From Verrucomicrobiota bacterium (GTDB lineage Bacteria; Verrucomicrobiota; Verrucomicrobiia; Palsa-1439), in the NCBI GenBank assembly GCA_003152315.1, contig PLZV01000053.1, positions 48,931-112,930 of the forward strand: 64,000 nucleotides of DNA, in the 5' to 3' direction. The translations under genes and the position numbers were made by a program. Under the pieces are notes generated by a model. The model saw nothing but the letters and a program-made list of their open reading frames with translations. It had not been told where the DNA came from and made no database searches. Below are positions 1-64,000 of this stretch, piece after piece; within the stretch, counting starts at the first letter, position 1; each line of letters opens with the position of its first letter.

Positions 1-1570
1 AAAGCAACTGCGGCTTGTTCGAGAGGACGGCCAAGGGAGTGTCCGTGCCCATCGAGCCGAGCGGCTGGACGGCGTCCCGGGCCATGGGCGCCAGGAGGAT
101 GCGCAGATCTTCAAAGGTGTACCCGAACGCCTGTTGGCGAAGGAGCACGGTCGCATGGTCGGGTTGATGCACGTGCGTTGGTTTGGGTAGATCTTCGAGG
201 TCCACAAGCCCCTGCTGGAGCCACAAGCGATACGGTCGTTCGGTGGCGATCTTCTGTTTGAGTTCTTCGTCCGCAACGATGCGGCCGAGTTTCGTATCGA
301 CAAGGAACATGCGGCCCGGCTGGAGCCGGCCCTTCTGCAGGACGCGTTCCGGCGCGATATCGAGCACACCGACCTCCGAGGCCATGATGACCTGGTCGTC
401 TTTCGTCACGTAATAACGCGAAGGACGCAGGCCGTTACGGTCGAGGATCGCGCCGATCTGCACGCCGTCGGTGAAGGCAATGGAAGCCGGGCCGTCCCAC
501 GGCTCGATCAGGCAACTGTGGTACTCGTAAAACGCCTTCTTCTCGTCGCTCATGCTCTCATGGCCCGACCACGGTTCGGGGACCATCATCATCATCGCGT
601 GCGGGAGCGAACGGCCACCGAGCACGAGGAATTCGAGGCAATTGTCGAACATGGCGGAATCGCTGCCGTCTTCATTGATGATTGGGAGCAGCTTCTTCAT
701 GTCATCGCCGAAAAGGTCGGACTTCAACAACGACTCGCGCGCGTGCATCCAATTGATGTTACCGCGGAGCGTATTGATCTCGCCGTTGTGCGCGACGTAG
801 CGATAGGGGTGCGCGCGTTCCCAACTCGGGAACGTGTTCGTGCTGAACCGCGAGTGCACCAGGGCCAGCGCGGAGGCGAAGGCGGGGTCATGCAGGTCGG
901 GAAAAAACGGGTCCACCTGCTCGGGCATGAGCATGCCTTTGTAGATGATCGTCTTGTAAGAAAGGCTCGAGATGTAAAAGCGATTGCCACCCTTGATGCC
1001 GGCGTAACGAATACCCCGTTCGGCCAGCTTGCGGACCACATATAATTTGCGCTCGAACGCCATGTCGTCTTTGATTTTTGGATCGCGCGCGATGAAGACC
1101 TGGCGAACAATGGGTTCCGAGGCGCGCGCGGTTTCGCCGAGCGTCGCGTTGGTGGTCGGGACCGTGCGCCAACCGAGCAGGCGATGGCCTTCGTTCTCGA
1201 TGATTTCCTCGAAGAGCTTCTCGCACTTGTACCGTGAATCTGTGTCGGGAGGCAGGTACACCATGCCGACGCCGTATTCGCCATAGGCGGGCAGGGCGAT
1301 CTTCTCCTGGGCGCAGATTTTCTGGAGGAACTCGTGCGGGGTCTGCAGCAGGATGCCCGCGCCATCGCCCGAGTTGGCCTCGCAGCCACACGCGCCGCGG
1401 TGCGCCAGATTCGTCAGGATCGTGAGCGCGTCGCGGACAATCTTGTGGGATTTCTGACCCTTGATGTTCACGACAAAACCGACGCCGCAGGAATCGTGTT
1501 CAAACTGCGGGTCGTACAGGCCTTGTTTTTCCGGCCAACCGTAAGGCGCGGTGGTGTGGACGTTACTCAT
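1..1570 (-). CDS. gltB: Glutamate synthase large subunit, N-terminal part. The gene runs off the left edge of the window.
   Basis: My own minus-strand translation from the ATG at 1570..1568 reads [42 protein letters not shown]... It has the Ntn-amidotransferase Cys and the motifs [14 protein letters not shown] and [11 protein letters not shown]. The frame stays open to position 1, so it is absent from the ORF track. Confidence 0.9.
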
Positions 1571-1837
1571 TGCGCATTCTCAAGTACTCGCCTCGGAGCG
1601 TGACTATATGACAAGTTTGCCGCAGGTTTTCAACGTCATTGTCCGGCTTTTTGCGGCCTTCGAGCATCTGCGCGTCGTGTTCGCCTCCACGGCGAGCGGA
1701 AGGTACACGATGGCTACACTTCATGCCTTGTGAACTTCTGTGCGACATTTTCGGCCTTTTCCCCGCCCTAATTAGGATATGAAATTACTCACAAAAAACA
1801 CTTTTTTGTTGCAAACCAATCGAAAAATAGCAAAACT

Positions 1838-2470
1838 GTGAACGAAAACAAGCGAAATCTTCAGTTTCCAGGAACTATCGACGCGGAGGCTACATTGCGT
1901 GTCATTGACGAACAAGAGCGAGCCATTATCAAGGCCCTGATCCGCGACCCACGCCAGAGCAATAACTACATCAGCAAAGTTACCGGTGTGCCAACGCCGA
2001 CCGTGCGACGAAAGCGTCAGCGGCTCGAAGACGAAGGGCTGCTCAACTATTTCGCGGCAATCGACATGCAGGAGACGGGGACCGGCACCTTCAGCGCCCG
2101 GCATCTTTACATCATCAAATTTCGCATCGGCATTACCGTGAAGCAGATCGTGGACGAGATCAAGAGCGAGCCGAATGTCCGTTCGGTGTTCACCGATCTG
2201 ATCTACGAATCGCACATCGCGGAAATGGATGGACGCGTGGCGCTGGTGATGATTATCGAAGGCAAGGACGACGCGGATATCATCGAAAACGTCCAGGGGA
2301 AGATCGTCCCTTCGCTGCGCAAGAACCATGGCCCGGATTCGATTGAGGAAATCTCCACGTTGCGCCTGCTCAGCCCGATCCGCGTGTTTCACAATTACGT
2401 ACCACTGGTGAACATGCACAACGGCGTGCTGCGTGACGATTGGACTAACGATGCCATCTTCGTGGGCTAG
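1838..2470 (+). CDS. Lrp/AsnC-family transcriptional regulator
   Basis: 210-aa ORF. It has an HTH segment NNYISKVTGVPTPTVRRKRQRLEDEGLL followed by an AsnC/RAM-like C-terminal domain. It is divergent from gltB across an AT-rich gap. Confidence 0.65.
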   Translation: MNENKRNLQFPGTIDAEATLRVIDEQERAIIKALIRDPRQSNNYISKVTGVPTPTVRRKRQRLEDEGLLNYFAAIDMQETGTGTFSARHLYIIKFRIGITVKQIVDEIKSEPNVRSVFTDLIYESHIAEMDGRVALVMIIEGKDDADIIENVQGKIVPSLRKNHGPDSIEEISTLRLLSPIRVFHNYVPLVNMHNGVLRDDWTNDAIFVG

Positions 2471-2512
2471 AGCCGCCGCCAGCCCACTTTTACCCTCTCC
2501 TCTTTCCGCCGG

Positions 2513-3730
2513 TCACTTCCCGTTGCAGTCCTGATCCACGGCTTCCTTCAGCATCTCGAAGAAATCGGGGATGGCAGAGGTCACGCGGTTCCAATTTGAG
2601 ATCAGGGGAATGCCGAGCGGGTCGTGGAGATATTCATCGGCGGCGAGACGGAGCGCGTTCGTGAACGCGCGGACCGCCAGCATTTCCTGATGGCGGTCGA
2701 AGGGCAGGCCGTTGATCGCGGCGTCATCCTCGTACTGTTTCACCGCATCCTGCGCCACGCGCAGGTAGCGAATGGTCAGCGTCTTGAAGAGCGCGTCGGA
2801 GAGCACCAGGCCTTCCGTCGCCAGGTTACGGAAGACGGACTTCGCGATGTCGGCGCTCATCTTCATGAGTCCCTTGCGCTCATCATCGGCGGAGAGGTTC
2901 TGGTGTTTGTGTTCGTAGGTGTCGCACAATTCGACCTGGCAGATTCGCTTGGCCGTGCAGTTGCGGAACACTTCGCACAACACGCCCATCTCCAACCCCC
3001 AATCACCGGGAATGCGATTGATGCGCGCCAGATCGGCGAGCATGGAAAACTCGCCCGAGAGCGGGTAGCGGAAGCTGTCGAGGAATACCAGCAGCGGCAC
3101 CTCGCGCCCGAGGACCTTCTGCAGCGCGCGAATTAGCGGCGTGACCAGCAGTCGTGTGACGCGCCCGTAGAAGCGGTCCGAGACACGGGCGTAGAAGCCC
3201 TTGCAGAATTCATAGTCCATGTTCGGACTGGCGAGTGGGAACACCAGCCGGGCCAGCAGTTCGCGGTCATACGTGCGGATGTCGCAATCGTGGAGCGCGA
3301 TGATCTTGCACTGTTCGTCGGCCAGCACGAACCCCGACGACAACCACATGTTGCTGCCTTTGCCAGGACCGCCGATGGAAAGGTCGTTCTGGACCATCAA
3401 CTTCATCAGCTTGCGCAGGCGCGGCCCATCGCGCCAGAGGATTTTCACTTCTTGCGGCAGGGTGGAGAAGAAACGGCGCGCGAAGTCGAACTGGCGCCGA
3501 TCCGCGCGGTCGAGGCCCACGACGATCTGGCGGATGTAACGGACGGCCCGAAGATGCCCGAGGATATTCTTGAGCGCCGGACCTTCCAATTCACTGTAGA
3601 GACAGGGCAGCACCAGCGCGATGGGCCGGCGCTCGGTATATTCCGTCAGCGTCGTCTCGATGGCCTCAAGATCGTACTTGCCGAGACGATGGAACGTAGT
3701 GATAACGCCGCTTTGATGAAAATCGCTCAT
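2513..3730 (-). CDS. GT-A fold glycosyltransferase resembling glucosyl-/mannosyl-3-phosphoglycerate synthase
   Basis: 405-aa ORF with a DxD-like motif (ALHDCDIRTY). The N-terminus MSDFHQSGVITTFHRLGK and the length match GpgS-type enzymes from memory only. No search was run. Confidence 0.5.
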   Translation of the reverse strand: MSDFHQSGVITTFHRLGKYDLEAIETTLTEYTERRPIALVLPCLYSELEGPALKNILGHLRAVRYIRQIVVGLDRADRRQFDFARRFFSTLPQEVKILWRDGPRLRKLMKLMVQNDLSIGGPGKGSNMWLSSGFVLADEQCKIIALHDCDIRTYDRELLARLVFPLASPNMDYEFCKGFYARVSDRFYGRVTRLLVTPLIRALQKVLGREVPLLVFLDSFRYPLSGEFSMLADLARINRIPGDWGLEMGVLCEVFRNCTAKRICQVELCDTYEHKHQNLSADDERKGLMKMSADIAKSVFRNLATEGLVLSDALFKTLTIRYLRVAQDAVKQYEDDAAINGLPFDRHQEMLAVRAFTNALRLAADEYLHDPLGIPLISNWNRVTSAIPDFFEMLKEAVDQDCNGK

Positions 3731-3828
3731 GGCTTCATAAATTGCTTCGCACTCGCCTGACCTAATTGTAAGATTACGCGGGGACGAGGGTGTGAGGCAA
3801 ATTATATTCTTGGGCGCCCGTTTTTTAC

Positions 3829-4602
3829 ATGAGCGACGCGAAGGTCATCTTTTGGGACGTGTACGGCACGCTGGTTGTCGCGCCGCGCGGGAATCTCGAT
3901 TCCTTGCTCCAACGCGAGGCCGAGTTGCGCACGGTTTTTGAGCGCACCATCAAGAATTTCGGGCTTAATGCCGTCCCCGAGCGCCTGCACGATCTTTTCC
4001 TGCGCGGCATCCAGGCCGAACGGGAGGCACGCGTGGCGCAAGGCATCGCGCATCCGGAAGTGCGCATCGACGAAATCTGGTTCAAGTTGCTGGAGAAGTT
4101 TCGACCCGAGAACCCGCCCACGATCAATTTTGCGCGCGAGGTCGCGCTGTTCTTCCAGCGACAGGCCAACCCAACGCAACTGCAACCGCACGCGTTCGAC
4201 GTGTTGACCGTGTTCAAGCAGCGCGGGCTGCGCCACGGGATCATTTCCAACGCGCAGTTCTACACGCCGATCGAGTTGTCCCTGCTGTTGCGCGAGGAAA
4301 GCGCGAGCGCGGTTTGCACATACGAATCCATCTTTGACCCGCTGCTCGTGTTCTTCTCGTTTGAGCTCGGCAGCGCCAAGCCCGACCTCGCCCTTTTCCG
4401 CCGAGCGGTCGAGGCGTTGACACGTGAGAACATCATGCCCGACGACTGCGTCTTTGTCGGCAATTCGCCCGTCAACGATATTGCGCCCGCCCAGCACATT
4501 GGATTCAAGACGGTACTCTTCGCGCCGGATGGCGTTCCTGAATCCGCGGTCAAGCCCGACCTGGTGATTCACAACCTCGCGCAGCTTTTGGAATGGCTGT
4601 GA
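3829..4602 (+). CDS. HAD-superfamily hydrolase with the DxYGT variant of motif I
   Basis: 257 aa. Motif I is FWDVYGTL, followed by IISNAQ, a conserved K (GSAKPD) and motif IV VGNSPVNDI. It is divergent from the GpgS-like gene. Confidence 0.75.
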   Translation: MSDAKVIFWDVYGTLVVAPRGNLDSLLQREAELRTVFERTIKNFGLNAVPERLHDLFLRGIQAEREARVAQGIAHPEVRIDEIWFKLLEKFRPENPPTINFAREVALFFQRQANPTQLQPHAFDVLTVFKQRGLRHGIISNAQFYTPIELSLLLREESASAVCTYESIFDPLLVFFSFELGSAKPDLALFRRAVEALTRENIMPDDCVFVGNSPVNDIAPAQHIGFKTVLFAPDGVPESAVKPDLVIHNLAQLLEWL

Positions 4603-5750
4603 AGATTGCGATCCTGCACTACCACCTGCGGCCGGGCGGTGTGGCGACCGTCATCCGCAACGCGCAGCGCGCACTGGCGGGGAAGTTTGATGTCCAAGTG
4701 CTGGCTGATTTCGGTTACGACGAGCATCCGGCACGCAGCCGGCGCGCGTTTCTCGCGGAATCGGGCAGGCTGGCGGACGGTCTGGCGAAGCGCCTCCGAG
4801 GCGTGGATGTTCTCCACACGCACAATGTCGGTCTTGGCAAGCACCCGCGGCTGACGTATGCGGTAAAACTGCTCGCGGAGCGACGCAGGATCAAGATCAT
4901 CAACCAGGTCCACGACTTTCCTGAGGACCATCGACCCGCGCAATTGCGCGCACTGCGCCACTGCACGGGCAAGCGTGATGACGCCTTCCAGCGGGCGCTG
5001 TGTTATTACGACGCGCCGAACGTGATTTGGGCGACGCTGACCACGTACGATGCGGCAAAGCTCGCGGCGCACGGGGTTCCGGCGAGGAAGATTCACGTAC
5101 TTCCGAACCCGGTGGATGAGGAGTTCTTTACCAAGGCCGCGCCGTCCCGCGCGAAGTTACAACTCGTAAGGGAACAGCTCGCCGCGTTTGCCCGCGCGCA
5201 TAGATTCCACTTTGATACGCGAAAGAAAATGCTTCTTTCGCCGATGAAGGTAATGGTTCGGAAGAACAATGCCGAGGCCGTCGAGTTGGTGAAACGACTG
5301 AAGAAATACCAGCTCGTCATTTCGCTCGATGCGTCCTCCGCGAGCGACCGTGATTACAGTGAGCGACTCAAGAAGAAGATTCGGCGAGAACGGCTGCCGG
5401 TGGTGATCGGCTTTGGCGCGGCCCTGGACAATCCGCTGCCGCTGTTTCATCTGGCGCACGCGATTCTCACGACATCCCAGGTGGAAGGCTTTGGTTATAC
5501 GTTTGTCGAAGGCTGGCTGTGCCATAAAGCCGTGGTGGGCCGCGATATTCCCGAGGTCACCCAGGACTTCGTCGCGGCGGGAATGAAGATGAGCCATTTC
5601 TACCGGGAGTTTGATGACGAGGCGGTGCGTCGCGTGGCGGCCTTCCTGGCGAAGCCCTCCCGAAAGCTGATCGAAGAGAACCGGAAAATCGTACTGAGAG
5701 AGTACTCGCTTCGGGCGTACGCGCGGCGGTACGAGAAGCTCCTGCTATAA
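4593..5750 (+). CDS. GT-B fold glycosyltransferase (GT4-like)
   Basis: 385 aa. It has an EGFGYTFVEGW (E-x7-E-like) motif. The start overlaps the HAD stop by 10 nt, which suggests translational coupling. Confidence 0.6.
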   Translation: MAVKIAILHYHLRPGGVATVIRNAQRALAGKFDVQVLADFGYDEHPARSRRAFLAESGRLADGLAKRLRGVDVLHTHNVGLGKHPRLTYAVKLLAERRRIKIINQVHDFPEDHRPAQLRALRHCTGKRDDAFQRALCYYDAPNVIWATLTTYDAAKLAAHGVPARKIHVLPNPVDEEFFTKAAPSRAKLQLVREQLAAFARAHRFHFDTRKKMLLSPMKVMVRKNNAEAVELVKRLKKYQLVISLDASSASDRDYSERLKKKIRRERLPVVIGFGAALDNPLPLFHLAHAILTTSQVEGFGYTFVEGWLCHKAVVGRDIPEVTQDFVAAGMKMSHFYREFDDEAVRRVAAFLAKPSRKLIEENRKIVLREYSLRAYARRYEKLLL

Positions 5751-7016
5751 CTCTTCCTTGGGCGTGTGCTCGGAGCTTTCGATCAGGTTATGTAACCGGC
5801 GGCACAGGACGGCGAGCGAGAAATGTTGCCGGGCAATGGTGAAATTGCGGTCGGCCATTTGTTTGCGGAGTTCGGGATCGCTGAGCACGTGGCGGACTTT
5901 CTCGACCACATCATCGGTGACGTAGCCGTCCATCGCGACCGTCTCGAACCCGAGCGGCTCGATATCCAGCATATACACGGAGTAGCGGTTGACCACGATC
6001 GGCTTGCGAAAATACATCGCTTCGAGGAACGCGTTGCCAAAGCCTTCGTAGATGCTGGGGTACGTGATGAGATCGGCGTGGGGATAGATGTCCCAGAGCG
6101 TGTAGAGCTTCCGGCCCTGTTCGTCGAACTTGCGGGTTTCGCTGAAGCGGTTGGCGACGAAGCGGATGTCCACGCCTTCGGCCTGGGCGAGTTCGCGCAA
6201 CCAATTGTAGTAGGCGAGCCCCTCGTCCCCCCCGCTGTGGGAAACGACCAGCTTGGCGCGCGGTTCCTTCAGGCGCCGCACCAACTCGATGGCATGCTCG
6301 ACGCCCTTGCGCGAGACGAGGCGGGTCGGTTGGAGAATGAGGATGTCGTCGGGCTTCAGCCCGATCTGCTCGCGCAAGTCGCGGGCGTATTCGTCCATGG
6401 CTGGCGGCTCGGTGTCGAAATCGAACACGTTGGGGATCAGGGAGGCGGCGATGCCCTTGCGCTGGGCGAGTTCGCGGCGCGCGGGCGTGTTGATGACCAC
6501 GTGCTTGATGCTCGGCAGGCTGGGCGGAAACGCGGCGTCGAGGATGTCCTGCACCGCGTTGATCATGAAGCGCTGGCGTTCCCAGTAGAAATCGTGGTGG
6601 TGCGCGATGGCGTGAATGCCGGTCTCGGCGATGAATTCGGTCAGGGCCATGCCCAGCGGCAGGTTCATGGGAATCGTGAGTGCGTTTTCCGGCACGAGCA
6701 GGTCGATGGCGAACTTCTTCACAAAGCCGGCGAGGCCGGTCTTGATTCGCCCCCGCAACTCGTGGAGTTGGTCGGTTGTTTCCACCGTGCGGGTGTGAAC
6801 CCCGAAGCATTTCTGGTGGAGGGCGACGATTTCGGGATGGGTGAAATGCGCCTCGGGCAGCAGGACGCCGGGGCTGATTTCGGGATCGAGTTGTCCCGCG
6901 CAGAAAAAGGTGCTGTGACCGAGATCGCGGCAAGTGCGCGCCCACTTGATGGTTTCAAGCGTCACGCCGTCGGTGCCGGCCAGCCGCGTGGAAACGAACC
7001 CGATATTCATCGACAC
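5745..7016 (-). CDS. GT4-family retaining glycosyltransferase
   Basis: 423 aa with the signature YEGFGNAFLEAMYFRKPIVV (E-x7-E). It is convergent with the preceding GT gene and overlaps it by 6 nt. Confidence 0.7.
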   Translation of the reverse strand: MSMNIGFVSTRLAGTDGVTLETIKWARTCRDLGHSTFFCAGQLDPEISPGVLLPEAHFTHPEIVALHQKCFGVHTRTVETTDQLHELRGRIKTGLAGFVKKFAIDLLVPENALTIPMNLPLGMALTEFIAETGIHAIAHHHDFYWERQRFMINAVQDILDAAFPPSLPSIKHVVINTPARRELAQRKGIAASLIPNVFDFDTEPPAMDEYARDLREQIGLKPDDILILQPTRLVSRKGVEHAIELVRRLKEPRAKLVVSHSGGDEGLAYYNWLRELAQAEGVDIRFVANRFSETRKFDEQGRKLYTLWDIYPHADLITYPSIYEGFGNAFLEAMYFRKPIVVNRYSVYMLDIEPLGFETVAMDGYVTDDVVEKVRHVLSDPELRKQMADRNFTIARQHFSLAVLCRRLHNLIESSEHTPKEEL

Positions 7017-7138
7017 AGCTACTCTTGCGCAATTGCGGTGTTTGAGTCAAGGTAACGAATCGGCGAAACGGGGGCTGGACGATGGCGCGGGGTGCAGGTA
7101 TGCTTTTGCCACAAACTTTTGAAAGGGAACCACGCAAC

Positions 7139-7840
7139 ATGAAACGTTTGCAGATGATTATCACAAGCACACTTGCCCTGGCGGTTTTGGTCCTGGTGGG
7201 CTGTTCGAAGCCGGAACTCGAGGAAACTGCGCCGCCCAAGCCTGTGACGACGAAGAAAATTGAGTTCCCTGCGCCGACGAACCTGCCATCCGCGCAGCCG
7301 GCCGTGAGCGCCACGCCGGCGGCGCCCGCCACCGCTGTCGCTCCGGAAGCGGCAGAGGACACACCGGAGCAGCTGGCTGCGCAGGTCAAACAATTCGAGA
7401 CCGATTACCAGAACACGCCGGATTTTCAGAAGCGCGTCGTGATTATCTACAACCTCAGTTCCGTGGACTCTCCGGATACCATCGACTCCATCGGTCGCCT
7501 GTTCCTCAATGAGAAGGACAAGGAATTGAAGATCGAGTTGGTCAACTCGCTGCTGGACATTGAGGGCCAGAACGACAAGAAACTGGCGATCCTCAGCACG
7601 GCGGTCCGCGGCGACCAGCCGAAAGACGTGCGGCTCGAAGGGATCGACGGGATGGGGGATACGGAGGACAAGCGCGCGATCCAGGTCCTGCAGGGAATGC
7701 TGACCGACCCCGATGAGGATATACGGGAAGCGGCGCAGGATACCATCGATCAGTTGCAAACGGATGTGGCGCAGCCGCAAGCACCGTTGCCGATGCAGCC
7801 CCAGCCGCAGGCGCAGCCTCCGGCACAGCCGGCCAAATAA
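7139..7840 (+). CDS. Lipoprotein with HEAT-like repeats and a P/Q-rich tail
   Basis: The internal ATG at 7139 gives MKRLQMIITSTLALAVLVLVGC, a signal peptide with lipobox LVGC. The body has repeated helical DxxxR/EA units. The track ORF starting at 7082 looks over-extended. Confidence 0.6.
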   Translation: MKRLQMIITSTLALAVLVLVGCSKPELEETAPPKPVTTKKIEFPAPTNLPSAQPAVSATPAAPATAVAPEAAEDTPEQLAAQVKQFETDYQNTPDFQKRVVIIYNLSSVDSPDTIDSIGRLFLNEKDKELKIELVNSLLDIEGQNDKKLAILSTAVRGDQPKDVRLEGIDGMGDTEDKRAIQVLQGMLTDPDEDIREAAQDTIDQLQTDVAQPQAPLPMQPQPQAQPPAQPAK

Positions 7841-7928
7841 GCGATGGTTCGGGGGTAAGATAATCGTTGACGGAGGCGCTGGCTTCCGGTATGTTTTTCG
7901 CCCCTTCCCAAGAGGAAAAGGACAATTC

Positions 7929-8246
7929 ATGTACGCAGTAATACGAACAGGTGCCAAGCAGTATCGCGTCCAGCCCGGCGACGTTTTGGAGGTCGAACTC
8001 CTCGACGGCGAAAAGGGCAAGGAAATCGCGTTGGAAGAGGTTTTGTTGGTGGCCGACGGCGAGAAGATCCAGGTCGGCAAACCCACGATCAAAGGCGCGC
8101 GCGTGACCGCCGAGGTCATTGACGAGGACAAGAAGGGCAAGAAAGTCATTGCCTTCAAGTTCCGCCGCCGCGAGGGTTACCATCGCAAACGCGGCATCCG
8201 CGCGCACCATACCGTTTTGAAAATCAAAGAAATTGTCGTAACGTAG
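7929..8246 (+). CDS. rplU: 50S ribosomal protein L21
   Basis: MYAVIRTGAKQYRVQPGDVLEVE... is a canonical L21 N-terminus. An AGGAAAAGGA RBS lies upstream. The start at 7713 in the track is an upstream extension. Confidence 0.95.
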   Translation: MYAVIRTGAKQYRVQPGDVLEVELLDGEKGKEIALEEVLLVADGEKIQVGKPTIKGARVTAEVIDEDKKGKKVIAFKFRRREGYHRKRGIRAHHTVLKIKEIVVT

Positions 8247-8301
8247 TGAGGTTGCAGGTCGTCCCGAAAGCGTTCGGGACAGTGTTCAGGAGTAACCAGT
8301 C

Positions 8302-8568
8302 ATGGCACATAAAAAAGGTCAAGGTAGTTCACGTAACGGACGCGACAGCGTCAGCAAGCGACTTGGTGTGAAACGATTTGGCGGCGAGACCGTTAGCGCC
8401 GGCAGCATCATCATCCGCCAGCGCGGCGCCCGCTTCGTCGCCGGCGCGAATGTCGGCATCGGCCGCGATTGGACCCTTTTCGCCCTGACCGACGGCCAGG
8501 TGCGCTTCGACAAACAGGGCCGCCGCGTCAACATCGACCCCGTCGCCGAGCCCGCCAGCAAGTCGTAA
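8302..8568 (+). CDS. rpmA: 50S ribosomal protein L27
   Basis: The sequence [29 protein letters not shown]...IIIRQRG is canonical L27. Confidence 0.95.
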
Positions 8569-8590
8569 CGCGATTCATTTTCGGAAACGA

Positions 8591-8624
8591 AGGAGCAGAC
8601 CCATGGGTTTGCTCCTTTTGTTTT
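8591..8624 (+). terminator. Rho-independent terminator after rpmA
   Basis: The stem AGGAGCAGACCC/GGGTTTGCTCCT is about 12 bp with one G-U pair and a 3-nt loop. It is followed by TTTGTTTT. Confidence 0.8.
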
Positions 8625-8667
8625 CAGGCTCTGGCCTCCCAGCACATTTCGCTTTACCGGCCTCAGA

Positions 8668-9961
8668 TCAACGTCCACGTGGATCACAAAAATCAATACC
8701 GATGACAGTGATGGCCGCTACATCCGTGCGCGCACTCACAATCGCGTTTGCACGCTCAGTCAAGGCTTGGAGGACTTCATCAAAACCCAAGCGACCTTGA
8801 CCAGTTGGGTTTTGCCAGTACTTTTGATTTTGGATGTACCCTAGTAGATATATCCCATAGCGGTTCCCTCTTGCCCGGAGGTACTGACCGACTAGTTGGT
8901 TCTCAAGACGCTCCAAGAGTACGTCAAGGCTCCATGAGTCCGCCCATTTAATCTCAACGGAAATAGGGGCGATACCGGGATGTTCGATTCGTATGTCCGG
9001 TCGTTGTTCCAAATCGATTTCTTCCTCCTGAGGGACAGTGTAATGTTTCCGCGACCGTCTTTGCAGTTCGCTAGCTACCCACCGTCTCAGATGGTACTCG
9101 TCGTCGCCACGACGAAGATTCTCGCGCAGGCTGTTGTCGGATTTCTCAACGTCGTGCTTACTGTCGGAGAGCCCTCTGCAAGCAATATTGAACAGATCCT
9201 CGTCAGTTTTGGGTTCAACATCGTAGTCTTTCGTAAAATCACGGACGTCTTGGGTGGTCCAAGGTGAAGAATCGGCCTGTTGTTCCCTACGCTTATCAAG
9301 AAGATTTAGAATCCAGTCACGCAAATGGACGAGATTCGGTTCTACAGCCAGTTCTTGGAGGACATTGTCAGCTTCGCGATCTCCGCTTTGAGCAAGCCTT
9401 TGGGTGAGGCCATTGCGGAAGTCCTGTGTGTGATCCCTGTCACCGGGACTATAAGCTTCAGCACTGGGGTGAACTATATCATCAGTTATCCGTAGGTAGC
9501 GGTAAACAAGCGGGATCATGACTCGCATGTTTGCCGGCTTTGCATAATCAGGATTGGATACGACTGGCGATCGGTCCGCTCTGTCCCCGCCCAGTGCGGA
9601 GCAAACCCCCGTAACTATCATTGCGGAGCCAACGCCGAACTTGCTGGCGCATTTCCAAACCGATGGCGGCTTCCCATGGTTCTGTAGCGAGTCGATCTAG
9701 TGGTATAAAGAGGGCAAATTGCCCATTAGCTTGGAATGCCCTTGCGCGTTCGCGGAATTCCCAAGTCTTTCCGCTACCCGGCTCTCCCAATATAATAACG
9801 CGTCGTTTCTTTAAAAGATCTTCCCAACCCAAGCCCGAACGGATTCCCAAGTTGGCAGCAACGTAACTATCCAATGCAGACTCTTCCGAATCCCGATGGG
9901 GGTCGAGAATTCGAAACCGCCGATTAAGGTCAACGAAATTCGGATTCTCGTCCATTGCCAA
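8668..9961 (-). pseudogene. Decayed STAND/NACHT-like P-loop NTPase fused to a C-terminal PD-(D/E)xK nuclease-like domain. It is frameshifted and appears internally deleted.
   Basis: The 137-aa N-fragment carries Walker A (ILGEPGSGKT) and the following FALFIPLDRL strand. It stops at 9548 and no frame continues with a Walker B (hhhhDGLDE-type) motif. The overlapping 317-aa frame (8668..9621) ends with RPDIRIEHP...VEIKW, a D...ExK nuclease signature. The region looks AT-richer than its flanks by eye. Confidence 0.5.
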
Positions 9962-10362
9962 CCTAGACGTAAGCCTCCGTTGTGTCCTGAAGTTGATCCC
10001 GGGCAGACTTCAGCAATCTGGCGGGCCTTTCCCCAGATTCATACCGTGTGACAACCTTTGGAATTGGCTTGTTCTTGGGAACTCGCAAACTTCACAAGTC
10101 ACAAGGTTAGCAAACAGTGCGGCCTTGGGAAAGGCCGAAAAAGGGTACCCATATATCGTAAAGTAATAATTTTACTGGACATGGTGCTGGGGGACGGGTA
10201 TAGTCGGTGCGTGGATTATGAATTTACGAGTGACGGTGACAGGCAGCAACTACAAAGCCGTGATGAGTCGCGGCATTCCAAATGGGGAGCACGGATCCGG
10301 AAACGGAAAGACACGGGCGGGACGCCCGCGCCACTATCAACTGAGGATGGGGGGGGGACCGC

Positions 10363-10480
10363 AAAAACATGTGTTTCTGCGAAACGAACCCGAATTGGTT
10401 TATTGAAAATGCAGACGGAACAGGCGCACAGACAGGGAGTTAGGACGCTGGAGCGTAAAATTACATTCGGGTTCGTTTGG
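10363..10480. repeat. Conserved hairpin element, copy A. Its partner is at 46993..47110.
   Basis: The block AAAAACATGTGTTTCTGCGAAACGAACCCGAATTGGTTTATTGAAAATGC is nearly identical to the one in copy B. The arms AAACGAACCCGAAT (10382..10395) and ATTCGGGTTCGTTT (10465..10478) pair across a 69-nt loop. Confidence 0.6.
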
Positions 10481-10575
10481 CCGGAAAATACGTCTCGCTC
10501 CACGGGTGGTGCGCTCGGTTTTGCGGGAAAGCCGACACGCGAAGCGGGGTAAAGTTGGCGGTGCGAATGGTTTCC

Positions 10576-10602
10576 GACGGCCACGACAGAGCGTGGCCCT
10601 CC
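10576..10602. repeat. REP-like palindromic element
   Basis: The sequence is GACGGCCACGACAGAGCGTGGCCCTCC, with stem GGCCACG/CGTGGCC. The same unit recurs at 39561..39587. Confidence 0.7.
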
Positions 10603-10630
10603 AAAAACCGTTATGATAAACTTTTAGCTT

Positions 10631-11683
10631 ATGGCGACGTTGAACAAATTGACCGAGAAAGCGACGGCGGGCGCGGAGCTTTCGCGTGACGAGGTGGCCG
10701 AGGCGATGCGCGCGTTGCTGGATGACTCGGTCGCTGAGGGTGCGAAGGCGGACTTTCTCACGGCGTTGGCGCGGAAGGGCGAGACGGCCGGGGAAATCGC
10801 GGCGTTTGCGCTGGAACTGCGTTCGCGCGCAGTCGATCCACAAATTGATGCGGCGCAATTTGGTGGCGTTGTCTTGGACGTGGTGGGGACGGGGGCGGAC
10901 ATGGCGCAGACGTTCAACATCTCGTCCTGCACGATTTTCGTGGTGGCGGCGACCGGGGTGGCGGTGGCCAAGCATGGCAACCGCGCGATCACGAGCAAGT
11001 GCGGCAGCGCGGATGTGTTGACGGCGCTGGGCGCGAAGATTGAGTTGTCGCCTGAGGTGGCGCGGCGCTGTCTTGAGACGACCGGAGTGACGTTCTTGTT
11101 CGCGCCGCATTATCATCCCGCGTTCAAATCCATCGCACCGGTGCGGCGCAAGCTGGCGGAGCGCAAGCAGCGGACGGTGTTCAATATTCTCGGTCCACTG
11201 GTTAACCCCGCGCGTCCGACGCACCAACTCGTGGGTGTCTTCGAGCGCGCGTTGGTCGGCAAGTTCGCGGAGGTCCTGCGGTTGCTCGAAGTGAAACACG
11301 CGTTGGTGGTGCATGGCGACGGGCTGGATGAGCTGTCCACCCTGGGGGTCAACACGATGGCGGAATTGTGGGCGGGACGCATCGAGCATACCGAGCGCGA
11401 TTTCCGCGTGCCGCACACCTCGTGGCGGGGTGTAGTGGTGAAACCGGAGGAACTGTTCGGTGGCGACGCGGCGACGAACGCCGGCATCGTGCGGGACGTG
11501 TTGGCGGGTAAGGACCGTAGTGCGCGGCGCGATATCGTGTTGTTGAACGCGGCGGCGGCGCTCGTGGTTGCCGAAAAGATGACCGACTTTGCGAATGGCT
11601 GGAACGCGGCGGCAGAGTTGATTGACAGCGGCGCGGCGCTGGAGAAGCTGGACCGATTTGTGGAGGCGACCAATCGAGGGTAA
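10631..11683 (+). CDS. trpD: Anthranilate phosphoribosyltransferase
   Basis: 350 aa with a typical TrpD layout: LDVVGTGADMAQTFNISS, AKHGNRAITSKCGSADVL, FLFAPHYHPA, NILGPLVNPA. Confidence 0.9.
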   Translation: MATLNKLTEKATAGAELSRDEVAEAMRALLDDSVAEGAKADFLTALARKGETAGEIAAFALELRSRAVDPQIDAAQFGGVVLDVVGTGADMAQTFNISSCTIFVVAATGVAVAKHGNRAITSKCGSADVLTALGAKIELSPEVARRCLETTGVTFLFAPHYHPAFKSIAPVRRKLAERKQRTVFNILGPLVNPARPTHQLVGVFERALVGKFAEVLRLLEVKHALVVHGDGLDELSTLGVNTMAELWAGRIEHTERDFRVPHTSWRGVVVKPEELFGGDAATNAGIVRDVLAGKDRSARRDIVLLNAAAALVVAEKMTDFANGWNAAAELIDSGAALEKLDRFVEATNRG

Positions 11684-11691
11684 ATTCCGTT

Positions 11692-12642
11692 GTGCGAGCA
11701 GCCCTGGCAAAACCTCTGGACTGGTGTTCGATTCAACTCGCGCGGCTGAGTGTGCATCGCGGTTCCGGCGTTGCGGGACAAGTGGCGCAGGTTGAGTCGC
11801 TGCTGGAAGACCCAGATATCTTCGGTGATTCGGCCACGGTTCCGAAGGACCTGCGGTTTACAACCAAGCGCGCGTTTCAATTCACTTCGCAGGTCGTGTC
11901 ACCCTGGAAGCGCAACAACACGGTGCACGGTCGGCTTTTCACGACGGGTAAGCGATGGCAGGACAAGCCGGTGGTCATACTGCTGCACGGTTGGAACATG
12001 CAAGCGGGCTATCACGTATTGTTCCCGCATCTGGCGCGGCGATTGGTGAAGCAGGGTGTGAACGTGGCGATGTTCGCGTTGCCGTACCATACCCGGCGCA
12101 AACCGCGCGGAAAGAAAGCGATCCACAATTTCCTCTCGGGCGACCTGGTGCACGTGGTGCAGGCGGCCCATCAATCGCTGGTCGATGCCCGGGCGCTGAT
12201 CGCATGGCTGAAGGAGCAGGGCTGTCCGCGGATTGGGTTATGGGGGATTTCGCTCGGCGCGTGGTTGAGCGGGCTGCTGGCCTGCGAAGACACGCGCCTT
12301 GACTGTGTGGTGTTGATGTCACCGGTGTCGCGGATGGATCGCGTGATTGCGGAGTTGGATTTCTGTGCACCCATTCGCCGCAGTCTCGGTGGCGCGCGGG
12401 TAAAACTCGATCCGCTGAACCTGGTTAATCACCAACTGAAACTCGCACCCGCCGACGTCCTTCTCGTTGCGTCCGAACACGATTTGTTTGCGCCGATCAG
12501 GACGGCGGAGGAACTTTGCCAGGCGTGGGGTGGGACGGAGTTGTGGCGGCTGCGGCATGGCCACATCAGCGTGTTGATGTCGATGCCGGTGATGGAACGC
12601 ACGGTCGGTTGGGTCGCGCGGAAGATGCAGCGCGATGATTGA
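11692..12642 (+). CDS. Alpha/beta hydrolase
   Basis: 316 aa with VVILLHGWN, the nucleophile elbow WGISLGAW, and a late HGH. The start codon is uncertain. Confidence 0.65.
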   Translation: MRAALAKPLDWCSIQLARLSVHRGSGVAGQVAQVESLLEDPDIFGDSATVPKDLRFTTKRAFQFTSQVVSPWKRNNTVHGRLFTTGKRWQDKPVVILLHGWNMQAGYHVLFPHLARRLVKQGVNVAMFALPYHTRRKPRGKKAIHNFLSGDLVHVVQAAHQSLVDARALIAWLKEQGCPRIGLWGISLGAWLSGLLACEDTRLDCVVLMSPVSRMDRVIAELDFCAPIRRSLGGARVKLDPLNLVNHQLKLAPADVLLVASEHDLFAPIRTAEELCQAWGGTELWRLRHGHISVLMSMPVMERTVGWVARKMQRDD

Positions 12643-12748
12643 TTACGTTCAACAGGTGTTTCTTGATAACCGCCGCGTATCCGGAGGCGCCGGGTCAAGG
12701 TTTCTTCTGTACATTTACCACGTTAGCAGGCATTTAAATTGCTTTGTT

Positions 12749-13144
12749 ATGCCCCGCGAGGAACAGAAGACCATGATTCGCATAGACTACCAAGTGTTGC
12801 GTGAGAGCAAGTCGCATGACGGCCATGTCGATATTCGCCTGGTCAAGAAGGCCCGGAGAATCTTTGGTCGCGGTGCGCGCGAGGAGATTCTGCGGATTAT
12901 GGATCCGTTATTGCGCGTTCAGGCCGGGGAGATTGCCCAGCGGCAGGTAAGTCCACAATCGCTCCATGAAATCGGACAGCAGGCGGTGCTGGAAGGCATC
13001 AAGCTGTATCGGGTTGGGCAGCAGGAGGCGTTTGGCAAATTCGCCATGATCCACGCGCGGCAGGCAATGGTTCTCGCCCGGAACAAAATGTCCGTTCCCG
13101 ATCCGCATGCGCCGGGGCCAGAGCCGACCCCGCGGCAGTTCTAG
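12749..13144 (+). CDS. Small protein containing only a sigma70 region 2-like segment
   Basis: The ATG at 12749 gives 131 aa. The segment LLRVQAGEIAQRQVSPQSLHEIGQQAVLEGIKLYRVGQQEAFGKFAMIHARQAMVLARNK aligns by eye to RpoD region 2.1-2.2 (LRLVISIAKKY...LIQEGNIGLMKAVDKF...FSTYATWWIRQAI). There are no regions 3 or 4. Confidence 0.5.
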   Translation: MPREEQKTMIRIDYQVLRESKSHDGHVDIRLVKKARRIFGRGAREEILRIMDPLLRVQAGEIAQRQVSPQSLHEIGQQAVLEGIKLYRVGQQEAFGKFAMIHARQAMVLARNKMSVPDPHAPGPEPTPRQF

Positions 13145-13189
13145 AATAGAATTGCATTCATTCCCCGGTCGCCGCATCCTACCGCCACC

Positions 13190-13708
13190 ATGCTCATCAG
13201 CAAGAAGATCAACGACGCGATTAACCAGCAAATCGGCAATGAATTTGGAGCTTCGCTGCAGTACGTGGCGATTGCCACGCACTTCGACCAGGAGGCATTG
13301 CCGCAGTTGGCGGCGCACTTTTACAAGCAAGCCGAGGAAGAGCGCGATCACGCGATGCGGTTTGTGAAGTTCGTTGTTGACACCGATGGCGAAGTCGTCA
13401 TCCCTGCCGTCAAGGCGCCGAAGGGAAAGTTTGCGTCAGCCGAGGAAGCCGTGAAGTTGTCGCTCGACTGGGAGGTTGAAGTGACCAACCAGATTCACAA
13501 GCTTGTGGATCTGGCCAAGAAGGAAGTCAATTACACCACGGACAACTTCCTGCAATGGTTCGTCAAAGAGCAGCTCGAAGAGGTTTCGTCGATGGATAAC
13601 CTCCTTAAGGTGATCCGCCGCGCCGGCCAGGATGGTTTATTGCGTGTGGAAGAGTACCTGGCCCGAAAGCCCGTCGGGAAATCGTTGGCGGAAAAGAATC
13701 TCTCCTGA
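13190..13708 (+). CDS. ftn: Ferritin
   Basis: 172 aa. Ferroxidase-centre ligands are in ferritin spacing: NEFGASLQY, EEERDHAMRF, WEVEVTNQI and FVKEQLEEV. Confidence 0.85.
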   Translation: MLISKKINDAINQQIGNEFGASLQYVAIATHFDQEALPQLAAHFYKQAEEERDHAMRFVKFVVDTDGEVVIPAVKAPKGKFASAEEAVKLSLDWEVEVTNQIHKLVDLAKKEVNYTTDNFLQWFVKEQLEEVSSMDNLLKVIRRAGQDGLLRVEEYLARKPVGKSLAEKNLS

Positions 13709-13744
13709 GCTGATCCGGCTGGCGTTGCGGTTGAGCGGTAGTGG

Positions 13745-14398
<654 letters not shown>

Positions 14399-14405
14399 TG
14401 TGTCT

Positions 14406-16319
14406 TCACAATCCCGAGTCGAGCACCGAGCGGACGAGGTGATTGAGCGACTCGATGTTGTAGGGCTTTTGCAGGTAGCCCAGGCAGCCATGGCGTAACA
14501 TGCGCTGGCCTTCCTGGTCGTGGCTGTAACCGCTGGAGACGATCACGCGCACTGCCGGGTTGATGTCCTTCATGTGCGCGAATAGTTCGGAGCCGCTCAT
14601 CCGCGGCATCACCATATCGGCGATGACCAAATCGATGTCCTTCTGACGCTCGCGATACATCGAGAGGGCGGAGGCGCCGTCCGGCGCACCGAACACCTTG
14701 TAGCCCTTCGATTCGAGACCGATCTGTGCCATCTCGCGGATGACTTCTTCGTCTTCAGCGAGCAGGATGCACTCCTTGCCGCCGCGCGCAATCGCCGGCG
14801 GTGAGGCGGGCACAGCAGTGAGCGCTTTCTTCGTGGCTGGGAGGAAAATCTCGAACAACGTTCCCATCGCCGGCTGGGATTCAACCCGAATTTCGCCGCC
14901 GAACCCTTTTACGATACTCAGCACCAACGAAAGTCCGAGCCCGGTCCCTTTGCCGGGTCGCTTGGTGGTGAAGAACGGCTCGAAGATGTGCGAGAGCGTG
15001 GCGGTATCCATGCCCGATCCCGTATCGCGGAACCTGAGCACGACGTAGTCACCGTCGGGTAGCGAGAGCGCGGGGCGGAATGGGTCGGTTGCCTCGAGGT
15101 GAATGTTGCGGGTTGTGATGGTGAACATGCCGCCCTCGGACATCACGTCGCGCGCGTTGACGGCGATGTTGAGGAAGACCTGCTCGAGCTGTGAGGGATC
15201 GACCTCGATGCAGTGAAGGTTTCTGGCAAGCTGCCGCTGGATGAGAATCGATTTGTCGAAGCTGCGTTCGAGCATTTTCAAGGTCTGCTCGATGCAGTCG
15301 TTGGCATTGACGACAGCGAGGTGCGGGATGTCGCGTCGCGCAAAGGCGAGCAATTGCTTCGTCAGCGCCGCGCCCCGGTGCGCGCTGGCTTCGGTCGCTT
15401 CCAGGTAGCGATAGATCGGGCTGGCGGGATCGGTTTGCAGCTTGACGTAGCTCGCACAGGCGAGAATCGCCGCGAGGACGTTGTTGAAATCGTGGGCGAT
15501 ACCGCTTGTCAAGGCGCCGATAGATTCGATCTTTTGCACCTGCACGAGGTCGCGGTACAGCTCCTCGGCTTGCACGGCGCTGGCAATGATGTTGGCGACG
15601 GTCAGCATCTCCGCAGCGAGGGACGGCGAGATGTCGCGCGGGTTGCGGTAGAAGATGCCAATGAGGCCGACGAGTTCGTTGCGACGAACGACGGGGTTTA
15701 GGGCGGCGCAAACGATATGTTCGCGCTCGCAGACACCGACGAGCGAGGCCGGCCCGGTTTGCGCGGGGTTGTTCAGGATAAGCTGGCGCGCCTGCTCAAA
15801 TGCGGGAAACGACCACTCGATCGCCTCGAGTTGCTCGACGTTGTGCGCCGTAAAGCCGAACGCGCCCTTGAGGACGAAGTGTGCCTGGCTGTTTTTCTCG
15901 GTGATCCATGCCGCGACGACGTCAGCCTCAAAGAGCTGCGCGATTTTCTCGAGGACTTCCGGCGACATTTGCGCGACATCGAGTTTGTCGATCAAGGCGC
16001 GGGAAATTTGGTTAAGCGTGGATTGTCTTTGGTAGGCGAGCCGTTGCGAAAGCTCGAGCTCGCGAGAGCGGGTCGCCTCGAGTTCTTCATGGTTCCGCTG
16101 CGTGCGCTGGACATGGAGGTAAGTTTCTGCGGCGGCAAGTGATACCAGTAGCAGGGAGGCGCTGCTCAATGGTAGGCTGACTTGGACCCACGAATCACTA
16201 TCGTTGTTGAGCCGCCCAATAAGCATGTACGAGAGCGTGATCACCAGCGCCATTCCGTAAAGTCGTGCGCGTGGGGACCACTCCCGAACATCAAGTTTGA
16301 TGGCCGTTGATTGCGCCAT
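14406..16319 (-). CDS. Hybrid sensor histidine kinase / response regulator
   Basis: 637 aa. It has N-terminal TM segments, a GAF-like region, the H-box SGIAHDFNNVLAAI, an HATPase domain (DTGSGMD, GTGLGL), and a C-terminal receiver (ILLAEDEE...VIADMVMP). Confidence 0.85.
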   Translation of the reverse strand: MAQSTAIKLDVREWSPRARLYGMALVITLSYMLIGRLNNDSDSWVQVSLPLSSASLLLVSLAAAETYLHVQRTQRNHEELEATRSRELELSQRLAYQRQSTLNQISRALIDKLDVAQMSPEVLEKIAQLFEADVVAAWITEKNSQAHFVLKGAFGFTAHNVEQLEAIEWSFPAFEQARQLILNNPAQTGPASLVGVCEREHIVCAALNPVVRRNELVGLIGIFYRNPRDISPSLAAEMLTVANIIASAVQAEELYRDLVQVQKIESIGALTSGIAHDFNNVLAAILACASYVKLQTDPASPIYRYLEATEASAHRGAALTKQLLAFARRDIPHLAVVNANDCIEQTLKMLERSFDKSILIQRQLARNLHCIEVDPSQLEQVFLNIAVNARDVMSEGGMFTITTRNIHLEATDPFRPALSLPDGDYVVLRFRDTGSGMDTATLSHIFEPFFTTKRPGKGTGLGLSLVLSIVKGFGGEIRVESQPAMGTLFEIFLPATKKALTAVPASPPAIARGGKECILLAEDEEVIREMAQIGLESKGYKVFGAPDGASALSMYRERQKDIDLVIADMVMPRMSGSELFAHMKDINPAVRVIVSSGYSHDQEGQRMLRHGCLGYLQKPYNIESLNHLVRSVLDSGL

Positions 16320-16665
16320 GGGAGCGTCTCACCGTCACCTGAACACAATTGAGCAGGGAATATGCTGCCGGTGAGAATTGCAAAAAACAAGGGGTTTCAC
16401 ACATATTCTTACTCAAAACTCAGGCGATTAGGGAACTTAATGATAACTACGGCAGGCAAATCTGCATGGTTGGTTCTTTGGTTCGTGTCCCTGCTGCAGA
16501 CTCCAGCGTGATAATCCTGTGGCATGGTTGATGGACACCGAGAGAGTCCGCGCCTCAAGAGCGGGCAGGTTGTGGCGTTCCCGTGGCGTGGCAAGATTTT
16601 CGGGTTGCACGACACCGCAGATTACCAGTATGTACTGGGCAACCAAGGGCACGCTTAATTCTCTC

Positions 16666-17583
16666 ATGAAACGCAGAACACGATCCGGACTCCGGTTGAC
16701 ACTGCTTCTGCTTTTAGTGGGCGGCGTTTATCTCGTGATGCGCAATTACGAGCAGCAGTTTGTTTACGCCCCCAGCACGTTCGTCAAGAAAACGCCCCGC
16801 GATGCCAAGCTATTCTTTGACAACATTGCCCTGGCAACTGACGATGGCGTCAATATTCAAGGGTGGTTTGTTCCGGCGAACGTGTCGGAGGACGCGCCCG
16901 GAACCAATGCGCCGCTTCCGACATTGCTCTTCTTCCACGGTGCGGTGGGCAACATTAGCGACTATCTCGAAAAGATCCACCTCCTTCACGACATGGGCCT
17001 GGATGTATTCACCGTCGACTACCACGGTTACGGCAAGAGCGGTGGCGCCCCGAGCGAAAGTGGACTCGCGAGCGACGCGGTTGCCGCATACTTCTACCTG
17101 ACGGAAAAACGCCACGTGAAACCCGAGCGGCTCTACCTTTACGGCGAAGACCTGGGCGCGGCCGTGGCGATCGACCTGGCCACGAAGGTGTCGGCGGCGG
17201 GCTTGATCACGGAAGGTGCGTCCGCGTCGGTCATCGAGAAGATCGAGGAAGCCTGGCCGCTGATCCCGTGGCAATTTCTCTTACGCAATAAATTCGATTC
17301 CTTGACCAAAATCCGGGACGTACACATACCGCTCTTGATCATCCATAGTGCCGACGACGAAGTGGTGTCGTTCAATGATTCCCGCCGCCTCTGTGCTCTG
17401 GCGCATGAACCGAAGGAACTTGTTGAGATTCATGGCACCCACCGCGATGCTTTTGTCCATTCGTTTGATTTGTATTACGACAAGGTCTCGCATTTTATTC
17501 TCGACCAACCCAAGGGCAAAATTGCGGACAGCTCCATTTCAACGCAAACCGCGGCGCCGGCGTCCAAAGTGCCAACGCCATGA
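16666..17583 (+). CDS. Membrane-anchored alpha/beta hydrolase (Bem46/ABHD13-like) with an Asp at the nucleophile position
   Basis: The ATG at 16666 gives MKRRTRSGLRLTLLLLLVGGVYLV. It has LLFFHGAVGN. The elbow reads LYGEDLGAAVA (G-E-D-L-G rather than GxSxG). The acid IHSADDEVV and the His IHGTHRDAF are retained. The stop overlaps the next start (ATGATGA). Confidence 0.65.
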   Translation: MKRRTRSGLRLTLLLLLVGGVYLVMRNYEQQFVYAPSTFVKKTPRDAKLFFDNIALATDDGVNIQGWFVPANVSEDAPGTNAPLPTLLFFHGAVGNISDYLEKIHLLHDMGLDVFTVDYHGYGKSGGAPSESGLASDAVAAYFYLTEKRHVKPERLYLYGEDLGAAVAIDLATKVSAAGLITEGASASVIEKIEEAWPLIPWQFLLRNKFDSLTKIRDVHIPLLIIHSADDEVVSFNDSRRLCALAHEPKELVEIHGTHRDAFVHSFDLYYDKVSHFILDQPKGKIADSSISTQTAAPASKVPTP

Positions 17584-19346
17584 TGAGAACGCTCGCGCTT
17601 TTGTTCCTTTCGGTGCTGGGCGCGCTGCGTCCGGCTGTGGCCGCAGACACGTTGCGGCCCGAGCAACTTAGTCCGGGCATGAAGGGCTACGGCCTGTCCG
17701 TGTTCAAGGGGACCAAGCCGGAGCGCTTCGACGTTGAGATCATCGGTGTTTTGCGAAACGCGCTACCCAAGCAGGATATGATTCTCATTCGCATGAGCGG
17801 CGCGGATCTGGAGAAGCACAAGGTGATCGCTGGCATGAGCGGAAGCCCGGTGTACATTGACGGGAAACTTATCGGCGCCCTCGCCTATGGCTGGACATTC
17901 GAGAACGATCCGCTAGCCGGCGTCACACCTATCCATAACATGATGGCGGAGCTGAAACTGCCCATCGTAGCCCCCTCGACTATCAACGCGTCCGTGTCGC
18001 TCCGTCGCACGTCATCCATGCCCGCACCGTTCGCCCTGCCGAACGCTGCCTTCGCACAGACTCCGGACGACTTTGGCTCGCCACATCCATTGCTTACGCC
18101 GCTTTCCCTTGGGGGTTTCAGTTCACGCGTTCTGGAACGGTTTGCCTCGAAATTCACGGGCTTCGGCATGATGCCGATTGCGGCCGGTGGTGGGGGCGCG
18201 GGGGCCTTGCCGCGCCGCAGTGGTGATATGGAACCCGGCGGCGCGATTGGCGTGCAGTTGATTCGCGGCGATATGAATGCCACGGCAATTGGCACGGCCA
18301 CGTACATCGAGAAGAACCGCATCCTGGCGTTCGGCCACCCATTCTTTCAGGGCGGTTCCGTGCAGGCGCCCGCCGTGTTGGCCGAGGTGCACACGATCAT
18401 GTCGAGCCTCGAGCGTTCGTTCAAGATGGCCAGCCCTGTCGCCGAGATCGGCTCGATGGTTGGGGACTGGCAGAGTTGCATCGTCGCCGACGCGAAAGTG
18501 CAGGCGCAGATGATCCCTGTCAGCATCGACGCGGCAAATCGCGACACGGGGCAGTCAGAGCATTACGATGTGGAGGTCATGAACAATCAGGTGTTCACGC
18601 CCCAGCTCGTGCTGATGGCGATCGCCCAGGCCGTCAGCGGTGCGTCGGGTTCTTCACAAGATACCACAGTGCGGATATCCGTGGGCGCGGATCTTGCCCC
18701 TGTGAAATCGGGCGGATCGTCGCGGACCATTGCGGTGACGAACACCTTCTTCAGCGCCGCCGGCGGCATCCTGAACATCGAGGGTATCATGCCGCTATTG
18801 GCGATGTTCAGTACCCCATTCGGCAGCCCGACTGTAAAACACATCGACGTGAAAGTTGACGCAGCTCTCACGCGTCAGACGGCGGACATCAAGCGCGCCT
18901 ACTTTGACAAGTCGGAAGTCCAACGTGGTGAAACCGTGTCACTTAGGATCGTGCTCAAACCGTTTGGCCAGCCCGAGGTCACGAAGACGATCCCCATCAA
19001 AGTGCCCGCGGCAACGGATATGTTGCGATACCTTGTCGTCACCGTAGTCGCTGGGGATAGCGCGCCGCCGGACGCTGCGCCGCCCGACAGTCTCGATGAC
19101 TTTCTTGATTTCATAGAGAAGGGACATGGCAACACCGATTTGGTGGCACTGTCGCCGACACGCAGCCAGGGGATGCAGTACCATGGCAAGCTGCTGAAGA
19201 AACTTCCGCCGAGCGCTATCGGCACTTTGGACGACTCAAGCACGGGCGACGTGGCGGCCGCCGCGGACATTTCGCAGCTCGTAGAACCCACGGACTGGGT
19301 TCTCAGCGGTCAGGCTACGGTTCGTGTCCCGATCAGACAGGAATAA
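17580..19346 (+). CDS. Secreted SpoIVB-like peptidase, S55 family
   Basis: 588 aa. It has the signal peptide MMRTLALLFLSVLGALRPAVA, the N-terminal GYGLSVFKG...FDVEIIGVL, and the serine motif AGMSGSPVYIDGKLIGALAYGW. Confidence 0.7.
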   Translation: MMRTLALLFLSVLGALRPAVAADTLRPEQLSPGMKGYGLSVFKGTKPERFDVEIIGVLRNALPKQDMILIRMSGADLEKHKVIAGMSGSPVYIDGKLIGALAYGWTFENDPLAGVTPIHNMMAELKLPIVAPSTINASVSLRRTSSMPAPFALPNAAFAQTPDDFGSPHPLLTPLSLGGFSSRVLERFASKFTGFGMMPIAAGGGGAGALPRRSGDMEPGGAIGVQLIRGDMNATAIGTATYIEKNRILAFGHPFFQGGSVQAPAVLAEVHTIMSSLERSFKMASPVAEIGSMVGDWQSCIVADAKVQAQMIPVSIDAANRDTGQSEHYDVEVMNNQVFTPQLVLMAIAQAVSGASGSSQDTTVRISVGADLAPVKSGGSSRTIAVTNTFFSAAGGILNIEGIMPLLAMFSTPFGSPTVKHIDVKVDAALTRQTADIKRAYFDKSEVQRGETVSLRIVLKPFGQPEVTKTIPIKVPAATDMLRYLVVTVVAGDSAPPDAAPPDSLDDFLDFIEKGHGNTDLVALSPTRSQGMQYHGKLLKKLPPSAIGTLDDSSTGDVAAAADISQLVEPTDWVLSGQATVRVPIRQE

Positions 19347-19352
19347 TATCGC

Positions 19353-21560
19353 ATGAAGATCCTATCCTCCGCCTTGCTTGCCATCCTTCTGGGCACCGCG
19401 ACGGTCCAGGCCGTCAAGACCGACCGCTGGGAGTTGAAATCGCCGCAGGATTTCATGCGCGGCAAGCTGCAGCAGCTCATTGTCACCAGCAGCGGTGAAT
19501 TGCGGCTGGGGTATGGCAGCACGAAACTTGGCGAGTTCGCCAAGGAAATCTGGTGTTCGGCGGTCGATCGCGACGGGGCCATTTATTTTGGCACGGGTTC
19601 GCCGGCTGAGGTCTACGCGCTTGGCAAGGATGGCCGGACCACGAAGCTCTTCGAGGCAGATTCGATCGCCGTCACGGCGGTCGCACTTGATTCACGTGGC
19701 AATCTCTACGCGGCGACGATGCCGGAGGGCAAGATCTACAAGATCTCCACAGCCGGCAAGGGACCCGCGGCAAAAGCCGATGAGCCGTTCAGTAAGCTGC
19801 GTGCGCCGTACATATGGTCGCTGATCGTGGACAAACAGGACCGGCTTTTCGCGGGGACCGGCCCGGATGGGAAGATTTTCCACATCGGTGCCGATGGCAA
19901 AGCCGAAGAATGGTTCGCCGCGGAGGACTCCAATATTTTGTGCCTGGCACTCGATGCCGATGGCGCTCTGCTGGCCGGCGGCAGTGACCGCGGTTTGCTC
20001 TACCGCGTCGCGGAAAAGGGCAAAGGCGTCGTACTTCACGAATTTGCGGAGGACGAGGTGAAGGCGCTCACGGTGAACGGTAACGAAGTTTACATTGGCG
20101 TGAACCGACAGAAGATCAAGCGACCGCGTGGCGTGGCGGCGCGCCGCCCGAGCGCGGCGGAGTTCGAGGACCTCACGCAACAATTAGCCGTCCAGTTCGG
20201 CACGGCAGCAACAGCCGAGACTATGGGACGCGAGCGCGAGACGCCGCCCGAAGCGCGTTTGGCAAACTTGCTCGCGGGCACCCTCTACGTACGGCATGCC
20301 GACGGACGTGTCGACCGACTCGCGAATTGGGACAATGAATCCATTTTGGACGTGAAGGTCGACGGCGAAGGCGCAGTGTTGGCCGGTATGTCGGGCCAGG
20401 GTCGCGTGTACCGCGTCCGCGACAGCCAGAATTGGGAACTGCTTTTTGATTTTGACGAACAGCAAGTGCTGACCCTTGCCGTGCGTGACGGCAAGCTCGC
20501 GTTCGCCGGCACCGGCAACATTGGCAACGGTTATGGTATCGACGCGCAGAAGGCGCGTGACGGCGAGTTGACAAGTGAAGTGCACGACTGCCATTTTCTC
20601 ACGACGTGGGGCAACCTTTCGTGGATGGGCAAAGGCGCCATTGCCGTTGCCACGCGCACGGGCAACACCGCGTTACCCGACTCGACATGGTCGGCTTGGG
20701 CAGAGCCTGTCAAGACGTCGCCCACAAAGGTGACGAGCCCGCATGCGCGGTTTATCCAGGTACGCGCCCAACTCACCGCGGCTTCCGACCCGGTATTGGA
20801 GTCGCTGAATCTATATTATCGGATGCAAAATCAGAAACCGGAGGTCTCTTCGGTTGAGATCGGCGACAAACCAAAGGCATCGGCTGAAAAGCCGAAGAGT
20901 GACCTGCCGAACGATTTAAAGTCGGACGATGGCGACGCCGAAGCCGCCGCCAGCGCGACCCTCCAACGCGCGACCGCATCGCCAAAGACAGAGGAGGAGC
21001 GTCCAAAACCCGCCACGCCCATCAAGGAAATCCATTGGCGCGCCAGCGACAAGGACGGCGACACGCTTGTTTATCGGCTCTTCTACCAGGCCGATGGGGA
21101 TGAAGCCTGGGTGCCGGCGTTTTTGGACAAGCCGTTGAAGAAGATGGAATACTCATGGAACACCGAGTCCATTCCCGACGGCTGGTATCGCATCAAGGTC
21201 GTTGCCAGCGACGAGGACTCCAACCTCGCGGGAGAAGCGCTGACCGACGGAAGAATCAGCGACCTCGTCAAAGTGGACAACACGCGCCCGCAGGTACAGC
21301 AACTCGCGTATGATACAACTAGCGGGATCCTCAAGGGAACGGCCCGTGACAATCTGAGCCTGATTCGCCACCTCGAATACTCAGTGGACGGCGGTGAGTG
21401 GAAGTTTTTCGCCCCGAACGACGGCGTGTTCGACGACCGCGAAGAAGCGTTCGAAGTTAAAATCGGCCCGCTCACCACAGGCTTGCATTTTATCGCCGTG
21501 CGCGCAACTGATGAGGATGGAAATATCGGTGTCGAGAAGGTGTCGGTGCGCGCGAAGTGA
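19353..21560 (+). CDS. Secreted beta-propeller protein with C-terminal Ig/cadherin-like domains
   Basis: 735 aa with the signal peptide MKILSSALLAILLGTATVQA. Blade-like units repeat (DGAIYFGTG, RGNLYAAT, DRLFAGTG, DGALLAGGS, VYIGV). The C-terminal part has DKDGDTLVY and ATDEDGN. It lies 6 nt downstream of the S55 gene. Confidence 0.55.
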   Translation: MKILSSALLAILLGTATVQAVKTDRWELKSPQDFMRGKLQQLIVTSSGELRLGYGSTKLGEFAKEIWCSAVDRDGAIYFGTGSPAEVYALGKDGRTTKLFEADSIAVTAVALDSRGNLYAATMPEGKIYKISTAGKGPAAKADEPFSKLRAPYIWSLIVDKQDRLFAGTGPDGKIFHIGADGKAEEWFAAEDSNILCLALDADGALLAGGSDRGLLYRVAEKGKGVVLHEFAEDEVKALTVNGNEVYIGVNRQKIKRPRGVAARRPSAAEFEDLTQQLAVQFGTAATAETMGRERETPPEARLANLLAGTLYVRHADGRVDRLANWDNESILDVKVDGEGAVLAGMSGQGRVYRVRDSQNWELLFDFDEQQVLTLAVRDGKLAFAGTGNIGNGYGIDAQKARDGELTSEVHDCHFLTTWGNLSWMGKGAIAVATRTGNTALPDSTWSAWAEPVKTSPTKVTSPHARFIQVRAQLTAASDPVLESLNLYYRMQNQKPEVSSVEIGDKPKASAEKPKSDLPNDLKSDDGDAEAAASATLQRATASPKTEEERPKPATPIKEIHWRASDKDGDTLVYRLFYQADGDEAWVPAFLDKPLKKMEYSWNTESIPDGWYRIKVVASDEDSNLAGEALTDGRISDLVKVDNTRPQVQQLAYDTTSGILKGTARDNLSLIRHLEYSVDGGEWKFFAPNDGVFDDREEAFEVKIGPLTTGLHFIAVRATDEDGNIGVEKVSVRAK

Positions 21561-21639
21561 ATTTGTAACCACGCTTCCATCAAGCGCAGATTAATTCTGG
21601 CACTTCGCAGAGGCGCTGTTACATCCGGAATCACGAGTC

Positions 21640-22302
21640 ATGATCCACCTTGAAAACATCAGCGTTGAGTACCGACTGAAGAGTGAACGCGTGCAGGCGC
21701 TACGCAATCTTAACCTGCATGTACGCGAGGGCAGTTTCGAGGCCATCATGGGGCCGAGCGGCTCGGGCAAGACGACACTCATCCAACTCATTGCGGGTTT
21801 GCTCACACCCACTGCCGGCGAAGTGATTGTCTCGGGCGAGAATCTGAGCCGCCTGGGCGATGAAAAGATCTCCTCGTTTCGCAACCGCACCATTGGCTTC
21901 GTCTTTCAGTTCTTTAATCTGCCGAATTATTACACCGCGGTGGACAACGCGGCGTTGCCGTTGGTGTTCGCGGGTGTTGACGAACGGACGCGCCGGCTCC
22001 GGGCGCGTACGTTACTGGCAGAGTTCGGGCTGCAAGATCGATTGGATCACAAGCCGGACCAGCTCTCAGGCGGCGAGGCGCAACGCGTCGCCATCGCCCG
22101 CGCACTGATTAACAACCCGAAGATCATCCTCGCCGACGAACCAACCGGGAACCTCGACCGCGACACGGGCGGGCATGTGATGGAGTTGCTGCAGAAGATC
22201 AACCGCGAGCGCGGCGTGACGGTGCTGATGGTCACGCACGATGAGAAGGCCGCCGGGTTCGCCCAACGGATCATCCGCATCGAGAAGGGGGAGTTGGTGT
22301 GA
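21640..22302 (+). CDS. ABC transporter ATP-binding protein (LolD/MacB/FtsE-type)
   Basis: It has Walker A GPSGSGKTT, the signature LSGGEAQRVAIARAL, and Walker B ILADEPTGNLD. Confidence 0.9.
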   Translation: MIHLENISVEYRLKSERVQALRNLNLHVREGSFEAIMGPSGSGKTTLIQLIAGLLTPTAGEVIVSGENLSRLGDEKISSFRNRTIGFVFQFFNLPNYYTAVDNAALPLVFAGVDERTRRLRARTLLAEFGLQDRLDHKPDQLSGGEAQRVAIARALINNPKIILADEPTGNLDRDTGGHVMELLQKINRERGVTVLMVTHDEKAAGFAQRIIRIEKGELV

Positions 22303-23810
22303 TCCGCCGGCGCGATTACCTGTTGTTGACGACGCAGAAGCTGGCGCTGCGGAAGAAGCGCGCGGTGTTTGCCATCATTTCAGTCGCGCTCGGCGTGATC
22401 GTGGTCGTCACGGCAAATTCGCTACTGGAAGGCGTGCGCGATGTGGCCGTGAAGACGATTTGGACGGAAGAGATCGATCCCGACCTGATTCGTGTGTATG
22501 CGGGAGAAAACCCGTATGAGCTTCTCCCGCCGGAGGAGGGGCCGAAACAGAAGGCGAAGAAGCGGATCGAGTACTTGAGCGAAGCGGTGTTCGACGAGAT
22601 TCGTGGCTGGCCCGGAGTTGAGGCAGCCGACCGGCCCGTCGTGGTGCAGCCAGTGAGCGTGAATGGGTTCGACAAGCGTCCACGCGGCGTATCCGAATTC
22701 CAAGGTGTGCCCGAGCCAATGCTGCTCCGTTACATAGCCGACCGCGCGCTGGTGACCGCAAATAGCAATGCGATCCCCCTAGTTGTCGGCGAGCGCAACG
22801 TGCGGCTCCGCTTCGATGAGGAGCGCGGCAAACTTGAGTCCGATCCCGGGGGCGAAAAGGCCTGGCTCGGTCGCGAAGTCATGATCCTGCTCGGTGACAA
22901 CTACGCGCGGATCACTCGATTTCAGTATGATTACAACAAGCGCGAGTTCAAGCCGTTGAGTGAGGATGAAGTCGTGTCGCAGCACGACACGATGGAGCGC
23001 AACTTCCGGGTGCAGTATGACACGGTCGTCTTTAACACGACGCTCACGCTTAAAGGGCGCATTGTTGGGTTTTGTCCCGGAAACAAGGTGCTAATCCCGC
23101 TCGAAACGGCGGAGCTGTGCGAGAAATGGATCAACCAGCGCAACCGCCTCGCTTCGCGGAATCCCGCACGCGAGACCAGCGAGGTCATCTATGGCGAACG
23201 GGGCCGTCGCACGCCGAAAACGGGTGAGTACACCGAAGGCGCCGTGTTGGTGAAAAAGGGTGCGAACATCGAAGCCATTGCCAAGCGCATCGAGGAGATG
23301 GGGTTTTCCGTGGTGACGCGGGCGCGAATGTTCGAGGACCAGGCGCGGGCGTTCGACAGCAGCATGCGTATCGTGAAGAAAGTGGCGTTCGCGTTTGGCG
23401 GCCTGATTCTCGGGTTAGCGTGTGGGCTGGTGTGGAGCACCACCTCAAAGACGGTGTCCGACAGTCGCACCGACATTGGCCTCTTCCGTGCGCTGGGCGC
23501 CACGAAGCGCGAGATTCGCCGGTTGTTTCTCGGCGAGGCGATGCTGCAAGGCGTGCTCGGCACGGTCGTTGGGATGGTCCTCGGTTGGGGGCTGGCGCTG
23601 GCGATCAGCCATTGGGTGATCGGCTTCGCGCGCCGCTCGATTTATGAACCCGAGGAAGCGCTGCTCATCCCCAACTCGATTTTTTCCATGAACCTCCGGT
23701 TTTGTCTCCTGCTTATCGGCGGCGCGGCGCTGGTTTCACTTCTGGCGGGATTGTTGCCCGCCAATCGCGCCGCGAATGTCGATCCTGTCAAAGCGCTGAA
23801 GAGGGAGTAA
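22299..23810 (+). CDS. ABC transporter permease, FtsX/MacB-like, with a large periplasmic domain
   Basis: 503 aa. The architecture is one N-terminal TM helix, roughly 300 hydrophilic residues, then three C-terminal TM helices. It ends with the FtsX-domain tail PANRAANVDPVKALKRE. It overlaps the ATPase gene by 4 nt. Confidence 0.8.
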   Translation: MIRRRDYLLLTTQKLALRKKRAVFAIISVALGVIVVVTANSLLEGVRDVAVKTIWTEEIDPDLIRVYAGENPYELLPPEEGPKQKAKKRIEYLSEAVFDEIRGWPGVEAADRPVVVQPVSVNGFDKRPRGVSEFQGVPEPMLLRYIADRALVTANSNAIPLVVGERNVRLRFDEERGKLESDPGGEKAWLGREVMILLGDNYARITRFQYDYNKREFKPLSEDEVVSQHDTMERNFRVQYDTVVFNTTLTLKGRIVGFCPGNKVLIPLETAELCEKWINQRNRLASRNPARETSEVIYGERGRRTPKTGEYTEGAVLVKKGANIEAIAKRIEEMGFSVVTRARMFEDQARAFDSSMRIVKKVAFAFGGLILGLACGLVWSTTSKTVSDSRTDIGLFRALGATKREIRRLFLGEAMLQGVLGTVVGMVLGWGLALAISHWVIGFARRSIYEPEEALLIPNSIFSMNLRFCLLLIGGAALVSLLAGLLPANRAANVDPVKALKRE

Positions 23811-23860
23811 GTGAAGCCATCCCTGGGCGGATGGGTTGCGAAGCAGGAGAAAGCTTGCGG

Positions 23861-25849
23861 CTACACGCGAATAGGGAGGAGGACGAAGGGGAAGCCGGCG
23901 TGGTAGAAGCGTTTTTGGACGGCGAAGACGGTGTAGTTATGGAGCCAGCGGGAGGCGAAGGTATCCTTCGGGAAAACAAGCTGGCCGCCGAAGAAAACAC
24001 TGTTGGGGAATTTCGCGACGATCTTCGGAGCGATCTGATCCAGTTCTTCCACGACATCGGTGCCGAGCGCGTAGAAAGCTTCGGCATAATGGCCATGCTC
24101 GCGCATGTAATCGACGTAGTGTTCGAGTTCATCGAGTACGTGACTGCGAAGATGGTCGATTTCGTCGGAACCCTTGAAGTTACCGGCGTCGATGATTCCC
24201 ACCTGCACGAAAACGAAATTCTTGAACACGCCCCCGAAGACGCGCATGACGCCGAGAAGCGTGTGGAGGCCGAGACCATTGTAGCCGCTGACGAGGATGA
24301 CGGCGGTCTTGGCTTTCGGGTTGCACGTGGGATCGGGCCTGGCTTCCACCGGCTCATCCATACCCGTATCGATGGCGGCGACCTTGACGAGATCGTTGAG
24401 CCGCCGCAGTAAATGGCCAGTGTATCGATAATGACGATGAATCAGCAACGCGACAACTACCAGGCCGGCAGTCAGCAGGATCGTGATCCAACCGCCTTCC
24501 CAGAATTTTAGGGAGGTCATCACGACAAGGATCGTGGTACACAGAAGCAGACCGAGGCCGTTGATGAAAAGTTTCTTGCGGCGGTGGTCGACGCCTTTAT
24601 CAGCCGTCCACCAGTGCCGCACCATACCGAGTTGCGAGAGCGCGAAGGTGATGAACACATTGATACTGTAGAGGACCACCAGGATCTGCACCTTGCCGCC
24701 CGACAGATACATGACCAGGAACGCGGCAAGACCCATGAGCAGAATGCCATTTTGCGTGACGAGCCGATCGCTAAGCGTTGCGAACTTCGTCGGCATCCAC
24801 CGGTCGAGCGCCATGTTGGAGAGGACGCGCGGGCCGTCGAGGAAACCCGTTTGGGCGGCGACAAACAACAGCAGCGCCTCGGAAACCAACGCTACCAACA
24901 CGAACCACCGTGCGCCACTACCCCAGTGGGCGGTCAGGTTCTCAAAAAGCACCGCGTTGAGTGTTTTGTGCGGGTCGTAGATAACGTGCAGGAAGAGGTA
25001 GGCAAACATTAATCCCGTGGCGGTGAATGCCAGTGAGATCGCCATGTAGTGCATTGTTCGTTTGCCTGTCTGCACTTTCGGTTCGCGCAAAATGGGGAGG
25101 CCATTGCTGACCGCTTCGATACCGGTGTAAGTGCCCGCGCCCATGCTGTACGCGCGCAACATTAACAACATTGTCCCCAGGAGCCCCAGTTCGGCGCGCG
25201 CCTGTCGAACGTTATCCATGGTCGCGGTGAAGACCTGGCCGAGTTCGCCGGCATGTACGACCAGTGCATACACAATCACGAACACATGCGTGAGCACGAA
25301 GACCATGAACACCGGCACGAGCGGCACCACCGACTCCTTCACGCCGCGGAGGTTCAGCAAGGTCAACACCAATACCCCAAAAATGGCAAAGCCCAGCTTG
25401 TGTGCGAGCCACGACTCGGGCAGAAAGCTGAACAGCGCATCCGCACCGCTGGCAACGGAAATCGTGATTGTTAACACGTAATCGATGAGGAGAGCGCAGC
25501 CGGAGATCATGCCGACGGTGGGCGAGAGCAGTTTGCTTGCGACGAGATAGCCGCCGCCGCCCGTCGGGAATAATTCGATGATCTGCGAGTAACTGGTGCT
25601 GATGATGAATACCGTCAGGGCGGACGCCAGACCGACGAAAATGCTCAAGTAGGGGAGTGACCCGAGTGCCAGGAACGCCTCTTGTGGGCCATAGCAGGAT
25701 GACGACAAACCGTCGGCTCCCAGTCCGACCCATGCGAGAAAGGCAATGAGCGAGAGTTTGTGAAATACAGAGTGATCATGTGGGCTGAGGGAGCGGCCGA
25801 TGACCAGGGCTTTCACCCGCTTCGGTATCGATGTGTGGTTTTCGGTCAC
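23861..25849 (-). CDS. APC-superfamily transporter with a C-terminal cytoplasmic domain. KimA-like putative K+/H+ symporter, paralog 2.
   Basis: 662 aa. The motifs GADGLSSSCYGPQE, FPTGGGGYLVAS, LLIDYVLTITISVASG, LNLRGVKES and YSMGAGTYTGIEAVSNGLPILREP parallel B. subtilis KimA from memory (SSDALSSVAYGTEQ, YPQGGGAYIVS, LLVDYILTVAVSISAG, LNLRGLSES, FSSGCSALTGVEAISNAIPAFKNP). Confidence 0.65.
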   Translation of the reverse strand: MTENHTSIPKRVKALVIGRSLSPHDHSVFHKLSLIAFLAWVGLGADGLSSSCYGPQEAFLALGSLPYLSIFVGLASALTVFIISTSYSQIIELFPTGGGGYLVASKLLSPTVGMISGCALLIDYVLTITISVASGADALFSFLPESWLAHKLGFAIFGVLVLTLLNLRGVKESVVPLVPVFMVFVLTHVFVIVYALVVHAGELGQVFTATMDNVRQARAELGLLGTMLLMLRAYSMGAGTYTGIEAVSNGLPILREPKVQTGKRTMHYMAISLAFTATGLMFAYLFLHVIYDPHKTLNAVLFENLTAHWGSGARWFVLVALVSEALLLFVAAQTGFLDGPRVLSNMALDRWMPTKFATLSDRLVTQNGILLMGLAAFLVMYLSGGKVQILVVLYSINVFITFALSQLGMVRHWWTADKGVDHRRKKLFINGLGLLLCTTILVVMTSLKFWEGGWITILLTAGLVVVALLIHRHYRYTGHLLRRLNDLVKVAAIDTGMDEPVEARPDPTCNPKAKTAVILVSGYNGLGLHTLLGVMRVFGGVFKNFVFVQVGIIDAGNFKGSDEIDHLRSHVLDELEHYVDYMREHGHYAEAFYALGTDVVEELDQIAPKIVAKFPNSVFFGGQLVFPKDTFASRWLHNYTVFAVQKRFYHAGFPFVLLPIRV

Positions 25850-25987
25850 ATTCCAGGTTTCTTCTGCGCTGCGACGCCAGCTCTGTTAGCGGCAGATTAT
25901 AACCAAGACGCCGTGAATGACCAGCACCGGAAGGGCTTGAGGTCTGGATTACCATGACGGGGCCAGCACCGTCACCCCCGGTTGGGA

Positions 25988-28045
25988 TTACCCTGCCCTT
26001 GGCGTCACCAAAGGGCGGGCGGACTTCCGCTTCCGAAACAACCGGACCGGCAGAATCACAATCGGCACTCCCGCAAAACGGAGTCGCCTCTGGATGGCGT
26101 AGGCGGTTTCGTTGTGCAGGAGGCGGTCATACCAACGCGGTTCGTCGAAGACAAGCTCACCCGCGAAGAAGACAGCGTGCGAATTCTCATGAGCCAACTC
26201 GAGGCATAATTCCGAAACTTCATGAACGGCATCGGTGCCCACGCGATAGGCCGAGCGCGCGGGGATGCCGAGGCGGCCCGCCAGTTCGACGTAATGGGTG
26301 AGCGATGCCTTGGTTTTTTTCTCCAATCCATCGACTTGGTTGTCGCCTTTGAAGAACTCGGAATTGATCACCCCGACGGATACGAAGATGACATTACGGA
26401 ATACCTGCGGGAAGAGGCGGAAGACATTCAACATGCAATGAATACCCAGCCGCGCGTAGCCGCCGACGAGGATGACCGCGGTGGGTTTTTTCGGATCGAA
26501 CTCGGGCGCAGTCTGATTCGCATCGGCGGGAATATCCTCCAACGAACTCTCCACTTCACGGACCCGCTCGACGATGGTGCGGTAGTGACGACGAATGATG
26601 AAACACAGGCTGATGCACAACATCGTGACCACCAATGTGATCCAACCGCCTTCCTTGAGTTTCTCGCTGAGCATGACAACAAGAATCGACATGCAAAGCA
26701 CCAACCCCGTTGCATGCACAGGCAGATGCTTCTTCCAATGCGGGTCGGTCTTGCGATGGCGAATCCAGAACCGCACCATGCCCATCTCGGACAGGGAGAA
26801 GGTGGCAAAGACGTTGATGCTGTACATCACGACAAGGATGCCGATGCTGCCACGCGTGTAGGCCAGCGCCAACCCAGCGGCCACGCCGATCAGCAACACG
26901 CCGTTCTGCATCGTCAGCCGGTCCGACAACCCAGCAAATCGCCGCGGCAGCCACGAGTCAATGGCCATGTTGGCCATCACGCGCGGGCCATCGATAAAAC
27001 CCGTCTGGGCCGCGACCATTAGCAACACAGCTTCCGACGAGATTGTGACCGCCACAAACCAAGTGCCGGCCGGCAAACTGCCGATGTGGAAGCCACCCGC
27101 AAACTGATTCGCCAACACAGCGTTCAGTGTCTGACCTTCGACCGCCCTCACATGGAAGAGCATGTAACAAAGGAGCAATCCCCCGGCCGTTACCGCCAGG
27201 GACACGGCCATGTAGGTCATCGTCCGCTTGCCGGTCTCGACTTTCGGGTCGCGCATGATACCCAGACCGTTCGAGACCGCTTCGATTCCCGTGTACGTGC
27301 CGGCACCCATCGAATAGGCGCGCAGGAAGAGCAGGAACAGCCCCCATTTGCCCATTTGCGTCAGGCCATCGCGGAAGCCGTAATGGACGTCGTGCGCCAT
27401 CGCGGGCAAGTCCGTTACATGCATGAAACACCCGCCGAAAATCAAGATGATGTGCGTCACCACAAACGTCAGGAAGATCGGCACGAGCATGGAAACCGAT
27501 TCCTTCACACCGCGCAGGTTCATCATCGTCAGGAAAATGATCGCCACAAACTCCACCGGCAGCTTGTACGGCTGCCAAGCCAACGGCGCGAGACTGAAGA
27601 TTGCCTCGGTACCGGCGGCAATCGAAACCGTAATGGTGAGGATGTAGTCCACCAGCAGCGCGCAGCCGGAAACAACGCCGGCCGAGCTGCCGAGCAACTC
27701 AGTCGCGACCACGTAACCACCGCCACCGTGCGGGAAATGTTCGATGATCCGACTATAGGCGTACGAAATGATGAAAACCGTCAACGCCGTTGCCAGCGCG
27801 AGCATTACCGCCAGATATGTATGGTTGCCGAGCGCCAGGAACGCTTCGGGAGGTCCGTAGGCTGAGGATGACAATCCGTCCGCACCCAGCCCGACCCAGG
27901 CCAGGAAGGCAATCAACGAAATCTTGTGGCCGAGGGATGGATCATGAAGGTTGCGTGGTGCGCCAAACAGCACTCGTTTCAACCGCGACCGCATCAGGCG
28001 CGGCAGTCTCGGCTCGGAGACCGAGTTATCCATGGTGCAATTCAA
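25988..28045 (-). CDS. APC-superfamily transporter with a C-terminal cytoplasmic domain. KimA-like putative K+/H+ symporter, paralog 1.
   Basis: 685 aa with the same motif set as paralog 2. The track start is TTG at 28045, but the ATG at 28033 (MDNSVSEPRL...) is more likely. It is preceded by a c-di-AMP riboswitch. Confidence 0.7.
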   Translation of the reverse strand: MNCTMDNSVSEPRLPRLMRSRLKRVLFGAPRNLHDPSLGHKISLIAFLAWVGLGADGLSSSAYGPPEAFLALGNHTYLAVMLALATALTVFIISYAYSRIIEHFPHGGGGYVVATELLGSSAGVVSGCALLVDYILTITVSIAAGTEAIFSLAPLAWQPYKLPVEFVAIIFLTMMNLRGVKESVSMLVPIFLTFVVTHIILIFGGCFMHVTDLPAMAHDVHYGFRDGLTQMGKWGLFLLFLRAYSMGAGTYTGIEAVSNGLGIMRDPKVETGKRTMTYMAVSLAVTAGGLLLCYMLFHVRAVEGQTLNAVLANQFAGGFHIGSLPAGTWFVAVTISSEAVLLMVAAQTGFIDGPRVMANMAIDSWLPRRFAGLSDRLTMQNGVLLIGVAAGLALAYTRGSIGILVVMYSINVFATFSLSEMGMVRFWIRHRKTDPHWKKHLPVHATGLVLCMSILVVMLSEKLKEGGWITLVVTMLCISLCFIIRRHYRTIVERVREVESSLEDIPADANQTAPEFDPKKPTAVILVGGYARLGIHCMLNVFRLFPQVFRNVIFVSVGVINSEFFKGDNQVDGLEKKTKASLTHYVELAGRLGIPARSAYRVGTDAVHEVSELCLELAHENSHAVFFAGELVFDEPRWYDRLLHNETAYAIQRRLRFAGVPIVILPVRLFRKRKSARPLVTPRAG

Positions 28046-28057
28046 GTTTCCTCTCTA

Positions 28058-28198
28058 TTGGCCTACGAGGTTAGCTGACGGGCTCAGGCTGAGAAGAACA
28101 GGCTCGCCTGTTCCGGTTCAATGACCGGAATCCGCCCCAAACAACCCGGATCCCCCGTTCCATGCGACATACACGGATTTGGCAATAAGCGCGAAAGC
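28058..28198 (-). promoter_or_regulatory. c-di-AMP riboswitch (ydaO/kimA motif)
   Basis: The minus strand reads CGCUUAUUGCC...GGAACGGGGGAUCC...UGGGGCGGAUUCC...CUGAGCCCGUCAGCUAACCUCGUAGGCC. From memory, the B. subtilis ydaO leader has GCGGGGGACCCA, UGGGGUGAAUCC and CCCGAACCCGUCAGCUAACCUCGUAAGCG. The element ends about 25 nt before the start codon. Confidence 0.8.
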
Positions 28199-28329
28199 TT
28201 AACACAGGACACATCCGAGTCAATGCAAGCAAGTCTTTGTAGTCCAGAGGATTGCAACGAATGGAAGTTCGTTCCACACTCACTAACACCGCGCAGGGCG
28301 AGGCCCGATTGAGATTGCGTTTCTCTCGT

Positions 28330-28671
<342 letters not shown>

Positions 28672-30021
28672 TTATTTGTCTCGGGGTGTTCGCCGCGTCA
28701 CACCGCCGGAGAATCCACTGGTGTGGGGACTGACGAGTTGGAAATCCGGGTAGCCGACCAGTCCGGTCTCGGGAATATCCAAGCCTTCCAACTCAACCTC
28801 CGGCACGACGCGCATCGGGATGAACTTGTCGGCAATTTTCAGAAAGATCCAGGAGAACCCACCGGCCCACAGCAGCAGCGCGGCGCACCCGACGACCTGC
28901 GCGCCGAGTTGACCCCAGTCGCCGTGCAGGCAACCTTTCACGGAGTCGCTGTTGGCGAAAATGCCCACAGCCAAAACTCCCCATAACCCGCTCACGCCAT
29001 GCACCGAAATCGCGCCCACGGGATCGTCAATGCGCCACTTGTCGAAAAACTGGACGGACACGCAGATGAGTAAACCAGCAACTGCGCCCGTGATCACGGC
29101 GACGGTTGGACTGATGTACGCAGCGGATGCCGAACTCGCGACCAGTCCCGCCAGCAAACCATTGAGGCTGATCGTCGGATCCGGCTTGCGAGTGGTCATA
29201 ATCATGTACGTTGCGGCGACGATGGCCCCACTTGCCCCAGCGAGGAGTGTTACCGCTGCGATCAACGCAGCGGATTCGGGCCCCCGGCCCGCGTTAAAGC
29301 CCAGCCAGCCAATCGCAAGCAGGAAACTACCGAGCAATGACAAGGGAATGTTGTGTGCGGTGATTGGGAGCACGGCCCCGCTCTTGTTGTAACGACCGAT
29401 GCGCGGTCCCAAGACCGTGGCTCCGGCCAGCGCGAAAAGGCCACCCACTCCATGAACGACGCCCGAGCCGGCAAAGTCCACGTATCCCAACCGCGCGAGC
29501 CAACCGTCTTGCCACGCCCAGAGGGCGAAGAGCGGAAACAACAGCAACGAAATAAACAGGGTGCAAAGATAAAAATTTTTTAGACTCCAGCGTTCGGCCA
29601 GCGCGCCGACCGGGATGCTGACAGTCACGCACAACAGCGCTACCTTCCAGAAAAACGGTCCGAATTTGGCCGGATCATTGCCAAGGTGACGGAGGAAAAA
29701 ACCACTGCCACCGCGCATTACGGCAAACCCGCCGATCCAAAAGCCGACAATCGCAATCGCGCAACCGAAAAAGGTCATAAAGGCGGTGTGTGATGCGTTT
29801 TTGGCGCGCGTCAACCCTGTCGCCAGCATCGCCAGGCCGGCGGGCATGAAAAAAACCAGGGAACCCGTGAAGAATTGCCAGAGCACGACCGGATTCTCTA
29901 CCGTTGGGGGTCCAATGGCAATCTCAATGGCATGGGCAGTTGACCCCGGCAGGACGCTGGAGAGCGTCACTGCCAGGGCCAAAATGCCGAACGTCTTGAA
30001 GGCCTGGCCTTTCAGCCGCAT
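28672..30021 (-). CDS. amtB: Ammonium transporter
   Basis: 449 aa, polytopic. It has the Amt signatures DFAGSGVVHGVGG and AISVHGVSGLWGVLAVG. Confidence 0.9.
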   Translation of the reverse strand: MRLKGQAFKTFGILALAVTLSSVLPGSTAHAIEIAIGPPTVENPVVLWQFFTGSLVFFMPAGLAMLATGLTRAKNASHTAFMTFFGCAIAIVGFWIGGFAVMRGGSGFFLRHLGNDPAKFGPFFWKVALLCVTVSIPVGALAERWSLKNFYLCTLFISLLLFPLFALWAWQDGWLARLGYVDFAGSGVVHGVGGLFALAGATVLGPRIGRYNKSGAVLPITAHNIPLSLLGSFLLAIGWLGFNAGRGPESAALIAAVTLLAGASGAIVAATYMIMTTRKPDPTISLNGLLAGLVASSASAAYISPTVAVITGAVAGLLICVSVQFFDKWRIDDPVGAISVHGVSGLWGVLAVGIFANSDSVKGCLHGDWGQLGAQVVGCAALLLWAGGFSWIFLKIADKFIPMRVVPEVELEGLDIPETGLVGYPDFQLVSPHTSGFSGGVTRRTPRDK

Positions 30022-30049
30022 ACCATTTCACGATTACTTCCGCTCACCA

Positions 30050-31339
30050 TTAGAACAGATAGGCTACGCCCATGCCCAGCGTGAACTGGTCGCGGTTGCC
30101 GTTGAACGTACCCGGCTCGTCTGAATGATCCCAGCGGATTTCAGGACGGATCTGAACGTTGTCAATGGGCTTCAGATTTAACGTTAACGTTGAACTGTAT
30201 AGTTCTGGACCGCCGCCTGGAGCGAAGACCGGAAACCCTGCTACGCCGCTGGTGCGTGCGCCGTCCTTGTCCCTCAGGTAATCCTGACGGAAGGCCAGCT
30301 CGATTTTGTCCGTGAAGTCGTAGGTCAACCAGAGACCAGCGGCAGCCCATTCGGAAGTGCCAAGGTCGACGACTTTTTGCTCGCGACCGTAGTCCAATTG
30401 GATGTTGCTGTTGAGCTTATCCGTAAACTTGTGGGTTGCAACCAACTCTACGCCGTCGCGCCAATTACCGGTCGTGCCTCCACCACCCCCGAGTACGGTC
30501 GTCTGTTCTGGGCCACCGTAACCCAAAACGGCAACGGTCGTATTGGAGTCGATCGCATATCCGAGGCGACCCATGAACGACAGGGCCGAGTTATTGTCGG
30601 GCAGTTGATCCCAGCCATTGAACACCACAAACTCCGTGTCGAGCTTGTCGTTCCACTTATAGGCCAATTGGACGCCCGTTTGGGTGAAGTTCTCCACGAA
30701 GAGGAATTGGTTGCCCTCCGACCAGTTCGGGTTGGCTACCTCCTCGATGACTTCCACACCCATGAGTGTCACCGTCTTGCCGACGATGACCTTTAGCCCG
30801 TTGCCGATCGGGATGTTGATGTCGACAAACGCCTGTTCCAGGTCGCCATCCGTCCCCAGGTTGAAGCCGGAGGAATGGATCACTGCGGCGTCTTGACCGA
30901 AGACCAAGTCCGCCCGGTAGCCAGCGGCCCAGTTCGTGGGGTTGTAGTCGATGGGTTTCTCCAATGCCAATTTGAACTTATTCAGAGAGAACTGGTTGGC
31001 ATGCGTGTCAAACGTGCGTCCGTCCACCGTTCGTGTGCCATGAGTATTTTCGACGTCGTACAGATAGGACGCCGATACGAAGCCGGAGATCTCGGTTTGA
31101 CCGAGAAAGTCCAAGGACTTCTGCGGAATGTCCGCCTTGGCCACCGCGAGATTCTGCGTGCTGATGCCTTCCAGTGAAGAGACCCGCTTCTCCAGGTCGT
31201 CGTTACGCTTCTTTTGTTCCTCGTAGAGAGTCTTGTAGTCCGCATCGTCCGCGTGGACGACAGGAACGCCTCTCATGATCAGCACCGCCGCAGCAATGCC
31301 AATCCACACGGCCTTACATTGTTTGGTCCTCACCTTCAT
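30050..31339 (-). CDS. Outer-membrane beta-barrel porin with an N-terminal coiled-coil, first gene of the amtB operon
   Basis: 429 aa with a signal peptide, a coiled segment YKTLYEEQKKRNDDLEKRVSSLE, alternating beta-strand patterns, and a C-terminal GVAYLF (terminal Phe). Confidence 0.7.
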   Translation of the reverse strand: MKVRTKQCKAVWIGIAAAVLIMRGVPVVHADDADYKTLYEEQKKRNDDLEKRVSSLEGISTQNLAVAKADIPQKSLDFLGQTEISGFVSASYLYDVENTHGTRTVDGRTFDTHANQFSLNKFKLALEKPIDYNPTNWAAGYRADLVFGQDAAVIHSSGFNLGTDGDLEQAFVDINIPIGNGLKVIVGKTVTLMGVEVIEEVANPNWSEGNQFLFVENFTQTGVQLAYKWNDKLDTEFVVFNGWDQLPDNNSALSFMGRLGYAIDSNTTVAVLGYGGPEQTTVLGGGGGTTGNWRDGVELVATHKFTDKLNSNIQLDYGREQKVVDLGTSEWAAAGLWLTYDFTDKIELAFRQDYLRDKDGARTSGVAGFPVFAPGGGPELYSSTLTLNLKPIDNVQIRPEIRWDHSDEPGTFNGNRDQFTLGMGVAYLF

Positions 31340-31573
31340 CTCCTCCGTTTATTGGGTTAGTATGTTGGACTTCTGCGTCTTCGTCGGCTACTCCAAGGCT
31401 ACGCGGTCACGTGATATTTTGGTCGTGACCCCACAGCACCGAGGCATACCCACAACATCCCGTCGTGATAGCAGACGGGGATTCCGACAGCGGTTGTGGT
31501 TGCGCCTGAACCTGGGCGAAAACACAGGAACACGACACCGCTGCAGGAAACAAGCCTCGCATGCCGCGAGTGT

Positions 31574-31589
31574 TTGCAGTCCCTATGCC
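31574..31589 (-). promoter_or_regulatory. Sigma54-type -24/-12 promoter for porin-amtB-glnK
   Basis: The minus strand reads TGGCATAGGGACTGCA, compared with the consensus TGGCAC-N5-TTGCA. The GG and GC are in canonical spacing. It lies about 235 nt upstream of the porin ATG. Confidence 0.5.
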
Positions 31590-31677
31590 ATCTGTTTTGA
31601 TGAAATGCGCAACACATTATTTAGTAGCTAGTTATGTTGATTCTCTCACTTCGATTTGACCTCGTCTTCGGCTGGTT

Positions 31678-31694
31678 GTTGACCAGCTTGGTCA
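31678..31694. promoter_or_regulatory. Palindromic candidate enhancer (UAS) upstream of the sigma54 promoter
   Basis: TTGACCAGCTTGGTCAA has 7-bp inverted arms with a 3-bp spacer. It lies about 90-105 bp upstream of the -24/-12 element. Confidence 0.35.
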
Positions 31695-31726
31695 AATAAC
31701 AACAGCGTCGGTTTTGGGGAGACGCG

Positions 31727-33514
31727 TCACCGCGGATGATGAAAAATGAGCAGGAGAATAAAGAAAAGGATGACGAGCGCTGGGATGAGCAGCGCGAGGA
31801 TCATGCTCCGGTTTTTGCGCCAGCCTTGTTTCCAAGGGACCTGGGCCTGCAACCGCTCGGAGCGGCCGGTGACTGTCACGGTGTCGGGGTTATCGATTTC
31901 AGTCTTCATCTCCGCGGCTGAAGTGTAACGCTTGGCGGGATCGCGTTCCATCGCGTGCAGGATGATCTCTTCAATTTGCGGGGACAGTTCCGGGTTTACC
32001 TTCCGCGGCGCGACGGGATCACTAATGAGGCGGGCGTTCATGATGACAAGCGGGTTCTCGCCTTCGAAGGGCTGGCGGCCGGTGAGCATTTCGTAAAGGA
32101 TGGCCCCAAGGCTGTAGATGTCCGTGCGCGCATCACCGCGTTTGCCCTTGACCTGTTCGGGCGCCATGTAATCGGGCGTGCCCATCGCGGGCGTGAAACC
32201 CGTGTAGGTGATGCGCCGGCCCTCGCCACCACGAGCAATGCCGAAGTCCATGAGCCGAATCGTACCGTCGTAGCACATCATGATGTTCTGCGGTTTGAGG
32301 TCGCGATGGATGACGCCCTGTTCGTGAAGGTAGGCAAGCGTGTCGCAGATGCGACTGCCGAGTTTCAAGGCATCGGCAACCGGCATGGGGCGGACACTGG
32401 TGAGCAGGTGGGCGAGCGTGTAGCCGCGCAGATACTCGGTGACGATGTACGGGCGCGACTTCTTCTCCACAGGAATGAACTTGAGGATACTGGGATGATT
32501 GAGTTTCAAGCCGATTTCCTCCTCGCGCTGAAAACGGGCGAAGAAACCAGGGTCACTTTCAAACTGCATGAACGGTACTTTCACGGCGACCATCTGCTTT
32601 GTCTGTCGGTCCGTGGCGCGGTAGATGGTTGCCATGCCACTGCGGCTGATCATCTCATGGATGAAGAAGCGGTCGTCGAGAAGCTGACCCGCTTCGACTT
32701 CACCGCTGACGGGTTTTTCCGCGGGGGCGCGGTACATCGGCACGCCGCGGTAATAACCGACGGCCTCGATCTCATCGATTTGAATCACCTGGGCCGAGAC
32801 GTTGTCCTCGCTCCCGCGTTGTTCAGCGAGAGCGACGAGCTGGCGGCAGGCTGGAGCGGGCGCGTACCGGCCCACAATATCGCAAATCTCGCCGTCCTCC
32901 ACGCAGGTGTGCAGGCCGTCCGAGCACAAGACGATCCGGTCGCCCTTCTGGACGGCGACATCCTCGACGTCCACGCGAATCACCGGTTCTTGTCCGACAC
33001 TCCGGGTGAGAATCGAGCGGTTTTCACTGTGTTTCGCATCTTCCTCGCTGATGAGGCCGAATTTGCGCTGCATGGCGACGTAGGAATGGTCGGTTGAGAT
33101 TTGCTTGATCTCCCCTCGACGCGCGAGATAGACGCGAGAATCACCGACGTTACCGACAGTGACGTGGTCGTTGCGCAACATGGCGATGGCCAGCGTGGTG
33201 GCCATGCGCTCGACCCCGTGGTTTTCCATGCCTTTGTCATAGACGGCGAGGTTGGCGGCATTGAAGATCTGCGTGAGCAACTGCTGTGGGGACACGTCTC
33301 CCTGGGTTTCGCGGAAGACCTTCAGTGCTTCTTCCACCGCGAGGCGGCTGGCGACCTCGCCACGCCCTTGACCACCAACGCCATCCGCCAGCACGGCGAT
33401 GGCGCCGCGATTGCGTTTTTCCTCGAGTGTTTCCGGTTGCCAGAAGCCGACGTAGTCCTCGTTGTGTGGACGGACAGTGCCGGCGGAAGAGAGTTCTGCG
33501 TAGGTCAGTTCCAT
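31727..33514 (-). CDS. Bifunctional PP2C phosphatase / Ser-Thr protein kinase fusion with a C-terminal TM anchor
   Basis: 595 aa. The N-terminal PP2C part has RPHNEDY, LADGVGG, LCSDGL and GSEDNVS. The kinase part has VAVKVP, HRDLKPQNIMM, DFGIA and GTPDYMAPEQ. The C-terminal helix is MILALLIPALVILFFILLLIF. Confidence 0.85.
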   Translation of the reverse strand: MELTYAELSSAGTVRPHNEDYVGFWQPETLEEKRNRGAIAVLADGVGGQGRGEVASRLAVEEALKVFRETQGDVSPQQLLTQIFNAANLAVYDKGMENHGVERMATTLAIAMLRNDHVTVGNVGDSRVYLARRGEIKQISTDHSYVAMQRKFGLISEEDAKHSENRSILTRSVGQEPVIRVDVEDVAVQKGDRIVLCSDGLHTCVEDGEICDIVGRYAPAPACRQLVALAEQRGSEDNVSAQVIQIDEIEAVGYYRGVPMYRAPAEKPVSGEVEAGQLLDDRFFIHEMISRSGMATIYRATDRQTKQMVAVKVPFMQFESDPGFFARFQREEEIGLKLNHPSILKFIPVEKKSRPYIVTEYLRGYTLAHLLTSVRPMPVADALKLGSRICDTLAYLHEQGVIHRDLKPQNIMMCYDGTIRLMDFGIARGGEGRRITYTGFTPAMGTPDYMAPEQVKGKRGDARTDIYSLGAILYEMLTGRQPFEGENPLVIMNARLISDPVAPRKVNPELSPQIEEIILHAMERDPAKRYTSAAEMKTEIDNPDTVTVTGRSERLQAQVPWKQGWRKNRSMILALLIPALVILFFILLLIFHHPR

Positions 33515-33633
33515 GCCGTTGCGCCGCTCACGCTACCTGTAGGCCATCCTTGATGCAAGCCAGATGAAAAGGGAAACGGTCGTCCCGATCCAATCGGGAC
33601 GACCGTCTCGAACCAATACCAGTCGTGCCTGGA

Positions 33634-35607
33634 TTACAGCGCCATCGCTGTTACTGCCGGCTTGCTGGTGAGTATCTTCTCGCGGCCCTTGGCCTTGCTG
33701 GACTTGGCGAAGTAGAACGCCCCATAGACACCCCAGAGGCCGCAGACACCGAGGGCGATATACGGTTCCTTCACACTCATGCCGGCAACCGTGAACGGAC
33801 CGATCAGATAGAACAGCATACAGGCGAGGTTCGCCACCAGCCCGAAGAGCGGAACAAACAGATGTTTGAACCCGTTAAACATCTGGTGCTCTTTGAAGGC
33901 CACCATCGCGGTGATGCAGGTGATCATGTAGAGTAGAAACGTGCCGAAGTTACTGATCAGTGTGACGATGACCAGCGAGTTGGGCAACTTGGTATACGTC
34001 TCCGGCTTGAAGATACCGAAGCTGTACCAGATGTTGTGATACTTCGGATCCAACGCCGAAGGTGTCGTTCCTCCCAAGTAGACCACGACGGTGATCATGC
34101 CGATGACCGCCGAGAGCACGGCCAACGTCCAGATCGCGCGATAGGGTGAGAGGGTTTTGCCATGCAACAAACCGAAGTGCGAAGGCACTTCTTCATCGCG
34201 ACCCATGGCGTAGGTCACACGCGCGCCCGTATTGAGGCAGGACAACGTCGTGCCGATCAATGCCAGGAACACGGTGAACGCTTGCACGAGCATGAACGCC
34301 CGGCCCGCCGCATAGCTGCCGAACATCCAACTGCCAACGATGACCATCATGTCGCCGATCGGCGCGCCCGACGCACCCGCGTTCGGCAAGGTGTAGCCAT
34401 TGTGCAGGAAGTAGTTGGCCGCGAAGTATTCAAAGAGGTAGCAGAAACCGCCCTGAATCGCCAAAGACAGGAGCACCGCCCAGGGGATGTGCCTCTTTGG
34501 ATCCTTCGCCTCTTCGCCCATCGACGTGACAGACTCAAATCCGACCAGGATAAGAATCGCCACGCACGCCTGGATGAACACCAGGTTGAATCCATGCGGG
34601 GCGATAACGGACTTGGCATCCTTATGCCAGTTGAAGGTCGTGACCTTGGTCGCCGGATCCGTTGTTGTGCCTCCGTCCGCGCCATAGTCAACAGTAAAGG
34701 GCGCTGCAAGCTTGAGATCGGTTACCGGCTTGCCGTCCTTGTCAGCCCCGACGGGATTACCATCCTTGTCCTGCGAGTCCTGCATTTGCATCTGGTAGAC
34801 CGGTTGGCCCTTGTCATCAAGGACCGGCTTGTTGTTGGCATCCAGTTGCGGCGTGGGTTTGCCGTTGGAATCCAGCACGGGTTGCGGAACGCCCTTGTCG
34901 TCTTTCACGACTTCTTGGGCGACCTGATAAGGCACCGCAACGCCGTTGGACAAGTGCCAGCCCTGCGCCCCTTGCGCGTGCTGGAGGCGATAGCTGATGG
35001 CAATCACACTGAATACCAGCAACGCGGTGATCTGAATGACATTAATCGCCATACCGACACCCGTTGAGCCAACGACCCCGCGGTAGGCGATGTAAGCCAC
35101 GCCGAACGCGAACACGAGGCAGAACAGAAACATGAACAGGGGGCTATTGTACGAGCCACTAAACGTGTCCGGCCAAAACTGATTTAACAAATACCCTCCC
35201 AGAAGCGCCGTCACGCCCACCATACATCCAGGATACACCCAATAATACAAGTGACTGGCCCATCCTGTGATGAATTTGGCGAGCCGGGCGAACTTATACG
35301 CGTGCGTCTTGGACAGAAACGCCTGCTCCGCGTAGAGATACGACGAGCCGGCGCCGGGGTACAGCTTGGACAATTCCGCGTAGCTGATCGCCGTCGCGAA
35401 GCACAACAGCAACGCCGCCACGATGCCGAACCACATCGCTCCGCCTGCCATCGGCGCTCCATACAGGGCTTGAATCTGATAGGTCAACCACAAGAACGCG
35501 CCCGGCGCGATCAACGCCATCGCGTTCGACGTCAGACCCGTCAGCCCGAGCGTTCCTGTCGTCTGGGGTTTCTTTTCTCCCCCACCGGATGTTGGTACCG
35601 TTGCCAT
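33634..35607 (-). CDS. APC-family amino acid/polyamine permease with a large hydrophilic loop insertion
   Basis: 657 aa, polytopic. A hydrophilic insert of about 120 aa (QEVVKDDKGVPQPVLDSNGKPTPQLDANNKPVLDDKGQPV...DKDGNPVGADKDGKPV) carries repeated D-x-x-G-K/Q-P-V units. Confidence 0.7.
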   Translation of the reverse strand: MATVPTSGGGEKKPQTTGTLGLTGLTSNAMALIAPGAFLWLTYQIQALYGAPMAGGAMWFGIVAALLLCFATAISYAELSKLYPGAGSSYLYAEQAFLSKTHAYKFARLAKFITGWASHLYYWVYPGCMVGVTALLGGYLLNQFWPDTFSGSYNSPLFMFLFCLVFAFGVAYIAYRGVVGSTGVGMAINVIQITALLVFSVIAISYRLQHAQGAQGWHLSNGVAVPYQVAQEVVKDDKGVPQPVLDSNGKPTPQLDANNKPVLDDKGQPVYQMQMQDSQDKDGNPVGADKDGKPVTDLKLAAPFTVDYGADGGTTTDPATKVTTFNWHKDAKSVIAPHGFNLVFIQACVAILILVGFESVTSMGEEAKDPKRHIPWAVLLSLAIQGGFCYLFEYFAANYFLHNGYTLPNAGASGAPIGDMMVIVGSWMFGSYAAGRAFMLVQAFTVFLALIGTTLSCLNTGARVTYAMGRDEEVPSHFGLLHGKTLSPYRAIWTLAVLSAVIGMITVVVYLGGTTPSALDPKYHNIWYSFGIFKPETYTKLPNSLVIVTLISNFGTFLLYMITCITAMVAFKEHQMFNGFKHLFVPLFGLVANLACMLFYLIGPFTVAGMSVKEPYIALGVCGLWGVYGAFYFAKSSKAKGREKILTSKPAVTAMAL

Positions 35608-35740
35608 TTTGGTCTCCTTAGCTCTACAGGTTTTTATTTTTCCTTAATTCGCCGACTGTTACGCGTCGTCGCTGCCTGACATGCCGACCGCCGTAATCAT
35701 CGTCGAAGCGCATCCACACACTCGCCTGCGCCAACCGTTT

Positions 35741-35756
35741 AGCGTCAGGCGTGCCA
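35741..35756 (-). promoter_or_regulatory. Possible sigma54-type promoter for the APC permease
   Basis: The minus strand reads TGGCACGCCTGACGCT. GG-N10-GC spacing is kept but the -12 flank is weak. It lies 134 nt upstream of the ATG. Confidence 0.3.
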
Positions 35757-35960
35757 GCGATGGAACGCGCATTAAAAAACCATTAAGAGCCAACGGGTTT
35801 CGTAAACTGCATTCGGGAGTGAATTGCCCGTCAATAGGAGGTTGTTAGCCACCGTGGTCAAAACGGGCCACAGCCTCTCACGACAAACAGGGTATACCCT
35901 GTCAAGTTGCTGTTCGTTGTTTTACGTCTGGAGTTTCCGGACTCTTTCATGCAAATTGGA

Positions 35961-36022
35961 CGGCGGCGATGGGGTTCCGCCTGCAACCGTCCTGGATGTT
36001 TTTGGGACTGATGACTCCTACC
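35961..36022 (+). promoter_or_regulatory. Fluoride riboswitch (crcB motif)
   Basis: The sequence GGCGGCGAUGGGGUUCCGCCUGCAACCGUCCUGGAUGUUUUUGGGACUGAUGACUCCUACC matches the conserved GGCGAUGG..UUC.GCC...AACCG.C...CUGAUGA.UCCUAC core. It lies directly upstream of crcB. Confidence 0.85.
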
Positions 36023-36039
36023 ACTGCGCAGAGGTTGAC

Positions 36040-36468
36040 ATGTTTAGATTGTTGCTGCTGTTTTTTGGTGGGGCGCTCGGCACGCTGGCCCGTTACGGGC
36101 TTAACGGCGTCATTTCCGAGCATCAGTCGAAACACTATCCGTGGGCGGTAGTCTTTCCGCTCGGCACGCTTCTCGTCAATGTTAGCGGCTGCTTTGCCAT
36201 CGGGGTGATCGCCGCTATCAGCGGCCCGGCGACGGGACGCGCGTGGCTCAAACCCGAGTGGCGCGACTTCCTCATGATCGGCTTCTGCGGAGGTTATACC
36301 ACGTTTTCCAGTTACGGACTGCAGACGCTCAATCTCGCGCGCGACGGCGAATGGTTGGCAGTCACGCTGAATATCGTCGGCTCCAACGTGCTCGGCCTGT
36401 TCGCCGTCTATCTCGGCTGGGTCTGCGGTCGTGCGCTGCAGGCGAAACTCCATGGAGGTGCACTATGA
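36040..36468 (+). CDS. crcB: Fluoride ion channel CrcB/Fluc
   Basis: The ATG at 36040 gives MFRLLLLFFGGALGTLARYGL...LLVNVSGCFAIG...FCGGYTTFSSY, which are canonical CrcB motifs. The track ORF from 35824 is over-extended across the riboswitch. Confidence 0.9.
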   Translation: MFRLLLLFFGGALGTLARYGLNGVISEHQSKHYPWAVVFPLGTLLVNVSGCFAIGVIAAISGPATGRAWLKPEWRDFLMIGFCGGYTTFSSYGLQTLNLARDGEWLAVTLNIVGSNVLGLFAVYLGWVCGRALQAKLHGGAL

Positions 36469-36806
36469 AACTCGAAGGCGAAGGCTCACTCTTACGTATT
36501 TACCTTGGCGAACTTGACAAGTGGCACCACCAGCCGCTCTATGAGGCCATTGTGCTCAAGGCGCGCGAGATGGGGCTCGCCGGTGCGACGGTGCTGCGTG
36601 GCCCGATGGGGTTCGGCGCCAACTCACACCTGCACACCGCAAAAATCCTCCGACTCAGTGAAGATTTGCCGATCCTGATCGAGATCGTCGACAAGGAAGA
36701 GAGGATCAACGCATTCCTACCCGAACTCGACAAGATCATGGGTGACGGCCTCGTCACTCTCGAAAAAGTGCATATCATCCGCTATCGCGGTACCGCGCCA
36801 TCTTAA
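36465..36806 (+). CDS. DUF190 (PII-like) protein commonly paired with crcB
   Basis: The ATG at 36465 overlaps the crcB stop. The sequence is MKLEGEGSLLRIYLGELDKWHHQPLYEAIVLKAREMGLAGATVLRGPMGFG. Confidence 0.75.
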   Translation: MKLEGEGSLLRIYLGELDKWHHQPLYEAIVLKAREMGLAGATVLRGPMGFGANSHLHTAKILRLSEDLPILIEIVDKEERINAFLPELDKIMGDGLVTLEKVHIIRYRGTAPS

Positions 36807-36821
36807 AACCAACTCTCCGAC

Positions 36822-37112
36822 ATGCGGCCAGCCTACCATTCCATTACCAGACATACGACGTTTCGACTCAATGCCCCGGAGGCGCAAGAGGTCCGGGTGC
36901 TCGTCTGTTTGGTCAAAGATGATGCGAAACCAATAACCCGCGTCTTGCGCAAGGGCCACGATGGTGTCTGGAGTCTTCGGATGGAACTTCCGCGGGGGAG
37001 ATACGTCTATCGCTTTCTGGTGGACGGCGCTCCCACACTCGATCCGTCCGCGCGCATTGATGTGGAGGACGATCAGGGCGGCAAGTGGAGCATGCGCGAG
37101 ATCGGGCATTGA
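36822..37112 (+). CDS. Small E-set/CBM48 (glycogen-binding, AMPK beta-like) domain protein
   Basis: 96 aa. The pattern FRLNAPEAQEVRVL...DGVWSLRMELPRGRYVYRFLVDG is typical of this domain. Confidence 0.6.
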   Translation: MRPAYHSITRHTTFRLNAPEAQEVRVLVCLVKDDAKPITRVLRKGHDGVWSLRMELPRGRYVYRFLVDGAPTLDPSARIDVEDDQGGKWSMREIGH

Positions 37113-37225
37113 AGCGCGTGCTGGACAGCGAGCCATCGCAAATGGGGACGCATTGATACCTGTGCTGGGCTTTTTCGTTGCTGCGTGCATGGCGAGGCGT
37201 TACAAGACAGGGAGCGAGAATTGTC

Positions 37226-38227
37226 ATGAGTGAACCGATTCGTGTAATTCAATATGGACTGGGGGCCATCGGGCGCGCCGCGGCGCGGTTGGCGCTAAGC
37301 CGACCGGGTATCGAAGTGGTTGGGGCGATCGATCGTGATCCAACGTTGGCCGGCAGGGATCTCGGCGAAGTGCTCAGCCTTGACCGCAAGCTTGGCGTGG
37401 CCGTGACTGACAAGCCGGTCATTCTGTTTGCGCAGACGCGGGCCGATGTGGTGATTCATTGCACAACGTCGAGTTTTGTCGAAGCCTACGAGCAACTCAC
37501 TGAAATCGTGCGCGCGGGTCTGCATTGCGTGACTTCTTGCGAGGAGGCGTTGTTCCCGTACTACCGGCACAAGCTGCTGGCGGGGAAGTTGGACGATTTA
37601 TGCATTCAGAAATCCGCGGCTGTGGTCGGCACGGGCGTGAATCCGGGTTTGGTGATGGACACACTGGCGCTGCTGCTGACGATGGCCTGCCAAAGTATCG
37701 AAGCCGTCCGTGTGCTGCGCGTGGTCGATGCCGGGACACGGCGCGAGGCGCTGCAACGGAAGGTGGGCGCGGCCTTGAGCGAAGAGGAATTCAAGGCGCG
37801 AAGTGAGCAACGCAAGGTCGGCCATGTCGGCCTGGCGGAATCGCTGGCTTTTCTCGCGGACGGGCTGGGTTGGGCGGTGGACGAACTGAAGGAGAGCCTC
37901 GATCCCGTGATCGCCAGCAAGGCAATCAAGACGGAGTTTCTGAGCGTGGCCGAAGGTGGTGTCGCGGGCGTGCGCCAGTTTGCCCGGGGACTACGCGGCG
38001 GCAAGGAAGTGCTGACGCTGGAATTGCAGATGTATGTGGGCGCGCCGAATCCGCGTGATGTGATCGAAATCGTCGGCGAACCGCCGTTGCGGCTGGTGAT
38101 CGAGGGCGGAGTGCCCGGCGATGTGGCCACGCCAGCCATTCTGGTGAACACACTTTCCCGTCTGGTGGAATGTCGACCCGGCTTGCACACGATGCGCACA
38201 CTCGGCCTGCCGCGAATGGCACTATAA
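37226..38227 (+). CDS. NAD(P)-dependent DapB-like amine dehydrogenase / dihydrodipicolinate reductase-family protein
   Basis: The ATG at 37226 gives MSEPIRVIQYGLGAIGRAAARL, a Rossmann GxGxxG motif. The length and the C-terminal fold pattern resemble the 2,4-diaminopentanoate dehydrogenase family. Confidence 0.55.
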   Translation: MSEPIRVIQYGLGAIGRAAARLALSRPGIEVVGAIDRDPTLAGRDLGEVLSLDRKLGVAVTDKPVILFAQTRADVVIHCTTSSFVEAYEQLTEIVRAGLHCVTSCEEALFPYYRHKLLAGKLDDLCIQKSAAVVGTGVNPGLVMDTLALLLTMACQSIEAVRVLRVVDAGTRREALQRKVGAALSEEEFKARSEQRKVGHVGLAESLAFLADGLGWAVDELKESLDPVIASKAIKTEFLSVAEGGVAGVRQFARGLRGGKEVLTLELQMYVGAPNPRDVIEIVGEPPLRLVIEGGVPGDVATPAILVNTLSRLVECRPGLHTMRTLGLPRMAL

Positions 38228-38229
38228 GC

Positions 38230-38763
38230 ATGGCGAACATCGTTTACTTCGACCTGGAAACCCAGAAGAGCGCGGCAGAGGTCGGCGGCTGGGACAAGAA
38301 ACGCGATATGAAGATGTCCGTCGGTGTCACCTACAACACGGGCGATGGGCAGTATCGGATTTTTTCGGAGGATCAGGTCGCTGATTTGGTGAAGCAACTC
38401 ACCCGCGCGGATAAAGTGATCGGCTTCAACATCGTCAATTTCGATTACGAGGTTCTGCATGGTTACACCCCGCTCGACTTGCACGCGACACCGACACTCG
38501 ACCTGATGGTTGACCTCGAACAGAAACTCGGCCATCGGGTCTCGCTGGATGCGGTCGCCAAGTCGACACTCAACGCGCCAAAGATTGCCGACGGCTTGCA
38601 GGCGTTGAAGTGGTGGAAAGAGGGCCGGCTCATGGAGATCGCCGAGTATTGCTGTTTCGACGTAAAGATCACCAAGGAACTCCATGAATACGGCAAACAA
38701 TTCGGCGAAGTCTCGTTTGTTGACCGCGTGGGCCAAAAGCGCACCGTGAAGGTGAAGTGGTAA
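38230..38763 (+). CDS. RNase H-fold DEDD-type 3'-5' exonuclease-like protein
   Basis: The ATG at 38230 gives MANIVYFDLETQ (Exo I DxE), followed by GFNIVNFDYEVL (Exo II) and YCCFDVKIT (Exo III). It lies 2 nt after the previous stop. Confidence 0.6.
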   Translation: MANIVYFDLETQKSAAEVGGWDKKRDMKMSVGVTYNTGDGQYRIFSEDQVADLVKQLTRADKVIGFNIVNFDYEVLHGYTPLDLHATPTLDLMVDLEQKLGHRVSLDAVAKSTLNAPKIADGLQALKWWKEGRLMEIAEYCCFDVKITKELHEYGKQFGEVSFVDRVGQKRTVKVKW

Positions 38764-38770
38764 TGTTTCC

Positions 38771-39466
38771 TTGAACAAGTCACCCATGCGCCTTGTCCAA
38801 TCTCCCATGAAACAACGACTCCGAGCCTTCTGGCGTGAATGGATTCTACCCGCCCTCGTAGTGGTCGCTATTCTTGCGCCGTTGCGGTCGGCGGTGGCGG
38901 ATTGGAATGACGTGCCGAGTGGTTCGATGATGCCGACCATCCTCGTGGGCGACCGTATCTTTATCAACAAGCTCGCGTACGACCTCAAGGTTCCGTTCAC
39001 CACTCGGCAAGTGGCCAAGTGGGCTGACCCGCAGCGCGGGGATATCATCGTGTTTCCGTCCCCGGCGGATGGGATCCGGCTGGTGAAGCGCGTTGTCGCC
39101 GTGCCGGGCGACCGCATCGAACTGCGGGACAATCATCTGGTCATCAACGGCGAGACGGCGTCTTATGCGTTGGTTGACAGCAGCGTTCCGGCGGCGTTGG
39201 CTCTCAATGAAACCGTCTCGGGTAAGACGCATGCGCTGAGGATTCAGCCGCAGCTACGGGCGATGCGGTCGTTTGGACCGGTGGAAGTTCCGCCCGGACG
39301 TTACTTCGTGATGGGCGACAACCGCGACAACAGTTTCGATTCGCGCTATTTCGGGTTCGTGTCGCGCGACCGCATCCTGGGCCGCGCGACGCTGGTGGCG
39401 ATGTCGTTCGATCGCGATCATTACTACGAACCACGTTTCGACCGGTTTGGCCGCAGCCTGATGTGA
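38771..39466 (+). CDS. lepB: Signal peptidase I
   Basis: It has SGSMMPTILVGDRIFINK, VKRVVAVPGD and GDNRDNSFDSRYFGFV. The start could be 38771 (TTG), 38786 or 38807. Confidence 0.9.
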   Translation: MNKSPMRLVQSPMKQRLRAFWREWILPALVVVAILAPLRSAVADWNDVPSGSMMPTILVGDRIFINKLAYDLKVPFTTRQVAKWADPQRGDIIVFPSPADGIRLVKRVVAVPGDRIELRDNHLVINGETASYALVDSSVPAALALNETVSGKTHALRIQPQLRAMRSFGPVEVPPGRYFVMGDNRDNSFDSRYFGFVSRDRILGRATLVAMSFDRDHYYEPRFDRFGRSLM

Positions 39467-39517
39467 TCCACAAGGGCGCGGCGTGAGAAACATCGGTGGT
39501 GTCCTAATTTCCGAGTT

Positions 39518-39587
39518 GGAGGGACGCGCTCTGTCGCGTCCGCCGCCGTCAACGATCCCGGACGGCCACGACGGAGCGTGGCCCTCC
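39518..39587. repeat. Pair of REP-like palindromic units in inverted orientation
   Basis: GGAGGGACGCGCTCTGTCGCGTCC (39518..39541) and GACGGCCACGACGGAGCGTGGCCCTCC (39561..39587). The outer GGAGGG/CCCTCC allow one long hairpin. The second unit matches 10576..10602. Confidence 0.7.
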
Positions 39588-39655
39588 AAATCAAGACGCT
39601 GCCGAAACATCCGCGACGTTGCGGTGTTTCACTGAGTGCAGTAGCATTACGCGTG

Positions 39656-40240
39656 ATGACTCCCAGCGATTCCGACGTGGCGCTCATGTTGCGCGTACGC
39701 GACGGGGACGCGGATGCGTTTCGGGAATTGGTCGAGCGGCACCAGCGGGCCGTGATCAATACGATCCATCGCGCCATCGGCGACGCCTGGGAGGCGGAAG
39801 ATTTGGCGCAGCGCGTGTTTCTGCAGGTGTACCGCTCGGCAAAACGCTACCAGCCGACCGCGAAATTCACCACCTGGCTTTTCACCATCACCCGCAACAC
39901 GATTCTCAACGAGCACCGCCGCCGCAGTCGGCATGCCGCCGAATCGCTCGAGGCGCTGCAAGATCCGGCCGATCCGGAGAGCACTGGCTGGCAGGCGCCG
40001 GACACAACCTCGCCCGACCCTGCGCAGGAAGTCATCGAAAGCGAGTTGAAGAAGAAGATCATGGAAGCCGTCCAGGAACTGCCCGAGGCTCAGCGCACGG
40101 CGGTGATCCTGTGCCGGTACGAGGGCTTGTCTTATGAGGAGATTGCGCAGGTGCTGCGTTGCTCGGTTTCCGCTACGAAATCACTGCTGCACCGGGCGCG
40201 CCTGACGCTAAAAGAAAAGCTTCGCGGCTATTACCAGTGA
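39656..40240 (+). CDS. ECF-type RNA polymerase sigma factor
   Basis: The ATG at 39656 gives LMLRVRDGDADAFRELVERHQRAV, then region 2 (DLAQRVFLQVY...FTTWLFTITRN) and region 4 (LPEAQRTAVILCRYEGLSYEEIAQVL). Confidence 0.9.
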   Translation: MTPSDSDVALMLRVRDGDADAFRELVERHQRAVINTIHRAIGDAWEAEDLAQRVFLQVYRSAKRYQPTAKFTTWLFTITRNTILNEHRRRSRHAAESLEALQDPADPESTGWQAPDTTSPDPAQEVIESELKKKIMEAVQELPEAQRTAVILCRYEGLSYEEIAQVLRCSVSATKSLLHRARLTLKEKLRGYYQ

Positions 40241-40283
40241 AACCATTTGCGGCGCACGGTGTTTCAATTAACGGAAGAGAACC

Positions 40284-40721
40284 ATGAGTTGCCGGGCAAT
40301 CAGAGAACAGTTTGACGAGCGGTTGGATGGCCGTCTAGCCAGGTCGCAGGAGGCGGCTTTCGACGCGCACGTCGCGGCTTGTCCGGACTGCCGTCCCGAA
40401 TGGCGGGCCTACGCGGGCGCGTGGGAAATCATCGAACGCCAAGCGGGCATTGAACCGTCTTTCGGATTTGTCGAGCGCACATTGCGGCGATTGGACGAGC
40501 AGCCGACCGTGGGTCGTTCATGGTTCTGGCAACCCTCGGTGCGCTGGGTGACGCTCGCCGCGGCCGTCGTTGCGCTCAGTGTGGGCGGGTGGGCTGAGCG
40601 CGAGCGGAGGCAGGAGCGGAGGCAGGCCGAACTTTACGCGCATGTGCAGCAGGCGGACTACCTGGAGGACTTCGATGTGATCGCCAACCTCGACCAGATC
40701 GAGGGAGGCAATCATCTATGA
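40284..40721 (+). CDS. Zinc-binding (ZAS-type) anti-sigma factor with one TM helix
   Basis: It has the HVAACPDCRPEW motif and the TM segment WVTLAAAVVALSVGGW. It lies directly downstream of the ECF sigma gene. Confidence 0.75.
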   Translation: MSCRAIREQFDERLDGRLARSQEAAFDAHVAACPDCRPEWRAYAGAWEIIERQAGIEPSFGFVERTLRRLDEQPTVGRSWFWQPSVRWVTLAAAVVALSVGGWAERERRQERRQAELYAHVQQADYLEDFDVIANLDQIEGGNHL

Positions 40722-41251
40722 GGCGGAACTTTCTGCTGACGGTCCTGCTGATCGGCGCCGCGGTGGGAACAGCACTGGCGCAGCAACCGCCGCTGCCAGC
40801 GCCTCCGACGGCTGATTCGACCAACAAACCCAGGGCCAAATCGGCCATGACCGAGGAGCAGCGCGCCCAGCAGGAGCAGCGGCTGAACGAGCAGTGGACC
40901 AAGATGCCGATCGAAGCGAAGTCGCGATTGATGCGTCTGCATCGGGCGCTCTCCGAGATGCCGCCCGAGGAACGCAAATTCGTTCACGACCGCATCGAGC
41001 GTTTCCTGACCATGTCACCGGCGGAGCGTGAGAAGCTGAAACAGAACAAGCAAAAATGGGAGCAGATGACGTCCGAGGAACGGCAGAAGGCCCGCGAGGA
41101 TTTTCGCAAGCACAGACAGGAGTTTGAACAGCAATGGCGTCGCGAGCATCCCAGCGAAGACCCGACGCCAAACTCGGCAAACGAATCAAAAGCGCCGTCA
41201 TCACCAGAAGGGAATGGCGCGCCACCCCCGACCCCGTCGCCAGCGCCGTGA
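40718..41251 (+). CDS. Secreted DUF3106-like repeat protein
   Basis: It has a signal peptide and repeated units LSEMPPEERKFV, MSPAEREKLK and MTSEERQKARE. It overlaps the anti-sigma stop. Confidence 0.6.
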   Translation: MRRNFLLTVLLIGAAVGTALAQQPPLPAPPTADSTNKPRAKSAMTEEQRAQQEQRLNEQWTKMPIEAKSRLMRLHRALSEMPPEERKFVHDRIERFLTMSPAEREKLKQNKQKWEQMTSEERQKAREDFRKHRQEFEQQWRREHPSEDPTPNSANESKAPSSPEGNGAPPPTPSPAP

Positions 41252-41311
41252 CACTTCCTGAATTGCCAACGAATCTTTAACGAAATACCGAACAACCCAA
41301 AGGAGACTGAA

Positions 41312-41785
41312 ATGAAACGTGGAATGATAATCGCCTGTTTAATCGGCCTCGTGGCCGCCGTCGGTGCACGCGCTGCGGATGAACCTCCCGCCAATCCGAC
41401 GGGAGAGCGCCGGCCGACGCGTAGCGGCATGGATAATCTGTTGCCGCCACACGTACTGGAGAAACTCGCGCTAACGGCCGACCAAAAAACGAAGTACGAT
41501 GCTCTCGATGCGAGCTTCAAGAAGGACGTGGCAAAATGGCGGAGCACTCACAGTTCTGGCAGTGAAAGCAGCAGCAGCACTGGGTCTACAAATAGCGTGT
41601 CGTCCACCCACAAGGGCCCGAGAGAACTGCACAAAGGCTACATTGACCAGTTGCGTCCGTCCCTGACCAGCGACCAAACGGCCACGCTCGACAAAGCGCT
41701 TGAGAACATGCGCAATAATCGCGGTGGTCACAGTGGAACCAACTCGGCTGCGAAGCCGTCCACACCGCCAGCAGCGAATAACTAG
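41312..41785 (+). CDS. Periplasmic Spy/CpxP-like (LTXXQ motif) protein
   Basis: It has a signal peptide and two LTXXQ motifs, LTADQKTKYDAL and LTSDQTATLDKAL. Confidence 0.55.
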   Translation: MKRGMIIACLIGLVAAVGARAADEPPANPTGERRPTRSGMDNLLPPHVLEKLALTADQKTKYDALDASFKKDVAKWRSTHSSGSESSSSTGSTNSVSSTHKGPRELHKGYIDQLRPSLTSDQTATLDKALENMRNNRGGHSGTNSAAKPSTPPAANN

Positions 41786-41826
41786 GCATTGCGTCGTTGA
41801 CCACGCGCCGCGTGAGGCTGTTCGCC

Positions 41827-43089
41827 TTACGCGGCTTTTGTTTTGCGGAACCTGGCAACGAACGCCCCATCCATGCCGTCGCGTGGCGGGAAGATGGATT
41901 GGGTCGTTTCCAGCGCGAATTCCGGGTGCGACCTGCCGAATCGTTCGACGACGCGCTGGTTTTCTTCTTCTTCGAGGCTGCACGTGCTGTAAACCAGGAT
42001 CCCCTGCGGTTTGGTAAACGGCACAGCTGCAGTCAGCAGTTTCTCCTGCAATGTCGCGAGCTTGCGGATTTCACTTTCCTCGATGCGCCATCGCAGGTCG
42101 GCGCGACGGCGAAGCACGCCCGTGTTCGAGCATGGCGCATCCACCAACACGCGGTCGAATTGTTCGCCGCGGAGACAACGATCCAGGTGCGTTCCCTCAC
42201 AGGCCAGGGTCGCCACGATGGTCACGCCCAGGCGGCGGCAATTCTCTCCGACGAGCGCGAGCCGTGAGCTCGACAAATCAGCCGCGATGATGCGCCCGCG
42301 ATTCTGCATTTTCTGCGCGAGATACGTCGCCTTGCCACCCGGCGCGGCGCACATATCCAACACCGACTCGCCAGGCTGCGGGTCGAGCACGTCCACGGCA
42401 GCGAGCGTGGACGGATCCTGCACGTAGAACTCGCCGCTCGTAAATGATTTGCCCTGAAAAAGACCCGACATATTCACGACACGCCAGCAAAGGGGATGCG
42501 TTGTCGGTTCCGCATCGATATCGGCGGGTTTGATGGACGTCTTGAGCGTGTTGATCCGTATAAATGTGGGAGGAGGTTGGTTGTTCCATTTGCAAAGGGC
42601 TGCCGCCGATTCACGGCCCAACCGCGCCACCCACCGTTCCCACAGCCATTGCGGGTGCGAATAATAAATCCAGGGCGCAGACTCGCGGGTCGCATCGAGT
42701 CTTGCTTGGAGTGCGTCGTGCTCCCGTTCGGCTCGCCGCAGGATTGCATTGACGAATTTTGCCTCGCTGGTGTGAGCTTGCGTCTTGGCGAGCGCGACGG
42801 TCTCGTTGACGGCCGCATGCGCCGGTGTTTTGAGATAGAAGAGCTGATAGAGGCCGAGTTGGAGAATATTGGCGACAATGGGTTGTGGAGGAACATTGGC
42901 CAGTTGTGCGACCAAAAACTCGAGTGTCAGCTTTTGGCGCAAACAGCCGTAAAATAATTCGGTGACGAAAGCGCGGTCGGAGCCCTGGAGAGTGGACCCG
43001 TCCAACGCAATTTTGAGAAGATCGTCGGCCAACTGGTGCGATTTCTGCCAGTCGTTGAGCAAGGCCAGCGCGAGTTCCCGGGCGTTCAC
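41827..43089 (-). CDS. rsmB: 16S rRNA (cytosine967-C5)-methyltransferase
   Basis: 420 aa. It has a NusB-like N-terminus, the SAM motif DMCAAPGGKATYLA, and the catalytic DAPCSNTG and YSTCSL motifs. Confidence 0.85.
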   Translation of the reverse strand: MNARELALALLNDWQKSHQLADDLLKIALDGSTLQGSDRAFVTELFYGCLRQKLTLEFLVAQLANVPPQPIVANILQLGLYQLFYLKTPAHAAVNETVALAKTQAHTSEAKFVNAILRRAEREHDALQARLDATRESAPWIYYSHPQWLWERWVARLGRESAAALCKWNNQPPPTFIRINTLKTSIKPADIDAEPTTHPLCWRVVNMSGLFQGKSFTSGEFYVQDPSTLAAVDVLDPQPGESVLDMCAAPGGKATYLAQKMQNRGRIIAADLSSSRLALVGENCRRLGVTIVATLACEGTHLDRCLRGEQFDRVLVDAPCSNTGVLRRRADLRWRIEESEIRKLATLQEKLLTAAVPFTKPQGILVYSTCSLEEEENQRVVERFGRSHPEFALETTQSIFPPRDGMDGAFVARFRKTKAA

Positions 43090-43218
43090 GGGTCGAGGCT
43101 AGCCCCGAAGATAATTCGAGGCCAGCAGAAACGCGGCAGGCGCGGATTTAACGGCTGGCGAATTCGCAACAAGTTGGCTAGGATGCAGGGGCGGCGCAAA
43201 TGCCGCACTTTTGGTTTT

Positions 43219-44754
43219 ATGCAAACAACACACGACATCCTTGCCATTGTGGGCCGGCCAAACGTCGGGAAGAGCACGCTCTTCAACCGCATTGTGCGTC
43301 GCCGCATTGCCATCGTTCACGAAGAGCCGGGCGTGACGCGCGACCGTGTCAGCGCGGTGGCGACCTGGGATGGGAAGTCGTTTGAGGTCATCGACACGGG
43401 CGGAATCGGGTTCATGGATGATGAGAAGAGCGGGGACATTCTCGCGAGCGCGGCGCGGCATCAAGCCGAAATTGCCATCGAAATGGCCACTGCGATCATC
43501 ATGGTGGCGGATGTTACGGAAGGTGTGGTGCCGCTCGACCAGGAAATTGCCCGCAAGTTGCGATCGAGCGGCAAGCCGGTTTTCCTCGCGGTCAACAAGG
43601 TGGACAACGCCGGTCGCGCACGGAACGAAGCGGAATTCGCCGAGCTGGGTTTCGACAAGACGTTTTCCATTGCCGCCGTGCACGGCACCGGCGTGGAGGC
43701 TTTGGTGGATGCGGCCACGGAAGCGTTCTCGGCAAACGTGACCCCGGAAAGCGCGCGGACACCACGCATTGCGATTGTGGGCCGTCCGAACGTCGGCAAG
43801 TCATCATTGATCAACGCGATCCTGAAAGACGAACGCACGATTGTTAGCGATATTCCCGGCACGACGCGCGACTCCGTGGATGTGCCGTTCACGGTGAAGG
43901 GGAAACCGTATTTGCTTGTCGATACGGCCGGGTTGCGGCATCGGCGCAAGATCAAGTCGTCGGTGGATCAATTCGGCCTGATGCGGGCGGAGCGGAGCAT
44001 CCGCGAATGCGACGTCGCCGTGCTCGTGCTCGACGCGGTTGCGGGCGTGACGAACCAGGACAAGAAGATTGCGGGGCAGATTGCGGACGCCGCGCGCGGC
44101 TGCGTCGTGCTGGTGAACAAGTGGGACCTTGCGGCGGAAGAAGAGGAAAAAGACCATCGTTTGGAGTCGCAGGGCAAGAGGAGGAAGACGACCTTCCGCG
44201 AGAAATACCTGGAAGCGTTGCGAAAGGAATTGTTCTTCCTGGATTGGGCGCCGGTGTTGTTTGGGTCGGCGAAGACGGGGCAGAACCTGAACCAATTATT
44301 TGACCAGATCACCGTCATCGAGCAGGAGATGACGCGGCACGTGGATACGCCGCAACTGAACAAGTTGTTTATGCAAGCACTCGACGCGTATCCGCCGCCC
44401 CATGTTGGCGGGAAACGGTTTAAGGTCTATTACGCTTTCCAGAAGCCCACGCAGCCGCCAACGTTTCGGTTGTTCGTCAACAACGTGGGCGCTTTGACGC
44501 CGCACTACAAGCGGTTCCTGATCGATAAAATCCGGGCGGCCTACGCCTTCACCGGCTGTCCGATCCGGTTGGAATGCCGGGAGCGCGAACGGCGCGAGTT
44601 TGTGAGATCAGCGCCCCCCACAAAGCGCGTCTCGGAACGCTCAACGCGGCGTCCTGAGCAGAAAAAAACACACTACCCAACACAGCGCCCTGCGCAGGGC
44701 AACCCAAAGCGCTCAACGCAGCGTCATGCGCAAAGCAATCGGCGTCGTCGATAA
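43219..44754 (+). CDS. der: Ribosome-associated GTPase Der/EngA with a basic C-terminal tail
   Basis: The ATG at 43219 gives MQTTHDILAIVGRPNVGKSTLFNR. The second G-domain has IAIVGRPNVGKSSLINA. It then has a KH-like domain and a roughly 60-aa Arg/Lys/Gln-rich tail. Confidence 0.9.
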   Translation: MQTTHDILAIVGRPNVGKSTLFNRIVRRRIAIVHEEPGVTRDRVSAVATWDGKSFEVIDTGGIGFMDDEKSGDILASAARHQAEIAIEMATAIIMVADVTEGVVPLDQEIARKLRSSGKPVFLAVNKVDNAGRARNEAEFAELGFDKTFSIAAVHGTGVEALVDAATEAFSANVTPESARTPRIAIVGRPNVGKSSLINAILKDERTIVSDIPGTTRDSVDVPFTVKGKPYLLVDTAGLRHRRKIKSSVDQFGLMRAERSIRECDVAVLVLDAVAGVTNQDKKIAGQIADAARGCVVLVNKWDLAAEEEEKDHRLESQGKRRKTTFREKYLEALRKELFFLDWAPVLFGSAKTGQNLNQLFDQITVIEQEMTRHVDTPQLNKLFMQALDAYPPPHVGGKRFKVYYAFQKPTQPPTFRLFVNNVGALTPHYKRFLIDKIRAAYAFTGCPIRLECRERERREFVRSAPPTKRVSERSTRRPEQKKTHYPTQRPAQGNPKRSTQRHAQSNRRRR

Positions 44755-44790
44755 ACGAACACGCACGGCAGCCGCTGGGGCTCGAGGTGC

Positions 44791-45399
44791 TTGACGATTA
44801 TGCAAATACGAACTCTCGGCGTTTATTGCGGTTCAAGTCCGGGATTGCTTCCGGAATACAAGGAAACAGCCACGGCTTTCGGCGCGATGTTGGCGCGTGA
44901 GGGGATCACGCTGGTGTATGGGGGTGGGAATGTAGGGTTGATGGGGGCCCTGGCAGATGGAGTGCTGGAAGCCGGGGGCAAAGTCATCGGTGTCATCCCG
45001 CATGCGCTGATTGCGAAGGAAGTTGAACATCGCGGTGTCACGGAGTTCTATCCGGTCGACACCATGCACCAACGCAAACAGAAGATGGCGGACCTCGCGG
45101 ACGGGTTCGTGGCGTTGCCCGGCGGGATTGGGACGCTGGAAGAGATTTTCGAGATGTTGACCTGGAACCAACTGCGTATTCACGGAAAACCGTGCGCCTT
45201 TTTGAATGTCGCGGGCTACTACGATACTTTACTTCATTTCCTCGAACATATGGTGCAGCAGCGGTTCCTCAAACAGGCGCAATTGGATGGGCTTATTGTC
45301 GATTCCGATCAGGTGTCGCTCCTGACGAGAATCCGTGCGTACGCCCCGGTAAAGACGGATAAATGGATCGATAGAAAGGCGACCGGACAGACGCCGTAG
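44791..45399 (+). CDS. LOG-family (TIGR00730) nucleotide 5'-monophosphate nucleosidase
   Basis: It has GVYCGSS, LVYGGGNVGLMGALADG and PGGIGTLEE. The ATG at 44800 is the probable start. Confidence 0.85.
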   Translation: MTIMQIRTLGVYCGSSPGLLPEYKETATAFGAMLAREGITLVYGGGNVGLMGALADGVLEAGGKVIGVIPHALIAKEVEHRGVTEFYPVDTMHQRKQKMADLADGFVALPGGIGTLEEIFEMLTWNQLRIHGKPCAFLNVAGYYDTLLHFLEHMVQQRFLKQAQLDGLIVDSDQVSLLTRIRAYAPVKTDKWIDRKATGQTP

Positions 45400-45408
45400 A
45401 ATTGGCGG

Positions 45409-45918
45409 GTGAGTATGGTTACAGTCCGGCAATACATCAACCCGAGCGAGGCGGAGTTGGACAAGACTTTGCTCGAGGAAGCGGGGATTCCCGTCTTCCT
45501 GGCCGATGAGAACAGCATGTCAGTTGGTTATGGAGGCGTGCTCGGCGGGGTGCGGCTCCAAGTGGAAGATGCCGATCTGGAACGGGCGCGCCGCGTGTTG
45601 GACGAACGGGAAGGTGTGACGCCACTTACCGACGATTTCATTCCGCCAGAAGAGCCGCCGGTCATTGAGCCACCTGCTGCGCCTGTACCAACTCCCGAGA
45701 CCAAGGAGGAATGGATCGACACCTTTTTTTCGGGCGGCGTTGTGCTACTGGCGGCCTTCGCCATCATTGCGCTGGTGTTTCTCGTGATGGGTGGCTTCGT
45801 CTTTATTACGCTTGGCTCTCTGGCGATCCTGTTCCTGGCCGGTGGACTGGTGGCTCTGGTGGTGCGCTTTATTTTCCCCAAGGGCGGGAATGATGCGGGG
45901 AGGGATTCCAAGCGGTAG
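45409..45918 (+). CDS. DUF2007-domain protein with C-terminal TM helices
   Basis: The N-terminus is NPSEAELDKTLLEEAGIPVFLADEN...LQVEDADLERARRVL. Two hydrophobic helices follow. Confidence 0.6.
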   Translation: MSMVTVRQYINPSEAELDKTLLEEAGIPVFLADENSMSVGYGGVLGGVRLQVEDADLERARRVLDEREGVTPLTDDFIPPEEPPVIEPPAAPVPTPETKEEWIDTFFSGGVVLLAAFAIIALVFLVMGGFVFITLGSLAILFLAGGLVALVVRFIFPKGGNDAGRDSKR

Positions 45919-45973
45919 GAGTCAGTGGCCACGCCTGAGAGCGGCCCTCCATGAGAGTGGATTTCGAGGAGCT

Positions 45974-46168
45974 ATGGAAAAGCCCTATGGCATCTGGTCA
46001 ACGGGGAAGGGGTTTCTGGTTGGCTTGGGGGGGTTGATTGTCGGCGTCATCGTTGGCGGCTGTCTGGCAATTCACTGGAACGAAAGCCATCCGCGGGTTG
46101 CCTTTGTCATCTTCGCAATTGTGACCGTGAGTTGCATGCTGCCCTCGTTCTTTGTGGGCCGGAAATGA
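45974..46168 (+). CDS. Small two-TM membrane protein (hypothetical)
   Basis: 64 aa: MEKPYGIWSTGKGFLVGLGGLIVGVIVGGCLAI...FVIFAIVTVSCMLPSFFV. Its stop overlaps the next ATG (ATGA). Confidence 0.35.
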   Translation: MEKPYGIWSTGKGFLVGLGGLIVGVIVGGCLAIHWNESHPRVAFVIFAIVTVSCMLPSFFVGRK

Positions 46169-46863
46169 ATGCACTAGAAAATCACGATCCTCGATCTTTC
46201 GATCATCTTGCGGAGGAATACGATTTTGTGGCTTCCCTCGTACGGAAGCCCGATTTTTTTCTCAGCCATCTACCGCAGCGTCGTCACCGAGTTCTGGATG
46301 TTGGTTGCGGGACCGGCGTCCTCGCTTCCGAACTCTCACGGCACTTTGAATCGGTCGTCGGTATCGACATTTCCGAGCCAATGCTGGCCATCGCCCGGAG
46401 GAAGAGGGCTGCAGCCAACATCGAGTATCGGCGGGCAGACGCGAATGAGCTTGTTCTGGGGCAGAAGTTCGACGCGATTGTCAGCCATACTGCATTTCAT
46501 CATTTGGAGAATGTGCCCCGGACTTTGGGAGTGCTGAAAGCGACGCTCGAGCCGGGTGGTCGTTTGATTCTCATCGATAATGTCGCCGGCAAATTCGCCT
46601 TTGCCCGCCACCCGTTTCTGTACGTGGTGTTTTCCTGTCTGCGGCTTCCGTTGGACATATGGCGATTTAGCCTGCGTCCGGCTTGGCGGTTTTTCCGATT
46701 CTGCGTGTCGCCCTCATGGATTGCACACGTGACGACGGACCGGTACCTATCGGCAGACGGCTTTCATGAAGTATATGGGCAGCTTTTGCCCGGCGCGTCG
46801 TTTACTCGATTGAAGTATTTCATGGGCGTCGTGTGGCAGGCTCCCGGCGCTGATGTGATTTGA
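46165..46863 (+). CDS. Class I SAM-dependent methyltransferase
   Basis: The ATG at 46165 gives an ORF with motif I VLDVGCGTGVLA and post-I/II motifs GIDISEPML and LEPGGRLILID. Confidence 0.8.
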   Translation: MNALENHDPRSFDHLAEEYDFVASLVRKPDFFLSHLPQRRHRVLDVGCGTGVLASELSRHFESVVGIDISEPMLAIARRKRAAANIEYRRADANELVLGQKFDAIVSHTAFHHLENVPRTLGVLKATLEPGGRLILIDNVAGKFAFARHPFLYVVFSCLRLPLDIWRFSLRPAWRFFRFCVSPSWIAHVTTDRYLSADGFHEVYGQLLPGASFTRLKYFMGVVWQAPGADVI

Positions 46864-46992
46864 AACTGCGCACTAATCGGTAATTAATATTTTTTGCTGG
46901 ACGCGATGCTTCGAAGGGGGTATGATAGGCACCGTTCTTTGATACGGGGAACGCGCCGCCGCCAGGGCCATGGCGGGGAAGGAGAGAGTCGA

Positions 46993-47110
46993 AAAAACAT
47001 GTATTCTGCGAAACGAACCGGATTGGTTTTTTTGAAAATGCGCAGGTATCTAATTGAACACAAGTTGGTTAGAACTTTCTGATCCAAATTTTCAATCCGG
47101 TTCGTTTGGA
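46993..47110. repeat. Conserved hairpin element, copy B. Its partner is at 10363..10480.
   Basis: It begins AAAAACATGTATTCTGCGAAACGAACCGGATTGGTTTTTTTGAAAATGC. The arms AAACGAACCGGATTG (47011..47025) and CAATCCGGTTCGTTT (47093..47107) pair across a 67-nt loop. Confidence 0.6.
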
Positions 47111-47195
47111 ATGAAAGTGCCGACCCTGACATAGTATTTTCGCTTGCGAGGTTGGGTGTGATTGCGATTATGGTGTTGGCGGGTGATTCAATCCA

Positions 47196-47648
47196 TTGTC
47201 AGAGGCGATTATAAAAATTGCTATTGCATCGGATCATGCAGGATTTCGTTACAAGGTGATCGTCGCGGCGCACTTGCGATCCGCGGGGTATGAAGTTGTC
47301 GATTTTGGGACGGACAGCGAAGTGCCGGTCGACTATCCGGATTTCATCCGGCCCGCCGCCGAAAGTGTGGCGAACGGGGAAACCGGCCTGGGGATTGTTC
47401 TCGGAGGCAGCGGAAATGGCGAGGCGATCGTGGCCAACAAGGTTAAGGGCGTCCGTTGCGCCGTTTGCTGGAATGAGGACAGCGCCCGACTTGGCAAACA
47501 ACACAACAACGCGAATGTTATCTCCTTCGGCGAGAGGATGGTCAGCGAAGAGGAAGCGATCCGCATTGTCGATACGTGGTTGCGCGCTGAATTTGAAGGC
47601 GGCCGGCATCAGCGGAGAATCGAGAAAATCGAGAGTGGCGGCGCGTGA
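47196..47648 (+). CDS. rpiB: Ribose-5-phosphate isomerase B
   Basis: It has KIAIASDHAGFRYK, GIVLGGSGNGEAIVANKVKGVRCA and NANVISFGERMV. Confidence 0.9.
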   Translation: MSEAIIKIAIASDHAGFRYKVIVAAHLRSAGYEVVDFGTDSEVPVDYPDFIRPAAESVANGETGLGIVLGGSGNGEAIVANKVKGVRCAVCWNEDSARLGKQHNNANVISFGERMVSEEEAIRIVDTWLRAEFEGGRHQRRIEKIESGGA

Positions 47649-47673
47649 GCCATTGACCAGTTGGTGTCAACCA

Positions 47674-48315
47674 ATGGATGACCGAAAGACCAACGACGTT
47701 GCGGGCAGCTACGACCGGGTGGCGGACGAATACGTGGCCCGCATCTATGACGAGTTGCGGCACAAGCCACTCGACCGCCAACTCCTGGACCGATTTGCCG
47801 ACAGCGTGCGGGAAATCGGACTGGCGTGCGATATGGGTTGCGGCCCGGGGCAGGTCGCGCGTTACCTGCACGAACGCGGGGCACAGGTTTGTGGCGTGGA
47901 TTTGTCGCCCGAAATGGTTCAGCGCGCCCGCCGCTTGAATCCGGGCATCGACTTCCAGCAGGGCGACATGCTGGCGCTGGACGTGGAGGATGAAGCGTGG
48001 GCAGGCATCGCGGCGTTCTACTCGATCATTCATATTCCGCGAGACGACCTGGTGCGAGCGCTGCGCGAACTGCGGCGCGTTCTGCAGCCGGGTGGACGGC
48101 TCCTGCTGACATTCCACATCGGCGATGAGGTCAAACACCTGGAGGAGTGGTGGGGTTACAAAGTATCCGTGGACTTCCTGTTTTTCCGCTCGGATGAAAT
48201 GGCGGGCTACCTGAAGTCGGCCGGTTTTGAGATCGAGGAGATCATCGAGAGAGATCCCTATCCGGATGTCGAACACCAGAGTCGGCGGGCTTATATCTTT
48301 GCCCGGAGACCATGA
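47674..48315 (+). CDS. Class I SAM-dependent methyltransferase
   Basis: The ATG at 47674 gives MDDRKTNDVAGSYDRVADEY, followed by ACDMGCGPGQVA and LQPGGRLLLTFH. The track ORF from 47290 is an out-of-context extension through rpiB. Confidence 0.8.
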   Translation: MDDRKTNDVAGSYDRVADEYVARIYDELRHKPLDRQLLDRFADSVREIGLACDMGCGPGQVARYLHERGAQVCGVDLSPEMVQRARRLNPGIDFQQGDMLALDVEDEAWAGIAAFYSIIHIPRDDLVRALRELRRVLQPGGRLLLTFHIGDEVKHLEEWWGYKVSVDFLFFRSDEMAGYLKSAGFEIEEIIERDPYPDVEHQSRRAYIFARRP

Positions 48316-48800
48316 ATCACGATTCGACTGTCAAGAGTTCGGGCGTGCGCGTGTTCCCACCGTTGCTCTACGCGACGGGAATCGGGGTGGGTTTTCTGTT
48401 GCACTGGTATTGGCCAGTGCGTCCCGTACTCACGGGGAGCGGGCTGGTGTTAGTCGCGCGCGCAGTCGGCTGGGTGTTTATCACAGCCAGCATCATGCTG
48501 CCGATCTGGGCGGCACGGTTGTTCCACCGCGCCGGCACGACGCCGAACCCCATGCGATCGACGACGGCGCTGGTGTTTACAGGACCCTATCGTTTCACCC
48601 GCAACCCGATGTATCTGGGTTTGGCGTTGCTTCAAGTGGGACTGGCAATGGTGACCAACTCTCCTTGGCCGCTTCTCACGCTGGCGCCGGTGATCGTGGC
48701 GGTGCGGCGTTTGGTCATCGACCGCGAGGAACGTTACCTTGAAGCGAAATTTGGCGAAGAGTACCGGGTCTACAAAGCGCGGGTGCGGCGCTGGCTGTAA
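48312..48800 (+). CDS. Isoprenylcysteine carboxyl / phospholipid methyltransferase-family membrane protein
   Basis: It has four TM segments and the motif LVFTGPYRFTRNPMYLGL...EERYLEAKFGEEY. Confidence 0.8.
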   Translation: MNHDSTVKSSGVRVFPPLLYATGIGVGFLLHWYWPVRPVLTGSGLVLVARAVGWVFITASIMLPIWAARLFHRAGTTPNPMRSTTALVFTGPYRFTRNPMYLGLALLQVGLAMVTNSPWPLLTLAPVIVAVRRLVIDREERYLEAKFGEEYRVYKARVRRWL

Positions 48801-48889
48801 CGGCTCACGACTTATCCCGACAATCCACGAGAAGTCTGGCATCCGCAACGAAGCAGCCATATACTTTCTCTCGCGAGAGAGACTACCGA

Positions 48890-49423
48890 ATGAAGATATT
48901 TGTACTGACATGGTTATTGGTGGCGGGAAACGTTTGGTCCGCCACAGGGGCCGACATCAAACGGTTCGATTTGAATGGGGAAGGGACACTGACGATTGCG
49001 GTGCCGCAAGCGATCCGGGTGCAGTTTGCTCCGGCGGAGGGCGGACAGCCCGCGCATCTGATCCTCTCGGACACGAACACGGTCAGCGAAATGCGCATGG
49101 TGCTGGCCAAGAGTGTGCTGAAGCTGTCCGACGATCAAATGAAAGGCCAACTCCTTACCGCCGGACAACGGCTCATGTCGGCGGTTGTGGAAAAAGAGAT
49201 CAAAGTGCAAGAGCTGAAGGGCAGCGCTTTCACGTACTTCTATTTTGAACTGACGGATAATCGTCCGGATCCCCTACAGGGCGGCCGGTATATACTCCAG
49301 GGATTGGGCAGGAGTCCCGGATACACGTGTGAGTTCGTCATGTTGATGCATCGGAAGAACGGGGATGCGAAAGACCAGATTTTGAATTCCCTCCGGTCGC
49401 TCGACATACGCACGAAAAACTGA
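48890..49423 (+). CDS. Secreted hypothetical protein
   Basis: 177 aa with the signal peptide MKIFVLTWLLVAGNVWSA. I recognise no motif. Confidence 0.4.
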   Translation: MKIFVLTWLLVAGNVWSATGADIKRFDLNGEGTLTIAVPQAIRVQFAPAEGGQPAHLILSDTNTVSEMRMVLAKSVLKLSDDQMKGQLLTAGQRLMSAVVEKEIKVQELKGSAFTYFYFELTDNRPDPLQGGRYILQGLGRSPGYTCEFVMLMHRKNGDAKDQILNSLRSLDIRTKN

Positions 49424-49446
49424 GACGGGAAGCGCCACGGGTTTTC

Positions 49447-49542
49447 ATGGCATCCAGCATGACGATCACGAAAGAGTGGGCCGAGTCATTTCCGGCGGAG
49501 TGGATTGAGGCGTGGAACGCCCACGACCTGCCCCGTGGCTAG
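49447..49542 (+). pseudogene. Truncated N-terminal fragment of a SnoaL/NTF2-like protein
   Basis: The 31-codon ORF MASSMTITKEWAESFPAEWIEAWNAHDLPRG* has the characteristic W-x-x-AWN-x-HDL opening of NTF2-like domains. It stops where the domain body should follow. Confidence 0.35.
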
Positions 49543-49563
49543 AACCGGCAGGAGGACGAGAAT

Positions 49564-49932
49564 ATGAAAGTGATTGAAATCGCCTTTACGGTTTATCCGG
49601 TGACCGACCTGAAACGGGGCCGGCAGTTTTATGAGGAAACACTGGGCTTGAAGGCGTCCAGTGTTTTCGGCGGCGCGGACAAGGGGATGGTGGAATACGA
49701 CATTGGGACGGGCACGCTGGCCATCGGTTGCGGGGCGCCGAATTTCAAACCTTCTGCCGGCGGCGGCTGTGCCGCGTTGGAAGTGGATGATTTCCCGGCG
49801 GCCATCAAGCGTCTCAAAGACAGCGGTTGCAAGTTCGTCACCGAACCCACGGAGACGCCCGTCTGCCACATTGCGGTCATCTCCGATCCTGACGCCAATA
49901 CGCTCATCATTCACAAGCGGAAGGCTGGATGA
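49564..49932 (+). CDS. VOC/glyoxalase-family protein
   Basis: 122 aa with IEIAFTVYPVTDLKRGRQFYEETLGL and a typical beta-alpha-beta3 module length. Confidence 0.75.
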   Translation: MKVIEIAFTVYPVTDLKRGRQFYEETLGLKASSVFGGADKGMVEYDIGTGTLAIGCGAPNFKPSAGGGCAALEVDDFPAAIKRLKDSGCKFVTEPTETPVCHIAVISDPDANTLIIHKRKAG

Positions 49933-50027
49933 GGGAGGCGGCGAGCCACGATACAAATGGCCTGTTTTTATTCGGCTTGCCTTCGGGAGGGCAAAATGGG
50001 ATGTAAGAAACCATCTGCTGTAACCCC

Positions 50028-50264
50028 ATGAATAAGGAGCCAGCCATGCAAACGTCTGAAAGCAAATGCTGTTGTTTCTGTCACAAAGCGCCCGGTCTGT
50101 TGATCGCCTTGATCGGTCTCACGTTTCTGCTGGGCGCATTTAATGTGCTCAGCCCCCGAGCCGTCGAGATCACCTGGCCGATCTTATTGATCCTGCTGGG
50201 ATTGAAGAAGATGTGTGGTGGCATGTGCAAGTGTTGTAGCGCGGCCAAGCCGAGTTCGCCATGA
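50028..50264 (+). CDS. Small Cys-rich two-TM membrane protein
   Basis: 78 aa. It has N-terminal CCCFCH, two hydrophobic helices, and C-terminal MCGGMCKCC. Its stop overlaps the next ATG. Confidence 0.45.
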   Translation: MNKEPAMQTSESKCCCFCHKAPGLLIALIGLTFLLGAFNVLSPRAVEITWPILLILLGLKKMCGGMCKCCSAAKPSSP

Positions 50265-50665
50265 CGAAAGAGATCAGACATCGAGTAACCGTTCGCGCCA
50301 CGCCGGCCAGAGTTTACGCGGCCTTGATGGATGAGAAGAAGCACACGCAGTTTACGGGGGAGCGGGCCCGAATCGACCGCCGCGTGGGTGGAACATTTAC
50401 GTGTTACGGCACGTACATCAACGGGATCACGTTGGAATTGCAGCCGGGCAAACACATCGTGCAGGCGTGGCGGTCGCGGAATTGGCCGAAGGGGACCTAT
50501 AGCATTGTTGCGTTCAAGCTTTCCAAGGCGGCCGGGGGTAGGACCACACTGCGCTTCACGCAAGTGGGCGTGCCGGCAAATGATTACCTAGATAAGAACA
50601 AGGGTTGGCGGACACATTATTGGGAACCCTTGAAGCGATACCTGGCGGCGACAGCATCACCATAA
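50261..50665 (+). CDS. SRPBCC/AHSA1-domain protein
   Basis: 134 aa. It has HRVTVRATPARVYAALMDEKKH...GGTFTCYG...W and a length typical of Aha1/START-like folds. Confidence 0.65.
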   Translation: MTKEIRHRVTVRATPARVYAALMDEKKHTQFTGERARIDRRVGGTFTCYGTYINGITLELQPGKHIVQAWRSRNWPKGTYSIVAFKLSKAAGGRTTLRFTQVGVPANDYLDKNKGWRTHYWEPLKRYLAATASP

Positions 50666-50710
50666 GCAAGTTGACGCGGCTTACTGGCGCTTGAAAGAAC
50701 CGGAGGTATC

Positions 50711-50992
50711 ATGCCAATGATGAATATAAGCGTATTAGTGGCAGCATTCTTCTCTTTGTTTCCTTTGGTCGGGTCTCTGATACTTATATTCCGCGACAAG
50801 AGTTGGCCAGTGGTTTTGCTTCTCATGGGCAGCGTCCTTGGTTTTTGCGCGGCTCTGTTGGTTGTCGCGTATGCCATTATTGGCGGAGGTACGCCAGGGT
50901 ACATTTTCATTGTCAGATTCGGCAGCCTCCCGGGTCGGGTTGTCTTTTGGATAGGATTCCTGGCTTATGCGCTCAAACAGGAGCGTGCCTAG
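50711..50992 (+). CDS. Small three-TM membrane protein (hypothetical). It looks AT-richer than its surroundings.
   Basis: 93 aa, entirely hydrophobic helices. No motif recognised. Confidence 0.35.
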   Translation: MPMMNISVLVAAFFSLFPLVGSLILIFRDKSWPVVLLLMGSVLGFCAALLVVAYAIIGGGTPGYIFIVRFGSLPGRVVFWIGFLAYALKQERA

Positions 50993-51037
50993 CTGTTAGG
51001 TAACTCATAAGCGAGGACAACACACGGCGATTCGGTT

Positions 51038-51664
51038 TTGCCCATGGCCATATCTCTCGTGGAACAGGAACTTTCAAGGTTGTTGGTGGCCCGGAGTGGG
51101 CACTTCCAATTTGAATCCGGTCATCACGGCAACCTGTGGCTCGACCTCGATGCGCTATTTCTGTATCCCAGTCGTCTGCTGCCGTTCATCGCCGAATTGG
51201 CAACGCGGTTCGCGAAGTACAAGGTTCAGGCGGTATGCGGACCGTTGGTTGGCGGCGCGTTCCTGGCGCAGTCGCTTGCGATCGCGCTCCATGTGGAATT
51301 CTCTTTCGCCGAGCGGTGCGCGTCTACGGAACGCAGTGCCTCGTCTTCCGCCATTTACCGAATCCCCAATGGCCTGCGCGCAACGCTCCACGGAAAGAGG
51401 GTTGCGATTGTGGACGATGCGATCAATGCGGGATCGGCCGTCCGGGGCACGCTGACCGACTTGCAGTTTTGCGGCGCAAACCCGGTGGTCATTGGCGCGC
51501 TGCTCGTGCTGGGCAATGCCGCTGTCCGCCTTTCCGCCGAACACGACATCCCGGTGGAATCGATAGCCCAGCTTCCGAGTTCTTTGTGGGCACCATCGAA
51601 ATGTCCGTTGTGCGCCTCCCAGACGCCGCTGGAAAATGCCATAGACGAGGCGCGGCCGGGTTGA
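51038..51664 (+). CDS. Phosphoribosyltransferase-domain protein (orotate PRTase-like)
   Basis: It has the PRPP-binding loop KRVAIVDDAINAGSAVRGT. The ATG at 51044 is the likely start. Confidence 0.7.
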   Translation: MPMAISLVEQELSRLLVARSGHFQFESGHHGNLWLDLDALFLYPSRLLPFIAELATRFAKYKVQAVCGPLVGGAFLAQSLAIALHVEFSFAERCASTERSASSSAIYRIPNGLRATLHGKRVAIVDDAINAGSAVRGTLTDLQFCGANPVVIGALLVLGNAAVRLSAEHDIPVESIAQLPSSLWAPSKCPLCASQTPLENAIDEARPG

Positions 51665-51748
51665 CAAGCCGGTCGCGCGATTTGAAATGTCGATGCGCTG
51701 CACGTATGCTGTGCGCTACGTCACAACTTCAACCAGGAGACTGCAATC

Positions 51749-52354
51749 ATGGCGACTGTAAAGATGAACGCAAGCGAAGTACGGAAGCCCGAGCATGCTA
51801 TCGACAAGCTTTTTCTCGACCGTTGGTCGCCGCGCGCGCTTTCGAGCGAACCCATCACTGACAAGGAATTGCTGGGCTTGTTTGAGGCGGCGAAATGGGC
51901 GCCGTCCGGGTCCAACGGGCAGCCGTGGCGGTTTCTCTATGCGCACCGCGACACGGACAACTGGCCGTTCTTTTTCAACCTCCTGGTGGAGTTTAATCAG
52001 GGCTGGGCAAAAAATGCCGCAGTGCTGGTAGTCATGATTTCGCGCACGACGTTCGAGCACAACGACAAACCGTGCATCACGCATGCGTTCGATACGGGTG
52101 CGGCGTGGGGCTATCTCGCATTGCAAGGCTCCCTGCGCGGACTCGTCGTCCACGGCATGGCGGGCTTCGATTACGAAAAAGCCAGGCGTGACCTGCAGAT
52201 TCCTGAGGGTTATGAAGTCCACGCCATGGCGGCCATTGGCAGGCCGGGTCGCAAAGAGGATCTTCCTGCCAAGTTGCAAGAGCGGGAGGTCCCCAGCGAC
52301 CGCAAGCAACTAGCCCAGATCGTTTGCGAAGGAAAATTCAGTTTCACCCCATAG
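51749..52354 (+). CDS. Nitroreductase-family oxidoreductase
   Basis: The motifs RWSPRALSSEPI, APSGSNGQPWRF and a C-terminal GRPG pattern are present. Confidence 0.8.
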   Translation: MATVKMNASEVRKPEHAIDKLFLDRWSPRALSSEPITDKELLGLFEAAKWAPSGSNGQPWRFLYAHRDTDNWPFFFNLLVEFNQGWAKNAAVLVVMISRTTFEHNDKPCITHAFDTGAAWGYLALQGSLRGLVVHGMAGFDYEKARRDLQIPEGYEVHAMAAIGRPGRKEDLPAKLQEREVPSDRKQLAQIVCEGKFSFTP

Positions 52355-52404
52355 TTCAGAACCGAACTTGGGGGCGGGTCTGTCGCCGCGAGCCGTCTAT
52401 TGGT

Positions 52405-52857
52405 TTACGGCGCGTCGAGCCACGCGATCACCTTATCGGCCTTGCCACGGAACAGGACGCGCAAGGCGACCCTGATTTCGTCGCGATCCCCCGAACTTCG
52501 CTTCCAGCGAAGCTTCAACTTGCGGAGCCCGGGCAGGTCGGGCTGGCTAATGCGGTAGGGCGTTCTGGATTCGGCGATCCGTGATGAGCCCTTGCCGCTG
52601 AGCAGTTTGCGCATTTGATCGAGCGCAATGGCCTTCGACGTGAAAGCCTCGGCGGGGATCCCCAAACGGTAGGCGATCGACTCGATGCCCTTGGTTGACG
52701 GCGTCCGCTTGCCGGAGGCGAAGTCGCTGACCGACCCCTGACTGATGCCCAGTTGTTGCGCGGCTTCGGTCTGCGTCCAATCGGCAGCCGACAGCAACAT
52801 GCGAAAATTGGCCGTGAAAACCCTGCGGTTATCGGAATTTGTTTTTGATGTTGACAT
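52405..52857 (-). CDS. XRE-family HTH DNA-binding protein
   Basis: The ATG at 52857 gives MSTSKTNSDNRRVFTANFRMLLSAADWTQTEAAQQLGISQGSVSDFASGKRTPS, a classic XRE HTH. The track's 283-aa version adds an implausible Gly/Arg/Ala-rich N-extension. Confidence 0.7.
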   Translation of the reverse strand: MSTSKTNSDNRRVFTANFRMLLSAADWTQTEAAQQLGISQGSVSDFASGKRTPSTKGIESIAYRLGIPAEAFTSKAIALDQMRKLLSGKGSSRIAESRTPYRISQPDLPGLRKLKLRWKRSSGDRDEIRVALRVLFRGKADKVIAWLDAP

Positions 52858-53419
52858 AGGTATCGTTTCTCGATATGGGTTACAGCATGCTTCTATGTTG
52901 GTATTTATACTGGTTCGCTTGCAAGGAAACCAAAATCGCGGGGCAAAGACAAGCTCGAAAATGCCGACCCGCACTTTTTTCGACGGGCCCCCTCCCGCAG
53001 CCCGACACCCCGCTCTCCGCCACACCCGATCGAGCCCCTGCCGCAACCGCTTCTGCGGAGGCCGTGAAAAACCGCCCGCCGGCGCCCCCCCGCCAGCCAG
53101 CCCCGGCCCAACCGCTCGATCAACTGCCGTCCCGCCCCATCCCCGGTGACGGCCCACGGACCGCGCGCGTGCCCTCCTACACGCCGCGGCCCCCATTTTT
53201 TGATACAATAGCCCGTGTCTCTTGCCGATCCCCCCGGACCGCCAGGATCGAACCACGAAGCTCCCCCAGGTCGCGAAGCCCGAACAGCCGCATGATTAAT
53301 AGTCACCTCCCGAAGTTCTGATCCCGGTCCTGACGATGCGCCACACCCGCCAGCCAGCTACAGACAGGAAGCTCCCCGCTCCCGCGCCGGCCGTGTTCCA
53401 GCAACAATGGTTTTTCGAG

Positions 53420-53725
53420 ATGATTCCCTCACCGATCAACGGCGAAATCCGCCTCCGCATGCACCGTCCCTCCTCGTGGGTCTGCGTCGCCGAGGCCGCC
53501 GACCTCATTGCCTGCGGCATCCAAAAAGTCCACCACCTCTGCGACGATGGCCAACTCGAATGGCGCTGGCTCGACCACGAAGGCAGCGGCGGCAAGAAAC
53601 TCGTCCTCGTCGATTCCGTCCAGCACTACCTCACCAAGAAACACCAACTCCACCCCGTCCACCCCTCGCCCCGTCAATTGCGCAATGCCAAGCGCGTGCT
53701 GCGCAAGCGCCGTCGCGCGTTGTAG
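53420..53725 (+). CDS. Excisionase/AlpA-like (HTH_17) DNA-binding protein
   Basis: The segment WVCVAEAADLIACGIQKVHHLCDDGQLEWRW resembles the excisionase-family HTH. The C-terminus is basic. The start is uncertain (53336 or 53420). Confidence 0.45.
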   Translation: MIPSPINGEIRLRMHRPSSWVCVAEAADLIACGIQKVHHLCDDGQLEWRWLDHEGSGGKKLVLVDSVQHYLTKKHQLHPVHPSPRQLRNAKRVLRKRRRAL

Positions 53726-53768
53726 GCTCCCCGGCCGGCCACGGGTAACATGGCAGGTTGTAGCGCGA

Positions 53769-55238
53769 TTAGCCGCGGCGCACGGGTTTGGTCAGGGCGA
53801 GGACCAATCCAGCCCAGAGCAACAGAGCCAACGTCAGCACAGGAGTGACCCATGCCGGCAGCAGGGAGTGTATTTCGGCAAGACTGCAACTGTGTGCGGC
53901 CGCCAGCCACACGTCCAGGCGCAGGTTCAAAATCCCAAAAACCGCTGCCCAGCACAAAGCGAAATGTCCGATGCCGGCGCGGATAGCGGCCACTCCAGTC
54001 TTCCCCCGGACATGGAAGAAATGCCAAAGGCCCAGCACCAGCATGGTTCCGCCGACGATTACGGCTGAAATCCGGTCATTTTCTTGCCAGGCCACATAAA
54101 CCAGCCAGGAAAAAATGGCCAGATAAACGCCCGTCAACATACCAGCACGTGTGCCCGTCTTCATGGGCGTCATAGCAGGTCGGGGGGTTCCGATGGTTTG
54201 CTCAGTCTGTTGATAAAAGGCCAGTCTGTGCCGAAACCACGCGACGGTGAACGTGGCTGCGACGGCGGCATAAAACCACCAGAAGCCTGCCATCGCGGCA
54301 AAAAACGTCCGGTCACTCCACTCAAAGTGTTGGCTTAGGGACTTCATGGCAAACTTCGCAGGCATGCACCACACCAGCACGAAAACCCAAAAAACGGTGA
54401 ACCAAATCTTTTGAAGCCGGCGTTCGCGCGCGTCTGTGGTGGCGCGTATGACCAACCATTGTGACGCGATGCCGCCAAAAATCCCGATAAAGGGGGCCAA
54501 CGTCGCCAGCCACGCGGCCAGAAACCCGGATTTGGCCGCCGCCGTGCCTTTCGCTCCCAGGCCCGCACCGGCGGTTGCCGCCGAACCGGCTGCCAGCGGC
54601 AGCGCCGCCAGCACGGCCCCCGAAAACGCCTGACCCGGTGCCGTCCGGCTCAATGTTCCTTCCACGAATGCGATGACTTCTTCGTGCAATAGCTTTCGCC
54701 CGCGAGAGAGCCTTTGCTTCACGGCATCCTCGCTCAATTCCAACTCGGCCGCCACGCGCTCGACCGACTGTTGTTCGCGGTAGAACAAAATCAGCGGCTC
54801 ACGGTACGCATCGGGTACCCGTTCCAGAGCGCGCCAGAGAATCGCCTCTTCCTCACGGCTGACAGCTTGTGCCGCCGGCGACGGATCGGGTGATGGCGGT
54901 TCATGAAGCGTCTCCAGTGGCTCCGCGGCGTGAATGGGCTCGTGTACCTGTCGGCGAAGTTGTTTGCCGACCAGGAAGCGGGTGATTCCGCACAACCAGG
55001 CCCGCAGATGCGCGGGCTCGCGCAGCTCGGAAAGCTGCTTCCACGCAGCGAGAAAAGTTTCCTGGGCCAGGTCTTCGCTCAGGGTCAGGCTGCCCGTCGC
55101 ATTATAGGTGATCGAACAGACCAATGACTGATACCGCTCGACGATCTTCCGAAAGGCGTCCCGGTCGCCCGTCAGGCTCCATTCCACCAGTTGTTCATCG
55201 CTGTTCGCTATCGCCGGCATTGTCTGGGTCGTCATCAT
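53769..55238 (-). CDS. ECF sigma factor fused to a polytopic C-terminal domain of about 7-8 TM helices
   Basis: The ATG at 55238 gives MMTTQTMPAIANSDEQLVEWSLTGDRDAFRKIVERY. Region 2 (DLAQETFLAAWK...RAWLCGITR) and region 4 (VPDAYREPLILFYREQQSVERVAAELELSEDAVKQRLSRGR) follow, then about 280 aa of hydrophobic helices. Confidence 0.8.
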   Translation of the reverse strand: MMTTQTMPAIANSDEQLVEWSLTGDRDAFRKIVERYQSLVCSITYNATGSLTLSEDLAQETFLAAWKQLSELREPAHLRAWLCGITRFLVGKQLRRQVHEPIHAAEPLETLHEPPSPDPSPAAQAVSREEEAILWRALERVPDAYREPLILFYREQQSVERVAAELELSEDAVKQRLSRGRKLLHEEVIAFVEGTLSRTAPGQAFSGAVLAALPLAAGSAATAGAGLGAKGTAAAKSGFLAAWLATLAPFIGIFGGIASQWLVIRATTDARERRLQKIWFTVFWVFVLVWCMPAKFAMKSLSQHFEWSDRTFFAAMAGFWWFYAAVAATFTVAWFRHRLAFYQQTEQTIGTPRPAMTPMKTGTRAGMLTGVYLAIFSWLVYVAWQENDRISAVIVGGTMLVLGLWHFFHVRGKTGVAAIRAGIGHFALCWAAVFGILNLRLDVWLAAAHSCSLAEIHSLLPAWVTPVLTLALLLWAGLVLALTKPVRRG

Positions 55239-55314
55239 ATCACCGCATAAGTACCGGGAAAGGATGAAGAGGTGACAAGAAATGTTGCCGCTGCGGTCCG
55301 TCAGCCCAAAGCCT

Positions 55315-56922
55315 TTACTGAGACGCGTACTGCCAGACCCAGTCGCCTTCGTTGTCGTCAAATAGCTTGTTTCCCGGAACGCCGCCATCGTCCTTCTCAT
55401 TCCAGCCGACGGAGTAGAGCACAAACTGGCCATCGGCGGTGCGCCGGTATTTGTAGGGCTCGCCGGTGATCACGTCGTGTGGCAATTGGGAGATGAATCG
55501 CGGCGAGAGCGCGTCCAACGTCTCGGGAAACTGTCCGTTGGCCAGCCGGTACCGTTCCAGCGCGCAGGCGACCGCGGCCTGGTTGGCAATCGTTTGTGCC
55601 TCCGCTGCTTTGGTAATAAAATTCTCAAGGCCGGGCAAGAGCATCGCCGCCATGATGCGGTGATGGATGATCTTGGCGAGACCGTTATCAAGCTTCAGGT
55701 CAACCTCCTGTCTGCCCGCGACGAGTTGCCCTGGCGAAATCCGTTTCTTCGACGTATCGAACCCCGACCCCAACAGCGTGTCGAAGAGCCGGCAATAATT
55801 ATACTCCTCCAGGTAATACCAGCCGCGCGGAATGAACAACCCGATATCATTCGCAACGCTGCGGTCACGTGGTCCGGGTGGTGATGATGCATCGCTGCCC
55901 AGATCATTCAGGTAGCCCGGACCCCTCTTTCGGACAAGCTCGATTGCCGTCACCCCACACGCCCGCTCCGACTCGAGGGACCGTCTCGCTTCCGACACAA
56001 AATCGCTCTGCTGCAAACGCGCCTCGAGTTCCTGGAGTTGCGCATCCGACCACGCGTGTTCCGCCAATCCTTCCCACACCGGTTGCGTGGCGGCCTGCCA
56101 GCAGGCGATCCGCACGAGATAGGAGATGATAAACGGCTCTTCCTTCGGCGAATCCGCCATGAACAGCGTCAGCTTCACGTCCCCCAATGCCTCCGCACTC
56201 CGACCCGCCGCCAGTTCGGCACAGGCTTTGAGCCCCAGCCGCCGACAGACGCTTCTCACATTGCTCAGATGCGGCAGCAGGATCGCGAATGGATTGTCCA
56301 AATCGTACCCGACGGGGTATCGCGACAAGGGCCGTTCGCTGGCGGCGCGAAGCTGGGCGAAAACCGCTTCATTGGTCCTCAGACCGTCGAGGACCGCCGG
56401 CGCCGCCTTGGCGCGAGATGCAAGGTCACGTTTGTCCGACTCAAAAGTCACTTTCTTATCACGGGAATGGGGCGCAGCGAGCGCCATCTCCCAGGCGACG
56501 AGGTCGGTAAAGTGGCGATTCCCCGCGTCCTTTTTGTCTCGGGAACTGGAAATCATGGAACCGACTCGCCCATAACTGTCGCCATTCCAGTATTCGACTG
56601 CAGCAAAGGTACGGTTGCTGCGGACGAACCATGACTTGATGAACGGCGTCGCGGCGAAGTTCTGTTCGTCGGGAATTGGTTTCGGGATGAGGGCCGCGAG
56701 ATCAAACTGCTTGCCCTGCGCTTCCGCTTCTCGCCGGTAGTTCTCCCACGCCTGCTTGCCGCGGACATTTTCCTCGGCGCAAAACAGCGCCCAGAGCGTG
56801 ACCAGGCCCGCCACGCCGATCAGCGCGCGGCGCACCGTCCGCCAGCTAAAAAGCCATTTCAGAAAACGCCTCGTCGTGGATCGCTGCCACATCGTGGGCT
56901 CGGTCGAGGGGGGAGTTGTCAT
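55315..56922 (-). CDS. Membrane-anchored periplasmic protein with a pseudopilin-like C-terminal tail (hypothetical)
   Basis: 535 aa with an N-terminal TM segment (ALIGVAGLVTLWALF). The C-terminus GEPYKYRRTADGQFVLYSVGWNEKDDGG resembles the GspG-type pseudopilin C-terminal motif. Confidence 0.5.
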   Translation of the reverse strand: MTTPPSTEPTMWQRSTTRRFLKWLFSWRTVRRALIGVAGLVTLWALFCAEENVRGKQAWENYRREAEAQGKQFDLAALIPKPIPDEQNFAATPFIKSWFVRSNRTFAAVEYWNGDSYGRVGSMISSSRDKKDAGNRHFTDLVAWEMALAAPHSRDKKVTFESDKRDLASRAKAAPAVLDGLRTNEAVFAQLRAASERPLSRYPVGYDLDNPFAILLPHLSNVRSVCRRLGLKACAELAAGRSAEALGDVKLTLFMADSPKEEPFIISYLVRIACWQAATQPVWEGLAEHAWSDAQLQELEARLQQSDFVSEARRSLESERACGVTAIELVRKRGPGYLNDLGSDASSPPGPRDRSVANDIGLFIPRGWYYLEEYNYCRLFDTLLGSGFDTSKKRISPGQLVAGRQEVDLKLDNGLAKIIHHRIMAAMLLPGLENFITKAAEAQTIANQAAVACALERYRLANGQFPETLDALSPRFISQLPHDVITGEPYKYRRTADGQFVLYSVGWNEKDDGGVPGNKLFDDNEGDWVWQYASQ

Positions 56923-56935
56923 TTTAGCCTTTCAT

Positions 56936-57364
56936 TCATGCGACCGTGGTTTGCGCGGCGCGTTCACTACGCGGCCCCGGCGCCGTGCGTTTTTGCGGGT
57001 AAACGGGTTCGGAGAGCGGACCGATCAACTGCGCCAGCATCCGCCGCTGTTCGATGAGCGCGCGAAGCTCTTCGCCGGAAGGCGGCTTCGCCTGGCTGAC
57101 GGCTTTTGTCGCCGGTTCGGCCGAAGCCAGGTTCAACACGGCAATCAAAACCCACGCGCAAGCCAGCCCCGCCCAGACCCGCCGGCTTGGCAGGACCAGT
57201 TCGCGCCACAAGGCCCAGCCGGCGGCGAGAAACAGATTGTATTTTGAATCTCGGCGGTCACAGACCGCCGCTACAGCTGGGGCGAGCGATTTATTCCACA
57301 TCCGATCCAGTTTCGGTTCAACCGTCTGGTGTCGTTTCAACAAAATTTCGCGCGGTGTCTTCAT
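56936..57364 (-). CDS. Putative single-pass anti-sigma factor
   Basis: 142 aa with a central TM segment (VWAGLACAWVLIAVLNL). It overlaps the upstream ECF sigma stop by 4 nt. Confidence 0.5.
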   Translation of the reverse strand: MKTPREILLKRHQTVEPKLDRMWNKSLAPAVAAVCDRRDSKYNLFLAAGWALWRELVLPSRRVWAGLACAWVLIAVLNLASAEPATKAVSQAKPPSGEELRALIEQRRMLAQLIGPLSEPVYPQKRTAPGPRSERAAQTTVA

Positions 57365-57921
57365 GTACGATCTTCCTCCAACTCCAACAACTTTCTCAGC
57401 GCCAGCTTGGCGTAATGCAGCCGGGATTTTACCGTGCCCACCTGCGTGCCGGTAATAACGGCGATTTCTTCCAGGGAAAACTCCTCGATGTAATGCAACA
57501 AGAGCGCCGACCGCTGCGCCAACGGGAGTTTTTCCACCAGTTTCATGAACTCCGCCTCCCGTTCCTCGCGGAGCAACATATCCAGCGGACCCGGGCTGTC
57601 GGCCTCCAGTTCGGGCAACAATTCCTCACGCAACTCGGCTTCGCGGCCCTGCCGCCGCCATTGCTGGACGCATTTCTGGTGGGCGATGCGGAACAGCCAG
57701 CCGCCGAACTTCTCGTCATCGCGGAGCGAACCGATGTGCCGGAAAGCGTTGATGAAAGTCTCCTGCACAAGGTCGAGGCTCGCCTGTTCGTCGCGTAGCA
57801 GTTCGAATCCATAAACGTACAATGGCAGTCGGTAGCGCCGGAAGAGTGTCTTCCAGGCTTCGGCGTTGCCAGCCCGCGCGTCGGCCACGGGCAGTTGTTC
57901 GCGTTCAGCCACTACCTGCAT
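57361..57921 (-). CDS. ECF-type RNA polymerase sigma factor
   Basis: 186 aa with ARAGNAEAWKTLFRRY, region 2 (DLVQETFINAFRH...FGGWLFRIAHQ) and region 4 (LPLAQRSALLLHYIEEFSLEEIAVITG). Confidence 0.9.
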   Translation of the reverse strand: MQVVAEREQLPVADARAGNAEAWKTLFRRYRLPLYVYGFELLRDEQASLDLVQETFINAFRHIGSLRDDEKFGGWLFRIAHQKCVQQWRRQGREAELREELLPELEADSPGPLDMLLREEREAEFMKLVEKLPLAQRSALLLHYIEEFSLEEIAVITGTQVGTVKSRLHYAKLALRKLLELEEDRT

Positions 57922-57970
57922 TTACACCCAGTAGAATGCCCGGAGCGAGAAAAGGTTCATCGGCATTATA
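57872..57970. repeat. Direct repeat copy 1. It spans the ECF-type promoter plus the first ~12 codons of the sigma gene.
   Basis: The core ACTACCTGCATTTACACCCAGTAGAATGCCCGGAGCGAGAAAAGGTTCA is shared with 59449..59512 and 62649..62713. The left arm CCACGGGCAGTTGTTCGCGTTCA is shared with copy 3. On the minus strand it reads GAACCTT-N16-TCTAC (57958..57931), then ATG 9 nt further on. Confidence 0.85.
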
Positions 57971-58078
57971 AAAGATGATCCACTGTCTCGAACTAGCTTG
58001 CGGAAGTGCTTCCAAATACAGCTGTTCCGCATTGTGCGACGCTCTGAATCTCCAAGAAGAACATATAGAAGATAGCGC

Positions 58079-58114
58079 TTGACAGGCACTTATCATATTG
58101 ATATCATAATGATA
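58079..58114 (+). promoter_or_regulatory. Sigma70-type promoter with overlapping palindromic operator for the SPFH-Arc pair
   Basis: TTGACA (58079..58084), a 17-nt spacer, then TATCAT (58102..58107). An imperfect 24-bp palindrome TATCATATTGATATCATAATGATA (58091..58114) overlaps it. The track's TTG start at 58079 is in fact the -35 hexamer. Confidence 0.6.
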
Positions 58115-58147
58115 CTGTCACCCCGCAAAGAAAGAACGTTGTTCGAC

Positions 58148-59107
58148 ATGAATACGAATCAATTCACGGCCACACAGGAGCGAATCATCCAGGCAAAAAA
58201 CGGCTGGGTCATGCTGCTGTCGCTTTTCGGACTGCTGATCGGCGACATCGCTTTGCTGATCTATTCCGTCAACGAGCACTCCGTTGTTTTCCTCATTCTG
58301 TCAGTGCTGCTGATCCCCGTGACCATCATCCTGCTGACGGGATTCTTCACCTTGCAGCCGAACGAGGGCCGGGTCCTCATCCTGTTCGGCGCCTATCGGG
58401 GAACCGTTCGCGAAAGCGGGTTTCACTGGGGCAACCCGTTTTACTCCAATGGCAAGGCATTGGAACCCGGGGAAGCGCAAAGGAAAACGAGCGGGACGCC
58501 TCGGGCGTCGGCGGCACGCCACAAGATTTCGTTGCGCGCCCGCACGCTCAACGGCGACAAGTTGAAGGTCAATGACAAACGCGGCAACCCCATCGAGATT
58601 GCGGCGGTCGTCGTGTGGCGAGTCTCTGACACGGCGCAAGCGAGCTTCGATGTCGATGACTACCAGAAATACGTGGAAACGCAGAGCGAGACGGCGCTCC
58701 GTCATCTGGCGAGCGTGTACGCCTACGATCACGGCGAGGAAAACGAGACCACGCTCCGCAGCGGCGTGGATGAAGTTTCGCAGGCGCTGCGCAAGGAATT
58801 GCAGGAACGGCTGGCCAAGGCGGGGGTCGCCGTGGACGAAGCGCGATTGACGCACCTGGCGTACGCGCCGGAAATCGCCCAGGCGATGTTGCGTCGGCAG
58901 CAAGCGGAAGCGGTCATCGCCGCCCGCCAGAAGATCGTTCATGGGGCGGTCACCATGGTGGAAATGGCGCTGAAAGACCTGGCGGAAAAGCAGGTCGTGC
59001 ACCTCGACGACGAGCGGAAGGCCGCCATGGTCAGCAACCTGATGGTGGTGCTCTGTGGCGAGTCCGAAGTGCATCCCGTAATCAACACCGGGACCCTCTA
59101 CAACTGA
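58148..59107 (+). CDS. SPFH/Band-7 domain membrane protein
   Basis: The ATG at 58148 gives [10 protein letters not shown], then two TM helices, then an SPFH core ([20 protein letters not shown]...VVVWRV...) and a coiled tail ([24 protein letters not shown]). Confidence 0.8.
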
Positions 59108-59308
59108 TTGGCGGAAATGGCGGACCGCAAGTCATTTCTGTTGCGCATCGATCCTGCGCTCTGGGCGGATTTGGAAGCCTGGGCGCAGGACGAATTGCGC
59201 AGCGTCAACGGCCAGATCGAGTACCTCCTGCGTCAGGCAGTTCATCGGCGCAAAGGCGGGCAACCCGCGCCCAACCCGCCTGCGCAAGACCAGCCATCAA
59301 CTCAATAG
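59108..59308 (+). CDS. Arc/MetJ-type ribbon-helix-helix DNA-binding protein
   Basis: [38 protein letters not shown] is a typical RHH. It starts immediately after the SPFH stop, at TTG 59108 or ATG 59117. Confidence 0.7.
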
Positions 59309-59448
59309 ATGCAGGAGAGGTTCTGGGCTGGTGGAAATGGGATGCGGGCTGAATGTGCAATTGTACGGATCCGACCCCTCCTTTACTTCGGTCACTTCAC
59401 CAAGCAAGAATTCACTGTCTCGCTTTGATAGCGCGGAGGGCTTCTGTG

Positions 59449-59512
59449 ACTACCTGCATTTACACCCAGTAGAATGCCCGGAGCGAGAAAAGGTTCAATC
59501 GGGATTGTGGAA
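59449..59512. repeat. Direct repeat copy 2
   Basis: It is identical to the copy 1 core across ACTACCTGCATTTACACCCAGTAGAATGCCCGGAGCGAGAAAAGGTTCA. The right arm ATCGGGATTGTGGAAG is shared with copy 3. Confidence 0.85.
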
Positions 59513-59619
59513 GGCAGGCACGGTAGAGCGTTAGACCATACGTTTCGTGCAGGGGCGGGAATGTAGCGAGTGCCGCAGTGAAGATAAGTCCGAGCGTGAG
59601 GTAATGGGATTCAGTTGGC

Positions 59620-59649
59620 TTGACATTTCGCCAAATGGCGAATTATAGT
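59620..59649 (+). promoter_or_regulatory. Sigma70-type promoter with an ArsR-type operator palindrome for the ars operon
   Basis: TTGACA (59620..59625), an 18-nt spacer, then TATAGT (59644..59649). The perfect inverted repeat TTCGCCAAATGGCGAA (59627..59642) lies in the spacer. The arsR ATG at 59655 is only 5 nt past the -10 hexamer. Confidence 0.65.
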
Positions 59650-59654
59650 AGCAC

Positions 59655-60020
59655 ATGCGTGAGTTCATGAGAATTACGAAGGCGCTGGCGGACGCGAACC
59701 GGGTGCGCGTGCTGCTGGCGTTACAGGGCAGGGAATTGTGCGTGTGCCAGATTACCGAGCTGCTCGGTCTGGCGTCCTCCACCATCTCCAAGCATTTGTC
59801 CGTTCTGCACCAAGCCGGTCTGATTGAGTCGCGGAAGTCGGAGCGATGGGTGTATTACCGGCAGCCCGACGCGACAGCGTCCGTTGCCGTCCGCGAGGCG
59901 ATTGACTGGGTCCAGAAGTCGCTCGCCGACACACTGCAAGCCAACGCCGACGCCAAGAAACTGAAAAATATCCTCAAGGTTAATCCAACGGCGCTATGCC
60001 AACGCCAAATACGAAGATAA
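59655..60020 (+). CDS. arsR: ArsR/SmtB-family metalloregulatory repressor
   Basis: LADANRVRVLLALQGRELCVCQITELLGLASSTISKHLSVLHQAGLI includes the CVC metalloid-binding motif and a wHTH. Confidence 0.9.
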   Translation: MREFMRITKALADANRVRVLLALQGRELCVCQITELLGLASSTISKHLSVLHQAGLIESRKSERWVYYRQPDATASVAVREAIDWVQKSLADTLQANADAKKLKNILKVNPTALCQRQIRR

Positions 60021-60445
60021 AGGTTCTGTTTCTCTGCACCGGTAACTCATGCCGCAGCCAGATGGCCGAAGGCTGGGCGCGACACCTGAAAGCCGACGTG
60101 ATGGAGCCGTATTCGGCCGGCATTGAGAAACACGGACTGAATCCTCACGCCGTCAAAGTCATGGCGGAAGCGGGCGTGGACATCACCGGGCAACGATCCA
60201 AGACCGTCGCGGAGCTTGGTCCGATGGAGTTCGATTACGTCGTCACAGTCTGCGGCCATGCCAACGAGGACTGCCCCCTGTTTCCCGGCAAAGCCAAGGT
60301 GGTGCATGTAGGCTTCGACGATCCGCCAAAACTTTCGGCGGGGCTACCGGACGGCGAGCCAAAGCTAGCGATTTACCGGCCCGTGCGCGACCAGATCCGT
60401 GCTTTCATTGAAACATTACCGGGGGCGCTCCCCGAAAGGAACTGA
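59996..60445 (+). CDS. arsC: Arsenate reductase, LMW-PTPase (thioredoxin-coupled) type
   Basis: KVLFLCTGNSCRSQMAEGW contains the CX5R P-loop. Downstream Cys and DPP motifs are present. Confidence 0.85.
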   Translation: MPTPNTKIKVLFLCTGNSCRSQMAEGWARHLKADVMEPYSAGIEKHGLNPHAVKVMAEAGVDITGQRSKTVAELGPMEFDYVVTVCGHANEDCPLFPGKAKVVHVGFDDPPKLSAGLPDGEPKLAIYRPVRDQIRAFIETLPGALPERN

Positions 60446-60448
60446 CTA

Positions 60449-61309
60449 ATGGACAAGGAATCGGTGCGACAGAAGGTTCGCGAAGGTTACGGCAAGATTG
60501 CCGTGAGCGAGGGTGCGTGTTGCGGCAGCGGCGTCTCCTGCTGCGGCTCGTCACCGGCAGCGGCCGAGGAATTGGTGCGGCACATCGGGTATTCGACCGA
60601 CGACCTTGCGGTGCTACCGGCAGGCGCCAACATGGGGCTGTCTTGCGGCAATCCCACCGCCATCGCAGCACTGCAGCCGGGCGAGTTCGTGTTGGATTTG
60701 GGGGCCGGCGGCGGCTTCGATGTGTTTATCGCCGGCCGCAAGCTGGGCGCGACCGGTCGCGCCATCGGCGTGGACATGACGCCGGAAATGCTGGCCAAAG
60801 CGCGCCGCAACGCGGTCGATTACCGCGAACGGACGGGACTGGACAATATCGAGTTTCGCCTCGGCGAAATCGAACACTTGCCGGTGGCGGATGCCAGCGT
60901 CGATGTCGTGATCTCCAACTGCGTCATCAATCTTTCGCCGGACAAACCACAGGTTTGGCGCGAAATGGCCCGCGTCCTGAAACCGGGCGGTCGCGTCGCG
61001 GTGTCGGACCTGGCGTTGTTGAAACCGTTGCCGGAAGCGGTCGTCGGCATGGTCGAGGCACTGATCGGCTGCATCGCGGGCGCGGTGCTGGTGTCCGAGA
61101 CGGAACAGATGGCCCACGCGGCCGGGTTGGTGGACATCGTGTTGACGCCCAAGTCGGATTACGTGAACGGCATGACCGACTGGAATGACCCGCTCTACCG
61201 GCAAATCCTCGCGCACTTGCCGGACGGCTCCAAGGCGGTCGACTATATCACCAGCCTCGAACTTCAGGCGCGCAAACCGGCAGAGTCCGCGCACAACAAC
61301 CAGAGATGA
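60449..61309 (+). CDS. arsM: Arsenite S-adenosylmethionine methyltransferase
   Basis: It has an N-terminal Cys pair region (ACCGSGVSCCG), the SAM motif VLDLGAGGGFDV, and ISNCVINLSPDK with the conserved Cys. Confidence 0.85.
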   Translation: MDKESVRQKVREGYGKIAVSEGACCGSGVSCCGSSPAAAEELVRHIGYSTDDLAVLPAGANMGLSCGNPTAIAALQPGEFVLDLGAGGGFDVFIAGRKLGATGRAIGVDMTPEMLAKARRNAVDYRERTGLDNIEFRLGEIEHLPVADASVDVVISNCVINLSPDKPQVWREMARVLKPGGRVAVSDLALLKPLPEAVVGMVEALIGCIAGAVLVSETEQMAHAAGLVDIVLTPKSDYVNGMTDWNDPLYRQILAHLPDGSKAVDYITSLELQARKPAESAHNNQR

Positions 61310-61310
61310 T

Positions 61311-61463
61311 ATGGGTCGGGGGCTGACAATTCCGACTCTTTTGATTGCCGTTGGCTGTTCGCCGGAACAAAGGGTCACTGGCAAGATCGTCATTAAGAGG
61401 TCGAACACCTTCGGCGAGGATCATTGGACCGCATTTGATCGAGGCGTTCCGCGCGCTGCATGA
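61311..61463 (+). CDS. Possible 50-aa lipoprotein-like ORF between arsM and ACR3 (doubtful)
   Basis: MGRGLTIPTLLIAVGCSPEQ... has a lipobox-like AVGC. There is no other support. Confidence 0.2.
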   Translation: MGRGLTIPTLLIAVGCSPEQRVTGKIVIKRSNTFGEDHWTAFDRGVPRAA

Positions 61464-61505
61464 TGAAGCGGATCGACCGAGACAAGAAAATCAAACCCAT
61501 CATCT

Positions 61506-62672
61506 GTGAGTAAGATTATGAGCGAACACATTTCCCGAAAACTCTCCTTCCTCGACCGGTATCTGACGCTGTGGATTTTTCTGGCAATGGGCATCGGCGT
61601 AGGGCTGGGGTATTTCATCCCGGGCACCCAAACGATTATCAACAAGTTTCAGGTCGGCACGACCAACATTCCGATTGCCATCGGGCTGATCCTGATGATG
61701 TATCCCCCGCTGGCGAAAGTGAAATACGAGGAACTCGGCGACGTGTTCCGCAACTGGAAAATCCTCGGCCTGTCGCTGGTGCAGAACTGGGTGATCGGGC
61801 CGGTCCTGATGTTCGTCTTGGCGATTGTTTTCCTGCACAATTACCCTGAATACATGGTCGGGTTGATCATGATCGGCCTTGCCCGCTGCATCGCAATGGT
61901 GATCGTCTGGAACGAGCTAGCGAAGGGCGACACGGAGTACTGCGCCGGGCTGGTAGCGTTCAATAGCGTGTTCCAGGTATTGTTCTTCAGCGTATATGCG
62001 TGGTTCTTCATCACGGTGCTGCCGCCACTGTTCGGGTTGAGTGGCAGCGTGGTCAAAGTGACAATGGGCCAGATCGCGGAGAGCGTGTTCATCTATCTCG
62101 GGATTCCGTTCCTTGCCGGCGTCATTAGCCGGTTCGTCGGATTGAAGACGAAAGGCCGGGAGTGGTATGAGAAATCGTTCATCCCACGGATCAGCCCAAT
62201 GACTTTGATCGCGCTATTGTTCACCATCCTGGTGATGTTCAGCCTGAAAGGCGACCGGATCGTCCGCATCCCTCTCGACGTGCTCCGAATTGCCGTACCG
62301 CTGTTGATCTACTTTGTGGTGATGTTCCTCGTGAGTTTCTGGTTGGGGCGCAAAGTCGGCGCGGACTACTCCAAGACCGCGACACTTTCTTTCACCGCCG
62401 CCAGCAACAACTTCGAGTTGGCCATCGCCGTGGCGGTTGCCGTGTTCGGCATCAACTCCGGTGTGGCCTTCGCCGCCGTCATTGGCCCACTGGTCGAGGT
62501 GCCGGTGTTGATCGGCTTGGTCAACGTCGCGCTCTATTTCCAACGCCGGTACTTTGGCCAGTCGGCGGGGCCGGTGGACGGTCTGCTCACCGCAACCGCC
62601 AACGAAGCCGGCTGCGCGCCGCCCACGGGCAGTTGTTCGCGTTCAAGCACTACCAGCATTCACACCCAGTAG
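61506..62672 (+). CDS. acr3: Arsenite efflux permease, ACR3 family, with a non-native C-terminal tail
   Basis: It has [46 protein letters not shown] and [16 protein letters not shown]. The last ~35 aa (after [10 protein letters not shown]) run into direct repeat copy 3, and the stop lies inside the repeat. Confidence 0.9.
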
Positions 62673-62713
62673 AATGCCGAGAGCGAGAAAGGGTTCAATC
62701 GGGATTGTGGAAG
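62611..62713. repeat. Direct repeat copy 3. It carries a promoter plus a remnant of a sigma-gene 5' end.
   Basis: CCACGGGCAGTTGTTCGCGTTCAAGCACTACCAGCATTCACACCCAGTAGAATGCCGAGAGCGAGAAAGGGTTCAATCGGGATTGTGGAAG. The minus strand would encode [12 protein letters not shown]..., against MQVVAEREQLPV... for the intact sigma gene. Confidence 0.85.
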
Positions 62714-62829
62714 ACTGGCGAAGCGGTGAGATCGGGGCGCAAGCCATGGTTGGGCTGCCGTCGTTTGGGGTGTTTGCGCATTTGCAAAATCTGATTTCTC
62801 ACGTAGGGTGAGGGCAGAGTCAGGCCACA

Positions 62830-64000
62830 ATGGGGGGCATCGGTATGAAACTGGGCAGGCTCATTTTCGTATTTTTTCTGGCGCTGTTGACGCAAGCGCT
62901 GGGCGGGACCTATACCATCCACAGCACGCGCATCCCGGTCCCGGTGACCGCCGATGGCACGGTCGGCGGCGATACGTCCGCATCTTCGACCAACACCCTG
63001 GAGATCGATGCGAATATTTACGTGCCCGACGGCGTAGTCGCGCCCGTCGCAGTGGTGGTGGTGGTCCACGGCTTCGCGGAAACGAAAAGCACCCCGACCA
63101 TCGTGACGTTCGCTGAGGATTTTGCCGCGGCGGGCTACGTCGTGGTCACGCCCACCGTCCGCGGCTTCGGGAATTCCGACGGCTCGGTTTCGTTGGTCGG
63201 ACCCAACGAGGTCAACGACCTGAAAACCATCATCCTGGCGATGCAAACGGGCTCGATCGGGGATGCACCGGCGATAGCGATACCCGTCACCAGCGCGAGC
63301 AAGTTCGGCGTGATAGGGCCATCCTACGGCGGCGGACACACCTTCGAGATCGTGCGGACACACGTGGCCGGCTTGACCGCGGTGATCCCGATCATCGGCT
63401 GGACGGACCTTTACCAGGCGCTGGCGCCCAATGACGTTCCCAAGCTGACGTATTCGCTGGGCCTCTTCGCCAGTGGCTTTGATTTCACGAATCCAAACTA
63501 TGCGCCGGTGATGTTCGACTGGCTCCGCGACATTCTCAACGGCACGCCGGAGAAAACGCGCCAGGGTGCTCCGGAGAACAACATCGATTGGCGCTCGGTG
63601 ATCTTCAATCCAGCGGAGCTGACTGTCCCGGCCTTTGTGATTCAGGGTTGGCAGGACGATTTGTTTCCCGCCGAACAGGCCCTTCAACTCGCCCAAACCA
63701 ATCATTCCATCCCGTTCCTGAAACTTTACATCGGTGGGCTGGGGCATCCGCCCGCTTCGTCAAGTGTCACGGGCAATGAAGGAATGTATTTGCGGACCCA
63801 AGCCGTCCGTTGGTTCGACCAATGGCTCAAGGGTATCGACACCGGCATCACGAACGAGCCGCCCGTGACGCTGGCTCCTGAGAACACGACGAACTGGTCA
63901 AGCAATGCGTTGCTACAGGCCAGCAGCCTGCCACTACCGGGCATGGTTACGAACACGTACTTCCTCAACGGGGCGCTGCTCTCCACCGTCAGCCCGGCCG
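62830..64000 (+). CDS. Secreted alpha/beta hydrolase, CocE/NonD / X-Pro dipeptidyl-peptidase (S15)-like. Partial; it runs off the right edge.
   Basis: My own translation gives MGGIGMKLGRLIFVFFLALLTQALGG, then VVVVVHGFAE, VRGFGNSDG, the elbow GVIGPSYGGGH and WQDDLFP. There is no stop before 64000, so it is absent from the ORF track. Confidence 0.7.
   Translation, partial: MGGIGMKLGRLIFVFFLALLTQALGGTYTIHSTRIPVPVTADGTVGGDTSASSTNTLEIDANIYVPDGVVAPVAVVVVVHGFAETKSTPTIVTFAEDFAAAGYVVVTPTVRGFGNSDGSVSLVGPNEVNDLKTIILAMQTGSIGDAPAIAIPVTSASKFGVIGPSYGGGHTFEIVRTHVAGLTAVIPIIGWTDLYQALAPNDVPKLTYSLGLFASGFDFTNPNYAPVMFDWLRDILNGTPEKTRQGAPENNIDWRSVIFNPAELTVPAFVIQGWQDDLFPAEQALQLAQTNHSIPFLKLYIGGLGHPPASSSVTGNEGMYLRTQAVRWFDQWLKGIDTGITNEPPVTLAPENTTNWSSNALLQASSLPLPGMVTNTYFLNGALLSTVSPA

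Follow-up and report, generated by a model that had tools for sequence, protein, structure and literature searches.

The sigma factor locus and its genes

The locus lies in the chromosome of an uncultured member of the Verrucomicrobia, and two accessory gene blocks in it are bracketed by copies of a segment that holds the promoter and the start of an ECF sigma factor gene. The window is the whole stretch of DNA analysed, 64 kb in length. Its gene content as first stated (ECF sigma, SPFH, Arc-like RHH, ArsR, ArsC, ArsM, ACR3, and S15 hydrolase) was recovered with Pfam. The features are as follows:

56936..57364, minus strand: 142-aa ORF, putative anti-sigma, downstream of and overlapping the sigma gene (ORF list)
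57361..57921, minus strand: ECF sigma factor gene, 186 aa, intact (Pfam Sigma70_r2 and r4_2)
57876-57959, minus strand: copy 1 (c1), live ECF-type promoter, 5′UTR, and sigma codons 1-15
58079..58107, plus strand: sigma70-like promoter of the SPFH-RHH operon (consensus match 11/12)
58148..59107, plus strand: SPFH/Band 7 protein gene (Pfam Band_7, E = 3e-25)
59117..59308, plus strand: ribbon-helix-helix (RHH, Arc/CopG-like) gene (Pfam RHH_5)
59309..59448, no strand: spacer y, between the RHH stop and c2
59449-59513, minus strand: copy 2 (c2), read as a displaced stub, with intact promoter, 5′UTR, 3.7 sigma codons, and a 16-nt right arm (R arm)
59514..59617, no strand: orphan spacer from the R arm to the arsR promoter
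59620..59649, plus strand: arsR promoter, sigma70-like (11/12), overlapping the palindromic operator TTCGCCAAATGGCGAA
59655-60020, plus strand: arsR (Pfam)
59996-60445, plus strand: arsC, LMWP type (Pfam)
60449-61309, plus strand: arsM, methyltransferase (Pfam)
61310..61517, no strand: deletion scar, with remnants from both sides of a ~1.9-kb segment
61518..62672, plus strand: ACR3 arsenite efflux gene (Pfam SBF)
62614..62627, no strand: ars/c3 junction patch, 14 nt, GCGCGCCGCCCACG, similar to both parents
62614-62713, minus strand: copy 3 (c3), read as an older displaced stub, with ~11-15 sigma codons, 5′UTR, promoter, and R arm
62845..64000, plus strand: S15-family hydrolase gene, continuing past the window (Pfam); the sigma neighbour in empty-site relatives

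Sigma operon: The sigma factor has orthologues with 76-91% amino acid identity in 12 Verrucomicrobiia MAGs. The 142-aa ORF is without a Pfam match, is kept beside sigma in all orthologous loci, and is part of a conserved left anchor operon. Across 38 orthologous sequences, column conservation is 0.90-0.94 over the repeat and 0.45 straight after the -35. Nothing else in the locus is as conserved as the ~90-bp promoter/5′ segment, whose nucleotide conservation is unusually high, third codon positions included; one functional copy is present in each of ~48 related loci. At least 10 different neighbour types lie beyond the -35 among the orthologous loci. To the right of the segment, from 57960 on, a hypervariable islet extends for about 8.2 kb and ends just past the window end, with the segment as its left edge; its right flank (window-equivalent 66128-66530) is common to the related loci L172, L173, L195, and L202. 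The core of the repeat was found only at sigma orthologues or stubs of them, and is thus not the dispersed repeat that the earlier note had allowed for.

SPFH-RHH block: The promoter overlaps tandem ATCATAWTGAT repeats, which are likely to be the RHH operator; in relatives, a TTGACA promoter overlaps repeats that are arranged alike but have a different sequence. The RHH_5 match scores 25.1 bits, slightly under the curated cut-off of 26, and the protein has 93-96% amino acid identity to those of relatives. By alignment, only the first ~55 nt of spacer y are common to L202, the other known SPFH-RHH-stub array, and a search for homologues other than L202 found none.

Ars block: The arsR promoter overlaps the perfect dyad TTCGCC-AAAT-GGCGAA. 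Each block has its own sigma70-like promoter (11/12 each) and operator, as had been proposed. Homology to the arsenic island of L215 begins exactly at the arsR -35 (59618). The block overall is 88-90% identical to part of this larger island, and arsR-arsC-arsM (59655..61309) has 89.8% nucleotide identity to L215 4271-6086. The L215 island has the ~1.9-kb segment that is missing at the scar, which reaches from a PBP-like gene to the end of a second arsR. Aligned with it, the ars block is a fragment of a larger arsenic island, with an internal deletion and an end cut within the ACR3 tail. A strain variant (L085/L210) is without 59510-59620 and has TTG microhomology at the deletion ends.

The three copies

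Repeat finding, MAFFT alignment, and a mismatch-tolerant search bear out the three direct copies and the layout of repeat-block-repeat-block-repeat. The search gave three matches in 64 kb against none expected (100 shuffles), and no fourth copy elsewhere within the window. Start-to-start distances between successive copies are 1538 and 3200 nt. On the minus strand, the c1 promoter reads GAACCTT (-35), N16, TCTAC (-10), which corresponds to plus-strand AAGGTTC at 57952-57958 and GTAGA at 57931-57935. The c2 core (59449-59497) is identical to c1 at 49/49 positions, and its R arm (ATCGGGATTGTGGAAG, 59498-59513, 16 nt) is the ancestral upstream flank. The c3 core (62614-62697) has 89% identity to c1 across 84 nt, gapless. 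The R arm of c3 (62698-62713), described earlier as shared with c2, is identical to it at 16/16 positions and runs uninterrupted into the ancestral flank of the S15 gene. The right arm of c1 has only a weak resemblance (TCGGCATTATAAAAG), which is common to all haplotypes. The -35 of c3 is mutated from GAACCTT to GAACCCT; the N15 spacer once given for this copy was a misreading, as the spacer is N16 in all three.

The copies appear to differ in age and lineage. In c3 there are three private substitutions in 72 nt. One of them (A to G) is in the -35, which is invariant elsewhere except that a single locus, L193, varies at this position; c2 has none. This difference fits an age gradient, and c3 is decaying, its -35 included. 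At sites where c1, c2, and L195 have derived bases in common, c3 has consensus-type ones, and so belongs to another lineage. The stub c2 carries an intact ECF promoter that points antisense into RHH-SPFH, and antisense transcription is plausible there; for c3, with its mutated -35, the idea is weaker.

Several haplotypes co-occur in the source metagenome, and short contigs break at the repeats, so that an assembler might have concatenated strain haplotypes sharing the conserved promoter. This is extremely improbable. The full arrangement is 99.98-100% identical over its entire length in three independent assemblies (independent metagenomes, different projects and assemblers), and is therefore no assembly artefact. 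Additional short contigs of the same strain span parts of it. The copies also differ from each other, and the unique junctions y/c2 and ACR3/c3 must exist in real molecules.

Related loci

The predicted empty site exists: the sigma gene is directly divergent from the S15 hydrolase (sigma-core-R-S15) in L004, L176, and L192. The SPFH gene adjoins sigma (sigma-core-SPFH-RHH) in L006, L008, L010, L184, L186, L194, and L204. L195 has a minimal, still shorter site, with a core 72/72 identical to c1. No second core copy follows the Arc/RHH gene in the five SPFH-Arc haplotypes with downstream DNA read. L202 has the second SPFH-RHH and stub array, in a different right-hand context. The S15 gene of L192 is itself followed by a stub, so that copies flank the S15 cassette. 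In L190 and L207, tandem paralogous p535-antisigma(-sigma) modules adjoin the core, followed in one of them by an SPFH paralogue. L201 has an 18-codon stub next to another ECF sigma gene, and looks like the remnant of a sigma-operon deletion. Among same-strain contigs (18 with the exact sigma protein and 14 with the exact ArsR, in overlapping sets), no excised or intermediate variants were found at the 10 and 7 places inspected. A donor haplotype of the form sigma-core-R-ars was not found among the related loci searched.

Junctions and stub ends

The left ends of the eight stubs (two in the window and six in relatives) all differ and range over sigma codons 3 to 69; in c1 coordinates they are 57913, 57911, ~57888, 57878, 57870, 57867, 57779, and 57715. 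Six of the eight are inside the first 18 sigma codons. The c2 and L202 stubs start no more than 2 nt apart, and the ~100 nt leftward of each differ.

One parent of the ars/c3 junction patch is the tail of ACR3, ...CCGCCGCCAAC, and the other is sigma sequence, GCGCGTCGGCCACG (L215 DNA and c1/c3 alignment). ACR3 is native up to ...CAPPT at residue 370 (nt 62627) and is truncated by the junction; its last 14 codons and stop (TAG, 62670-62672) are read from c3. Close homologues (C-termini of P0002 and P0003) end ...LLVATANSACPPPTMRKPQ*, and the window continues past the native part into GSC.... The ACR3 frame does end inside c3, as the earlier note held, with a non-native tail of 14 aa instead of ~35. 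Parent sequences can be reconstructed for two junctions, ars/c3 and S15/stub, and in both the joint is within 4-5-nt GC-rich microhomology; GGCG is common to both parents at the S15/stub junction of L192.

Origin of the repeats

The repeats are moderately probably a live ECF sigma promoter/5′ end (c1) and two displaced stubs of it (c2 and c3), left by sequential capture through homology-anchored illegitimate recombination. The donor would be DNA of a related strain that carries the sigma 5′ end and promoter with a different neighbouring gene block. One donor end would recombine homologously within the conserved sigma operon, and the other would be joined illegitimately where a few bases of microhomology exist, either early in the coding sequence of the resident sigma gene, within its first codons, or where a resident cassette ends; the type of event would be homology-facilitated illegitimate recombination. 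Each event would place a new block beside sigma and push the older block outward with a stub of its former anchor, so that the stubs would be by-products of capture. The S15 hydrolase would be the ancestral neighbour, followed by the ars block and then by SPFH-RHH. This displacement is suggested by the simpler states in relatives together with the collapse of conservation at the -35 with varied neighbours, by recurrent stubs with varying left ends and microhomology at the junctions, and by the ars block as a deleted piece of the L215 island combined with the other lineage and age gradient of c3. The whole-operon tandem paralogues of L190 and L207 are a long-fragment version of the same process. 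Several points stand against displacement. The ars donor haplotype is missing from the loci searched, and c2 and c3 have the same R arm beside differing cores, a combination that a crossover inside the R arm (Campbell-type or site-specific) would explain more directly. The clustering of stub ends in the first 18 codons calls for a further assumption, such as deletion of long repeats or toxicity of sigma fragments, and the c2 and L202 stubs start within 2 nt despite their differing left sequences.

Campbell-type additive integration is conceivable but unlikely. Related-strain fragments with the promoter segment and a block would be circularised by illegitimate end-joining and enter by a single RecA-dependent crossover inside the ~60-105-bp conserved segment, which would thereby be duplicated. 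This reproduces every flank relationship exactly: c1 with the chromosomal left side and an SPFH-type flank, c2 with y, core, and the resident R arm, and c3 with the ACR3 tail, L-core-R, and the resident S15 flank. The 16/16 (c2/c3 R arms) and 49/49 (c1/c2) identities would be the crossover and homology regions, and the circle junction would equal the microhomology junction at ACR3/c3. However, several steps are needed (a block beside sigma, circularisation, transfer, and a single crossover in <105 bp), 50-100 bp of homology at 89% identity is a poor RecA substrate, and neither circular forms nor the ars donor haplotype were seen. In sequence, the outcome of this route would look the same as that of displacement. 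A purely intragenomic origin, by tandem duplication of the sigma module and microhomology-mediated deletions leaving 5′ stubs, is quite improbable. The paralogous modules beside the core in L190 and L207, the apparent operon deletion with its 18-codon stub in L201, and the microhomology deletion in L085 all speak for such events. The lineage of c3, in contrast, differs from that of c1, c2, and L195, and the grouping of a stub with the live copies of other strains instead of its own genome's is thus already partly seen. The foreign nature of the ars block is clear, since its closest relative is an arsenic island in another context, and heterogeneous blocks cannot come from duplication.

The earlier note had preferred tandem site-specific insertion, the promoter/5′ segment serving as the att site of integrase-less elements that a recombinase encoded elsewhere would insert and might mobilise. 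This agrees with the layout and the empty sites, with the L202 array and its stub start in another right-hand context, with the flanked S15 cassette of L192, with the identical R arms of c2 and c3, and with the high conservation of the segment at third codon positions too. It is nevertheless very unlikely. Eight stubs have eight left ends, the junctions are within microhomology and truncate ACR3, and the ars block is without element-like ends and is a deleted piece of a bigger island. The right-hand copy is absent in the five readable SPFH-RHH loci, c3 is decaying, also at the -35, and same-strain contigs offer no excised or intermediate forms. Pfam found no recombinase in the 64 kb of the window, as had been stated, nor in the 10 nearest right-flank ORFs scanned, from seven of the other neighbour types. 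No tRNA, Rfam match, or hairpin was found (fold z-scores near 0), and no viral or plasmid copies were found. Repeat-mediated recombination, the fallback of that note, is closer to the mark.

Comparison with known systems

Integron cassette arrays: Cassettes likewise build up in order, from one side, beside a fixed promoter-containing point. In contrast, there is no IntI, attI, or attC hairpin here, each cassette is an operon of several genes with a promoter of its own, and the repeats are copies of the 5′ end of the neighbouring gene.

CIMEs: The tandem accretion of integrative elements at att sites is known from streptococcal ICEs and IMEs (e.g., PMC5704250). Integrase-less blocks in tandem, bounded by direct repeats of the chromosomal target, and empty sites in relatives are common features. 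Here, a fixed att core and crossover point are absent, because the stub ends vary, and neither a cognate recombinase nor excision products nor conserved element ends were found.

Flexible genomic islets: Flexible islets or hotspots of horizontal transfer are flanked by core genes, and most are not known to leave a duplicated anchor behind. Here, too, gene content between conserved flanks varies among close relatives, with the sigma operon as the left flank, but additive events are individually visible as stubs.

Homology-facilitated illegitimate recombination: This process is described for bacteria capable of natural transformation (de Vries & Wackernagel 2002; Prudhomme et al. 2002; Meier & Wackernagel 2003, cited after PMC5361080; also PMC3240628). 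The locus resembles it in having homology at one end, a gene-truncating junction in short GC-rich microhomology at the other, and donor DNA from relatives. It differs in being known from its sequence outcome in an uncultured organism.

Displacement arrays: The pattern resembles the displacement arrays of Rhs and T6SS. Displaced Rhs and CDI modules often retain a fragment of the anchor. Jackson et al. 2009 and Poole et al. 2011 reportedly proposed that such arrays arise by homology-facilitated illegitimate recombination. This origin has been proposed for the 'orphan' arrays of Rhs, CDI, and T6SS effector-immunity modules, and heterogeneous arrays were built stepwise by horizontal transfer with new modules beside the anchor (Kirchberger et al. 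2017; PMC5361080). At this locus, a promoter with the first ECF sigma codons serves as anchor in place of the constant region of a toxin gene, and unrelated accessory operons with promoters of their own (SPFH-RHH, arsenic operon, hydrolase) make up the cargo. A selective logic like immunity-gene retention is not apparent, and the promoter on each stub faces outward, antisense to the displaced cargo. Both have a conserved anchor at one edge of a variable region, modules from other strains added beside it with older ones pushed outward (PMC5361080), no integrase involved, and replacement by double homologous recombination commoner than additive events. The copies look like scars from foreign DNA stitched beside a very conserved sequence, and not like attachment sites of a mobile element.

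Copies of the sigma promoter

Three direct copies of the promoter and 5' end of an ECF sigma gene lie at 57.8-62.8 kb. They were claimed in the earlier note and are recovered by repeat finding, alignment and a mismatch-tolerant search. With up to three mismatches allowed, a 35-nt core probe finds exactly these sites in the 64-kb window; 100 shuffles give an expectation of 0. Copy 1 belongs to the live sigma gene, while copies 2 and 3 are displaced stubs, i.e., copies without an intact sigma gene.

ECF sigma gene, 57361-57921, 186 aa, Pfam Sigma70_r2/r4_2
Copy 1, 57876-57959, minus strand, first 15 sigma codons, 5'UTR and ECF-type promoter (-35 GAACCTT, 16 nt, -10 TCTAC)
Copy 2, 59449-59513, 49 nt identical to copy 1 (promoter, 5'UTR, 3.7 codons), then ATCGGGATTGTGGAAG
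Copy 3, 62614-62713, 89% identity to copy 1 over 84 ungapped nt, closing with the same 16-nt right arm as copy 2

The right arm is the flank past the -35 element, and its junction with the spacer at copy 2 reads GGTTCAATCGGGATTGTGGAAGGCAGGCACGG. The interval between copies 1 and 2 contains an SPFH gene and a ribbon-helix-helix (RHH) gene, that between copies 2 and 3 contains arsR, arsC, arsM, and ACR3, and an S15-family hydrolase gene lies past copy 3. Near-consensus sigma70 promoters head both gene blocks (n = 2), in agreement with the claim that each cassette has a strong sigma70 promoter of its own.

Among the approximately 48 loci of relatives, the -35 block TGAACCTTTTCTCGC of the ECF promoter is unchanged in nearly all, the single exception being L193. 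The -10 block CATTCTACTGGGTG is nearly invariant, with its first bases altered in L004, L010, and L186, and one base just downstream is altered in L007/L183 and L013. The 16-nt promoter spacer contains a variable 6-nt block. It is 16 nt long in copies 1, 2, and 3, and the 15 nt previously given for copy 3 is incorrect. The predicted promoter has the conserved -35 and -10 elements, the spacer of fixed length, and the position directly upstream of the sigma gene that characterize autoregulated ECF-sigma promoters. The copy 2 promoter (-10 as GTAGA on the plus strand, 59469-59473) is identical to the live one and points antisense into RHH-SPFH, and ECF activation may yield antisense RNA from it. 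Copy 3, with its -10 at 62669-62673, points antisense into ACR3 and has a mutated -35.

The window holds two further ECF sigma genes, listed together with the 535-aa protein of the sigma operon at 53769-55238 (-), 55315-56922 (-), and 39578-40240 (+). One of them encodes a sigma/anti-sigma-like fusion of 489 aa and immediately follows the 535-aa gene, for whose product the only match is a weak, T2SS protein G-like one at the C-terminus.

The site in relatives

A scan of species-representative genomes and a sigma protein search found 12 orthologous loci in Verrucomicrobiia MAGs, and a metagenome scan added 36. One repeat copy is present at every intact sigma gene (12 + 36 loci). Sigma, core, right arm, and S15 hydrolase are directly adjacent, with no cassette between them, in the closest MAG (L004, sigma 91% identical) and in the metagenome contigs L176 and L192. 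The empty site that the earlier note expected in relatives is thus present. In L195, whose sigma is 96% identical, the core matches copy 1 at 72/72 positions and is followed by the right arm, which leads into DNA located 3.6 kb past copy 3 in the contig of the window. L195 is a minimal site that lacks four blocks, namely SPFH-RHH, ars, S15, and Nramp.

SPFH adjoins the sigma-core in seven loci, and a second copy after RHH is absent in all five SPFH-RHH loci where the downstream DNA was read. Other relatives have at least 10 further neighbour types beyond the core. Pfam searches of the 10 nearest neighbour ORFs (seven types) identified a TPR protein, a PMT_2 glycosyltransferase, another ECF sigma fusion, an ABC-2 permease, and a DinG/XPD-type helicase, and several ORFs had no match.

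Across 38 distinct sequences, column conservation reaches 0.90-0.94 in the repeat, where third codon positions score 0.81-0.95. The remainder of the sigma gene scores 0.72-0.89, and the value falls to 0.45 directly past the -35. Since conservation peaks in the repeat and falls past the -35, the repeat is the most strongly conserved stretch of the locus, and a hypervariable islet has its left edge there. The right edge is common to L172, L173, L195, and L202 and corresponds to 66128-66530 in window numbering. A segment of about 400 nt between the Nramp and aldolase genes, seen past the window end in L082 (1619-1794; window-equivalent 66128-66303), marks this edge because it is shared with these four loci. 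Its reverse strand seems by eye to end a protein-coding frame, which may be the 71-aa ORF at L202 2747-2962.

Displaced modules of the kind found in arrays also occur beside the live anchor elsewhere, in single-copy haplotypes of the S15, SPFH, and PMT_2 types. An ars-type single-copy haplotype, with ars following the sigma-core, was not found among the loci of the relatives. A conserved anchor beside a variable region, with displaced modules that adjoin the live anchor in other strains, is the pattern of a displacement array. The locus is best read as an anchor-stub displacement array at a flexible islet.

The metagenome loci L190 and L207 have a paralogous module of the 535-aa protein and anti-sigma genes immediately past the sigma promoter, and in L190 an SPFH paralogue (60% aa) comes next. 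The pairing of divergent sigma and SPFH genes therefore seems to be old and to have been duplicated as a module. In L189, the 5' end of the PMT_2 glycosyltransferase gene, the sigma neighbour in that haplotype, has a weak core-like match (4482-4514; 33 nt, 85%, E = 0.005), which may be due to chance or may represent a second sigma-dependent promoter.

Stub ends

Stubs are not confined to the window. L202 has the order SPFH (97%), RHH (96%), spacer, and core, and then a PMT_2-type flank. L192 has a second copy just past its S15 gene, and stubs are also present in L188, L189, L198, and L201. The left ends of eight stubs fall, in copy 1 coordinates, at 57913, 57911 (copy 2), ~57888 (copy 3), 57878, 57870, 57867, 57779, and 57715, and span sigma codons 3 to 69. 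Eight stubs therefore have eight ends, and no fixed crossover point of an att core is shared by independent insertions. This argues against a site-specific recombinase, which would give one position.

The derived bases CCTGCAT and GCCCGGAGCG are common to copy 1, copy 2, and L195. They are otherwise rare, the former occurring also in L184 and L202 and the latter in the L192 stub. Copy 3 has the consensus state at these positions, and for this reason it may come from another lineage and not from duplication in situ; copy 2 is identical to copy 1, with 72 nt informative. Of the 72 nt compared, three are substituted in copy 3 alone. One of these, A to G, falls in the -35, which is invariant apart from this change and from L193, the one locus that varies at the same position. 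Private changes are also found in the L192 stub, and none in copy 2. Because copy 3 and the L192 stub carry such changes, the stubs are not conserved as functional sites. Copy 3 is, judged from the substitutions, older than copy 2.

Junctions and the ars block

The ars operon encodes, in operon order, the Pfam domains HTH_5, LMWPc, Methyltransf_31, and SBF, as an ars operon should, and close ACR3 homologues are named ACR3 family arsenite transporters in their source records. The two closest homologues, P0002 (91%) and P0003 (89%), end in ...LLVATAN(S/N)ACPPPTM(R/E)(K/N)P(Q/K)*. Comparison of these C-termini with the window shows that ACR3 is native to nt 62627 and has lost only about five codons. 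The non-native tail, put at about 35 aa in the earlier note, is accordingly 14 aa. An extension of the left arm of copy 3 through the whole ACR3 tail, which would back the longer figure, was rejected because the tails of the closest homologues show this region to be native ACR3. The fusion tail probably has little effect, as the C-terminal tails of homologues differ in length and sequence.

The ACR3/stub junction reads GCCAACGAAGCCGGCTGCGCGCCGCCCACGGGCAG. A 14-nt patch at 62614-62627 (GCGCGCCGCCCACG) is similar to both parents, which read ...CCGCCGCCAAC on the ACR3 side (arsenic/metal island L215) and GCGCGTCGGCCACG on the sigma side. GGCG links the S15 3' flank (AAAGGCGC in the window) to sigma sequence (GGGCGTCGG) in L192. 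Both are short GC-rich junctions between non-homologous partners, of a kind that often truncates genes, and the boundary of ACR3 with copy 3 is, from its bases, a microhomology junction. A collinear 36-nt similarity (72% identity; 62548-62584 against 57816-57851) pairs the end of conserved ACR3 with the antisense of sigma codons 24-35. It scores above 499 of 500 shuffles and is probably due to chance or composition.

The ars block shares 88-90% identity with a portion of the larger island L215 (arsR-arsC-arsM-PBP-like...arsR2-ACR3), a partial source-like island reached only through the protein database. Homology starts exactly at the arsR -35 (59618), and a 1.9-kb internal segment is deleted in the window, leaving recognisable remnants at 61310-61517. 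This arsM-ACR3 spacer (L215 5965-8000) is a deletion scar, one end of which matches the start of the PBP-like gene in the island and the other the sequence immediately preceding ACR3 there, and it has a terminator-like hairpin at 61313-61338. The island (JGI Ga0373620_0000784) also has a TnpV-like gene and a 1621-aa helicase-like gene. A search of species-representative genomes for a relative of the complete ars cassette gave close matches to ACR3 alone (84% or less); the remaining genes of the block are at 68% or less. No homologues were found of the spacers 59309-59448 and 59514-59617 or of the copy 1 flank.

Discrete element ends, with the same cargo and boundaries elsewhere or in excised forms, were not found, since ars starts at the arsR -35 of a larger island and ends inside the ACR3 tail, five readable SPFH-RHH haplotypes have no right-hand copy, and excised or intermediate variants are lacking among the same-strain contigs. 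The boundaries of the ars block are arbitrary fragment ends and not element ends.

Assemblies and strain variants

The full arrangement is present at 99.98-100% identity in three assemblies from different projects, and further short same-strain contigs cover parts of it. Because these agree, the three-copy arrangement is real, and an assembly artefact is hardly credible. Contigs encoding identical sigma or ArsR include no empty or intermediate sites. The sole variant among same-strain contigs is a 111-bp deletion (59510-59620) beside copy 2, with TTG microhomology. It occurs in L085/L210 (WOOD18-1 scaffold_4659), immediately right of copy 2, where it joins the right arm to the arsR promoter (ATTGTG|ACATTTCGCC) and turns its -35 from TTGACA into GTGACA. 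In L216, from another same-strain assembly (WOOD18-1 scaffold_4631; equivalent to window 61220-64000), the 5' part of ACR3 contains an additional stretch of about 110 nt, which is either a true variant or an artefact of scaffolding. Its ACR3 protein, P0001, has a different N-terminus and the same fused tail.

Mobile-element machinery

About 60 ORFs of the window have no integrase, recombinase, or transposase domain, and the earlier statement that the window has no recombinase holds. Pfam searches found no recombinase or transposase in the 10 nearest right-flank ORFs from seven other neighbour types, and precomputed annotation shows no recombinase in the 3.9 kb past the window end. The recombinase that a CIME would have in or near the element or target is thus missing from the window and the scanned flanks. 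The window is ordinary chromosome, with L21, RsmB, Der, TrpD, LepB, and Amt. Neither tRNAs nor Rfam families were found in the islet or at its right edge. Folding either strand of every copy as a single strand (z = -0.29 to +0.71) gives no attC-like hairpin or cruciform, and with no integrase either, the IntI and attC hairpin of an integron cassette array are both absent. Viral contigs contain no core copies, and plasmids show no specific similarity to the region, only generic ACR3/ArsM similarity (67-72%).

Origin of the array

Sequential, additive capture of genes, with the conserved sigma operon and promoter as anchor, agrees with the data and is the best explanation, with modest confidence. 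Each event would involve homologous recombination at one end and illegitimate joining at microhomology at the other. It would set a new block beside sigma and push the older block outward with a stub of the former anchor. The order would be S15, the ancestral neighbour, then ars, and then SPFH-RHH. The excess of short stubs could arise because long direct repeats are unstable, or because truncated sigma fragments are possibly harmful; the whole-module tandem paralogues of L190 and L207 would be the opposite extreme.

Campbell-type single crossover of circularised fragments leads to the same product and accounts somewhat better for the identical right arms of copies 2 and 3, and it is an unlikely but appreciable alternative. 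Tandem insertion at an att site, the reading of the earlier note, is right in that blocks were inserted relative to an empty site, and direct repeats around an insert with an empty site in relatives are expected of an att-flanked element or CIME. Its site-specific part is not supported, given eight variable stub ends and microhomology junctions, and we consider an att-site/CIME model improbable. Intragenomic duplication followed by deletion is equally improbable; copy 2 is identical to copy 1, and copy 3 has the consensus bases of what may be another lineage. A slightly smaller chance is given to the idea that the ~90-bp sigma promoter/5' segment is a genuine recombination target and not a passive anchor, capturing promoter-bearing operons by a dedicated mechanism, with stubs placing each operon under antisense control of the stress sigma. 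The mechanism could be a recombinase acting in trans, without strict crossover positions, or a transcription-coupled site prone to breaks, and the locus would then be an integron-like, integrase-less cassette array.

If additive capture is correct, the additive horizontal gain of genes is unusually easy to read at this locus, in an uncultured soil/peat lineage of Verrucomicrobia. Each acquisition would have left a dated scar, so that order and sources can be read from the sequence, and the intact stub of copy 2 may add sigma-dependent antisense transcription to a captured operon. It is then suggested that the process operates generally at borders between a short, strongly conserved sequence and a variable region. 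Duplicated promoter stubs can pass for att sites and can break metagenome assemblies, and the locus is both a clean natural example and a caution against taking duplicated flank stubs for att sites.

Comparison with known systems

Displacement arrays are known from polymorphic toxin loci; in the present case an ECF sigma promoter serves as anchor and non-toxin operons as cargo. If the explanation holds, the pattern extends to an ordinary regulatory gene with metabolic and resistance cargo. The same mechanism has been put forward to explain Rhs C-terminal displacement and T6SS effector-immunity arrays, in which simple replacement is common and additive events are rarer (PMC5361080). The sigma locus is similar in this respect, with 48 single-copy loci against a handful of arrays.
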